Shown piece by piece: positions 1 through 64,000 of a stretch of 64,000 nucleotides of DNA. Positions within the stretch are counted from its first letter, which is position 1. The number at the start of each line of letters is the position of its first letter. Under the pieces are notes generated by a model. It was not told the origin of the DNA. It searched no databases and worked only from the letters and a program-made list of their open reading frames with translations. Source of the DNA: Haliotis rufescens (taxonomy: Eukaryota); contig NW_025964001.1 of NCBI RefSeq assembly GCF_023055435.1, positions 45,570,001 through 45,634,000 on the forward strand. Direction: 5' to 3'. The translations under genes and the position numbers were made by a program.

Positions 1-158
1 GGATAGCATCATGCGGACAGTCAGTTGGTTCTTGCCAGGAGTCAGGAATGAATCGTGGTATTTCTCCCTGAGGTATCGGCGCTTCAGGTTCCGGCATTTC
101 ATCATAATGCTTAGTTCCTCTTTTTCTTTCAGGAAGTGCTTGATGGTGCACCGGATTG
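1..158 (-). CDS. Galaxin-like gene, probable downstream exon (AIRCTIKHFLKEKEELSIMMKC...), continues past window edge
   Basis: Acceptor ctctttcag at 159-167 (minus strand). Phase 1 matches the donor G|gtaagg at 1107/1106, and the frame is open to position 1. Confidence 0.65.
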
Positions 159-3100
159 CTGAAAGAGATTAATTTCATGGGAATCAGTTCTACAGGTATA
201 TTGTTCTTCACATGAGTTCTATTTGGCCGTAGGGCATTATCGCAGTATGGCAGTGTTTGCTGGCCACTGGTTCCCCATGTGGTTCAGAGGGGTTCTACTG
301 TCTATACCTTCATCCTCTGCATCTCATCTTCCCTAGGCAAGAGAGTTAACTGTCTTTAAAGTCCAGTTTCCACACTTGGTGAACTAGGCTGGAATTCCTG
401 GGCTTGATCGAAGTGCCACCAGTGGCTATTAAGAGTTATGTCCCTTCCATGCCTCTCCTATGGACCAATCAGATTCCACCTCTCGTATCACTTACCTTTG
501 CTTCAAACAAAATGGCGGCACCCAGCCAAGATGATCTGATCGACAATCAAGATCTCTATTGTGATAAAACAAGTCTTACAAAGTGCATCAAATCATGTTA
601 GCACCTTGATTAAAAACATGAAATGATTTAGAAACTATCTGTTGACGAGTCAGTGGTGCACATGCTCTGCAAATCCTGCAATCGACTGAAATATGCATGA
701 CAGTTTACGAACCGGATTTCGATTTCATTCAGCGATTTTGATTGGACTATGCATCGACTCGTTAGTCCAGCCAAATTGTAACTCCATAATACCAGCCTAG
801 TTCAGCAAGGGTTGAAACTGGACTTTTATAGTCAGTTAACTCACTTGCCTCGGGAAGATGCAGCATCTGTGCTACATGCCTGTTGTCAACTGACGTAAAG
901 TAGCCTACAGTCACTCAAATATGGAATCTTACTGGTGGGCATTATGAAATATCTAATTTGACCTGTTCTGGTCAATGGACCACCCCTGGACCACCCATAA
1001 CGCACACTGGACAACCATATACCTCTGAGGGTATCAAATGCTAAGTATTGAGCAGGTATATATTTCAGGCAGTTCTAGTATTATTGGTATTAGCAAATTC
1101 CCTTACCAAATGTTTGGAAGCACTCTTTCACCTCAATCCCATTCAGATTTTTCCATGTCTTCCATCTACATAAATTTTCCATTGGATGTATATCCTTTTT
1201 CCACTCAACGATTCCATTGGATTTGCATCGTCCATCTTTGCGAAAATACACCATTGTGTTTTTACAACATCGCTGTCTTCTGCGGCCTCGTCGGGAAACA
1301 ACTGCATATCCCCCACAGCAGGATTTCTTCTTGGGGTTGTAAAGCTCCTTACCACAGCAATAGCTGACCATGCTGAAGTAGGGGGAGTTTCCACAGCAAT
1401 CGTCTCCATGCTCTTCCATCAAGAACTGCTTATTGCCACAACACACAGTGACATCAGCATTGTAGTAGGAGCCTCCACACTTCTCATGACAGGGGTTTTG
1501 GTGTGAATGTTTAGGGTAAGACCTAGCCCCACAGCATCTGCAGAAGATGAAGCATCCTAATTATGTATCAGAGCCTGACAGTGCTGTTTAGCAGGTGATG
1601 TGGGATGATGAGTATCAAATCACTATACACACTTGGCTTTCATATGGTGGGGCTGGGTTAAACTTATTTCCAACTCATTCACTCAGTCAGGTAGGGGCTG
1701 TGCTTGAAAGTTATCTTTCCTTAAATACTTTAAGCTTCCGAAAATAAGTCTCTTGTTCCTTGTGTCTCTTTTTTGAAATTTTGAACATGACAAGGGCAGG
1801 TAACTCTAACCATACTACACTGACATAAGGTATATTTTCAAGGAAGGTTGTACAACCACACTGGTGTAAGACAATAATGAATGTATGGTGTTCCTGGTCA
1901 TGTCTCCAAACACACACCATCAGCTGCAGCATCTGTTCACCCTTTCACGGCCACCTCCGCAGTCTAGTGGTACAGAGGCCGCCAAAAGTGCGAAAGGTCC
2001 GTTCATTCCACGGCATATCAAAAGACGTTAAAAGATGGTACTTATTACCCTGTCTGGCGCTAGGCATTTAGGGGCTGAAACAAGGACTTGTTGGCTCGGA
2101 ATCAGTATACTGTGTCTGAATGGGGTATTCATGTTAAACTGCAGCATGGTATCTCAGTAGGCTAGCACTATAAAATAGGCATCAGTCCGGTCTAGTATAC
2201 ACACACACATGCATGCACATCGCTATATAAGTGCAATAATCTTGGATGCAATGTTAAATCCCAGGTAAATCTCACTTCACCTCACCTCAACCTTTCACTT
2301 TTAACTGGGCCATGATTACCATCCCTGCTGTTTAGTATAATCTACTCACTCTGCATCATTGGCTGACTCATTGTGGACGTGACCCTGGCAGCACATCTGG
2401 GTGGTCTCACTGTAGACTGTCTGCTTCAGATCCCAGCGCCGGCAGCAGCCGAGAGTGTCTCCGGGAGGAAAGTAGTGGACTTGACCGTTGCAGCACACAG
2501 CTTTATTGTCACTGTATGGGACATGGCCACAGTACCGGTCATCAAGTTTCATGATTGTCTGGACTTCCCCTTCAACGCACTCCTACATAAACAATCATGT
2601 TGCAACGTACTGGTACTTCAACCTGGAGTGTATCTCACAATAACTAGGTTTCTTTGGCTCATATCTCACAATAACTAGGTTTCTTTGGCTCATATCTCAC
2701 AATAACTAGGTTTCTTTGGCTCATATCTCACAATAACTAGGTTTCTTTGGCTCATATCTCACAATAACTAGGTTTCTTTGGCTCATATCTCACAATAACT
2801 AGGTTTCTTTGGCTCATATCTCACAATAACTAGGTTTCTTTGGATCATATCTCACAATAACTAGGTTTCTTTGGATCATATCTCACAATAACTAGGTTTC
2901 TTTGGATCATATCTCACAATAACTAGGTTTCTTTGGCTCATATCTCACAATAACTAGGTTTCTTTGGCTCATATCTCACAATAACTAGGTTTCTTTGGCT
3001 CATATCTCACAATAACTAGGTTTCTTTGGATCATATCTCACAATAACTAGGTTTCTTTGGCTCATATCTCACAATAACTAGGTTTCTTTGGCTCATATCT

Positions 3101-6100
3101 CACAATAACTAGGTTTCTTTGGATCATATCTCACAATAACTAGGTTTCTTTGGATCATATCTCACAATAACTAGGTTTCTTTGGCTCATATCTCACAATA
3201 ACTAGGTTTCTTTGGCTCATATCTCACAATAACTAGGTTTCTTTGGATCATATCTCACAATAACTAGGTTTCTTTGGATCATATCTCACAATAACTAGGT
3301 TTCTTTGGATCATATCTCACAATAACTAGGTTTCTTTGGCTCATATCTCACAATAACTAGGTTTCTTTGGCTCATATCTCACAATAACTAGGTTTCTTTG
3401 GCTCATATCTCACAATAACTAGGTTTCTTTGGCTCATATCTCACAATAACTAGGTTTCTTTGGCTCATATCTCACAATAACTAGGTTTCTTTGGATCATA
3501 TCTCACAATAACTAGGTTTCTTTGGATCATATCTCACAATAACTAGGTTTCTTTGGATCATATCTCACAATAACTAGGTTTCTTTGGCTCATATCTCACA
3601 ATAACTAGGTTTCTTTGGCTCATATCTCACAATAACTAGGTTTCTTTGGATCATATCTCACAATAACTAGGTTTCTTTGGCTCATATCTCACAATAACTA
3701 GGTTTCTTTGGCTCATAGCTCACAATAACTAGGTTTCTTTGGATCATATCTCACAATAACTAGGTTTCTTTGGCTCATATCTCACAATAACTAGGTTTCT
3801 TTGGCTCATATCTCACAATAACTAGGTTTCTTTGGCTCATATCTCACAATAACTAGGTTTCTTTGGATCATATCTCACAATAACTAGGTTTCTTTGGATC
3901 ATATCTCACAATAACTAGGTTTCTTTGGCTCATATCTCACAATAACTAGGTTTCTTTGGCTCATATCTCACAATAACTAGGTTTCTTTGGCTCATATCTC
4001 ACAATAACTAGGTTTCTTTGGATCATATCTCACAATAACTAGGTTTCTTTGGATCATATCTCACAATAACTAGGTTTCTTTGGCTCATATCTCACAATAA
4101 CTAGGTTTCTTTGGATCATATCTCACAATAACTAGGTTTCTTTGGCTCATATCTCACAATAACTAGGTTTCTTTGGCTCATATCTCACAATAACTAGGTT
4201 TCTTTGGCTCATATCTCACAATAACTAGGTTTCTTTGGCTCATATCTCACAATAACTAGGTTTCTTTGGCTCATATCTCACAATAACTAGGTTTCTTTGG
4301 CTCATATCTCCCAATAACTAGGTTTCTTTGGATCATATCTCACAATAACTAGGTTTCTTTGGCTCATATCTCACAATAACTAGGTTTCTTTGGATCATAT
4401 CTCACAATAACTAGGTTTCTTTGGATCATATCTCCCAATAACTAGGTTTCTTTGGCTCATATCTTCACAATAACTAAGTTTCTTTGAATCATATCTTCAC
4501 AATAACTAGGTTTAGCCCAGACAATTTTTCTTGGTCTGATCAAATAATAAACATAATTCCACCAAACGATACAAACCTTTTCCGAGCTGTTGTATGTGGC
4601 AAACTGTCTTGAGTAATAGCTTAGACAGCAAGCGTCATGACCTTCCTTGGTCTCCACCTGTGTGTTTTGGCAGCACATCTTGCTTGGCGCCAGCCTCGCT
4701 CCCCCACAACATGTACTGCCTTCCTTCAGTGCCTTCAGTACCCTCGATGGGGAACCTACAATGAACAGGTAATCAAACATCTCAACCGCATCACAACTGC
4801 CAACAACTGCATGGCATTATTAGTGAAAAAAGTTTTATTTTTTTTAAGATACAAATAATTGTATATTTCACCTAAACAGATAATTATTTTGAACTCTGGA
4901 TACAGCTCTCAAAATTACTTGAAATCACAGTTGTCAGCACAATTGAAGAACCTAGTTGACCTAGACATTCGCACATGCCGGGTGCTGTAAGTTGCAGAAA
5001 CACCTGGTACCATTGTAGACAATGATTCCAAAGTATACTAGCCACATAAAGAAACTGTGCACGGAGAAAATATATTCTGGAATGAAATACAACACAGCAA
5101 GAACAAAATGATGCAGACGCTGTAGCAGCTGAATGATCGGACCATAAGAAAATGTCAACGGGACCTGAACAACATCTGTTACGATGACGTCAGAAGATCA
5201 AAATGGAGTAGGGGGTCAAACGACAAAGTCACAAAGTCAATAACGGGTATGACCACCCTGTGCTTGAATCACAGCAGTGCATCGGTGATGCATGGAGTCC
5301 ACCAAATGGGCATGGAAGGCCTGGGGAATGGCCTGCCATATCCTCCTCAAATCCTGTGCCAAGTCACGGACGTTATCTGGAGGATGTGGAAGACGACGCA
5401 GACGGCGCTCCATTTCATCCCACACATGCTCTATTGGGGAGAGATCTGGAGAAATTGCAGGCCATGGCAGTAACATGACATTGTTATGGTGAAGGAAATC
5501 CATTGCGACCCTAGCCGTGTGAGGACAAGCGTTGTCCTGTTGAAATGTCAATCCCGGGCCATTACGTTGCAGGAAAGGAATGACCACAGGCCTCAGATTC
5601 TGATCTCTGTAGCCAACACCGGTGAGATTGCCCTGAACAACCACCGAAGGGGTTCGGTGCCGTGCTGTTATCCCACCCCAAATCATCACAGAGCCACCTC
5701 CAAAACGATTCCTCTCCACAATACAGTTGTGTGCATAACGTTCTCCCAAACGCCGGTAGACACGTTGGCGCCAGTCACTGTGGGAAATGTTGAACCTCGA
5801 TTCATCTGTAAAGACAACATTTCTCCACCATATTCGAGGTTGGCGAACATGATTTCGACACCATCTTAGATGGTTGACTCGATGACGGTGTGTCAGGATG
5901 GGAGGTATGGCAGGGCGTCGTGGTCGAATCCCGTACTGACGTAGGCGATTCCTGACAGTGTTGAGATGGATACGGCGCAGTCCAGGAATTGTCTGGGACG
6001 TCGTTACTGCCGTTTGGAACCTGTGTCGGAGATGTGTCACTCGAATCCATCTGTCCTGTCTTGGCGTCGTTACTCGGGGACGTCCTGAACGTGGGTGGTC

Positions 6101-9100
6101 GGCAACGTCATTTGTGTTCTGATAACGCCTCACCAATGCTGATATCGTGTTATGGTGGCATTGGAAATGTGTTGCCACCTGTTGTTGCCTCATTCCCGCT
6201 CGGATCATTCCAATGGCTTCATGACGTTGTGCAGCTGTCAATCTTGGCATGATTTGCTTGTGATATGCTTGTGTCTGCGCCTGAGAAGTTTTGAATTTTT
6301 GAATGACCAGAGATCATGCTTTCCAAAGTGACAGCGAATTTTGAGTTGCACATGCTGTGTACAGCTGCACAGGATGCACGTGCAGTAACACATTGCACGT
6401 CCATAGGCCCCCATCAATGACGTCATATCGCATGGCACGTGCATGAGCTTTTGAATGTCTCCAATAATTGCTGTGTTCAAACCTATATTTCATATATGGA
6501 CGGTGTGCCCTTATATCTATATTTTCTCCGTGCACAGTTTCTTTATGTGACTAGTATACATACAGATCGGACCCTCCAGGTTAGTTTGCACTCTCTTCAC
6601 ATGACAGAGACACCAGTTTGATTACACCTGATGCTTTGATATTGTGAACAGCATGACAGCATGTCAGGAAACACATCTTTAATCTCTCAGAAACCATACA
6701 GTAACGATGACAGTGTATAAGGCCACATACCATCACAGCAGAAGTGAGTGTCCTTCTTGTAGGGGTGTCCAGCACAGCATCCCTGGCTGTGCCCATCTAT
6801 CCTGTGTGTCCCACAGCATGTGTCATGGCTGCTAGATCTGGTCCAGGTGCTGCCAGCACAGCATAGCTCTGCCGTGGTGTTATAATACCCTGAAAACAAC
6901 CCAACCAGTATTAGACAGCTCACACAGTCCAGGCTGATGTAAGTAGAAACAGGAAAGTCTATCCTGGTGGGAAGTACAGTTGATCAATCAACCTACCTGT
7001 CTCACTACCCACACAGCACTGCAAGTGGTCATCAGCAGGAATGACAACCTCGGCCCCAGGATACTGGGAACAGCAGACTTGTCTCTGGTTATTGTACCCA
7101 ACTGTGCCACAACATTCCACCGTAGGGTTTCTTTGGGACATGTCTTCAGGGTCCAGGTACGGTTGATCATAGATTTTGTCTGAAATCAAGATTCAGGTAA
7201 TTAAGTGCCTGTGTTTATGTAACCTGTTCATAAGCAGAAAAAACTTATTCATTTGCAAATCTTGTTCTGTGCCTTTAAGAACATTTTATATTCAGATTGT
7301 GGGAGAAATTTGGTTTTGTATCCAGCTGTGTTGGCAAAATCTCGAAGGAATCCTAAATATAATGAAATATATCTACTCTTATTGAGGGAGATCATAGGTC
7401 TTGTCTACACAACTTAGCCAGACTATGATACATAGACGCAAGCAGCTTGTCTGAAAACTAACTGCAAGGCTAGAAGTGCTTCTGATTATACTTTTGGACA
7501 TATACAGTCACGGTAACTCTCATATAATATCTGAACTAGATATAAAGTCCATTACATTTCTGGGTTAGCAGTCTGCAGCCATAGAAGTACATCTAACGTA
7601 TATGTGTGAGTGAGTGAGTAAGTTGAACATTACTTCAGTTACTTTAACGACTGTTACCTGAATGAAACCCATGAACCGGTATGACAAATAAGGAATCATA
7701 ATCAGTGCTAATCTGTGATTTGAACCCAAGATCATCTTCACGACTAAGGGATGCAACCTTTCACATGAATGTGTAAATTGTCAGAAGATACTACTATGGG
7801 TGTGGAACGTCTCTCTATTCTCAGTTATATGCCTCACAGACCCTGAACCATATTATTTTCCCTTCCACCCAGCCCTTTCTGTAATGCAAAAACCCTAGAT
7901 GAAGCAAGTCTAGATTTTTCTTACATCTCATCAGAGTTCCTTTTCAGTTTAAATGGAGTTATTTGTTTCTATCAACATTAAGTATTTTCAGAGACTAGGC
8001 GTTGGTCTACTGTGATAGTGCGATGTTACATTTCCTCACTCACCATCACAGCAGGACTTCTCACGGCGTGAGATGATCTTGCCATCACAGATCTCGTCCA
8101 GTCTGTTGACTGCTATCGGATTGCGTGTGTTGCCGGAGATGTTCCAGCGGCAGTTCTGATTGGACAGGTCGACAACAAGGTGACCACAGCACGTGTAGTT
8201 CGGGCCGCGAACGTGTTTGCTGACCAGTGCAGGGTTATCTTCATTTTGACAACACATCTGCGACGTTAGGTTGATGTACTGCTTGCCGCAACAACCCATA
8301 TCTGGAACAGCGTTGGAACTCAAATACGATTTTCTTTCAAAATGCTGTTTGGATAATAACAATAGGGCAATAGTTCCCGAGGCAAGTCCAGTAGAAACAT
8401 TTATCCACCAAAACTAGTAATAGCCGATTTTGTCTCTTATAACATGAAGGTTTTTTAACAGCCAACGTGCAGAGTTTCGTCCCTTGCGCACGCAAGAAAC
8501 CAATGATTGGGGGTTCGAATCCCGGTTCGCCCCGATTATTTTTCTAGGTTTGTCAGCACCATACCCGTGCTCGTGGGTTTCACAGAAGTGGTAAACGTCT
8601 CAGACCTGCATCACTTCGGGCATTCCTCCCGCATAAAGCTGACACGCTGCGATATAACTGGAATACTGTTAAAGGCGGCGTTTAACCCAACTCACTCACT
8701 CACTCTTTTCCTCAGTCACTTAAATCGCCTGTGACGCCATATTCGGTGGATGACGTCGTCTTGCATTATTTGCAGTCATATGACGTCAAGTTCCTATGGA
8801 CTTCTTCACATACAATGGAACAATTTGAACGAAGCAAAATTGTTGGGCCGTGCCTATTTTTGGAATATTTCATAAATCTAGTGAAGACAATAGTATGTCA
8901 GTCGTTCTGGGAACCTTTAAGTTTCTTTGGGATATATATTTGAAAAGAAATCTGGATTTTTGTGATACTTGTCGTCATTTTGGGGATTTGACTATTCTCT
9001 GATGTTGGTGAGAGTTTAAATTATGTTTTAATACAATTTCACGTTAAAGAAGTCTCTATAACTCACCTGGGTGTCTAGGATGGCTGACACCCCCGCAGCA

Positions 9101-9283
9101 GACTGTCCTCTCCATGGGGATTTTCGTGTTACCGCAGCATCCATACTCCACCCCATTCTCATCGTACCTTTCGTACATCTTGTCTTCACAACACAGCCCA
9201 TGGTTTTCGTAGTAGACTCTACCTGTCTCTACAACACAAACCGCCACCATCAGCACCACCATACAACCCCATCGTGACCACAT
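1..9283 (-). CDS. Secreted galaxin-like di-cysteine repeat protein (multi-exon, 3' incomplete). Exons 9283-9067, 8301-8044, 7179-6997, 6889-6731, 4755-4577, 2582-2350, 1537-1107, 158-<1
   Basis: All junctions are GT..AG and phase-compatible (1,1,1,1,0,2,1), giving an open frame of over 600 aa. It starts with signal-like MWSRWGCMVVLMVAVCVVETG and has 26 CC motifs in galaxin/usherin-type spacing (e.g. YNTTAELCCAG, YSETTQMCCQG, YNPKKKSCCGG). Confidence 0.85.
350..835. mobile_element. Non-autonomous DNA transposon (MITE) with ~45-bp TIRs, flanked by TTAA
   Basis: ctgtctttaaagtccagtttccacacttggtgaactaggctgg is inverted at the right end as ccagcctagttcagcaagggttgaaactggacttttatagtcag. TTAA lies at 346-349 and 836-839. 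Confidence 0.65.
1107..1537 (-). CDS. Galaxin-like exon (ECCGARSY...KECFQTF)
   Basis: Acceptor at 1538-1540, phase 2. Six CC motifs. Donor gtaagg at 1106-1101; if unspliced, a stop follows at 1090. Confidence 0.85.
1949..2290 (+). mobile_element. tRNA-derived SINE, family C ((CACCT)n tail)
   Basis: tRNA-like head, body shared with 12252-12503 and 46121-46372, 8-bp TSD cctttcac. Confidence 0.75.
2350..2582 (-). CDS. Galaxin-like exon (ECVEGEV...SANDA)
   Basis: tag acceptor at 2583-2585, gtgagt donor at 2349-2344, phase 0 to 2, three CC motifs. Confidence 0.85.
2631..4513. repeat. 31-bp minisatellite (tatctcacaataactaggtttctttgg[c/a]tca), about 60 copies, filling a galaxin intron
   Basis: 31-bp periodicity read directly; two alternating variants. 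Confidence 0.97.
4577..4755 (-). CDS. Galaxin-like exon (GSPSRVL...NSSEK)
   Basis: tag acceptor at 4756-4758, donor gtttgt at 4576-4571, phase 1 to 0, three CC motifs. Confidence 0.82.
5036..6556 (-). mobile_element. Full-length Tc1/mariner (DD34E) transposon in a galaxin intron
   Basis: About 39-bp TIRs tactag[c/t]cacataaagaaactgtgcacggagaaaatata with one mismatch, TA on both flanks, internal transposase ORF. Confidence 0.95.
5237..6250 (-). CDS. Tc1-family transposase, 337 aa, uninterrupted ORF
   Basis: Paired-like HTH N-terminus with GRPR; motifs VFTDESRF, FQQDNA and SPDLSPIEHVW; 34 residues between the second D and E. Confidence 0.93.
   Translation of the reverse strand: MPRLTAAQRHEAIGMIRAGMRQQQVATHFQCHHNTISALVRRYQNTNDVADHPRSGRPRVTTPRQDRWIRVTHLRHRFQTAVTTSQTIPGLRRIHLNTVRNRLRQYGIRPRRPAIPPILTHRHRVNHLRWCRNHVRQPRIWWRNVVFTDESRFNISHSDWRQRVYRRLGERYAHNCIVERNRFGGGSVMIWGGITARHRTPSVVVQGNLTGVGYRDQNLRPVVIPFLQRNGPGLTFQQDNACPHTARVAMDFLHHNNVMLLPWPAISPDLSPIEHVWDEMERRLRRLPHPPDNVRDLAQDLRRIWQAIPQAFHAHLVDSMHHRCTAVIQAQGGHTRY
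6731..6889 (-). CDS. Galaxin-like exon (GYYNTTAELCC...HFCCD)
   Basis: ttttcag acceptor, gtatgt donor, 159 nt, phase 1-1, four CC motifs. Confidence 0.87.
6997..7179 (-). CDS. Galaxin-like exon (DKIYDQPY...QCCVGSET)
   Basis: atttcag acceptor, gtaggt donor, 183 nt, phase 1-1. Confidence 0.87.
8044..8301 (-). CDS. Galaxin-like exon (DMGCCGKQY...KSCCD)
   Basis: ttccag acceptor, gtgagt donor, 258 nt, phase 1-1. Confidence 0.87.
8467..8705 (+). mobile_element. SINE family B, 5'-truncated
   Basis: B-box ggttcgaatcc, body shared with 17775 and 31377, (ACTC)n tail. Confidence 0.8.
9067..9283 (-). CDS. Galaxin-like exon with signal peptide (MWSRWGCMVVLMVAVCVVETG...HPRHP)
   Basis: ATG at 9283, hydrophobic leader, three CC motifs, donor gtgagt at 9066-9061. 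Confidence 0.8.
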
Positions 9284-10065
9284 TGTCTTAACTGCTTGCT
9301 TCTTTGATTTGAAGTCATTAAATAGAGGGAAATACAATCTTAGTATCCATACACTATTTCACCTTGAGTACATCTATACGCACAATCGGTGTGGGGATTC
9401 CCAAGTTGTTAAAAAATACTTGCGCAAAATCATGATACTGAATGACGTCGCGAAAGCTAGGTCACGTGAGAATCATATCTGTGTAAATACATCCGCGTAC
9501 ATGCAGACAGCACAGGGGTGTGTTTGTGTGGCAGGTCAGCAGGTCAAGGGGTATGTGTACTTGGGCGGTTGTGGTTCGAATGATTTCGACAATATAATAG
9601 CAGTTAAGATATTCAAATAACAGTGAAGCACTCCCACGTACGAAACTACAGGGAAATACAGATAGGAAAAACACGCCAAACGTACTTAAGAGATAAGATG
9701 AATTGTGTAAACCTGTACAGGTTAGGACGATATGTTTGTGAGATAGTATGCCCACGCTATTTGACGTCAGCTGCATTCAACGCATGTAATCAACACAGGG
9801 ATTCTACAAATTCTACAAGGCAATCTTAGCGTAACGACTGTAGGAAGTCTTGTTGCCTAAGGGAGTTATTGTGACATTATAATCATAGTCCATATCGCTA
9901 CCGCCGTAACAACAATAACCACGTGCGCATCGACAGCGGTGACGGGGTCCGACGTTACACTACGTCAGACAGATGCGGTCCTTTCAAATACATGCGCATT
10001 GTTTCCATGGCGACAGTCAGCGTAGGAATATCTTAGTATTAATCGCAGAGTCCAACTGGATTATT

Positions 10066-10250
10066 GGTTGGGTTTTGTTATTAAAGGCCGCACTCGGCAA
10101 TATTCCAACTATATGACGGCGGCGGCACCAGACAATCAGTGACTGACATCGTGAGCATCGATGCACGCATGGGATAGGGTGACGTATAAGTCACCAAGCT
10201 TGACCACCCAATCCAATCACGTCTTGTGAGGACCTATTCTTACCCGGTCC
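10066..10250 (-). mobile_element. SINE family D, degenerate
   Basis: Reverse complement matches 30707-30910 (ccgccgtcatatagctggaatattg). Confidence 0.6.
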
Positions 10251-11193
10251 AACTGGAGCAGGACGGCGGTGTACCAGGTTATGAACTGTACTGTAAATAA
10301 GTCGTGGCATATGAAAAATATGTCTCGTTTCTCCAACATCCCTTTTAAGCTATTTGAGTTGTTGCTGGGTATAAGGCTATAAAACCGATATTTGCGCATT
10401 CATGCCGTAATAATAGTCCGCAACAGTCTGTCTATATCACATGGGCCCTTAACTAAGCCATACTCGACTATCCAGCCTATTATATTTCCATTATATTATG
10501 ATAACGCATGAGAATAGACATTGCTATAATACACTGGATAATCGAGGCTGGGGTCAGGCAAACCAATGGCTGAGAGCATGAGAAAAGATCAACCCCGTCT
10601 GGTTACAATGCCCAAAACTCCGGTTCCACCGGCTGTCACGACAAGCACGAGTGGGGTATACGTGCTGCCGCCCTGCCCTTAACCCTCAGGCATAGGAATG
10701 GACTTGGGGATTGTAGAAAATCCCTTGCACACGAATGACGAGTTGATGGTTACACAGTTTTGACAGCATATAATAATCAACAATATTAAATCGTGTCCAT
10801 GCACGTGAGCCAAGGTTGTGTTGGCATCTGCATGATTCAGCCAGACGACCTCCCCCTAAACTTCAGCCACCCGGAGGATGAACCGCGTAGGGATTTTATG
10901 ACTGGAGCATCTGCTAGTGCTCGCTAGTTTCAGGGGTTTTCGACTACCCAAGGCTAGTGCAGTAAATGCCTCGGCAAGTGACACAGAGGAAGCCACATTG
11001 TATGTTTGTTGTTTATATCTGGCGTGACGAGGTTTAAGAAGAGAATACAAAATCGAGTTTGGGGCAGGCAAGCCAGAGAGGGACAATTCACGCCATTGAT
11101 ACACGATACAATGCAACCAGTCAAGTCACAGTCTGAACACCCGAGTCAATCTAACACAACCCGACGAGATGTATCGTGTACTGGGGAACAGTT

Positions 11194-11779
11194 CAGGGTG
11201 CCGTTGTACAAAGCGATCTTTGCGCTAAGGTGATCGTAACACCCATACCTTAACATAGACTTAGGACAGTGGCAGCGCTAAGGTGATCGTAACTCCCATA
11301 CCTTAACATAGACTTACGACAGTCGTAACGCTAAGGTGAGGGTCACTCCCAATACCTTAACATATGCTTACGACAGTCGTAACGCTAAGGTGATCGTAAC
11401 TCCCATACCTTAACATAGACTTACGACAGTCGTAACGCTAAGGTGATCGTAACTCCCATACCTTAACATGACTTACGACAGTCGTAGCGCTAAGGTGATC
11501 GTAACTCCCATACCTTAACATGACTTACGACAGTCGTAGCACTAAGGTGGTCGTAACTCCCACACCTTAACATAGACTTACGACAGTCGTAACGCTAAGG
11601 TGATCGTCACTCCCATACCTTAAAATAGACTTACGACAGTCGTAACGCTAAGGCGATCGTCACTCCCATACCTTAACATAGACTTACGACAGTCGTAACG
11701 CTAAGGTGATCGTCACTCCCATACCTTAACATAGACTTACGACAGTGGCAGCGCTAAGGTTTTGTACAACGGCACCCTG
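11194..11779. mobile_element. MITE (PIF/Harbinger-like termini) carrying an internal ~53-bp tandem array
   Basis: Perfect 19-bp TIR cagggtgccgttgtacaaa / tttgtacaacggcaccctg around about 10 copies of gctaaggtgatcgtaactcccataccttaacatagacttacgacagtcgtaac. Confidence 0.8.
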
Positions 11780-11950
11780 ACCCTGAGTTCCCTCGCGGCC
11801 CAATTTAGAACACTACTTCTTCACTTGAATACACCAACACCCGTTACCTAAATCAGTACGATATACACACTCTGTATGTATAAGTGTGACTTTACACACA
11901 CAAAAAAACGTCAGACGTTTTGTATTTTCCGAGCGACGGCGAAGGAAATA

Positions 11951-12107
11951 CAATCGAACCCCGTTGTCTCGAACAAATGTTCGAGTTACCCGGGGTTCGA
12001 AACATCAGGAAAACATTATGCTTAATTCGAATACTTGAGACTCCCAAATGAATTCGAGACAACCGGGAATTCGACACATCCAAGTTAGACTCAACGAGGT
12101 TTTACTG
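11951..12107. mobile_element. Tigger/pogo-type MITE, decayed
   Basis: Imperfect TIRs ta|caatcgaaccccgttgtctcgaac ... gttagactcaacgaggttttactg. Confidence 0.5.
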
Positions 12108-12251
12108 CATATGCATCGTAATACAAGTTTCGTAAAAGCAGTTTGTTGACGTAAGGGTAATAACGCCACTATCACCAACAATTAACTCATAACTGATTAA
12201 ATTTCGAGGAGCTAACAGTGTGCATGTGACGTTAGTGACAGTTGATATACG

Positions 12252-12503
12252 GTGACCGCCTCCGTGGTATAATGGTCGAGCTGGAAAGCGGAAGGTCGGA
12301 GGTTCGATCCCCGGTTGCGTCATACCAAAAGCCATAACAAGATGGTACTGGTTGTTACCCTGCCTGGCGCTAGGCATTAGGGGTCTAACACAAGGACTGT
12401 ATATCAGTATGATGTGTCTGAGTTTGGTATTCATGTTAAAGTGCATGCGAGTCGCTATATAAGTGCAATAATCTTGAACGCGACGTAACAACATTTCACC
12501 TCA
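12252..12503 (+). mobile_element. SINE family C, internally deleted
   Basis: A/B boxes (ggttcgatccc) and body shared with 1949-2290. Confidence 0.7.
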
Positions 12504-12772
12504 ACTATTAGATACTGTGACGTCATCACCTACTGTTATGTCAATATATTAAACATGTGTTTATTTATAGGCAACAAAACTATATGGGTCTATTTTACTA
12601 AATACAGTGTAAACATTATGAAGATTTATATTTAAAATCTCAAATATATTTAACTGCATCTTTATAATACCATTTTAAAGGTCCCCGGACCGAATACGGT
12701 CATTCCAGTAGATAGATCGCGTTAGCTTCCAGCTGGGTACGATACTTTCAAGATGTTCGCTTTCGTAATTGT

Positions 12773-12936
12773 GGGGCGGTTGGGTAGCCAAGTAGTTTAA
12801 GGGTTCGCTCGTCACGCCGAAGACCAGGGCTCGATTCCCGACATGGGTAGGCTACAATGTGTGAAGCCCATTACTGGTGTCCCCCGCCGTGATATTGCGG
12901 GAATATTGCTAAAAGCGGCGTCAATCCATACTCACT
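12773..12936 (+). mobile_element. SINE family A
   Basis: tRNA head, gtacaatgtgtgaagccca core, ACTC tail, short TSD tcgtaat. Confidence 0.8.
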
Positions 12937-13648
12937 CGTAATATTTGTTATGAATTAATGATTTCAATTTAAATGTCAACAATGTCTTTAAACATTTAAC
13001 TGCTAAACACCATGTCGATGCTGTCGCTGTTGGTCTGTTATTTACACAGGATCATGCGCGTTTCTCTTATCCTTTGCAGCAATGTTTGGTTGTCGAATAC
13101 ATAGAGCTTAATGCGTAAGAACTGTCACAATTGTTGTTTCCCGAGCGAGAGTGAGGGCAAATACATGAATTCTGACACTGCTTTCGTGAAATCAAGACAC
13201 AAGCGCATAGAATACATTTGTGCCCCACACTTTATAAGCTGTAGTGAAAATACAGTGTTTCTGTACTGATAACAAAGCAATCTGCTAACAGAGGGCGCTG
13301 GCATAACCAGTCTTTTTTCCAGGCTTGACGGAAATAACCAAAGTTACTATTGTGACGTCATCCATAAGACGTCAAAGATGTTTGTCTTGCATCAACAATA
13401 ATGTTGGCATAACGCCAACAATTAACTCGCTATGTAACCCTCGAAGTGATATTTAGCAGAGATTTAAGATATCTTCACCATCCCTTCTGTTTCTGTTTAC
13501 ATATGGTAAGAATATAGACAATTCACGCCGCGAATAGCTGATGCGGCGTTAAGCAATAATCGCTCACTCGCTTGAAACATATATGAATAACAAGACCAGT
13601 TTTTATACACCATACCTATGATTCCAGAGAAAGTGTTAGCTTCATTAC

Positions 13649-13771
13649 CTTTGCAGCATTTCTTCCCCTGTGTATAACGCTCCAGCACTCCGCCACAGCA
13701 TGTTTGTTGGCTGCTCTTGTAGGGCTTCCATTTTCCATTTATCAAACACTCATCTACCCCGAAAGCCAGCT
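13649..13771 (-). CDS. Galaxin-like exon (ELAFGVDECLINGKWKPYKSSQQTCCGGVLERYTQGKKCCK)
   Basis: tttcaacag acceptor, gtaatg donor, 123 nt, phase 1-1, two CC motifs; completes the signal peptide begun at 16740. Confidence 0.75.
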
Positions 13772-14004
13772 CTGTTGAAAATGATGCGAATTATTATCAT
13801 GGACTTTGTCGTCTTTTATTGTTGTTCTTGTTGTTATTACTAATATTGAAATTATTACCATCATGGTTTTTACTGTTAATGGTGATGATGATAATAATAA
13901 CTAATATATAAATACTGTTATCATGACTAAATCATAACGATGGGGACGCTGAAAGCAACACGTTCTCATGCAAGAATAAAGCCATTAACATTCCTTTTCA
14001 TTTA

Positions 14005-14328
14005 GGAGGCACGGGTGGCCTAGTCGTCTTAAACGCCGCAATTCGCACTGCAGGCTTGCAGTGAGTGAGTTAATATTCACCGTCACATCGGCAATATTTC
14101 AGCCATATAGTGACTGCTGGCTTGCATCCATAGGGCACGCCATGAACCTGTGATAGTCCCAGTTCGCCCCAGTTCTGTTTCTTGGCTTGTCCCCGTGCTC
14201 GTGGCTTTCACCAAAGTCGCACATGTCTGCATTATTTATAGTGAGGGACTTTCCTCCCACATTAAGCATATTCGCTGTGATTTAACGAGAATACTTTTCA
14301 ATGCGGCGTAAAACTCATTCACTCACTC
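14005..14328 (+). mobile_element. SINE family B, degenerate, with a short antisense SINE tail inserted at ~14061-14117
   Basis: Similar to 17775-18050; the insert is flanked by the direct repeat ggcttgca. Confidence 0.6.
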
Positions 14329-14964
14329 TTGTGTAACGAGGCGACGGTATTACACACGTGAACGGGTTTTTTTCTAGTATAGTTGTATGGCTTATTGGTA
14401 AAATGTGTAACGATTGGAGGCATGGCGTTGTGTTATCAGTATCAGACGGGATGACCTGCACGTGGTGTTTGGGCCTGGATCAGGTAAACCAGAGATATAA
14501 TATAATACCCCGCGATCACCAAATAGAACAAGTTTAACCTGGTATCGTAATCGTAGTGGTTGTGTTGGTGGTCGAATCGGAGAGGTGAGTAGTTTGCAGA
14601 GAGTTATCTCCCTTGTACTGTCATTCTACTTCCTTGACATCAGGAATGCAAAATTAATACATCGGGGTTGTTGCTTGCCGCATAACTTTGCATGTTTCAA
14701 ATTTTAGTCAATTTATAGCAGTTCCTCATTTACATTGGATGCTATATAGCCTCACGTTAACTCTACCAATAACATTAAAAAGAAACACAATTAAACTAAT
14801 ATAAAGTGTCGACTATTAAAATTGTGATACCCGCCATGATACAGTCCGTTACAAAGAGATGTCTGACTAATTTGAAAGATTTCCAAGGGCTTATAGAATT
14901 TCAAATGTTATGTTTCCATTTATATTATTAATATTCGCGCCAATGGACTTTTAAAGATAATGTA

Positions 14965-15138
14965 CAGTAAAAAACGTTTATGACGAATACGCTTATAAGT
15001 AACTGACGGATATAACGAAATGTGTTTTGATCCCGTCCATTTGCTGTATATTTGTTGTATATATGCTTATAACGAACTACGGTTATAACGAACTAACCTT
15101 AGTTGCCCCTTTAAGTTCGTTATAACCGTACGTTACTG
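14965..15138. mobile_element. Tigger-type MITE
   Basis: TA|cagtaa...ttatgacgaa ... ttcgttataac...ttactg|TA. Confidence 0.6.
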
Positions 15139-16691
15139 TATAATTATCGCAAAAGCAATTGCTTTTGTGTTCAAAACTTGTAAGTAAAAAAGCAATTACA
15201 ATACATGTGCAGCAACGAGCTAAAAAGATGGGCTATATTTTTATGTGGTTGTACTCCGTCATCAATATTTAGTGATCATTTTTTAAAATAACTGACTACT
15301 GACGCACTACATAATAACAACAGTACAAAATGTACAAGTAATCAAAATCAGAGAAAACACCGCCTTAAAATACCACAAGTATTTTGCTAGGGTCCGTTCG
15401 ACCACAGTCCACTGCATCAACAGCAGGGTGGATTGAAAACAAAGTACCATATCTGTTAATGAAATCTATTTCAAAGATGACGTGCACTTATAACTGTAAC
15501 ATTAATGTATTATCACATCAATATAAGTTATTAATAGAAACACATCACCATGGCGGTATTGGCCAATACGTGATTTTCCAACATCTGCATCATCGACTTA
15601 TGGGTTGTTAAACAACAACTACAACAACTTACTGAGACTTCTACGACTCAGCATTCGTATTTCAATATAATCTTCAAGGCGGATGATGGAGGTAAAGGGG
15701 TTTGAACACCAACACCATCAACATGCACTCTGTGTATAACGCTATGTAGTTTCACAGGTTTAAGCATAAACGTCGTTGTTTAAAAGACACGAAGGGGGCT
15801 ATCCACTCTAGTTGAAGATTCGTAGGTCAGGCGAAATAATGACTAACTAGTTTTTGATACTAAGAAACTGGCGAGAGCTACGCTGAAGCTGTATTGGTGA
15901 CAGATATCGTGATCTAGATGTCCGAGTAACGGTCCCGGTAGAGCTATTGCCATAGAAACTTGTAGAGTGACTTAGTGTGTATAAAAAATGGGCATCGGCA
16001 TGGGTTTGTTTTGGACATGTAATAAAAACAGGTACCACAGACATTGCTGACTACGTCAGTGAACCAATGCTCTGACGTTTGGTGCGATAATTGTCATATT
16101 ATACGTGCGCTTCCGCTAATTGCGGTTCCCATGTACCAGCACATTCCGACTAAGAGAGACACACACTATTTCCGATCGAGGCACTATATATGTTAAGGAA
16201 ACTCAGTCTTTAGCTCGGCATTGAATATTCCATGAATAGTTACCATGAGTATTAATTCTAGGCACGGAATAGTATTCACTATAATTATTGATGCAACGAC
16301 GGATATTGAAGGACGCGGAGTGCTTCTGTGTTAAATAGCTGTACACATGTACCTTAATATTGTACAACGCAATACAAACTGCACATTTATCTTTATGAAG
16401 TAGTATATAAAGTATACAAGTGTTGTCGATTAAACGTTTTAACATTCGTCCTTTATTGAATTACCCGAATTCGTAAATGATTAAAATGATCTCTCTTTAA
16501 TGTAGGATATGTAGCAACAAAACCACCAGGTTGTGCATCAGAGACACTGACTGACAAGAGATGGACCTAAACATGAAATTGTCATTAGAATATATCGCAA
16601 CAACAAATTGTGTGTTCCGAATAGCCAGCATAAAACATATATTCTCAAAACAGTCCTAAATTGAATAAAGTGAAAATAAAATGTTACTTAC

Positions 16692-16740
16692 CAGAATTCA
16701 GTATGAAGATAGCAAAAGCTAAAATATTGTTCGCATTCAT
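16692..16740 (-). CDS. Signal-peptide first exon (MNANNILAFAIFILNS) of a galaxin-like transcript
   Basis: ATG at 16740, hydrophobic core, consensus donor G|gtaagt, phase 1 joining 13771 in frame. Confidence 0.65.
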
Positions 16741-17597
16741 GTCTTTGAGTTAACATGAGACAATTAGTTGAAGTTGATCTCTTCGAAGTTTTGTTCGGAT
16801 TGATCCGTTTTCAGCTGCGTCCAGCTTTTGTATCATATGTGTCCCTACTAAATTTAGAAGTGGGAATTCCCTTCGCGACATCATCCGCCATTTTCTTTCG
16901 GCGTTGCAAGCTCCGCGCGTGATTCCCTTTGGAAAATGGACAAAACAAATGGTAGGCGTACTTTTTTTCAGAAAAAGGGACACCATCACGTGACATATTA
17001 GAACGAGGAATGTTCCCCAGTGCAATAACGCCCGTGTTCTTTTCTAGGCTAATGACCCACAACAGATACACATGTCCGGGTACGTTTAAATTTAGGAAAA
17101 CAACGCACCTAATATCCATGCGTTGTTTGTTTGCTTGCTACCATGTAAGCATGCGGGTGGAATCCTTATGTTGACGCATGTTCGCGGTATTTCTGGTCTG
17201 CCTAAATATAAAAACACGTTTGGGGGATTCCGTGACCTGTCCGGGTCTGTGACACAGAATCAACAACAATAGTAACCATAAGCAGAGACCATATAATGGT
17301 CACTGCCATAAGTGAATGTTTTCAATTTGCTGTAACACTTTAGTTTCTTCATGTTGACTGTTTATAAGTCCCTATCGTTGTGAAATGACCTTCTCCCAAC
17401 ACACCTTAGACCTGCATGTAGCCTATATCCCAATGTACATGTAGGCCTACATTATGTAGCTAATATGGTTTTGATGTAATTTCAATACTGACACGTTTGT
17501 GCACAATGAAATGTTTCAGAAAAAATAAACAATTACATTAATATAGTTCTAAATGTATCAAGTGTTTATAAGCAGTTTAAAAATAACTTAATAACTC

Positions 17598-17770
17598 GGG
17601 GGCAGTGGGGTAAGCCTATGGTTAAAGCTTTGGCTGGTCATGCCGAAGACCCGGGTTTGATTCCCCACATGGATACAATGTTTGAAGTCCATTTCCTGGA
17701 TTCCCCCACCGTGATAATGCTGGAATATTGCTAAAAGTGGTGTAAAACCATACTAACTCACTCACTCACT
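17598..17770 (+). mobile_element. SINE family A
   Basis: Matches 32129-32296; (ACTC)n tail. Confidence 0.8.
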
Positions 17771-17774
17771 TGAT

Positions 17775-18050
17775 GGGGGCATGGGTGGCCCAGTCGTCTA
17801 AGGCGCCGCGATTCGCTGTGCAGAGTCGCGTCCCTTTGGCATGCCAGAAACCTATGATTGTGGGTTCGAATCCCGGTTCGCCCAAATTATGTTTCTAGGT
17901 TTGTCAGCACAATACCCGTGCTCGTGGGTTTCACCGAAGTGGTAAACGTCTGAGATCTGCATCACTTCGGGCTTTCTTCCCACATTAAGCTGACATGCCG
18001 CGATATGACTGGAATACTGTTAAAAGCGGCGTTAAACCCAACTCACTCAC
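17775..18050 (+). mobile_element. SINE family B, full length, inserted at the tail of the family-A copy
   Basis: A/B boxes; direct repeat cacttgat on both sides. Confidence 0.85.
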
Positions 18051-19703
18051 TCACTTGATAAGTAACACATTTTAGTTAGGACAGTTGAAATAATATCTAT
18101 TGTGCCATTCTGATTTGGTCCCCTGGAGGAGGAAATACCCATGTTAATTAGCATTATTTATAGACAATGACTAAAGCCAGAATGCACCCTTTGTACTGAA
18201 GGGGATATGGTAGGCTTCATAGCTTTCACTTCCCATATTGCATGAAGATCAGAGAAACTTGGTGTATGGTCTCTTGTGAAAATGAACTTTACTCAATTAA
18301 AGATTGATGCCAGAGGACACACCATATATTATGTATATTCTAGAACCTCAGTATGTACATTTTAGGCAAATGACAGTATCAATGACAACTGGTTAATGTA
18401 CTGTAGGAAGTGAAATGTTACATTGATCATGTTGATGTCCTCAAACATCTGTCATCATCTACCTTACTGACGGCCATAACCAGTGTCCATGGTATATGTA
18501 AAGAAGTGTAGTACCCTGAAATAAACATATTCTTTAACAACCCCTTGGACTTTATCTGTTTGCCTTCGTATTCTGTAAACCTGATGACTTACTTGAAGGT
18601 CCTTTGGCAAATATCATCCCTTTAACTTGTTTGGTTTGATGACTATTTACCTGATGATAACACCAAACAGTGATATTACTCAAATATATGTAACCCAGAC
18701 TGCAATGCCACTGGTGCGGCCTACCTTTAGAATACAGTACCACAAACTTTTCAAACACGTGATCATACCCTATGACGTAATTTGTAGTATTTTGTTGCCA
18801 GTCAGGGGTCATCGAGTGTGCATAAGTTCCTCCCAGTGATCTATCATCTCTACACGAAATGTCATTGAATACGCCAAGCGCTGTGGAGAGTTTTGAATAT
18901 TTGTTTACTGAATATAGCCTGCGGCGGCGCATTTTATAGCAAGCGCTATTTTACGAAAGCACTTTTATTTTTTATATATTTTTTATTTCGTTTTTCTCGT
19001 AATTCAAGTGGCTAAAAGGGTTATAAATGGGAACTAATATACATATATTATTTTTTCGGTGCATTAATTTTCATTATTATGCACAAGATTGTAGTTTGTT
19101 ATTGATATTTAACTGGTGCTGAACACATCCAAATGTCGCCAGTGTTAGGGTAGGTTACCCCAAACTCTATCCTTAGCACTTGGATCCCTTTTACGATCAA
19201 TCACCCTTTTACGATCATTAGGGTTAGGTACTCGTTTAGTGGCTATTATAGATTATATAGCGGCTCCTTATATTCTTCCCACAAAAATTTCGAGTAAAAA
19301 GAATGAAATGGTTTTGTGTCGAATATTTTGGCTACTGGAAACTGTCCTGGAACATTCACACAAGCCACTTTCCCCGGCTACATTTTTCATAATTGATTCA
19401 ACAGCGAACTCACCGTTGTGTCGTCACTAGTCATGCTTATTCCTCCATCGTTCCTTACTATTATCCACATCATCCTTACAGTGTTCCCTACCACACTTTT
19501 CTGTCACAAAAATCACCCGACGAATTATTAAATACCATATCATTCATGCGCACTCGTGTCTGACGCCTGGAGCCGTTTTCAGTTCGCGGCATATCGGCTC
19601 ATTCCTCACCCCCCGGTATCTTGTAGATTACGGAATGGGACGAGTGTGCCAAATGGCATCGGGATCATTCGTAAGTGTCCGTAGACTAAAGTCACGAGAC
19701 ACC

Positions 19704-19722
19704 ATGCCTACCCGTAACCTTC
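19704..19722 (+). CDS. MED6: Candidate MED6 first coding exon (MPTRNL-)
   Basis: accATG...c|gtaagt gives the phase 1 required by exon 20734 and a ~245-aa product. There is no homology support and the region looks repeat-like. Confidence 0.25.
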
Positions 19723-20733
19723 GTAAGTGTCCGTCACCTATTCGACCCTTTTTGTTCAGTTCTGTAACGTCATAGGCATGGTGTGGACGTAGCTCAGTCC
19801 GTTAGCTGTCAGGCTAACAATCCGAAGGTCACGGGTTCGCGTCCGACGGATTCTCACTGAAACTGGTTGCTTGTCTTGTGACATGTGACCCACGGCAGAG
19901 ATCGTCCTCACGAGAAGTTGTGGTACTGTATTCTAAAGGTGCTCACCAAAAGTGTAGACGTTTAACAAGGATGCCAAGTTCTAGGGCTGGCTAAAAAGAT
20001 GGGAAGAAATATTAATGATTATCGATATGAAATTGTTCTCATCAATAATAACTTATATAAACCATTGTGATGAAATAAAGTTTAGTTTTACCAAAACAGA
20101 CCTGTTATTGTCAATAATGTCAATTGTCGAAGATAAAAAGGAACTGTTTTTTGTTATACATCTATCTCAAATGTCCATAAAGTAATCCATGCACATATGT
20201 GTCACTGCTCACCTGTGGCATGACATATGTTGATTTCTTTCGGGACTTTCTTGCATATTAACTTAAAGTTACTTCTCAGATATTTATCAATAATTGTCCA
20301 ATATTTAGTTAGTGATCTCTAATCTATGGATAGCCAGCCCTACCTATTTCTGTCCCCAACTCATCATTGATAATTCCAATACTAGTACAGGAGTACCAGT
20401 GGTCCAGGCATTGTCTCTTCCTGCTGATGACACAGGTTCCATTCCCCGAGACTGTGTTCAAAATAAAAAATTGCCATCAGGACCCACAGATTTTAGAAGC
20501 TGCAGGGCCTAACTAAACTCTTCAGGGCCTCATTTATGAAAAACTGCCGCTGATTGTGACAAATAAATAAACACATACATTTACCAGGTAATGGTTCTGT
20601 TTCAACCAGGTAATGGTTGATTAAAATAATGAAGTAATATTAGTCTAACTTAACAAGGAGAAACAGTGAGTGCATTGGCTGACTGTTTCTCTCTGATATC
20701 TTCATGAAATTCCAATGCTTCTTGTAATTTCAG

Positions 20734-20893
20734 AGAACCACCTCCATGTGTCATGGTACGACAGTGCCTGGATACCACTCCTCAACCAGTCTAATGTCCT
20801 TGACTACTTCTCTGAACGGAGCAATCCATTCTACGACCGCACATGCAACAACGAGATCATCAAGATGCAGCGACTTGGTGTCGAACATCTCAG
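20734..20893 (+). CDS. MED6: MED6 exon (160 nt)
   Basis: tttcag acceptor, gtagag donor; [20 protein letters not shown]. Confidence 0.96.
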
Positions 20894-23800
20894 GTAGAGT
20901 TTCAACCTTGACGCTTGATAATCACTCTCAATATCTGGATACTTGTTTTAATAAATTAAAGCTGATAGCCAGACATGTAGTAGCCTGATATGCAATACGC
21001 TCAGACAACATGGTGTTCTTTCCTTCTTGGACATGGTGTTCTCTCCTACTCAGACATGGTGTTCTCTCCTACTCAGACATGGTGTTTTGTCCTACTAAGA
21101 CATGGTGTTCTCTCCTACTCAGACATGGTGTTTTGTCCTACTAAGACATGCTGTTCTCTTCTACTCAGACATGGTGCTCTGTCCTACTTGGACATAGTGT
21201 TTTGTCCTACTCAGACATGGTGTTCTGTCCTACTTGGACATTGTGTTTTGTCCTACTCAGACATGGTGTTTTCTGTCCTACTCTGACATGGTGTTCTCTC
21301 TTACTCAGTCATGGTGTTCTCTCCTACTCAGACATGGTGTTCTCTCCTACTCAGACATGGTGTTCTCTCCTACTCAGACATGGTGTTCTGCCCTACTTGG
21401 ACATGGTGTTCTGCCCTACTCAGACATGGTGTTCTCTCCTACTTGGACATTGTGTTTTGTCCTACTACGACATGGTGTTCTGTCCAACTTGGACATGGTG
21501 TTCTGTCCTACTCAGACATGGTGTTCTGTCTTACTCAGACATGGTGTTTTGTTGTACTCAGTCATGGTGTTCTCTCCTACTCAGACATGGTGTTCTCTCC
21601 TACTCAGTCATGGTGTTCTGCCCTACTCAGACATGGTGTTCTGCCCTACTCAGACATGGTGTTCTCTCCTACTCAGACATGGTGTTCTCTCCTACATGGA
21701 CATTGTGTTTTGTCTTACTACGACATGGTGTTCTGTCCTACTTGGACATGGTGTTCTGTCCTACTCAGACATGGTGTTCTGTCTTACTCAGACATGGTGT
21801 TTTGTTGTACTCAGTCATGGTGTTCTCTCCTACTCAGACATGGTGTTCTCTCCTACTCAGTCATGGTGTTCTGCCCTACTCAGACATGGTGTTCTGCCCT
21901 ACTCAGACATGGTGTTCTCTCCTACTCAGACATGGTGTTCTCTCCTACATGGACATTGTGTTTTGTCCTACTACGACATGGTGTTCTGTCCTACTTGGAC
22001 ATGGCGTTCTGTCCTACTCAGACATGGTGTTCTGTCTTACTCAGACATGGTGTTTTGTTGTACTCAGTCATGGTGTTCTCTCCTACTCAGACATGGTGTT
22101 CTCTCTTACTTGGACATGGTGTTCTGCCCCCCGACAACCTGGTGCTCTATCCTACTCAGTTCATAAAAAAAAAATATTCTGCATACAAATTTAATTGGCA
22201 GAAAAGTTAGAATCCCAAATTTGATTTCCTTTATGCGGATTCTTTCAGTGATTGATAGAGAAAGAGGCCATAATAACAGAAGGTAACATTCTTGTAACTG
22301 ACTGTGTTGCGGTCATTGATAACAGTATTAATGTTCTGTTGCAGTAATATGACTGGACTGGAGTACATCCTACTGCATGTACAGGAACCTATCCTGTATG
22401 TCATTAGGAAGCAGTTCCGGCAGTCACCCACTCAAGGTCAGTACTACTCTTAAATGCTTTGGATCCCTTTCTAACCCCTTCACCTCTTTCCTAGCCTTGA
22501 TGATTTTCTTAACACCCCCACCAAAATTTCACTGCCAAAACATCAGATCTGCCCTCAACCTCTCTGTCCACCTTCCTGAACCTCTCTGCCCACCTTCCTT
22601 GACTCCCTTAACCTCTCTTTCAACCTTCCTTAACCTCACTGTCCACCTTCCTTAACCTCACCGTACACCTTCCTTGACTCCCTTAACCTCTCTGTCCACC
22701 TTCCTTAACCTCAACGTCCACCTTCCTTGACTCCATTAACCTCTCTGTCCACCTTCCTTAACTCCCTTAACCTCTCTGTCCACCTTCCTTAACTCCCTTA
22801 ACCTCTCTGCCCACATTCCTTTACCTCACTGTCCACCTTCCTTGACTCCCTTAACCTCACTGCCAACCTCATTAACCTCTCTGTCCACCTTCCTTAACTC
22901 CCTTAACCTCTCTGCCCACATTCCTTAACCTCACTGTCCACCTTCCTTGACTCCCTTAGCCTCACTGTCAACCTCATTAACCTCACTGTCCACCTTCCTT
23001 GACCCCCTTAATCTCTCTGTCAACCTTCCTTAACTCCTTTACCTCTCTTTCCACCTTCCCTAACCCCACTGTCCACCTTCCTTGACTCCCTTAACCTCTC
23101 TGTCCACCTTCCTTAACTCCCTTAACCTCTCTGCCCACCTTCCTTAACCTCACTGTCTACCTTCCTTAACTCCCTTTACCTCTCTTTCCACCTCCCTTAA
23201 CCTCTCTGTCAACCTTCCTTGACTCCCTTAATCTCTCTATCCACCTTCCTTGACTCCCTTAACCTCTCTGTCCACATTCCTTGACTCCCTTAACCTCTCT
23301 GCCCTTCTTCCTTAACCTAATTGTCCACCTTCCTTGACTCCCTTAACCTTACTGTCCACCGTCCTTGACTCCCTTAACCTCTCTGCCCACCTTCCTTAAC
23401 CTCACTGTCCACCTTCCTTAACCTCACTGTTCACCTTCCTTGACTCCCTTAACTTCTCTGTCCACCTTCCTTAACCTCTCTGTCCACCTTCCTTGACTCC
23501 CTTAACCTCTCTTTCCACCTTTCTATACCCACTCAACCTCTGTCCACCTTTCTATACCCACTCAACCCCTGTCCACCTGTCTATACCCACTCAACCTCTG
23601 TCCACCTTTCTATACCCACTCAACCCCTGTCCACCTTTCTATACCCTCTCAACCTCTGTCCACCTTTCTATACCCACTCAACCTCTCTGTCCACCTTTCT
23701 ATACCCACTCAACCTCTGTCCACCTTTCTATACCCACTCAACCCCTGTCCACCTTTCTATACCCTCTCAACCTCTGTCCACCTTTCTATACCCTCTCAAC

Positions 23801-26800
23801 CTCTCTGTCCACCGATCTATACCCACTCAACCCCTGTCCACCTTTCTATACCCACTCAACCCCTGTCCACCTGTCTATACCCACTCAACCTCTGTCCACC
23901 TTTCTATACCCACTCAACCTCTGTCCACCTTTCTATACCCACTCAACCTCTGTCCACCTTTCTATACCCACTCAACCTCTGTCCACCTTTCTATACCCAC
24001 TCAACCCCTGTCCACCTTTCTATACCCACTCAACCTCTGTCCACCTTTCTATACCCACTCAACCTCTGTCCACCTTTCTATACCCACTCAACCTCTGTCC
24101 ACCTTTCTATACCCACTCAACCTCTGTCCACCTTTCTATACCCACTCAACCTCTGTCCACCTTTCTATACCCTCTCAACCTCTGTCCACCTTTCTATACC
24201 CACTCAACCTCTGTCCACCTTTATATACCCACTCAACCTCTCTGTCCACCTTTCTATACCCACTCAACCTCTGTCCACCTTTCTATACCCACTCAACCTC
24301 TGTCCACCTTTCTATACCCACTCAACCTCTCTGTCCACCTTTCTATACCCTCTCAACCTCGGTCCACCTTCCTCCACCTCCATTTAAACCTCTCAACTTA
24401 ATGCAGTTATTTACAAACACAGCTAACCCTTGTATTTCCTACTACTTGCCAGCATTTGTATTCTGTGCCACGCTACTTGATGTCCCATGTGTTGTTCTAG
24501 TGAGCCCACTGGCCATGTACTACATCATTGGAGGGATTGTGTACCAGGCACCGGACCTCGGCTCTGTCGTAAACTCCAGATTGGTATGTAGAGAGCTTAC
24601 ATAGTGTTTCTCCTCTCCACTTACCTGTGTTGCAGTAACCACCCCCATTACACTAAGTTCACTCTTCAATGTAATGGAGAATTTTGTGCACTGTTCTGTG
24701 ATTGTTACCCACAATGCCTAGGGAGGTGACATGGCCTAGTGTTTGCTAGTCACCAAATGTTTTATTTCTTTTGTAAATTTAGAAAAGAAATAAGTATTTT
24801 TAATGGGGGGCGATGTTTGTTCAGGTACCCTGTAACTGTTTTGACAACATATCACTAATGATCTAGGTACCGGGTACATCTGTATTATAGGATAGCGGAG
24901 TGGTTTGCACGTCTTGCCAAAAACCTGGGTTCAATTACCCACATGGGTACAATGTGTGAAGCCCATTTCTGGTGTCCCCTGCCATGATATGGCAGGAATG
25001 CTAAAAGCGGTGTTATGCCATATTCAATCACTGTATTATCATGCATATTAAATACACCACTGCTCTGCTAGATCCGAAATAAACATGACAGTGTTTACTT
25101 ATGTGAGTATCAATACACACATAAGTAAATTTACTCACCATATGCAAATGGGTCATGTGAACACATTTGCTCATGTAGCAACATTACATCAGGTGTATAT
25201 CTACATGAGCAACACCAATGTTGCAAAAGTATCTTTGCACATGAGTATATTTACATGCCATGTATTTTGTGCGTGTGATCAGCCAAACACTTTAGTAACA
25301 GGTTTGCTTATTTGCTTATGGTCTGTGAATCATGATTATGCCTCAGTGCCAGAAGACAGGTGGCTGTTACCTTCAGTAGAACATGATCAGCATGATATAC
25401 ATTGTTATTGAGCGGCGAATTCGCAGCAAATAATATTCAGCATGTTGCTCCCCCAAACCCCCATTTCATTTTGATTAATTTTATCTCTATTTTTTTGTAT
25501 TTGCCCGCAGTTAACATGTTCAGCTTCAGTTATTTCACTGACAGACATGTTTCCATCCATAAAAGACACATAAATCAGTTACAACTTTTTTCTTGAAGAA
25601 CATCTGAATCGTGTAATGTCAGAATATTTAAGCCATATTTTCCACATGTGTTTATGTAGGAACAAAGTTATGAGCCAAGTCATTGTGCAAAGACACTACA
25701 ATCTGAAACTAATCATCTTTCCACTGTACATCTTTCCTATCCTCTAAATCCTCATCTAACTCGGCACATCTGCGGCGGTAGGGTAGACTAGTGGTTAAAG
25801 TGTTGGCTCGTCATGCAGAAGACCCGGGTTCAATTTCCCACTTGAGTACAACATATGAAGGCCATTTTCCTGTGTCCCCAGCCCTGATATTGCGGGAATA
25901 TTGCTTAAACCATTCTCACTTACTATTCACATCTAGCACAGATTATGAAATACAACATATACTGTTTTCACACTAGTGGCAATTCCAACTGACACATCAA
26001 GTCACTTCTGGAGAATCTCCACCTTCCCTTCACCCGGTTGAATGGTCATCCTAGCTCAGCTTAGCCGGTAGTTGAATTGTTTTGGGACAGATCGGATCTG
26101 GGTGTAATCTAATAGGAGGCATCTGCCACTCATGTAACAGGCATCTTGAATTCCTTGTCTGAGCACCACATACTCTTGACCATTCCACATATACAGTGGT
26201 CCCTTGACTTAACGCTACTCCGGATGCACCGCGGGGTAAACCATGGCTCCCAAAAATGCATGAAGAATTTTCCCCTAAAAGCGCGTTAAAGCGCGTTAAA
26301 GCAAATAAAGTTATAAATAAACTGATGAGATTTAATTCCAAGTCGATGTACACATGTGTGTATTTGTAAAACAATTACGTTCATTGTACCCGGCTGCATG
26401 TGATCGAAACCATTCTGCCTTTTGTTCGGTTGTGAAAAAACATATCGTACACAGATCTGGCATTAAACTCACATAAAATCAAATCACAGCAACAACATAC
26501 ATAAGCCGCATTGTTTGATTTAATACTCATCTCAGCTTGTTGTTATTAGTAAGATAACATGTGAGATGTCTTCGGACTTCAAACCGGCCTCGCGTAATGC
26601 AATAACAACACTCGTAACAATGGCTTCCGGTATTTAATCCGGACTTGAGAAACCGTGAGAGACCTATAAAAAACATTGGAACTTCATTGTTTAAATAGCA
26701 TAATTACGAAGGGTATAAAATAAATCTTAGTTCATTAGTCTTTACCATTTCAATCATGGCAACCACTGCGAGTAAATCTAAGCGACAGGCGTACACTGTT

Positions 26801-29800
26801 AAAGACAAGTTGGAGATTGTGAGGCAGGTGAGAGAGGGTGAATCGCAAGCTAGCGTCAGCCGTTCAACTGGGATTCCAGCAGAGACCATACGTGGATTGC
26901 TAAAAGAAGAAAAAAACTTCAAGATCTTGCATTTGAGACCCAGGAGATCGGGGGATTGCAGAAGAAGCGAAATAAAGGGGCAGCGGACTCTACACTGGAT
27001 GCAGCGCTGTTTGCGTGGTTCACGCAAAGCAGACATGGTGGCATACCACTATCTGGCGAGATAGCAAAAATGCAGGCTCAGAAACTGTCCCTAGATATTC
27101 ATGGCCCCAATGACACATTCAAGGCCAGTGCCAGTTTTTCCACAAGTTTGTCCCAGCTGTCCGTGACCATCTCCGATCACGGAACTTGGAGGAGAAAGCC
27201 ATCTTCCTATTGGATAACTGCCCCGCCCATCCCCCAGCAAGTACATTGCAGTTGCATGATGGACTCATAAAGGCATTCCTATTGCCGAAAAACACGACCT
27301 CCCTCATTCAACCGCTCGACCAAGGGATAATCAAAGCATACAAGGCACATTATCGGAGATTCTTAGTGAGTGTGTTGGTGGAAAGAGGATTGGACCCCGT
27401 TGCGTTCCTGAAGACAGTCACAGTGAAGGATGCTGTTCTTCACACATCCAAAGCCTGGATGAAGGTGACGCCAGCCACCATCAACAACTGCTAGATGAAG
27501 GGACTTGGGCCAGCATTCGGGGTTGACGAAGATTTTGTGGGGTTTCAGGAAGAAGATGTCATCGATGCTGTACCAAAGTTCCGCGACTATGCTAAGGAGA
27601 ACAGCATCGATGTATCCCAAGAGATGGCCATGATGTGGAACGCGTGCGACGACGACCTGCCGATTGCCGAACTTCTCAACGACCAAGAGTTGGTTGCCGC
27701 AGCAATGCCCGTCGAAATCATCGACGATGAAGAGGAAGAGGAAAACAGTGACAGTGAAAACAGTGTTCAGCCAATGGCACCCTCCATTCGAGATGCTATT
27801 AATCGGGCCGAGCTTTTATTGCGGCACTTAGAAAAAAGTGACAGATACGAACAACTACACGTGATGCAAGTCCGCTGCATACTGTCACAACTGAGAACCG
27901 AGGAACGTGACCGTCAGAAACAATCGAAAATTAATGACTTTTTTAGTAAATAGAAATGTGTTCATGCATAACGTCATGTACACGCACCAGTTGCATGGTA
28001 TGAGTGCAATTTTCCCTTTGCATAATTATCATTATTAACAGAACTAAATATATCTCTTATCCACTCAAATCTACGTTTGTGTTTGTGTTTGATTTTTATA
28101 AATCGCTCAAATAACCGTGTAGTTACGCACGTCATATCAATGTACATTGTACATAAAGTGCATACAGGGAGCCGGCTGTGTCCATATGTGTTTTCATAAC
28201 TTTGACACGTTATTATTTATTAACCAATCACAGCCTCGGTTGCACATTAGTTTCGTTACAAGGCTTCTCTGGCTTTGTAATGTACTGTCATCGATTGATA
28301 ATGTGAGTAGGTCGGCGATCGGACCAATTTTCTTCCGAAAAACTTAAAATATAACAACACTTATTTAGATTCTACATGTATAACATCCAGTCATCAAATA
28401 ATACAGACTACTTTGATTAACTTACACAAAGTATTTCTATTTTTTTAAGCATGCAGTTTGAATCATCGTCCACGATCAGTGTTACATACATCTACATGTC
28501 CAATGCCACCATGAAATAATTGCGCCACTGTTCCATTCACTACCATCATTACGTAATGTAAACCTCAGCAAGGAATATCTGTACAACGCTCTGTCCTAGA
28601 ATGCGGGGTCGGTTTCTTGGACCCCGATGGCAGCGGTATATCGAGGGACCACTGTATATCAGTAAAGGGATAAACAGCTGGCAGGATTATGGAGTACCAT
28701 GGCCTTGCCTGTTCAGACAGTCAGCATGGGCATGTGCCGAGTCCCATTGATTGCACCGCCACGTGCCCTTGCAGACAGTCAGCATGGGCATGTGCCGAGT
28801 CCCATTGATGGCACCGACACGTGCCCTTGCAGACAGTCAGCATGGGCATGTGCCGAGTCCCATTGATGGCACCGACACGTGCCCTTGCAGACAGTCAGCA
28901 TGGGCATGTGCCGAGTCCCATTGATGGCACCGACACGTGCCCTTGCAGACAGTCAGCATGGGCATGTGCCGAGTCCCATCAATGGCACCGCCACAGTTTG
29001 GGAATCCCCAGATCTCTTTGTAACCATCAATGACAGCCTTTCGGTTGTTATCTTTAGTGGGACTTGTGAAGTCAACAACAGCACTGCAGACATCTTGCAC
29101 AAATTCCCATACTGTAAAAGACCGGTATCACTTCAGGCATTCCTCCCACATCATGCTGGCACGCCGTGGTAGATAACTGGAATACTGTTCAAAGTGGCTT
29201 TTAACCAAACTCACTCACTCACTCCCATACTGTAGACTTATTTTCCTACGCCAGAATCCTTCCATCCTTCCTGAACTCAGCAGATGAAGCCGCCAATAGA
29301 TGCCAAGCTTATGATCTACATCCAGATGTTCTTGAACTCTTTAGTTTTTTTGAAGCCCCTGGCAAAGAAAGGAAAATGTTTTTCTGGTCTTTCAAAAGTT
29401 TTCCCTGATTTAATGATCAGTAAAGCTTCCTTTAACAAAATCATTCCACAATGCACATGATCTCCTGGTCTCTGTCCGTAATCATTTTGTTTCCTGGAGC
29501 ACAACTCGAAAACCGTTCAAAATTTTAAACAGAAATAGGCAGATGTATCAAACAGAGCCTGAAACGGTGCCTTTTGCTGTTTGCGGATTTGGGGCATTTC
29601 TATTTTTCTCGATTTCCATGTAAACGATTTGGACTTAGTCTCAAAATGGGTGGTGAATGTTGTTTCCAGAATAATTTCACTGTCTTAGCTAAGATTTGTT
29701 TCATCAGTCAGATGAATTAATGTTGCTGTAGGTTGAAGACAGCTTCAAGAATAGCTGTTATTGCAGTAGTAATTTTGGTCATAAGTCTAAGATTTATCTC

Positions 29801-32800
29801 GGCTAAGACATACATGTGAATAGGCTGCCTGGTTGTTGAAGTCTTAGCTTGTCCGAGGCTAGATGTCACTTTTGTGGCTACAATGTGTGAAGCCTATAGT
29901 TTGAGTCCCTTCTTCTATGACATAGTAGATATATCCATATTCACTGACTGTCTCTGTACAACTGATGTCATAAGAATGTCCTTCTGAATGTTTATGTACT
30001 TTCTTATTTCTCGTTTTAGCTAAATACTGTACACAATCTCCAGTCTGCATTTGAAGAAGGTAGGTATTTACAGTTTCAAATAAAATTCACAGCGTGTCCA
30101 ACATGACCAATGGCTTTTCTTTCATCCCCCATATGATGCAGGGGGATCATCATCTGTTCTGTCTATCCATCCGTCCATTGGTCCATATTTTGTTTTCCGG
30201 AGCAGAACTTACATAACCTTTTCATAACCGTGAAAAATGTTTTATCCAAACTTGGTACCTGTATTAACCAGGGGCTGACATGGTGTGTTTTGCTATTGTT
30301 GGGGCCGGGGGGATTTGTCATCTTCTGCTGCTGCCTCTTGTTGTTTCAACTATGTTCCATTCAACTCTCTACATATTAGTACTCTTAGTGGAGAAAGTAG
30401 AACATTATAACAACCTGAATTTTGTATGAGGAGCCGGTCTAGCCCCATAATCCTAAGAGGACTCAGATTTGTTCATTGCAGAAAATCAAAATATAAATAT
30501 ATATTCCTAATTTTTACACCAATTTTCAAAAGACGAATTTTCTTCTAATAATTACAATCTGTGATTCTGATTGGCCGACTTTCAAAATTGAATGTTATTT
30601 TTCGATAACTTTAGAAAGCCTTGCAACCCTGAAGTACTTTGTCAAAGGAATTCCCCATGACCTCACTCGTCAGTGCAGCGACTTGAAACATTTGAAAGAA
30701 TGTTTTACCCATGAAGATGCGGGTTAGAATAGGTCTTCAGCAACCCATGCTTGCTGTAAAAAGCGACTAACTAGGTGGTCAGTCTTCGCAACATGGTTTA
30801 TACATGTCCCAAATGTGTGATGTCAGTCACTGGATTTTCTGGTCCAGACTCAATTATTTATAGACCGCCGTCATATAGCTGGAATATTTGCTGAGTTCGG
30901 TGTTAAACAATGCCTAAACATGGTATCGGGGACTCTCTCGTATGAGACAGCCCCCAAAGTACAAGGTTACAACTATCAATAAATCAATGAAACATTTCAA
31001 AGAAAACAATTCTTGCAATAAGAGCACCATGTAGTATATGATTTCTTTGTAGTCATATCTTCCAAACAGCCTTCTGTTTCACCGCTTGTTTGCCTTTCAT
31101 TTGCTTTACCTTTATCACCAGCTTACATTACTATCTTTCTTTAATTGCTAAGATCTTTCTAAAACTATTTTGAATCGTTACTGAAATACAATTGATTATT
31201 AATACGACCTAGAAAATATTAAGGTCCCTGACATCTTTGTGAAAGGTATCTCTATATTCAAGCTAAAACGTTCGTGTGACAGGACATAGACAGTAAACAG
31301 CATGTATCCTTGCAATGCCAATTGTACCCGACTAAGATATTTTGACGATTAACGATGATTAAGTTCGTAAGTAGATGGGGGCACGAGCGGCCCAGTCTTC
31401 TAAGGCACCGTGATTCTCTATGTAGAATTACATCCCTTAGACACGCCAGAAACTATGATTGTGGGTTCGAATCCCGGTTCGCCCCGATTATGTTTCTAGG
31501 TTTGTCAGCACCATACCCGTGCTCGTGGGTTTCACCGAAGTGGTAAACGTCTGAGATCTGCATCACTTCGGGCTTTCCTCCCACATTAAGCTGACACGCC
31601 GCGATATAACTGGTATAATGTTAAAAGCTGCGTTAAACCCAACTCACTCACTCAATTGTAACTACATTGTATAAGGATTGTATTTCTTTTCTGTGCATTT
31701 ATCAAAGGAAAACAGTCACAAACTTAGTATAAGATCTCTCCACTAAACTATATACAATTTGTAAATGTGAAAAGCACAGAAAAGGAACAACAATCCTTAA
31801 AGAAAGCACAAGGTCTGAATTTGAAATATCAATATGATTTGTAGCAACAGTGAGGTCATATTTGTTCATGCCAGTAAAACAAAGTTAAGCTTTATTGCTT
31901 AAAGTTAGTTCAAACTAACAGTTAGCAATGACTAGTTTGTGACAATTTAATATCTTGTAGTCAGAAATATCTGTACATAACACACATTGAGATCATACTG
32001 TCCTCTCATCAACAGACCACCGTCTACATCTTATTATCACTGATTGTGTAATCTTTGACTTGGATACATCACTTTGTAACAAGGGTCCATTTCTTTTATC
32101 AATGTATACATAGCCTCCTTGACCAGCAGGGGAGGTCGGGTAGCCTAGTGGTTAAAGCACTCGCTCCTCACGCCGAACACCAGGGTTCAATTTCCGACAT
32201 GGGTACAATGTGTGAAGCCCATTTCTGGTGTCCCCGCCGTGGTATTGCTGGAATATTGCTAAAAGCGGCGTAAAACCATACTCAATCACTCACTCACTCC
32301 TTGACCAGCAATAAAAATGCACCTCAGCTTTCAGCTCACTTTGAGTGTACTTGGTAGCAACAGTGTGATGGTGTTTTATATTAAGATATTAAAATTTGCT
32401 TAAGGTGTATTCTGGCCTGGGAAATTAGGAAATGCTATTAGTGTGGTCCTGGTATGTATGTGTATGTTATCTAACAGTCATGCAGGATGTGCATTGTTGT
32501 CAGGAGACCACCACTCACTGTGAAACTATGGGAAGTCAAGCTGTGTCATGGCTCAAAGTAGTAGTTGAGGACAAAACATTTTTCTGGTTGGGGTTTTCAC
32601 AAGTCTAAATATTTTGGTGGTGTATTTCAACATATGTACATTGTACTTGACTTATGATTCAAATCACAGAACTATAAATATGAGTAATAATGCATGACAG
32701 TAAGGAAATAAACCCTCAAAATTTGACAGAAATAAGGAAATGCTAGCCACTGTGTCACACTTCAGTAGTTAGACACCCCTGTACAACAGTATTATAGAAT

Positions 32801-35800
32801 GTATAATGTGACACTGGTCCCTGTACAACAGTATTATAGAATGTATAATGTGACACTGGTCCCTATACAACAGTATTATAGAATGCATGATGTGACACTG
32901 GTCCCTATACAACAGTATTATAGAATGTATAATGTGACACTGGTCCCTATACAACAGTATTATAGAATGCATGATGTGACACTGGTCCCTATACAACAGT
33001 ATTATAGAATGTATAATGTGACACTGGTCCCTATACAACAGTATCATAGAATGTATAATGTGACACTGGTCCCTGTACAACAGTATTATAGAATGCATGA
33101 TGTGATACTGGTCCCTGTACAACAGTATTATAGAATGCAGAATGTGACACTGGTCCCTATACAACAGTATCATAGAATGTATAATGTGACACTGGTCCCT
33201 GTACAACAGTATTATAGAATGCATGATGTGACACTGGTCCCTATACAACAGTATTATAGAATGTATAATGTGACACTGGTCCCTATACAACAGTATTATA
33301 GAATGTATAATGTGACACTGGTCCCTATACAACAGTATTATAGAATGTATAATGTGACACTGGTCCCTTTACAACAGTATTATAGAATGCATGATGTGAC
33401 ACTGGTCCCTATACAACAGTATCATAGAATGTATAATGTGACACTGGTCCCTGTACAACAGTATCATAGAATGTATAATGTGACACTGGTCCCTATACAA
33501 CAGTATTATAGAATGTATAATGTGACACTGGTCCCTATACAACAGTATTATAGAATGTATAATGTGACACTGGTCCCTTTACAACAGTATCATAGAATGT
33601 ATAATGTGACACTGGTCCCTATACAACAGTATTATAGAATGTATAATGTGACACTGGTCCCTTTACAACAGTATTATAGAATGTATAATGTGGCACTGGT
33701 CCCTTTACAACAGTATTATAGAATGAATAATGTGACACTGGTCCCTATACAACAGTATTATAGAATGTATAATGTGACACTGGTCCCTATACAACAGTAT
33801 TATAGAATGTATAATGTGACACTGGTCCCTATACAACAGTATTATAGAATGTATAATGTGACACTGGTCCCTTTACAACAGTATTATAGAATGTATAATG
33901 TGACACTGGTCCCTATACAACAGTATTATAGAATGTATAATGTGACACTGGTCCCTATACAACAGTATTATAGAATGTATAATGTGACACTGGTCCCTAT
34001 ACAACAGTATTATAGAATGTATAATGTGACACTGGTCCCTATACAACAGTATTATAGAATGTATAATGTGACACTGGTCCCTATACAACAGTATTATAGA
34101 ATATATAATGTGACACTGGTCCCTATACAACAGTATTATAGAATGTATAATGTGACACTGGTCCCTATACAACAGTATTATAGAATGTATAATGTGACAC
34201 TGGTCCCTATACAACAGTATTATAGAATGTATAATGTGACACTGGTCCCTATACAACAGTATTATAGAATGTATAATGTGACACTGGTCCCTTTACAACA
34301 GTATTATAGAATGTATAATGTGACACTGGTCCCTATACAACAGTATTATAGAATGTATAATGTGACACTGGTCCCTATACAACAGTATTATAGAATGTAT
34401 AATGTGACACTGGCCCTTGTACAACTGACAGTTTCTAGCTGGTGCTGCAGGGTTGAGAGTAGCCCTTCTGGTTATTGTGTGTATAGCTCCTTACAGCAGA
34501 CCTCTCTGTTAGACTCTATACCAGAGGGGTAGCAAGGTGTCAAGCCCTTGGATTGAGCTTGGACTGTAAACGACAAAGGGAGGTCACTCTGATTTACAAG
34601 CACCTCAATCTGCTGCCACCAACAACAATCAGAAATAAACTTGCAATATTTCTGCATGAGTTATGTTGAATAAGTTGAGCATGAGCGCTCTCACAATAAC
34701 TTTTCATACATGTTTAGTCAACATAGAAACAAGCATGATTATACAAATAACCAATGTCAATTGCCTTTACAACTTCTTAACTTTTAAAACTATGTTATAT
34801 GAAAGAAACTCAAGGTCCAGAGAAATGAAACTTAATAAATATGTGTTGGAACAGAATGTGATTTAGATTTCTTCATGGCATGGAATGGAAAGATTTAGTG
34901 TATGATTATAGAATTGAAAACATATTTTTGAATTATAGCATCATCTTTTCAGAAACTGGTTAGAATATCTAACTAAAAAGTAAGTGCACAAAGACTTATA
35001 CATCTGTGTTTGTGATGACGACCTACGACCATCAACACAGATATATGTTACTTGCTTTGTGTGAGATACCAGATACAACAGTAACAACACAATATCCATA
35101 CATCTGCAGTACATCAATCAGTGCACATCAGTACACATACTATGCAAGTACATACACAAGGTATGACATATTGGGATGTATTGTTGGGGACAATGACATA
35201 TGTGGTCATGGAATCAGAAGGTTGGAATGTCAGTTGAGATATGATAGTCCTGCTGCTGTATGTCTACCGTATATCGCTGTGTATAAGGTGAGTCTTTCGT
35301 AGATCAAATGAGGGGCTTTCAAGGGGGCGTGGGGGGTCGTTTTTTATGCAGGGTTGAAGAGTTTTGATGTTTTTCCCCCCAACACAGACATAACTGTGAG
35401 CACGTAACACCGGAAATACCATGTCAACAAATCCGTAATGAAGTATGCAAACTAGTCATGTAATTACACTGTCTGGTTATAAAAACAGTTAATTATTTAT
35501 CTGGACTTACCTTTGTAATCTATTTTATTAATTTTAATCCAAATTACATTCAATATTGTTTGTTTTATTTTCATTTGGTCAAAATCGCGTGTGAAGTGAT
35601 CAGGAAATCACACAATTCACCGTTATATTCAGCAACCAAGGTCATATTACCGCTATTGACGCCTTGAAATGAACTTTAGTGGATCAAGAATGGATATATA
35701 TATATATATGTATGAAACGATACATGTCAATGTAGACCCCCAAATCATGTGACTGACACTGACCTCGAATATTGACTCGTCACATGATCAGTATTGACCT

Positions 35801-38800
35801 GTCACGTGGTGAATACAGACCTGATAACAAGATGGTGTCTGGTACTAACATTTGATTGTTCGCAGCTAAGTCACACTAGTAAAACTGAATGGTTTAAAGG
35901 CATCATAGACTTTGATGTGAATTCTGGTATAACAAAACGAATGATTACTCCTCCGTCTAGTCAAACCACCTCCATGACCTCAGGGGTTGGAGACAAGGGT
36001 CCTTGTTATCACATACTGATCAAGAGTAATTATTTGTATAATATATACTCACCGCCAAAAGAAACGCAAGGACCATACATGCTGGTTAATATATGAAGAA
36101 TTACTAATATTCAAGAGATCTTACATAATGCATAATGAACGAACCACATGTGACGTCATAGATGACTTGAGATGCTGTATTTGTCTCGTGCAGGATTAGC
36201 GTGTAGAGTTTGGAAATCACATGCAGTATATTGTGATAAGAATAAAGACACGCTGTGATAACACTTGACTGTTAGTTTTGTCATTAAGTGGTACACATTG
36301 GAAACATCTCCTTTTAACGTACATTGTTCTCTGTATGTTTCTATGGTTCACGTTTCTTTTGGTGGTAAGTATATTATAAACACAGATATCCACTTACAAT
36401 TCATAGGCATAAGACTATGCCTGATTCACTTTTAATCCTATATAATATAACCATGGGTCATCCAATTTACCACCAGTTATCCGCTACTTATAATCCAGGA
36501 TAAGTTGAGTCTGGACCTGACAATTGACCCCGTATGTCTATGTAGGAGGTCTGCCCACTGGCACGTACCATTGTGAAGAAAGGGGAAGCAGGTGGTCTAC
36601 GACAAGCAGTACGATGGATATGTGTGTATCTTGGCTAAGAATACTGGTATCGACTTGTCAAGCAGATCTCTTAATGGTCGTATGAGCAACACTTGCGTCC
36701 ATGGAGCGTAGCCAATTTCATCATGACCTGAGACATGCACAACTGGCGTACACCCTCCGAACTTGTAACTGTTTCTAGGCTCGGCAGCACCATACCCGTG
36801 CTCGTGGGTTTCACTGAAGTGGTTAACATCTGAGCCCTGCATCACTTTGGGCTTTCCTCCCACATTAAGCTGACACGCCGTGATATAACTGGAATAATGT
36901 TAAAAGCGGCATTAAACACAACTCACTCACTCACTGTACCTGTAACAAACCAAATATGTTTCCCCCACTTTTGTGCACTGCCTGCTTGTCTCAAACACAA
37001 TTTGTGAGTTGGTTCAACTTATCTTGGTCAACCAGTAAAAGTGTTTTGCATGGTTGTAGATGCACTGGCTATGGAGGTCACTGTTTATTTATGATTACGT
37101 AAACAAATACTACCCATAAACAAGTATCTACACTTATGTAATATGCATATTCATATCAAAAGTATTGTTTTATCTATACATAAACTAAAACATACACTTG
37201 ATAGACAATATACTGAGTTAATAATGGGCCTGTGCTCATACCACACCTGGGGACCATGCTGTGTCAAGTATCTACCATGTCTACATTACTAGCTGTCTGC
37301 AGAAAAAGTAATAATATGTACAGTACATGCATACATAACAGTAAGAATAAATGTAACTCAGCTCTCTATATAATATTTTTCATCATTAACACAAGAGCTG
37401 AGCATGGTGAAATAACGCTTTAAGATGTCTTCCATTCATTCATTCAGTTGTTCATGCTTAACCTTACCGCTTGTATCACGAATGAGCTTGGGTAAATTAA
37501 CTTACAAGACTGGTAAGATAATTAATTTCAAGTGTTCTTACAGGAAATATGACGGTCCTGTAAAGTAATGAAATGATGTAGTGTACTGCACTGTAAGATT
37601 GGGATGCAATAGTTCCCCTGTCCTGTCCATTTCATACATTTGTGCATACTGGATGCACATTTCTGTCGGGAAAGACTTCCGCCTGTATCCCCCTCCACAT
37701 GTTATATATGTATGCATTGCCGCTCAATCCTTTCAAATCATATATAGTTTTAAGTGTAAAACCCTGGTACTTTTTGTTTAATGTTATTACATGTTATAAT
37801 GAATTTTTGATAATTATTTGGTTCTTTCAAGCAATGGAAATAAAACTATACATTTGTTACTGCCTCAGTATCACAAATGTAGCTGATGTTTACAGGATTA
37901 CATGGCTAACAATGAAACTTACAAAGTCAATGCTTTGTTGTGAGTTGAGGAAATATTGATGGATTGTGACCATGTTTGTTGCTGGCTGTTTTTGAGACAG
38001 GTCATGTTTGAGAATGAACAGCTTTGTAACAAGGTCAAAGGTTACGTGACAATGGCTAAAAATCTGGTCTTCGACATATATCAAACATTAATGGATTTAA
38101 GCATGTTTAGTAAATTTATATTTATAAATCATCATCATTTTGGCATTGATCTGTTGGCATCAATATTTACCAAAAAATAATTTCACAACATTATCTAAGA
38201 AACAAGAAAATATTAAGGATAATGGCTGTAAGTAGATTCAAGAAACCAGGTAGAAACAGCTGAAACTTTGAAGCATAATGGCTGTAACTAGATTAATGTT
38301 TGTTCACATCATCATGTTGAGACATCATTAACCAAATGATCCTGTTGTTTTCCAGCACAGTCCTTCTCCAAGTACAATCCTTCCAAAGGTTACTGGTGGG
38401 AGTTCAAGGACAAGGAAGAGAAAGGTCAGTAGACTTAAACCAGGCTACGTCAGTCAGTACCGTCACCGCGGTACATCAGTTAGTACCATCACCACGGTAC
38501 ATCAGTTAGTACTATCACCACAATGTCACATGTGGACGATGTTCTTGTGTAGGTCACATGTGGATGATGTTCTAGCGTATGTCACATGCGGATGATGTTC
38601 TTTTATATGTCACATGTGGACAATGTTCTAGCTTATGTCACATGTGGACAATGTTCTAGTGTATGTCACATGTGGATGATGTTCTAGCTTATGTCACATG
38701 TGGACAATGTTCTAGTGTATGTCACATGTGGACAATGTTCTAGTGTATGTCACATGTGGATGATGTTCTAGCTTATGTCACATGTGGACAATGTTCTAGC

Positions 38801-39997
38801 TTATGTCACATGTGGACAATGTTCTAGTGTATGTCACATGTGGACAATGTTCTAGCTTATGTCACATGTGGACAATGTTCTAGTGTATGTCACATGTGGA
38901 TGATGTTCTAGCTTATGTCACATGTGGACAATGTTCTAGCTTATGTCACATGTGGACAATGTTCTAGTGTATGTCACATGTGGACAATGTTCTAGTGTAT
39001 GTCACATGTGGATGATGTTCTAGTGTATGTCACATGTGGACAATGTTCTAGTATGTCACATGTGGACAATGTTCTAGTATGTCACATGTTGCAGACAAAC
39101 CTGAAGGGAAGGAGAAGAGGAAGCGTGAGGAGCCGAGCTCACTGTTTCAGCGCCAGAGAGTGGACCTGCTGCTTGGAGAGTTGGGCAAGAAGTATCCACC
39201 CCAATTTGTGGCCCCCAGTCATCCAGAAAACAAAGGTAGGTTTAGTGCCTTTTAAACATTCATCCAGTCAAGTCCATGATTAAACTTCTACTATATTCTA
39301 CAATTGTTATTATGGTTACCATAAAATGTTAAAACATGGCTCTTATTGCGGTGTATCTGCCGTCCTAACTGCTAAATATTATTAGAATTATCTCATCTTG
39401 TCATCAGCCTTTCTCTACTTGGACTGACTTGATGCTGTTAGTAGACTGACACTAAATCAACAGCTCTCCTTTTACCATGGTAACAAAGTTAGATGTTACG
39501 AAACTTCAAATATACGCACAAGGTTTCAGATCATTGACTTAATGTCATCCAAAATGTCCAACAGATTTTTTTCAAAATGGTAATGATCTTGAAGAATGTC
39601 ATCAAAATTTTAGAAATCATGAAAATGTCCTTTAAATGCCCTCTGTCTCTACCAAAATGACCAACAGAGCAAATTGTAGTTCCAGGCATTTTGTTTTATA
39701 TGTAGGGTTTCATTTTAACTTCATTTCATTTGTCAAGTTGACTATATGGTTGTGAGGGTGAGATGAATATGCATTGGGTGAAGTGAAGGTGTTCTTGAGG
39801 TGCAAGTAAGTCTTTCAACCACAGTGGACTAGCTTTGAAACCATGTGTGGCTCTGTGTTTCAGAGGAGGCTGCCAAGCCAGAGGTGAAGCAGGAGGTGAA
39901 GCAGGAAAAGGCAGAGGACAAGAACAGCTCCTCATCCCCAGCCGCCAATGCTGCCATGAAGCCTCCCCCAGAGAAGAAGGCCAAGATGATGCGATGA
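20734..39997 (+). CDS. MED6: Mediator of RNA polymerase II transcription subunit 6. Exons 20734-20893, 22345-22436, 24501-24583, 30020-30059, 38356-38424, 39095-39235, 39864-39997(stop)
   Basis: Spliced translation ...[42 protein letters not shown]...[18 protein letters not shown]...[22 protein letters not shown]...LQSAFEEA...[11 protein letters not shown]...[16 protein letters not shown]...[10 protein letters not shown] matches conserved MED6. All introns are GT-AG and in phase. Confidence 0.96.
21000..22160. repeat. 23-bp minisatellite (catggtgttctctcctactcaga), about 50 copies, with a 253-bp (11-mer) higher-order repeat
   Basis: Diagnostic variant ggacattgtgttttgtc..actacga recurs at 21445, 21698 and 21951. 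Confidence 0.95.
22345..22436 (+). CDS. MED6: MED6 exon (92 nt)
   Basis: ttgcag / gtcagt; [22 protein letters not shown]. Confidence 0.96.
22550..24385. repeat. Compound pyrimidine-rich minisatellite: ~22/31-bp ccttaacctctctgtccaccttccttgactc switching near 23510 to ~29-bp ctatacccactcaacctctgtccaccttt
   Basis: Direct reading; shared core aacctctgtccacctt. Confidence 0.92.
24501..24583 (+). CDS. MED6: MED6 exon (83 nt)
   Basis: ttctag / gtatgt; [22 protein letters not shown]. Confidence 0.96.
24892..25030 (+). mobile_element. SINE family A, degenerate
   Basis: cacatgggtacaatgtgtgaagcccatttctggtgtcccc core. Confidence 0.65.
25772..25921 (+). mobile_element. SINE family A, degenerate
   Basis: tRNA head gtagactagtggttaaag...gacccgggttcaatt. 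Confidence 0.65.
26194..28654 (+). mobile_element. pogo/Tigger DNA transposon, defective
   Basis: TA|cagtggtccct[t/c]ga ... tcgagggaccactg|TA; 2461 bp. Confidence 0.9.
26756..27953 (+). pseudogene. Tigger/pogo transposase pseudogene (HTH-psq, CENP-B HTH, partial DDE_1)
   Basis: Fragments [53 protein letters not shown]. Frameshifts, an internal deletion near 27135 and an in-frame TAG at 27492. Confidence 0.88.
28714..28995. repeat. 58-bp tandem repeat, about 5 copies, derived from the Harbinger AIDGT segment
   Basis: cagacagtcagcatgggcatgtgccgagtcccattgatggcaccgacacgtgcccttg at 28714, 28772, 28830, 28888 and 28946. Confidence 0.9.
30020..30059 (+). CDS. MED6: MED6 exon (40 nt, [13 protein letters not shown])
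   Basis: gttttag / gtaggt, phase 0 to 1. Confidence 0.93.
30707..30910 (+). mobile_element. SINE family D
   Basis: tcttcagcaacccatgcttg...ggtccagactc...ccgccgtcatatagctggaata; related pieces at 10066 and ~55135-55265. Confidence 0.65.
31377..31654 (+). mobile_element. SINE family B, full length
   Basis: Close match to 17775-18050. Confidence 0.85.
32129..32296 (+). mobile_element. SINE family A with 14-bp TSD
   Basis: ctccttgaccagca at 32115-32128 and 32297-32310. Confidence 0.9.
32772..34425. repeat. 42-bp minisatellite (tacaacagtattatagaatgtataatgtgacactggtccct[a/g/t]), about 39 copies
   Basis: 42-bp periodicity read directly; explains the 577-aa repetitive ORF. Confidence 0.97.
36046..36371. 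mobile_element. Tc1-type MITE
   Basis: TIRs tactcaccgccaaaagaaacg / cgtttcttttggtggtaagta with TA flanks. Confidence 0.7.
36770..36934 (+). mobile_element. SINE family B, 3' half
   Basis: cagcaccatacccgtgctcgtgggtttcac...(ACTC)n. Confidence 0.8.
38356..38424 (+). CDS. MED6: MED6 exon (69 nt, [23 protein letters not shown])
   Basis: ttttccag / gtcagt, phase 1-1. Confidence 0.95.
38523..39090. repeat. 28-bp minisatellite (atgtcacatgtggacaatgttctagtgt), about 20 copies, abutting a MED6 acceptor; preceded by about 3 copies of a 26-bp unit at 38446-38520
   Basis: Direct reading. Confidence 0.95.
39095..39235 (+). CDS. MED6: MED6 exon (141 nt)
   Basis: ttgcag / gtaggt; [16 protein letters not shown]. 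Confidence 0.95.
39864..39997 (+). CDS. MED6: MED6 last coding exon
   Basis: gtttcag acceptor; ends [13 protein letters not shown] with an NLS-like tail. Confidence 0.92.
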
Positions 39998-40001
39998 TAA
40001 T

Positions 40002-40508
40002 CAGTGCGGCTTGTCCTAGTGGACAAAGTTTAGGTGAAGGCCATGGTTTATTTGGCTGAATGGACACAGTTGAGGTGGAGGTCAGTGTGGCTTGACCTAG
40101 TGGACACATTTGAGGTGGAGGTCAGTGTGACTTGACCTAGTGGGCATAGATGAGGTGAAGGTCAGTGTGACTTGACCTAGTGGACACAGATGAGGTGGAG
40201 GTCAGTGTGACTTGAGCTAGTGAACACAGTTGAGGTGAAAGTCAGTGTGGCTTGATCTAGTGGACACAGTTGAGGTGAAGGTCAGTGTGACTTGACCTAG
40301 TGGACACAGTTGAGGTGGAGGTCAGCGTGACTTGACCTAGTGGGCATAGATGAGGTGAAGGTCAGTGTGACTTGACCTTGTGGACACAGATGAGGTGAAG
40401 GTCAGAGTGAGTTGACTTAGTGGACACAGTTCAGGGGAAGGTCAGTGTGACTTGACCTAGTGGACACAGTTGAGGTGAAGGTCTGTTTGTCTTGACCTCG
40501 TGGACACA
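40002..40508. repeat. 40-bp minisatellite (gtcagtgtgacttgacctagtggacacagttgaggtgaag), about 12 copies, in the MED6 3'UTR
   Basis: Begins about 5 nt after the stop codon. Confidence 0.92.
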
Positions 40509-40694
40509 ATAATTGTTACTAGTTGGCAGATAGACTGGAGAATGGCTGGAACACCTCGGTGGCAGGAGATGTACATGGATTTAAAGTAGTATATCTGCAG
40601 AATATATGTTGCGAGTGCTATAAAGATAAGGTGTTACTCCTGGGTTACTTAACACTGAAAAGCGAATTCAGTTCCAATCATTGACACAGCGTTG

Positions 40695-40700
40695 AATAAA
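40695..40700 (+). terminator. Candidate MED6 polyadenylation signal (alternative at 40844-40849)
   Basis: First AATAAA downstream of the stop codon. Confidence 0.4.
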
Positions 40701-41098
40701 CAATTGAGAAAGTTTACTCTTAGGTTAACGTCTCATGTAATAAGGTAGTTTGATTATATTGATATCCATCTTGTTACTGGAGAATCTGTGTTGTATGTTT
40801 ACATTCTTATCACCGTCATGTCATTGCTGTATATAGACTCAGTAATAAAACTGATGCCACATAAACTACTGTCTCATTGCCAATGACTCGGAAAAATATT
40901 GTCTGGATCAAATCAAATTTCAAACAGTTCATATGTAAGTACAGGTTGGGTGAAACATATTTAATTACCTGCCAACCAGACTTGATGTCAGGCCAAGCTG
41001 TTTGAGGGGAGGGAAAGATTACAATGGACACAAAAGCAGCAATTTATGGGACACTCTACATGCCAAAATAAGTGGCTACCTGTCCTCTGTATCTACAC

Positions 41099-41124
41099 GG
41101 AGGAGGAGGAGGAGGAGGAGGAGG
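41099..41124. repeat. (GGA)n microsatellite
   Basis: Direct reading. Confidence 0.9.
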
Positions 41125-42755
41125 GAGTCAGTGTGTGTGACATGGGTCATCATGTGTCCGCCACCCCGCACAGTTTGCAGAGCTGGTCATACAGCTGCAA
41201 TAGTTCCAACTGTGCACAGTTGTCAAACTTACAGTTGTCTCGAAGTAAAATCTTGGTCCCTACATATTCTTTCTTTATTCAATCATTATTTAACCTGGTC
41301 TGTGTCTGGAAGTCCCTTCCAGTCCCAGATATGTACTTCCAGCACACATTTACTCTGGTAAGTGGATCTCGCCTGACTCATCGGTCATCACCATTCAATT
41401 GATGATCAATAATGAAAGAAATGTTGAACATTTATTTCAGTTTCCCGTTTGTGTGTTGCATATGTTTTCCTGACAGTCGGTAAATGTATCCCTTGTTTAT
41501 TTCTCAGTTGTGTCGAACCTCAGAGAACTCCAAGTAGGTCTGTTCAACTTCGACACAGTGATGTTTGACTGTACATTCATTCCTTCAGACACAGACTACT
41601 AGTTCCTCATCTCAAAAACCACTACAGTAAAAGTTTACTGAAAAATACAGCATTCACAGTGAATCCTTCTGTGAACCCACCAGGCAGACTGTTTTGAAAC
41701 ATATGTAGTGTTTCAATCTGTACAAAGAGGTAAGATATTCTTTTTGAGATATTTAAACTGGCTATGGAAGTTCAATGAAATGTGGTGTATCTAATCAGAT
41801 CTCTATAAATATCTTTGGGACATTTCCACCATGCATGGCCATTTAAGGTCAAGGTCAAAAGCTTATGCAAACAGTATGCATACTTCTGTCAAAGTTCAAA
41901 GTCACATGTTCACAGAAAATAAGGGTTGTAAACAGTTATATTTAACAATGAACTGGGTCATTAGCACTTTAAATACTACATCTGCAGGTGGTTTCTTTCA
42001 CTTAGTGCTTGTAATGTACTACCTGTACATGCTGCTAAATATAGCCACTCGCAGTCACCTGACTGTCGACCTTCAGTCGTAGTGTAACCACTGATTAAAA
42101 CTCAATGATGATATTACTTGAAAAGTGCATTTGCTATTTCAGTCATTATTGTCAGTACTGTTCCTTGCTGCCGGAATGGCTTGTTTTCACTGATCATCAC
42201 AATATTTCCGGATTCTATTTCAAGTGGCTAGGACTCTGAACCAAAAGTGTATGTAACTTTTATACTGAGGTAACTAGAGTCATGGGACTTTACTTAACCA
42301 GAAATGATTTCATCAAGCTGGAAGTGCATATAACTTTCTTATTAATGTGGCTCCAGATTAGAGACTTACTATTTTACTATTTTTTTTATTAGACATGTAT
42401 GTTTCAAGATTGGAAGTGATTTCGTTAAACTGGAAGTGCTTTTGACTTTGTGATTAAGGTACCTACAGACAACAGTTGTCATGCAGTGAGCGTATTGTTT
42501 CCAAACTGAAAGTGATGAAAATGAAACAGAAGCGCTTATTTTAGGGCAGCTAGAGGTACAGGACTATGTTGTACTGCATAGGACCACAGAAGGGACCAAA
42601 GATGAATGTTCATGAGGTCAGCTGTGAGCTGATTTGGAAAAGTCAAAATTGACGATGGTACATGATTCTGGTGGGAATGTTTTTGGGCATTCTGGAAAAG
42701 ATGCACATGGATGTGGCTGCTTCTATTTGTGCAGAGAATGCAAACACCTTTCTGG

Positions 42756-45700
42756 TTAGAACAGTTGTCTGTCAGTTTCATCCAGTACTCTGAAGAAGTT
42801 AATTGGTAAGCATGTAAAGAGTATATTTAGAGATAGGTATGTAACATACTACTCAAAACAACATGAAGAACACCCGATTTTTTCATATAATTATAGTTTT
42901 CACACTCCAGCTTGATAATGATGTAAGAATTACATCGAAACATGGCTATATGTAATAAACCAGAAGTTGTTTTCCATAAAGTTGTAGATTTTCTAGTTAT
43001 AGTTAATCTGTCATGCCTTGAGAGATAAACTATAGTCATGACAAACATGGGTTTGGTGAAACTTGCGGCATTGCAACATTCAGCTTCAAAGGTCCACAGG
43101 TTACAAACACCACCCAGGTGAGCTACCCGGGGGGTTTGCTCGTCTGACAAGCGAGGTCATAGGACACGAGGGTGCAGGCGGGGCACAGTTGTGATACACC
43201 AGACTATTTTATGTTTTTCCACTTAATTTAGGAGCAGAAGAAAGGTTGCACATATTGTAGATAATTACAAATGAGACGGACATGCACCCTTCTGAAGTCC
43301 CAGGTAGATCTCGCTGTGCAGAGTTGCATCCCTTGAGTACACCAGAAACCTATGATTGTGGGTTCAAAGCCCTTTTTGCCCAATTGTTTCTAAGCTTGTC
43401 AGCACCATACTTGTTCTCCCACATCAAGATGACACATTGTGATATAACTAGAAGACTAGAAGCCAGGCCCTGTGTGGAAGGGATAGGTAGACCCATTGCC
43501 AGGCCCTGTGTGGAGGGATAGGTAGACCCATTGCCAGGCCCTGTGTGGAAGGGATAGGTAGACCCATTGCCAGGCCCTGTGTGGAGGGATAGGTAGACCC
43601 ATTGCCAGGCCCTGTGTGGAGGGATAGGTAGACCCATTGCCAGGCCCTGTGTGGAGGGATAGGTAGACCCATTGCCAGGCCCTGGGTGGAGGGATAGGTA
43701 GACCCATTGCCAGGCCCTGTGTGGAAGGGATAGGTAGACCCATTGCCAGGCCCTGTAGGGAGGGATAGATAGACCCATTGGCAGGCCCTGTAGGGAGGAA
43801 TAGGTAGACCCATTGCCAGGCCCTGTGTGGAGGGATAGGTAGACCCATTGCCAGGCCCTGTGTGGAGGGATAGGTAGACCCATTGCCAGGCCCTGTAGGG
43901 AGGGATTGGTAGACCCATTGCCAGGCCTTGTGTGGAGGGATGGGTAGACCCATTGCCAGGCCCTGTGTGGAGGGATAGGTAGACCCATTGCCAGGCCCTG
44001 GGTGGAGGGATAGGTAGACCCATTGCCAGGCCCTGTGTGGAGGGATAGGTAGACCCATTGCCAGGCCCTGTGTGGAGGGATTGGTAGACCCATTGCCAGG
44101 CCCTGTGTGGAGGGATTGGTAGACCCATTGCCAGGCCCTGTGTGGAGGGATAGGTAGACCCATTGCCAGGCCCTGGGTGGAGGAATAGGTAAACCCATTG
44201 CCAGGCCCTGGGTGGAGGGATAGGTAGACCCATTGCCAGGCCCTGTGTGGAGGGATAGGTAGACCCATTGCCAGGAGAATAGGTAGACCCATACTGCTGA
44301 CTCCGCTGATTGTGTGTCGTGTGTCCTGTTCCTATCGTATCCCCGTCCCTAGGGACATCTAGAAAACTGATATATAATATGAAGGAATGAGGGGTCACCG
44401 CAACAGTAGCTGGTGTGTCATGTATGCCGATGGGTTGGATCGACGTTTACTACCAGCATAGGACAAATTCGAATCTGGAATGTTCACGGGAGTGGAGACG
44501 TGTGTAACTGGACATTGTCTCAATGTAATTAGGGTCATCATTAAACAAGAGTTAAAAACGTTCACATTGGTTCTTGAATGACCTAATCTTATAGTCTATA
44601 ACACGTCCTGCCTCCCATCCATAGTTCAGCTTTACCCTGTCTGGCGCTCGGCATTAAGGGGCTAAAACAAGGACTGGTCGGCTCTGAGTCAGTATACTGT
44701 GTCTGAGTGGGGTATTGGCAGGCCCTGTAGGGAGGAATAGGTAGACCCATTGCCAGGCCCTGTAGGGAGGGATAGGTAGACCCATTGCCAGGCCCTGTGT
44801 GGAGGGATAGGTAGACCCATTGCCAGGCCCTGTAGGGAGGGATTGGTAGACCCATTGCCAGGCCTTGTGTGGAGGGATGGGTAGACCCATTGCCAGGCCC
44901 TGTAGGGAGGGATAGGTAGACCCATTGCCAGGCCCTGTGTGGAGGGATAGGTAGACCCATTGCCAGGCCCTGTGTGGAGGGATTGGTAGACCCATTGCCA
45001 GGCCCTGTGTGGAGGGATAGGTAGACCCATTGCCAGGCCCTGGGTGGAGGAATAGGTAAACCCATTGCCAGGCCCTGTAGGGAGGGATAGGTAGACCCAT
45101 TGCCAGGCCCTGTGTGGAGGGATTGGTAGACCCATTGCCAGGCCCTGTGTGGAGGGATAGGTAGACCCATTGCCAGGAGAATAGGTAGACCCATACTGCT
45201 GACTCCGCTGATTGTGTGTCGTGTGTCCTGTTCCTTTCGTATCCCCGTCCCTAGGGACATCTAGAAAACTGATATATAATATGAAGGAATGAGGGGTCAC
45301 CGCAACAGTAGCTGGTGTGTCATGTATGCCGATGGGTTGGATCGACGTTTACTACCAGCATAGGACAAATTCGAATCTGGAATGTTCACGGGAGTGGAGA
45401 CGTGTGTAACTGGACATTGTCTCAATGTAATTAGGGTCATCATTAAACAAGAGTTAGAAACGTTCACATTGGTTCTTGAATGACCTAATCTTATAGTCTA
45501 TAACACGTCCTGCCTCCCATCCATAGTTCAGCTTTACCCTGTCTGGCGCTCGGCATTAGGGGCTAAAACAAGGACTGGTCGGCTCTGAGTCAGTATACTG
45601 TGTCTGAGTGGGGTATTGGCAGGCCCTGTAGGGAGGAATAGGTAGACCCATTGCCAGGCCCTGTAGGGAGGGATAGGTAGACCCATTGCCAGGCCCTGTG

Positions 45701-45846
45701 TGGAGGGATTGGTAGACCCATTGCCAGGCCCTGTGTGGAGGGATAGGTAGACCCATTGCCAGGAGAATAGGTAGACCCATACTGCTGACTCCGCTGATTG
45801 TGTGTCGTGTGTCCTGTTCCTATCGTATCCCCGTCCCTAGGGACAT
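42756..45846 (-). CDS. Tentative 3' end of an unidentified convergent gene: 64-nt exon (44358-44295; copies 45260-45197 and 45846-45783) spliced to terminal exon 42789-42756
   Basis: ttttctag|...|gtatgg and cttcttcag| sites. Phases join to give VPRDGDTIGTGHTTHNQRSQQVLDETDRQLF*. No homology recognised. Confidence 0.35.
43462..44290. repeat. 35-bp minisatellite (ccattgccaggccctgtgtggagggataggtagac); further arrays at 44717-45192 and 45618-45780
   Basis: Direct periodicity. Confidence 0.95.
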
Positions 45847-46204
45847 CTAGAAAACTGATATATAATATGAAGGAATGAGGGGTCACCGCAACAGTAGCTG
45901 GTGTGTCATGTATGCTGATGGGTTGGATCGACGTTTACTACCAGCATAGGACAAATTCGAATCTGGAATGTTCACGGGAGTGGAGACGTGTGTAACTGGA
46001 CATTGTCTCAATGTAATTAGGGTCATCATTAAACAAGAGTTAGAAACGTTCACATTGGTTCTTGAATGACCTAATCTTATAGTCTATAACACGTCCTGCC
46101 TCCCATCCATAGTTCAGCTTTACCCTGTCTGGCGCTCGGCATTAAGGGGCTAAAACAAGGACTGGTCGGCTCTGAGTCAGTATACTGTGTCTTAGTGGGG
46201 TATT
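43780..46204. repeat. Tandem triplication (units 43780-44716, 44717-45617, 45618-46204) of minisatellite + ~340-bp unique segment + SINE 5' piece
   Basis: Near-identical unique segments and identical ggggtatt|ggcaggccc junctions. Confidence 0.92.
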
Positions 46205-46372
46205 CATGTTAAACTGCGGCATGGTAGCTCGGTGAGCTAGCACTATAAATCGGCATCAGTCCGGACTAGTACAAGCAGCCACACACACACACACACATAC
46301 ACGTGCATGCACGTAGCTATATAAGTGCAATAATCTTGGGCGCGACGTTAAACCCCATTTCACCTCACCTCA
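46121..46372 (+). mobile_element. SINE family C, 5'-truncated, 14-bp TSD
   Basis: ccatagttcagctt at 46107-46120 and 46373-46386. Confidence 0.88.
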
Positions 46373-47413
46373 CCATAGTTCAGCTTGTCTGTGGTGTCAA
46401 TATGTACACTGATCGGCATAGATAGCTGTACGTCGAAACTGAAAGTGGAGTAACCTTACTAGCGTGACCTCAATAATAATACACCCACGTGGAGTATGCC
46501 AGGTTCTGTTATGAGTTCATTGTGTAGAGTGAGGCATACAATTAAATATAACTCAGATTTTCCATTGCGGGGGAAGGGTTATTTCACATACATACTTCCC
46601 GCACGCCCCTAAAGTGCAGATTTTATTAGACGGATGCTATCTTACAAGGTCGGCCTTGACTAAGAATGTATTCCCCAGAAATAGGCTCTCTTCTCCGGCA
46701 CACCAGCCAAAACCCAACCCGGGGTGCTTTAGGAGTCCGTGGGTTGGAGTCATGTGGTTTTTTTTCCTTCAGAAAGGCGGGGATATTTTTTTCTTCATAA
46801 AAGAGAACTGAGATCTTTTAACGTCACATTTGAAATTCAACATAATTTTTTCTCACTGTTTCCTAAAACAGTACATATTCAAGTGATTTTAAAACAGAAC
46901 AATGACAATAGCAGTATATTAAAGCATTTTAATATGATAAAAGAGCATTTTACAACACCATGTGTAGCAAGGCCCCAGTGTGCAGTTTTCAGATGTTTGT
47001 ACTCACAGCTGCCTGAGGAATGTACTTTTCAATCACTAAGATTGTGGATGGTGGACATAAACAGCATAGCTTTTGATGCAAACTGGAGAGTGAGTGAGTT
47101 AAAATTTAACGTCGCATCGGCATTATTTCAGCCACATAGCTACGTAACTTGAAGAAGAAACGTTACCAAACTGAAATTTGGACACGCTGGGTCCAAACCC
47201 CGAATAGTGTTTACGATATGCTTGAGAATCATTCGCCCAAACACAACAAAAACAACTTGCTGAGTAATGCACGTACTACAGTACTCAGATCAACGGAACT
47301 TGAGTTTGAAGTGAAACTTTGGCTGCACTTACATGCCAACCTACAAAGATATGGGTACAAAACGAACGATGTACTGTTCCTTCAAACCCAAACGTTGGAC
47401 AGTGACAAAGAAC

Positions 47414-49640
47414 ATGCTAAGGTTAACGCTAAAACAGACAGAACAATCTGTTGGTATGATATATCAAGGAGCAACGCATGACCACGTCGCAAGGCGTTTG
47501 GGCTGTAGCTGAAAGAACCGGCTCATGTCCTGTTAGACTGGGCGGAGGAGAGACAGGCCCAGTAGTCCAGGCAAAATAAGGTTTCACTTAGAACAAATTG
47601 CAACAGAATTTATTTCACCACAATGCATTTCTACAAGGTCCCGAAAACAACATACTAAAAGTCCCAAGCAATCCCAATTTGGGAACTATGTCAAGTTTGC
47701 AAAGTCCAATATGGCCACCAACTATCAATATATCTTCTATGTTTCAGATGAGGTTCGACGTTTTGGTGTATTATACTGCGAAATAGCCGTATTATGTTTC
47801 TAAAAGGATATTCACAACTACTGAACGTTTTCGACTATTGACAAATCTGCAAAAATCCAAGATGGCCGACAAGATTCCTAAATGGGTGATTACACTGTAT
47901 GTGTGTGTTAACAGTGTGCTAGAACTTATATGCCTATGACTTGAAACGCTAACACTTTTAGATAGAAACTTTGTCACCAGAGCCCAAAATTACAAGATGA
48001 CCACCAAGAGATTGATGGCTAGACATAGAATATCAATACACTGTTGGTCTCTGATGACATATGGGAGTAATTTGAACTTCTACATTGGGGTAACCAGACC
48101 CAAGGCGCCATGTACAATACTGTCATTTGTATAAATCCAATATAACCACAAAATATCAATATTTATCTCAAATTACTTATAACATGACAATAAACGCTAT
48201 GACAAGTTTCGTTTTCATTAATGTAAATACATGTTGGAAACAAGTATGACCTATGAGGTCTCTTAGAATTTACCCAAGACCAGTGGTTTCACAAGAAGTC
48301 GATGAGTTATCTCCCTTGTAGTTCATTTGTGGAATTCCAATAAAACCACCAAATACCAATATTTGAATATAACTCTGAAAACGTTTGATCCTCTGCTCAT
48401 TCCATTACATGACTTTGTGATTCATGAATATTATAACCCGAAGAGTAGTGGCAAAGTTGTCATGGTGAATGCTGTAGATATTCATTGCAAGGTAATTGCC
48501 TCCTGCCACTACCACCTACAAAACGCTACATGCGTATCCTCCATCTCAGGAATCATATTCAGTTATTACAGTGACGTCATTAGCGTCCAGAAGACTGTGT
48601 CGCTACAATATCAGGGGTGCGTTGCAAAGCGCCAATCGCTTGCAAGCGATGTACCGCAATTCGCCTCACAACGGTGCGCTAACTTTCAGTTAAGCGCAAC
48701 AATCGCTGGCTGAGGTCGCTTCGTTCTCAAACCCAAATGGCGGCTGGATTTAACAGCGGAACAAGAAATTCTTGACTGGATCAACTGGGAAATTGGCAAA
48801 GGCAGCTAACATCGAACCACTCTAAGTCTGCTCCACATCTACAAAGTAGTCATAAATGTATCGGCTTGTCATCGAACTTCTTCAGTTACGTTCTTCATTA
48901 GGGCAAGGCAACCGAGCGGTAGTTGCGCCGCCTTTTCGGAAGAGTGAGCAAACGCTTCGAGGTGTTGCAGACCCCAGGCGATTGATTTCCATTCTCTAAG
49001 CGATTCGTGGCTTGCAACGCTCCCCAGAGCTTTTAGACCACTACGAGACGTGACGATGACACTAGAACAGAGACATCGAGGGGCTCGAGCACTGCGATGC
49101 TGGTAGGACAGAAACTGGCAGAGTCAAGTTACAGGAGAGCAGATTCTATCGTTTCGGAGCAGATGGAAGTATATGTATCCACCTCCGACGAGAAGAACGA
49201 ACGTCGCGTTGTTGCGTTCATGATGTCGAACCATTTGGAGGTAGCAGCATCTGTAGACAAGTCTATGTGGCATCATCAGCCCTGTCAAGGCGGCATCTGT
49301 AGCCAAGTCAAGACAGATCTGGTGATTTTGGAAGGAAACATCACTTGGTAGCGTTACATTGACCAGTCTCTCTACCCTGTTTACCTACCGCTCTTGCAAC
49401 AGAATCCCCGGACCCAGGTGCATCAAGATAACACAAGGCTTATACAATATCTTGTCTTGGCCAGACATACCACCAATAGAACACTTGTGGGATCACCTTG
49501 ACCGTCAACTTAGAGCACCACCAGGTCGCCTTATATCATGATCAGTCAGCACAGGCCCTGTGAGAAGAATGGCGTTGAATCCCATTTCTTGTGACCTGTC
49601 CGTCGTCGAGTTGGGGCGTGCATTGATGTCCGTGGTGCGC
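47414..49640 (+). pseudogene. Heavily decayed Tc1 transposase interrupted by ~1.45 kb of other repeats
   Basis: MLRLTLKQTEQSVGMIYQGATHDHVARRLGCS at 47414; ESRF, HQDN and PDIPPIEHLWDHLDRQLR at 49130-49515. Confidence 0.65.
48615..49024. mobile_element. Harbinger-like MITE with CAG TSD
   Basis: cag|gggtgcgttgcaaagcgccaatcgctt ... aagcgattcgtggcttgcaacgctccc|cag. Confidence 0.7.
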
Positions 49641-51079
49641 ATACACAATACTGATTGAAGGTTGTGAGATTTTGAAGGATTAAAGGAAGTGTCATGTGCT
49701 GATTTCAATCTTGTTGGCTACTGAACAACTGACCCCATCCTCCAAACTGTGGACACAATACCTTCATTTTTGTTCTCATTCACGTCATAACTGGTAATGA
49801 TACTGATAATTTATGTGAGAATGGGGACGGGTTGTCGGATCAGGCTGAGTTTCATGGCGTATACGATAATACAGGGGGCTGACCTGAGACCCAAACGTTT
49901 GTTTTGGCGCATATTATAGACAGAATGTCGAATTATATCACATATGAGACTGTCTACTGTATATTCGACGCCAAGTGTCGATGACATCTTATACCTTGCT
50001 ACAACCTTCTTGTCTCCGTGCCACACATCCCTACACACTCCGGCGCAGCGGTGACTTAGCATAACACCAATACCACAGGCTAATTTGCATATCACGTGCC
50101 CGGACTTTTCTCTTGTTTGTAAACAAACGCGCTTTTTCAGAAATCAGAATTGAACGGACCACTGCAAGTATTTTGGGGCGCTTTACATATTGTTTTGCAT
50201 AATTATAAGAATATGCTACTAAAACTGCGACAGTGAGTTGCATCACAATACATATTTACATATCAAAGTGACCGTATCGCTAGCTCTCCGTAGGGCTACG
50301 ATGACAACACGAGGAGCCATATAACCAATGTAAACATAGGATAACTACGCAAATAGAAGTAGTTTTTCACGATTTAGGATATTTCTCAGTGAAAGTAAAC
50401 CATTCTATGTCATATGTTTAAATAGATATGTAGACTTGTCAAAAATGAAACGTCGCTCTTAATTGTAATAAAGAAGTTGTACATCCATAAATTCTTATCC
50501 TTACTTAAAAATGAAACCGATGAAAAACATATGCAATATCTTGAATGGACTGTGTAAGATGTGACGAATGGCAGAGGTACTATGCTGGTCGCATGGAACT
50601 CTGGGTAGGAGAGTGACATCCCTACATTAACCAATACCCTGAAATAATGGAGAGATTCCGGAATTGCCACTCCTTCCTTATGGGGCCAGTGGCGTAGTGG
50701 CGTAGCTCAGGCACTAAGACACAGGGCTATATTGTGTGTTCATATTGTGGCAGGCAGTTGTATATATTGTATAGGTTTATTTCAGCTTCTTATATTTTTT
50801 ACTTTGGGTCAATTTCAGGTCGATTGACAATTAGTTTTCGATGGTCAAGTATCATCCACTTGGCTAGTTTTCATTTCTTCTCTTTTAGGGTTGACAGGTT
50901 ATTCCATTCTCTTTTCTGTTGTTTCTTGACCCGCCCATTGTTTAATACAATAGCCTTGGCCAGTCAGCTTGGCCTTATGCAACTTTACCTTTCTTTTCCA
51001 CCTCTAACACACTGAAACTTACACTGCCACTAACTCTGCACGACTAAGGACAAGGAAAACCACAGTGCCAAGGTTAGTT

Positions 51080-52739
51080 TTTTGTTTTTTAAAAATATTT
51101 TTTATTCAATTCAGTATATGACAGTACAGAGTAATACATGGAGTAGCACGTCTTGTGGCATACTTGTTAGGTATAGGTTACCTATACAGCAGACAGCAGG
51201 TCAGCAAGTTTAAGTTCGCTACAGGTGTCCATCAAAGTTTACACATGGTGAAAACGGGCAAATATTTGCCATATTTATTAACTAAGTGTGGAGCTAAATC
51301 CNNNNNNNNNNNNNNNNNNNNNNNNNNNNNNNNNNNNNNNNNNNNNNNNNNNNNNNNNNNNNNNNNNNNNNNNNNNNNNNNNNNNNNNNNNNNNNNNNNN
51401 NNNNNNNNNNNNNNNNNNNNNNNNNNNNNNNNNNAGACATATTAACTAGACAGTTCATTTGCCAAATCTTTCCATTTTCTGTCAAACTGTCTTATTGTAT
51501 TGTTTTTGTGTGCAATTGATTCCTCTATCCGATAATATATAAATTAAAGTCTTCAGAAACGTTTCAAGTGACAATTTGTTTTGCTTAATACTTGATACAT
51601 GTATATATTTTTTGCATGCCAGTATAATGTGATTTAACAGAATGTTAGAGTTGTACCCAAGTAAAACAGAGCATTTTGTAAATGTAAATTGTTTTGAACA
51701 TTTTGCATTCAGAAAACATTCAACTTTAGCCAAAAACTCTTTAACATGCTTACAATTCCAATATACATGAAGTAAGGATTCAGTATCAGTTTCACAAAAT
51801 GAGCACAGAGCATCATCGAGAAATTTTATTTTAAACAATTCTTTCTTTGTATAGATGGTGCGATAAATAAATTTATATTGAAAATCAAGTAATTTTACAT
51901 CTTTGGTACATTTTCTATATCTCCTTGTCTCCTTGTCTACACCCCCTTTCGTTACAGAAGAATGTAGATAAGTGTCCATTTTGTATGATGCAAGATGAAG
52001 CATTATTTTGTAAGTATGTGTATCCATTTTCTTATATGAGGTCCAAAGCCAAACCTTTCCTGTGTCAGCATTGTAAATTGTTTTGAAACAGTATCAAAAG
52101 CTTTTCAAAGTCTATAAGTAATAGTAAACCAGGCTTATTTTGTAATTTTGTTTCAAACAAGATATCATATAGTAGTCGTATGTTTTCGCTAATACATCTT
52201 CCAGGGAAAAAGCCAGTTTGGTTTTCGTGTATAAGAGTATTAAGTGTTGTTTTAATTCTGTTTGCTATGTACATGTACTCAAAATTTTATATAGTGAATT
52301 TAAGAGAGAAATTGGTCGCCAGTTTTTGAGTAGTTGTTTATTTTTAGTGCCTTTGGGTGTACAGGTATTGACACCTCTATTCATTGTTAGACTTAAAGTG
52401 TTATTTCTAAATGTTTCCGTAATATATCTGTATACCAATATTCCAAGATCTTTCCAGAAAAATTTGAAAAACTCTAAAGGGAATCCATCGATACCTGGGC
52501 TTTTGTTATTTTTCATAGATTTTACAGCCTTTGTTATTTCATTCATGTTAATCATATCTTCTAAATAATCAAACTGTGATTTACTAAGTTTTGGTGTGTT
52601 AAGTTTGTGTAATAAAGTTTTGGATTCATTAGTTATTTCTCCACTTGAGGAGCATAGTTTCTCATAGAAATTTCTTTGTTCAGTTAAGATGGATTGTCCA
52701 TCGGTTATTAACTCCTTTTTTTTCATTTATAATACTGTT
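51080..52739 (-). mobile_element. 5'-truncated, internally deleted L1/Tx1-clade LINE
   Basis: RT motifs KSPGIDGFPLEFF, NWRPISLLN, HENQTGF and LIDFEK; C-terminal zinc finger CSFC..ESLLHVYWNC; A-rich tail; 16-bp TSD agtgccaaggttagtt at 51064-51079 and 52740-52755. Confidence 0.88.
51302..51434. other. Assembly gap (133 N)
   Basis: Run of N. Confidence 1.
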
Positions 52740-53427
52740 AGTGCCAAGGTTAGTTACTTAATAAACGTAGCATATAAATAGTATAAACTTTTCTAAGTAT
52801 ACTTATCATCATAAAGGTATATCTGATATATTTACATCTATTCTATTTACAGTAAGTAATGATATGTATGCACGTGTTTGAATGTTTGTTCAGGTAGTAA
52901 TCCATCTGAATGTGCTAGGTTACTGCATATAAGAAATGCAGGTTATTATTATATATTTTATATTGTATATAAAGAATATCTAGTAAATTATCAATAGTTT
53001 ATATTTGACTAGATTGTAATAGTGTATATATGGTATATCTAGTCATAATCATTATATCTTAGTTATAAAGTATGTCAGTTGTGTAATGCTACTGAATAGT
53101 TATTTGCATTACAGTATTATATTAATTAGTTACAACACATAAGTCATTCTGTGTTGTATATTTAGGTCTCACTATGCATGCATGTCGCTGCTGTGGGTAG
53201 GGACAGACACACCCCGGTGTCACCCACAGGGTATGTATGATATGTTTATTTGTGTCTGATTTGTGCAAATATCTGTAGGCAGTATTTAATATTATATAAG
53301 AATAAGTAAACTGTAAATATGTAAATCATATTCATGGCTACTAAGCGCTACATGATGTTTTGTACCATACTTTCATGTAATTTATGATTATGTTATATGC
53401 ATTGAGTAAGTTCATAGAATATATATA

Positions 53428-54407
53428 TACTGAACAACAAAGGTTCCTGTGACATTGAATAAGATTTTATGCAAAGTTAGTTTTTTTTACCAAATCTGAA
53501 ACAATTTCGGTTTGCAACAGATAAAAGACTCCTGTAAATGTTTAAATGGTTTGATTTGCCATACTGACTTCAGAAAATGCGTGATTTCATAAAAAAAAAC
53601 CATGAACATGCCAAAATGTCAATTTACAAGTCCACCTCTGGTTCCGATGCAAGCAACACATCTTCGTCTCATGGAATGGGCCAGGCGTCGCACAAATTCC
53701 TGTGGGATATCTGTCCATATCTGCTGGAGCATGTTTCGAAGTTCCTGGAGTGTCTATGGCACATGTGGTTGACGTCGAAGGCGCCGATCCATCTCATCCC
53801 ACATGTGCTCGATTGGTGAAAGATCAGGGGGGCGAGCCGGCCAGGGGATGACATTCACGTTGTTTTGTTGAAGAGAATCCTGAACAAGTCGAGCAATATG
53901 AGACCCGGCGTTGTCATTTTGAAAGGTAATGCCTGGGCCATGACGACGAAAAAACGGTATGGGCCCATGATCTCGTCGCGGTAGTGCTGTCCATTGAGAT
54001 TTCCCTCTACGGAGGATGGTCTCTGAATGCATTCGTCTGTTGCCAACGTTGCCATAAACACCAAATGGTGTTTCTGTGGACGTTAAATGGTCTTGCAACA
54101 TCACGTTGACTCGATCCTGCTTCAAGCGTAATGTTGAATAATGTTTTTCTGAGTGGTTGTTGTCAGCACGATGATAAACAATGCATATGGAATTCCGTTA
54201 ACGCACATGTTTTTATACCCATTCTTGGGTAGTGAAATGCATGGGCTTGCATAAAAGTCAACTTTTGCATGGAATGCATGCTTTTCTGTAGCAGTTGCGT
54301 TTTTATGACTTGATTCCATATATGTACTTCAATATTGAAAACCAAACTTTACTTGTTTGAAAAATACACTAAAATATTGGTGTCACGGGAACTTTTGTTA
54401 TTGAGTA
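53428..54407 (-). mobile_element. Internally deleted Tc1 element
   Basis: TIRs tactgaacaacaaaggttcctgtgaca / tgtcacgggaacttttgttattgagta with TA flanks; FQNDNA...PWPARPPDLSPIEHMWDEM remnant. Confidence 0.85.
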
Positions 54408-56648
54408 TATATACTGTTGTAATATATAGTATGCATAAATGTCTGCTCGTTATTCCATAAATATTCTGTGAGACATCATTTAAATTGGCATTATAGTAAA
54501 GTTTTATGCGCCTGTATACATTATCATCTATTATGATTTATTGTGCGTTATACTTATTGTATAATCATGTATTACATGGTGAAAATCTTGTCCGTATATC
54601 ATCGCTATATGACTGTCGAGGACAGAAATAAACACCTCCCAACCCGCAGTTTGTTTGTGGAATGTTCCATCTACTGCACTATACCCCTCTGCAACAATAA
54701 TACAAACAGAAAGTACGCACTGCTATACACTTACAAGATGATGTGGCAAAACACAGAGACTACATTGAACCTAAGCCCTCCTAGTTTGTTTCGTTCATTG
54801 TCTGAACCTCCAGTGTTTACTACCTGTTACAGCATCAACCATGTCACACATGCGCGGAAGACAGGGCAGAATAGGTCACTGCTTGTCGTAAAAGCCCAGT
54901 AATGAGGATGTGGAAGTGCAATGTGTTACCTGCGTCTCAGTGTTTGATTGCGTGTCGTAGTGCCCCACGGCGGCGGTCGTTGCTGATGCTGTCGACCACT
55001 TGTCTGCTTGGCCCATACCCGATTAATTACAATGTTGTATGGCTGGAATTGGGAGAGAGACATTATGTGTGTTCAGATTTCAAATGTTAAAATTTTAAAT
55101 AGTAATCACAAATCTAAAAACTCCAAATGTTTATCGACTAACGGGATCGGCTCGCTGACTTGGCTGATGCATGTCATCGTATCCCAATTGCGTGGGTCGA
55201 TTCTCATGATGGAAATCACTGGATTGTCTTGTCCAGACTTGATTATTTACATACCACCGTCATATAGGTGGATAGAGGGGTAAATATGTACTCCGAAACG
55301 TGTTCCTCATGATTAACAAGTTGACATTTATTTGTGAAAGGGGGCCCTGCAGCTGGTGTTAATCAAAAGGATAATAATTCCGACCCTCCCGGTTAAACAC
55401 CACTTGCAGACTGCAGCTTACACTCCCATTGGTTTTAGGAGATACACTCACTCATTTATTCAAGCCGGCCAAGCGTGTACCTATAGCTGTAGCCGCGCGG
55501 TTGGCGACGCTAACTAGGTCAAAGTACTGAACTGAATATACGGGCCCGCGGCTGCATATATGATCGTGTGTACTAGCTGCACACTACATACTGCTTAACG
55601 CACAGGCAGTCGTGACTCATTGTATGTCACAAGGCTATTTGATCACACATTTGGTATTGTGTTTATGTGACCTTGTTTTGATAACTACCTGTCTGGGTTT
55701 TCCCTGACGATTCCCCCGGGGCGAGTGGGGGAGTTTTAACTGTTAATTGGACAATATAATAATAGACTCTGCATGATGAATGGAATTAGTGAAAGAAAAT
55801 AACATTAAATAACACGGGAAATATTTCAGCTACAGGGCGGTATGAATGTTTATCTCTATTAAATGTTAAAGGTAAAGGTGTTTAATTGCATCGGGCTGTT
55901 TTATCAAACTCGTAAATGTCCTTCACATGTGAACCATAAAACGCTTTAAAAGTTGTGGCTTTGAACGTTGTATCACTTATCAAACTACTTTTGAGTAAGA
56001 TTCGTGTGGCGCTCTTTGAAATGTTCGTAGAAAAGGCATATTCGATTGTACCACAAAAGTGAAATGTAGAAGCAAAGGCTGCTGGACTATTGCTCGACAT
56101 AGAGGGAAATGTTGAGAATAGGAAAGTTAAAAAAGTCATGCCAAAGTGACTAAAGGCTCCTCACAAGACTATATGGCGAGGGATGACACATTGATGTTTT
56201 GTCTGATTCAATAAATTGAATTCAATAATTGTGAAGATCTTCGAATTCACTTTTGAAAACAGATTTCAGGTAGAGGATTCTATAAATCTCTGATTCCAGG
56301 AAATGCAGGAATCTGGGAAATAGCCCGTATGAAGTATGGAATAGTTTTCAATGCATATGTGGCAAGGCACCATGACAAGGACCTTGTTGACTCCTTTGAA
56401 ATGTCAACTGAGATGTCCTAATCCAGTAGCTCCTGCACGCATCCCCCGTGTATCTGACAATCCGCGTGTGGTCATCATTATTTAAATCAGCGTAAATATT
56501 TATATTAACATCCTCAAAGATGCTCTACATAATGTTGATATCTCATATATGAAATAAACAACTTGAGGTCATTTGTCGTACAATAAAACACTGCTGGGAA
56601 AATAAACCACTCTTGTTTTATTCTGCCCCAGTGTTTTATGGTACCATA

Positions 56649-56680
56649 GGACGCGACGTTAAACCCAATTTCACCTCACC
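56649..56680 (+). mobile_element. 32-bp 3' stub of SINE family C with 12-bp palindromic TSD
   Basis: tatggtaccata on both sides of ggacgcgacgttaaacccaatttcacctcacc. Confidence 0.75.
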
Positions 56681-56777
56681 TATGGTACCATAAAACAACG
56701 ACCAAGAAATGTTTATTTCTTAAGTAAACAAGGTTATGGCTTGCCGTAACTGCACTGCACGTCGACAGATGGTCCTC

Positions 56778-59700
56778 CCTCGCGCTGCAGTACATGTATC
56801 AGTAGCCTCCCGCTGCATAACATGTATCAGTAGCCTCCCGCTGCAGTACATGTATCAGTAGCCTCCCGCTGCATTACATGTATCAGTCGCCTCCCGCTGC
56901 AGTACATGTATCAGTAGCCTCGCGTTGCAGTACATGTACCAGTAGCCTCCCGCCGCAGTACATGTATCAGTAGCCTCCCGCTGCAGTACATGTATCAGTC
57001 GCCTCGCGCTGCAGTACATGTATCAGTAGCCTCCCGCTGCATTACATGTACCAGTAGCCTCCCGCTGCAGTACATGTATCAGTCGCCTCGCGCTACAGTA
57101 CATGTACCAGTAGCCTCGTGCTGCATTACATGTATGAGTAGCCTCCCGCTGCAGTACATGTACCAGTAGCCTCCCGCTGCAGTACATGTATCAGTCGCCT
57201 CCCGCTGCATTACATGTACCAGTAGCCTCCCGCTGCATTACATATACCAGTAGCCTCGTGCTGCATTACATGTATCAGTAGCCTCCCGCTGCATTACATG
57301 TATCAGTAGCCTCCCGCTGCAGTACATGTATCAGTAGCCTCGCGCTGCAGTACATGTATCAGTAGCCTCCCGCTGCAGTACATGTATCAGTAGCCTCCCG
57401 CTGCAGTACATATATCAGTAGCCTCCCGCTGCAGTTTTTGTATCAGTAGCCTCCCGCTGCAGTACATGTATCAGTAGCCTCGCGCTGCAGTACATGTATC
57501 AGTCGCCCCGCGCTGCAGTACATGTATGAGTAGCCTCGCGCTGCAGTACATGTATCAGTAGCCTCCCGCTGCAATACATGTATCAGTAGCCTCGCGCTGC
57601 AGTACATGTATCAGTAGCCTCGCGCTGCAATACATGTATCAGTAGCCTCGCGCTGCAGTACATGTATCAGTAGCCTCCCGCTGCAATACATGTATCAGTA
57701 GCCTCGCGCTGCAGTACATGTATCAGTAGCCTCGCGCTGCATTACATGTATCAGTCGCCTCGCGCTGCAGTACATGTATCAGTAGCCTCGCGCTGCAGTA
57801 CCTGTACCAGTAGCCTCCCGCTGCAGTACATGTATCAGTCGCCTCCCGCTGCAGTACATGTACCAGTAGCCTCCCGCTGCAATACATGTATCAGTCGCCT
57901 TTCGCTGCAGTACATGTACCAGTAGCCTTTCGCTGCCGTACATGTATCAGTAGCCTCCCACTGCAGTACATGTATCAGTAGCCTCCCGCTGCAATACATG
58001 TATCAGTCGCCTTTCGCTGCAGTACATGTACCAGTAGCCTTTCGCTGCCGTACATGTACCAGTAGCCTCCCGCTGCAATACATGTATCAGTCGCCTCCCG
58101 CTGCAGTACATGTATCAGTAGCCTTTCGCTGCCGTACATGTATCAGTAGCCTCCCGCTGCAATACATGTATCAGTAGCCTCCCACTGCAGTACATGTATC
58201 AGTATCCTCCCGCTGCAGTACATGTATCAGTAGCCTCCCGTTGCAGTACATGTATCAGTCGCCTCGCGCTGCAGTACATGTATAAGTAGCCTCCCGCTGC
58301 AGTACATGTATCAGTAGCCTCCCGCTGCAGTACATGTATCAGTAGCCTCCCGCTGCAGTACATGTATCAGTAGCCTCGCGCTGCAGTACATGTATCTGTC
58401 GCCTCGCGCTGCAGTACATGTATCAGTAGCCTCCCGCTGCAGTACATGTATCAGTCGCCTTCCGCTGCAGTACATGTATCAGTCGCCTCCCGCTGCAGTA
58501 CATGTATCAGTCGCCTCCCGCTGCAGTACATGTATCAGTAGCCTCCCGCTGCAGTACATGTATCAGTCGCCTCCCGCTGCAGTACATGTATCAGTCGCCT
58601 CCCGCTGCAGTACATGTATCAGTCGCCTCCCGCTGCAGTACATGTATCAGTAGCCTTTCGCTGCAGTACATGTATCAGTCGCCTCCTGCTGCAGTACATG
58701 TATCAGTAGCCTCCCGCTGCAGTACATGTATCAGTAGCCTTTCGCTGCAGTACATGTATCAGTAGCCTCCCGCTGCAGTTTTTGTATCAGTAGCCTCCCG
58801 CTGCAGTACATGTATCAGTAGCCTCCCGCTGCAGTACATGTATCAGTAGCCTCCCGCTGCAGTACATGTATCAGTAGCCTTTCGCTGCAGTACATGTATC
58901 AGTCGCCTCCTGCTGCAGTACATGTATCAGTAGCCTTTCGCTGCAGTACATGTATCAGTAGCCTCCCGCTGCAGTTTTTGTATCAGTAGGCTCCCGCTGC
59001 AGTACATGTATCAGTAGCCTCCCGCTGCAGTACATGTACCAGTAGCCTCCCGCTGCAGTACATGTATCAGTAGCCCCCGCTGCAGTACATGTATCAGTCG
59101 CCTCGCTCTGCAGTACATGTATCAGTAGCCTCCCGCTGCAGTACATGTATCTGTCGCCTCGCGCTGCAGTACATGTATCAGTAGCCTCGCGCTGCAGTAC
59201 ATGTATCAGTCGCCTTCCGCTGCAGTACATGTATCAGTAGCCTCGCGCTGCAGTACATGTATCAGTCGCCTCCCGCTGCAGTACATGTACCAGTAGCCTC
59301 CCGCTGCAGTACATGTATCAGTAGCCTCCCGCTGCAGTACATGTATCAGTAGCCTTTCGCTGCAGTACATGTATCAGTCGCCTCCTGCTGCAGTACATGT
59401 ATCAGTAGCCTTTCGCTGCAGTACATGTATCAGTAGCCTCCCGCTGCAGTTTTTGTATCAGTAGCCTCCCGCTGCAGTACATGTATCAGTCGCCTCCCGC
59501 TGCAGTACATGTACCAGTAGCCTCCCGCTGCAGTACATGTATCAGTAGCCTCCCGCTGCAGTACATGTATCAGTAGCCTCCCGCTGCAGTACATGTTTCA
59601 GTCGCCTCCCGCTGCAGTACATGTATCAGTAGCCTCGCGTTGCAGTACATGTATAAGTCGCCTCCCGCTGCAGTACATGTATCAGTAGCCTCGCGTTGCA

Positions 59701-60114
59701 GTACATGTATCAGTAGCCTCCCGCTGCAGTACATGTATCAGTAGCCTCCCGCTGCAGTACATGTATCAGTAGCCTCCCGCTGCAGTACATGTTTCAGTCG
59801 CCTCCCGCTGCAGTACATGTATCAGTAGCCTCGCGTTGCAGTACATGTATCAGTAGCCTCCCGCTGCAGTACATGTATCAGTAGCCTCCCGCTGCAGTAC
59901 ATGTATCAGTCGCCTCCCGCTGCAGTACATGTTTCAGTAGCCTTTCGCTGCAGTACATGTATCAGTAGCCTCCCGCTGCAGTTTTTGTATCAGTAGCCTC
60001 GCGCTGCAGTACATTTATCAGTAGCCTCGCGCTGCAGTACATGTATCAGTAGCCTCGTGCTGAGTACATGTATCAGTAGTCTCGCGCTGCAGTACATGTA
60101 TCAGTAGCCTCGCG
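56778..60114. repeat. 28-bp satellite (cagtagcctcccgctgcagtacatgtat), about 119 copies
   Basis: Direct periodicity over about 3.3 kb. Confidence 0.97.
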
Positions 60115-61184
60115 AAATAGACGAACTGTTCATTCTAAAATATATTTACATTCTTTCATTTGTGTTAATCAACAATTTTGGGACGACATGAAATTGATTC
60201 CTTTTCGCCTCTTGAATACCAACTACATTGAACGTCATTGTTGTCCTATTGCTCTGTGTACCTATCCAGAGCATGGCGGAATCTTAAATACTAAAACTTA
60301 TATAGTGAACGACTCGATGAAGACACGTGTGATGGATACATGTACATCATATTTCATATGTGTTACGCTCATAATGTTTAAGCTAAAATTTTCCTATTCA
60401 AAATGCCGCTCATCTAAACCTAGTTTCGAAAACATTTACGCTCAAATTACCGGCTTCGTATTCTGCATTTTCTGTTGCAAGGATAACAGGTGGCCTTGCA
60501 GAAGGGGGCATGGGAGATAGGGTGGGAATGCGGATGTATCCGATGTGCACTTCACGCCACGCTTTGTGTCACTCAATAACACCCAAACTATGTTTAAACC
60601 TGCCACAACAACATGGGGCATTCTACTCTTTTCCCTGTCACCCAAATGATTGTATATGTGATTTAAGTATTTTCTGAAGTGAAAGGTTAAATGGTTTGAA
60701 ATATAGTGAGGAAATGATTGTCTCCGTTTGATTGCAATATTTTCTGCGGGACCTCTTTCACAAATTTACGATAACGCTACAACCATTGTAAGTGTCACAG
60801 AAGCTCTAGCCAGTGACCATCATGCAGAGTGGCCCCTGACCAGTAGACACAGACTCCATGTTGACTGTTAATATTCATCGATGAACAGTTTGACTCCAAA
60901 CTATTGCAGTCAAAACAACAATAATACTACTGAAAACGTTGTTCCTCAGAATAAAGAAGTTGACATCCATATATTCTCTTCCTTATAATATACTAGTATA
61001 TTAAAAAAAGATGCGCAAATCTTATTCGTATGCACTTGCATAACACATACACCACCAGGACTTATAACGAACTTAAAACAGTAATAACATGCAAAGGTAC
61101 AACTGATTTGAGCATCTAATTTCTATATCTTATATTATACATCTTATCTATGTTTGACTTCTTGCCTAATGATATGCACTCATT

Positions 61185-61306
61185 TTAAACATGTTTAAAC
61201 GTGTTTAAATTCTAAACATGTTTAAACGTGTTTTAATTCTAAAGATGTTTAAAGGTGTTTAAATTCTAAAGATGTTTAAACGTGTTTACATTCTAAACAT
61301 GTTTAG
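61185..61306. repeat. ~27-bp palindromic AT-rich tandem repeat (ttctaaacatgtttaaacgtgtttaaa), about 4.5 copies
   Basis: Direct reading. Confidence 0.8.
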
Positions 61307-62989
61307 CTTATGGGAATGTTGTGTTTAGGTGGTGTTTAGGTGGTGAGACGATAGCTCATTTCATTTGCTTAGACCCTAATCCGTGTTTATATAGAACGCA
61401 GTAAATGTGTATCCCGCTTTGGATATAAACACTTCCCTAAACGTGTTTAGATCTAAACATGTCGTGTATGTGTTTACATTTCTAAACATTTTTACTGTTT
61501 ATATGGGCTGGGAGCAGCGCATTTGGTGTCATGCGACAAATTACGTGACCTGACATCTGCTTGTCGCCGGAAAATTCAAAAAAATGTTTAAACATTGTTG
61601 ACAGCTTATCAATGTAGGTACACAGAGCACGACAATGCCGTTTCATTTTGGAAATAATGCAAGCTGTACTTGTGTGTATATCAAGCATTATTCTAATGCT
61701 ACTGTACATAACACTTTGATATTTATGATACTGACAGCTATATAATGTGTACAAATCAGTTTAACACATACAGCGTCAGTGATGTAGAGACCAGTGTCTG
61801 CCGTATTTCCCTGTTCCCGAGTCTCGTTTGCCTTGATAACTTAAGAAGGGTCCTCAATTTTAGACAATCCATTTCATCATCGAATTAAGAAATTCGTTAA
61901 TGCATATTTCGGTGTATGAATGCTATCCTCATAGGCGACTGATTGGTAGATCGTTCTACTTTCCCTTTCGATAGCCAGGTCTTGTGAATGAGTTGATATA
62001 TATGATAACGCCCCCGAATAGTACACGCAGAATAACATACGCATCCATCATGTTATTCTTTTAATTCGGTCAGTCTCTTTATGACTCTATACGTAAAATA
62101 GGTGATGGTGATGTCGGATTGAGAAAAGCATTGGACGAGTAATTTACTGCATCCGTGAGTGACTCAACAGATGGGTTCAATGATTAACGCCTGTGCGATG
62201 TGACTGAATCTTCGCAGCCCAGTAGCTACGCGAGAAATACCGTCTTTCTTCTATTAGAAGCCAGTTTTTCCTATACTTTTCTCAATTTATGGAACCGTTT
62301 TTAAACGAAAATAATACTGTAAGGGGCCAATTTTAGACACAATAAAAACACTTATGCTACTAATAAAGTACTTGATATTAAAAGTCTGTCAAGATTAACT
62401 CAGCAATATTTGCAATCGTAAATTGAACCTGCTTTTGTCCCTCCTTCATCAACTTCATGTATATATTATAATAATAATAATAATAATAATCTATTTTGCA
62501 CTTATACTACCGTGGGTGGTTTTCGAAATATAAACAATTTTCAAGTTACCAAGATTCAAGATATGAGAACAGATACACAGTAGAATGTGTTACTATTTAC
62601 AAGTGAACATAAAGTTTGAACGACAAAATCTGAAAACCCACATCCATAATGTCTATGAATGGAATGTAGGGAAACGGTTAACAACAATAGAGAACCCTAT
62701 CTATGACGTGAATCATTCATGTATGCAGGTTAGAAGAATTTAAATGTCGAATATTAATGCAAATACTATTAATGGACGAATCTTGGACATGAATAGATTC
62801 AGTGTTATGGCTTATATTTCTGCTATAATTATGTTTCTCCACTTTAAAATGTCAAGATACAGAATGGGTTTAGCATGCTATTATTAAATGTTAACTTGTT
62901 TCAGAATCCTTTTACTTTTTACCTTTGTAACGAGTTACCATTTAGAGATGATCTCTTTTCAGGTTAAAACACCAGGGAAAGAGTGAGTG

Positions 62990-63637
62990 AGTGAGTGTGC
63001 ATTACTAAATCTGAAACCTGGTAAATCTGCCGGTGAAGATGGAATACACCCTGATTTTTTTAGGTTATCAGGCACAATTCTTATACCATATTTAAAATTA
63101 TTATTGAATAACATTTTGAATACTGGAGTGTTTCGGGAGTCGTGGAACGTTGGTATGATATTACCATTGTACAAATCGGGTACAAGGTCTGATCCCAGTA
63201 TTTACAGGGGTATTTCTGTTTTAAATGTAACGGGAAAACTTTTATTACAGAAAGGCGTCTTAGAGTTTGGTTGGATGTGAATACTAGTACACGTAATCTT
63301 CTATCTGAATCCCAGGCTGGTTTTCGCCATAACTATTTAACGGTTGACAATTTATTTATATTGCAAGCTTTATGTTGCACATATTTATGTAAACCTAAGG
63401 GTCGCTTTTATTGTGCATTTGTAGATTTCAAAAAAACGTTTCGATTATGTAGATAGAGAAAAGATGTTATATTTACTTCTTACCAAAGGATGTCATGGGA
63501 AATTGTTTCTTGTTCTAAAACAAATGTATTCATCGGTACAAGCTTGTATTAAAACACAGTGGTAGAATACAGTTCTTCCTAACAGCTAATGGTGTACTCC
63601 AGGGATGTATATCCTCTCCAGTCTTGTTTATTTTTTT
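62990..63637 (+). pseudogene. Reverse transcriptase fragment of a non-LTR retrotransposon (RTE/RTE-X-like)
   Basis: LKPGKSAGEDGI, YRGISVL, ESQAGFR, AFVDFKK and GVLQGC..SP motifs with frameshifts. Confidence 0.82.
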
Positions 63638-64000
63638 CACAATCTCATCAAAATCAGACCTTAGTTCTCGCTACCGCTAAACAAAGATCTGAAGACATCC
63701 CATTAGGGGTCACGACAGAACGACCTTTCATCCGACCAATGAGAGCGCCGCTTACCAGATCATGAAAGTGACAATCGGAATGTGATTTCTAATCATACAA
63801 CCTCGAAAACTTTAACACGGGGTATTCCGAACGATATTTACAGGTTTAACGACTGATTCCATACAATCTAGACCATCTTATGGCCATTCCAGAATGTTCT
63901 TTTGTTTAGGTTTCAAATTTGTAATCGAGAATTTGTCAAAGTATGTTTCGAAGCGTAGTCGCCAATTTGAAATTAGTGCCGTAAAGCACGAGAAAGCTGC

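What the first reader, a model, noticed from the sequence alone, without database searches (positions are those of the whole stretch)
1..1250. Galaxin-repeat protein appears to end in an NTR (netrin/TIMP/sFRP C-terminal)-like module
Seen: after the last CC repeat, a consensus donor at 1106 splices in phase to an open exon at 158, giving ...NLCRWKTW...KECFQTF-AIRCTIKHFLKEKEELSIMMKC.... Established: NTR domains of sFRP/netrin begin with a C-x3-F-A-(I/L)-R-x2-I-K-type strand, and galaxins are secreted CC-repeat proteins known from coral skeletal matrix and squid light-organ symbiosis. Inference: this is a galaxin-plus-NTR architecture, a possible molluscan matrix or host-microbe protein with a protease-, Wnt- or heparin-binding tail. 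The domain call rests on a short motif only.
Basis: partly seen in the sequence, partly recalled or inferred. Interest (0 to 1): 0.7.

Follow-up and report, generated by a model that had tools for sequence, protein, structure and literature searches.

The report
Galaxin protein capped by NTR domain

Summary
Confirmed, and wider than proposed. The 1107/158 junction (948-nt GT..AG intron) is joined in transcript contigs of 4 of 4 runs. The gene has 10 exons on the minus strand and encodes 726 aa: signal-like N-terminus, 28 di-cysteine motifs (Pfam PF24748) and a basic 160-aa tail. Pfam does not call NTR on the abalone tail. However, an AlphaFold model (pLDDT 83) has only NTR/TIMP-clan proteins in Foldseek's top 12 and VIA-align's top 11, and ESM features agree. 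The design is not mollusc-specific: 39 of 152 galaxin-repeat relatives carry such a tail, from gastropods, bivalves, an annelid, a brachiopod, echinoderms and fishes; a Nematostella protein probably does too. Gastropods have lost one of the three NTR cysteine pairs. TIMP-type protease inhibition is unlikely; a sulfated-glycan tether is my best guess, untested. A neighbouring paralog ends in a GPI-like tail instead. I found no paper describing the combination; this scan saw it before in a sea urchin (e1-7882001).

The parts
16692..16740 (-). Coding exon 1: ATG at 16740, hydrophobic signal-peptide-like start (16 codons + 1 base)
   Evidence: tblastn of P0001 residues 1-16, 100%; GT donor at 16691. 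Junction to exon 2 not shown by a listed joint; inferred. Signal peptide judged by eye, no predictor run.
13649..13771 (-). Exon 2: end of signal peptide and first repeat
   Evidence: AG/GT sites and open frame; tblastn to P0001; contig depth in the bin and 193/233 unplaced upstream letters in X1/X4 contigs; joint itself not listed
9067..9228 (-). Exon 3, galaxin repeats
   Evidence: contig piece 9067-9228 and joint 8301>9067; PF24748
8044..8301 (-). Exon 4, galaxin repeats
   Evidence: joints in 4 of 4 runs; PF24748
6997..7179 (-). Exon 5, galaxin repeats
   Evidence: joints in 4 of 4 runs; frame
6731..6889 (-). Exon 6, galaxin repeats
   Evidence: joints in 4 of 4 runs; frame
4577..4755 (-). 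Exon 7, galaxin repeats
   Evidence: joint 4753>6729 in 4 of 4 runs; joined to exon 8 by consecutive record positions in equal-length X1 and X4 contigs
2350..2582 (-). Exon 8, galaxin repeats; 2501-2350 is 97% identical in DNA to an exon of the neighbouring paralog
   Evidence: joint to exon 9 in 4 of 4 runs; PF24748 36 bits; blastn and alignment
1107..1537 (-). Exon 9: last repeats (last CC at 1269-1264), basic linker with one R-X-R-R site, and the first 26 residues of the NTR module (from 1185; conserved Cys at 1170 and 1122)
159..1106 (-). Intron 9, 948 nt, GT..AG, phase 1, lying inside the NTR module
   Evidence: skipped in 4 of 4 runs
1..158 (-). Exon 10 (window part): beta-barrel strands of the NTR module; continues 245 bases left of the window to the TAG stop at G000:C223:45569757-45569755, then 3' UTR
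   Evidence: open frame; contigs cover L007 1-758 in 4 of 4 runs; model and fold searches on the 95% identical P0001 tail

Best explanation
The gene is spliced across 1107/158 and encodes a 726-residue, likely secreted protein in which about 520 residues of galaxin di-cysteine repeats are capped by a strongly basic domain predicted to have the NTR (netrin-C/C345C/TIMP-like OB) fold, and that cap likely anchors the repeat chain to sulfated glycans or other polyanions at an epithelial surface or in matrix. Shown: splicing, open frame, repeats, charge split (repeats pI 6.2, net -8; NTR core pI 10.1, net +20). Predicted: fold, signal peptide, disulfide pairing (two of the three usual NTR pairs kept, one abalone-specific extra pair possible). 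Inferred: the repeats are the working surface and the C-terminal module decides where the protein sits, because the neighbouring paralog carries a similar repeat chain but ends in a GPI-like hydrophobic tail at the same place. The architecture is a family trait across bilaterians, not an abalone novelty.
For: Splicing in 4 of 4 runs. AlphaFold2 of the P0001 tail with 25 rows: pLDDT 83, pTM 0.77. Foldseek: ranks 1-12 are all NTR-clan domains, best PCOLCE1 NTR 1uap E 1.4e-4. VIA-align over 48,161 chains: ranks 1-11 NTR/TIMP-like, best C5 C345C Z 8.5, rmsd 3.9, 124 aligned; best non-NTR OB fold Z 6.1, 86 aligned. ESM features on the single sequence: NTR clusters at 0.92, all ten best family hits in one clan. 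Crinoid and sturgeon tails hit PF01759 at E 2.6e-4 and 2e-3. Gastropod tails link to bivalve/annelid/echinoderm tails (hhalign 84%, E 8e-6; reversed control 0.07%); a profile of 39 galaxin tails scores 3 of 3 ordinary abalone NTR exons above the best decoy (20.4, 18.6, 11.5 vs 10.1 bits). Tails are basic: pI above 9 in 9 of 9 gastropod and 14 of 16 group-B tails. Paralog with hydrophobic tail 60 kb away, head to head; Patella also has both kinds. The closest Foldseek match, PCPE-1 NTR, acts through heparin/heparan sulfate and does not inhibit metzincins (PMC2871463, abstract read).
Against: Pfam NTR does not hit the abalone or any gastropod tail tested as whole proteins, and no tail reaches the gathering score (best 21.2 vs 21.9). 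Profile searches of PDB sequences found no NTR protein. TM-scores are modest (0.39-0.47 by query in the top 12) and identity 7-14%; the tool notes Z 7-8 can arise from common arrangements. The folding alignment contained 15 non-gastropod rows with more typical NTR patterns, which may have steered the model. A profile without gastropods scores the Haliotis tails at background (0.9 and -3.4 bits). Fish tails are less basic (pI above 9 in 7 of 16 rows of that group, two of which are not fish). No binding, tissue or expression-site data; a basic charge is common to most NTR domains whatever they bind.
Confidence: 0.6

Rival explanations
1. The NTR cap is a protein-docking module (as in complement C345C, agrin NtA binding laminin, or sFRP binding Wnt; partners recalled, not tested) and its charge is secondary.
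For: The best VIA-align matches are C345C domains of C5, C3 and C4 (Z 7.8-8.5), with meteorin NTR and agrin NtA next; fish tails keep the cysteine pattern but often lose the basic charge.
Against: The tails diverge fast (13-23% identity among gastropods; median end branch 1.3 changes per column), with only cysteines invariant, which suits charge-based binding better than a fixed protein interface. Sizzled (sFRP) ranks only 42nd (Z 4.4).
Confidence: 0.25
2. The protein is an epithelial antimicrobial or microbiota-shaping factor like squid EsGal1, with the cationic tail acting on bacterial surfaces, perhaps released by a furin-type cut.
For: Squid galaxins are cationic, epithelial and their repeat peptides inhibit bacteria (PMC12773714, passages read). 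The linker plus tail are very basic and one R-X-R-R site lies at residue 532. An Argonauta 'galaxin-2-like' protein has a weakly related tail (15.7 bits leave-one-out).
Against: The repeats of this protein are net acidic. The R-X-R-R site is not apparent in the other gastropod rows printed and lies just before the last CC, so disulfides may hold the pieces together. This rival is compatible with the best explanation: the tether could place an antimicrobial repeat chain.
Confidence: 0.2
3. It is a shell-matrix framework protein.
For: Coral galaxins are skeletal matrix proteins (PMC2726143, PMC7853314, passages read) and a short mussel galaxin-like protein affects shell formation (PMC10045328, passages read).
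Against: The words galaxin and usherin and three exact motifs of this protein gave 0 hits in the main text and 27 supplements of an in-depth Haliotis laevigata shell proteome (PMC6003135; word control worked); exact motifs may fail across species, so this is weak. The architecture occurs in fishes, a crinoid, a sea cucumber and a sea anemone, so shell building cannot be the family's basic role.
Confidence: 0.1
4. The tail is a TIMP-type metalloproteinase inhibitor.
For: TIMP structures appear among the fold matches (Z 5.3-5.4).
Against: TIMP inhibition needs the N-terminal cysteine (PMC2871463 abstract) at a free N-terminus (recalled). Here the domain is C-terminal and the first NTR cysteine and its partner are absent in 9 of 9 gastropod tails. 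Even PCPE-1 NTR cut to start at that cysteine does not inhibit.
Confidence: 0.03

Closest known systems
Coral galaxin and galaxin-like proteins, squid EsGal1-10, mussel cysrichin (Pfam PF24748)
   Same: Signal-like N-terminus and tandem di-cysteine repeats; PF24748 171 bits, 5 stretches in P0001.
   Different: [quoted passage not shown] This protein is longer (726 aa) and ends in an NTR-fold domain.
C-terminal NTR proteins: PCPE-1/PCOLCE, netrins, sFRPs, complement C3-C5, WFIKKN, ADAMTSL5
   Same: Basic, cysteine-patterned OB-fold module at the C-terminus of a secreted multidomain protein (definition in PMC3516229, section 13 and passages read).
   Different: The N-terminal partner is a galaxin repeat array, which is not among the NTR families listed in that survey of 11 metazoan genomes. 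Identity 7-14%; below Pfam threshold; gastropod tails lack the first and fourth cysteines; abalones have two extra cysteines.
Fish si:ch211-195m9.3 / 'galaxin' proteins and echinoderm, bivalve, annelid uncharacterised galaxin-repeat proteins
   Same: Same order of parts: repeats then NTR-like tail. These are the probable orthologues or family members.
   Different: Uncharacterised; the fish gene name occurs in 0 papers of the library. Fish tails link only weakly to the invertebrate tails by sequence (hhalign 10% and 2%).
Neighbouring paralog P0003 (G000:C223:45646371-45662000, + strand)
   Same: Galaxin repeats, 37% identical over 506 aligned residues, one exon segment 97% identical in DNA.
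   Different: No NTR tail; ends in a hydrophobic GPI-signal-like stretch (by eye and hydropathy).

Membership tests
Galaxin-repeat proteins (PF24748) | Tandem di-cysteine repeats over the Pfam cut-off | tested here: met
   P0001 171 bits vs cut-off 28; two window exons pass alone; 28 CC motifs
Galaxin-repeat proteins (PF24748) | N-terminal signal peptide | tested here: inconclusive
   Hydrophobic 16-20 residue start with a small-residue cleavage pattern, by eye; no predictor available
Galaxin-repeat proteins (PF24748) | Presence in skeletal matrix or symbiotic epithelium | not testable with these tools
   Run tissue labels are coded; one abalone shell proteome gave no hit by word or motif
NTR module (PF01759 / TIMP-like OB fold) | OB-type beta-barrel with helices at both ends | tested here: met
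   Model: helices 2-23, strands 26-125, helices 128-153; Foldseek top 12 and VIA top 11 are NTR-clan. Prediction, not a solved structure
NTR module (PF01759 / TIMP-like OB fold) | Enrichment in basic residues | tested here: met
   Core 143 aa: 36 K/R vs 16 D/E, pI 10.1
NTR module (PF01759 / TIMP-like OB fold) | Cysteine spacing pattern (six cysteines, three pairs; numbering recalled) | tested here: inconclusive
   Four positions kept in 9 of 9 gastropod tails; first and fourth absent in 9 of 9, yet present in 12 and 10 of 16 group-B tails. A paired loss, which suits a lost disulfide
NTR module (PF01759 / TIMP-like OB fold) | Pfam PF01759 gathering score (21.9 bits) | tested here: not met
   No hit for Haliotis tails; best relative 21.2 bits; 3 of 25 aligned tails hit at E up to 1. 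So it is a divergent NTR-fold domain, not a Pfam-recognised one
NTR module (PF01759 / TIMP-like OB fold) | Heparin or protein-partner binding | not testable with these tools
   Needs bench assay
TIMP metalloproteinase inhibitors | NTR domain at the mature N-terminus starting with the zinc-chelating cysteine | tested here: not met
   Domain is C-terminal (residues 567-715 of 726) and lacks that cysteine
sFRP and netrin | Frizzled CRD, or laminin N-terminal plus EGF domains, before the NTR | tested here: not met
   Pfam finds only galaxin repeats in P0001

The most novel reading that the evidence does not exclude
Galaxin-NTR proteins are an overlooked, ancient family of NTR-bearing extracellular proteins, present in the last common ancestor of bilaterians (perhaps of cnidarians and bilaterians) and still in fishes, in which one repeat chain is fitted with interchangeable anchors: a glycan-binding NTR cap or a GPI tail. 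Tail-less coral and squid galaxins would then be trimmed members, and the fish gene si:ch211-195m9.3 would make galaxin function testable in a vertebrate model.
Probability: 0.5. Interest if true: 0.68.

Novelty: new variant of a known kind. Interest (0 to 1): 0.5.

Why it matters
Galaxins are cited as skeleton and symbiosis proteins but have no accepted mechanism. A folded, recognisable C-terminal module gives a first handle: it can be expressed alone, tested on heparin and used as bait. It adds a partner domain to the short list of NTR-bearing families, missed because the tail falls under the Pfam threshold. The wide range argues against a role specific to shell or coral skeleton, and the NTR-versus-GPI paralog pair offers a natural comparison. 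Both parts are known domains and the function is untested, so interest is moderate.

Tried and rejected
Termination at TAA 1090: rejected as the main form. Single-sequence AlphaFold of full-length P0001: pLDDT 34, useless, so the repeat region's fold is untested here. Pfam on the last exon, on P0001/P0002 and their tails: no NTR; a PH_2 hit on P0002 (E 0.0095, under cut-off) is contradicted by the fold. Profile searches of PDB sequences with three tail alignments: nothing relevant. Word-indexed search with the last exon found only two Haliotis proteins, and with the 9-tail profile only six gastropod proteins. The look-up of sequencing runs: no RNA holder on record. PF24748 search of the own genome is swamped by simple-repeat frames and gives no copy number; TIMP family search rang nowhere. 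Single origin of the fusion: not shown. In a tree of 42 tails (P0038 left out as truncated) the 38 bilaterian galaxin tails stand against three ordinary abalone NTR exons plus the Nematostella tail at 95/86, but the outgroup is three partial exons and branches are long; the Nematostella tail did not link to the others by profile. Short basic tails of oyster 'usherin-like' proteins (P0036, P0040) and P0048/P0136/P0093/P0118 did not pass the decoy bar. Furin release of the tail: not conserved by eye. No complex prediction was sent: no candidate partner. Literature: nine searches with galaxin plus NTR domain, netrin, TIMP, C345C, netrin module, OB-fold, Haliotis, zebrafish and the fish gene name; no listed paper described the combination. 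Co-occurrences opened (PMC9100110, PMC7853314) were unrelated table or legend entries; two other galaxin+netrin papers were seen as listings only. The EsGal1 paper PMC4224630 was not held; supplements of PMC12773714 and PMC3516229 were not read and may bear on novelty; InterPro superfamily labels could not be checked.

Full report
Observation. The finding lies on the minus strand. The window is G000:C223:45570001-45634000. I fetched the DNA to its left: the last exon stays open for 245 more bases to a TAG. Laying four public runs from four studies on the region showed the 948-base skip in 4 of 4, with GT..AG ends, and cover of the whole last exon and on into the 3' UTR. The tool only guesses that these runs are RNA, but their contigs are spliced. 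Unspliced contigs over the donor are minor and like those over another intron.

Gene. Upstream joints at 2350/1537, 6731/4755, 6997/6889, 8044/7179 and 9067/8301 are listed in 4 of 4 runs; 4577/2582 follows from consecutive positions in equal-length contigs of two runs. Exons 1 and 2 (16740-16692, 13771-13649) are inferred from a 95% identical annotated Haliotis protein, canonical sites and unplaced upstream letters of the contigs. The product is 726 aa with 70 cysteines, 28 CC motifs, six N-glycosylation sequons, near-neutral repeats (pI 6.2) and a basic tail from residue 567 (core pI 10.1, net +20).

Is the tail NTR? By Pfam, no: the last exon, P0001 and P0002, and their tails give no PF01759 hit, and profile searches of PDB sequences find nothing. 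By other routes, yes. ESM features of P0001 562-723 rank NTR clusters first (0.92). AlphaFold2 on a 25-row tail alignment gave pLDDT 83 and pTM 0.77. Foldseek's first 12 rows are PCOLCE1 NTR, complement C345C and agrin NtA (best E 1.4e-4); VIA-align's first 11 rows are C345C, a hookworm secreted protein that I recall as netrin/TIMP-like, meteorin NTR, PCOLCE1 NTR and NtA (best Z 8.5, rmsd 3.9, 124 aligned), ahead of nucleic-acid OB folds (Z 6.1, 86 aligned). The model is of P0001, 95% identical to the window's last exon, and 15 of its 25 rows were non-gastropod tails, which may have steered it. Independent of the model, a profile of 39 galaxin tails scores 3 of 3 ordinary NTR exons of this genome above the best of the reversed and shuffled decoys.

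Family. A profile search of 1.84 billion representatives gave 275 hits at E up to 0.001, of which 150 were listed. Of 152 proteins in hand, 57 have 90 or more residues after the last repeat and 39 fall into three tail groups by iterative search against decoys; all 39 pass leave-one-out. Group A (9) is gastropod: Haliotis twice, Patella, Lymnaea, Physella, Biomphalaria, Bradybaena, Elysia, Plakobranchus. Group B (16) holds, among the 12 named, six bivalves, Owenia, Lingula, Argonauta and three echinoderms. Group C (14) holds, among the 5 named, only ray-finned fishes, one called si:ch211-195m9.3. A Callorhinchus and a Holothuria-cluster protein also pass the decoys, and a Nematostella galaxin tail is NTR-like by ESM features (0.91) and structure (TM 0.63). 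A links to B by hhalign at 84% (E 8e-6; reversed control 0.07%); C links weakly (10% and 2%) once shared rows are removed. Crinoid and sturgeon tails hit PF01759 just under the cut-off. Six cysteine columns emerge; gastropods keep four in 9 of 9 and lack the first and fourth in 9 of 9, a paired loss. A tree is compatible with one bilaterian origin but does not show it; repeated fusion of NTR domains is documented for netrins and sFRPs (PMC3516229, abstract, passages and section 13 read).

Paralog. P0003 maps head to head about 60 kb away. It shares the repeats (37% identity) but ends in a hydrophobic, GPI-signal-like tail; 7 of 152 proteins end so, including a Patella protein whose accession numbers follow those of the Patella NTR-tailed protein on a contig of the same length, which suggests the pair is old (adjacency in Patella is inferred).

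Mechanism. I commit to a tether: secreted repeat chain, basic NTR cap bound to sulfated glycans or other polyanions. Grounds: conserved basic charge with little other conservation, the position swap with a GPI-like tail, and the behaviour of the nearest Foldseek match, PCPE-1 NTR, which works through heparin and does not inhibit metzincins (PMC2871463, abstract). All of this is inference. Protein docking, an antimicrobial role like squid galaxins (PMC12773714, passages) and a shell role remain open; the last found no support in one abalone shell proteome (main text and 27 supplements searched by word and motif). TIMP-type inhibition fails its structural requirements.

Novelty. Nine literature searches returned no description of galaxin repeats joined to an NTR domain, and the published list of NTR families omits it. 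The library lacks most subscription journals, and automatic superfamily labels could not be checked. An earlier unreviewed note of this scan reports the same design in a sea urchin; it is not independent support, though an urchin protein falls in group B here. Verdict: real, a new pairing of two known domains that defines a broad uncharacterised family; interest 0.5.

Noticed in passing
window 2350-2501 and L010:6936-7092 (G000:C223:45660936-45661092): About 150 bases at the 3' end of exon 8 are 97% identical to an exon of the inverted paralog, although the proteins are 37% identical overall; identity ends at the splice donor. Looks like recent gene conversion between the two genes.
   Followed up: partly
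window 9067-9368: Run X5's main contig covers this stretch unspliced; an in-frame ATG at 9283 gives a second signal-peptide-like start, so an alternative first exon may exist. Seen as the main form in 1 of 4 runs.
   Followed up: partly
G000:C223:45646371-45662000 (+): Paralogous galaxin-repeat gene (P0003) with a GPI-like hydrophobic end, head to head with this gene; Patella has both kinds too.
   Followed up: partly
window 5237-6313 (-): 358-codon frame in intron 6 that reads like a Tc1/mariner transposase (recalled resemblance, not searched); related copies occur in all four runs.
   Followed up: no
window 2640-4500; L003:150-6650: A roughly 30-base minisatellite fills most of intron 7, and a long GGT-rich tandem array lies about 3 kb past the stop codon.
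   Followed up: no
window 150-148 and 96-94 (-): Two cysteines found only in the Haliotis tails sit on neighbouring strands of the predicted hairpin and could form an extra disulfide.
   Followed up: no
P0020 748-875 (Nematostella): Its tail also matches the N-terminal beta-barrel of Vein and neuregulins by predicted structure (TM 0.64-0.67), hinting that those barrels are NTR-like too.
   Followed up: no
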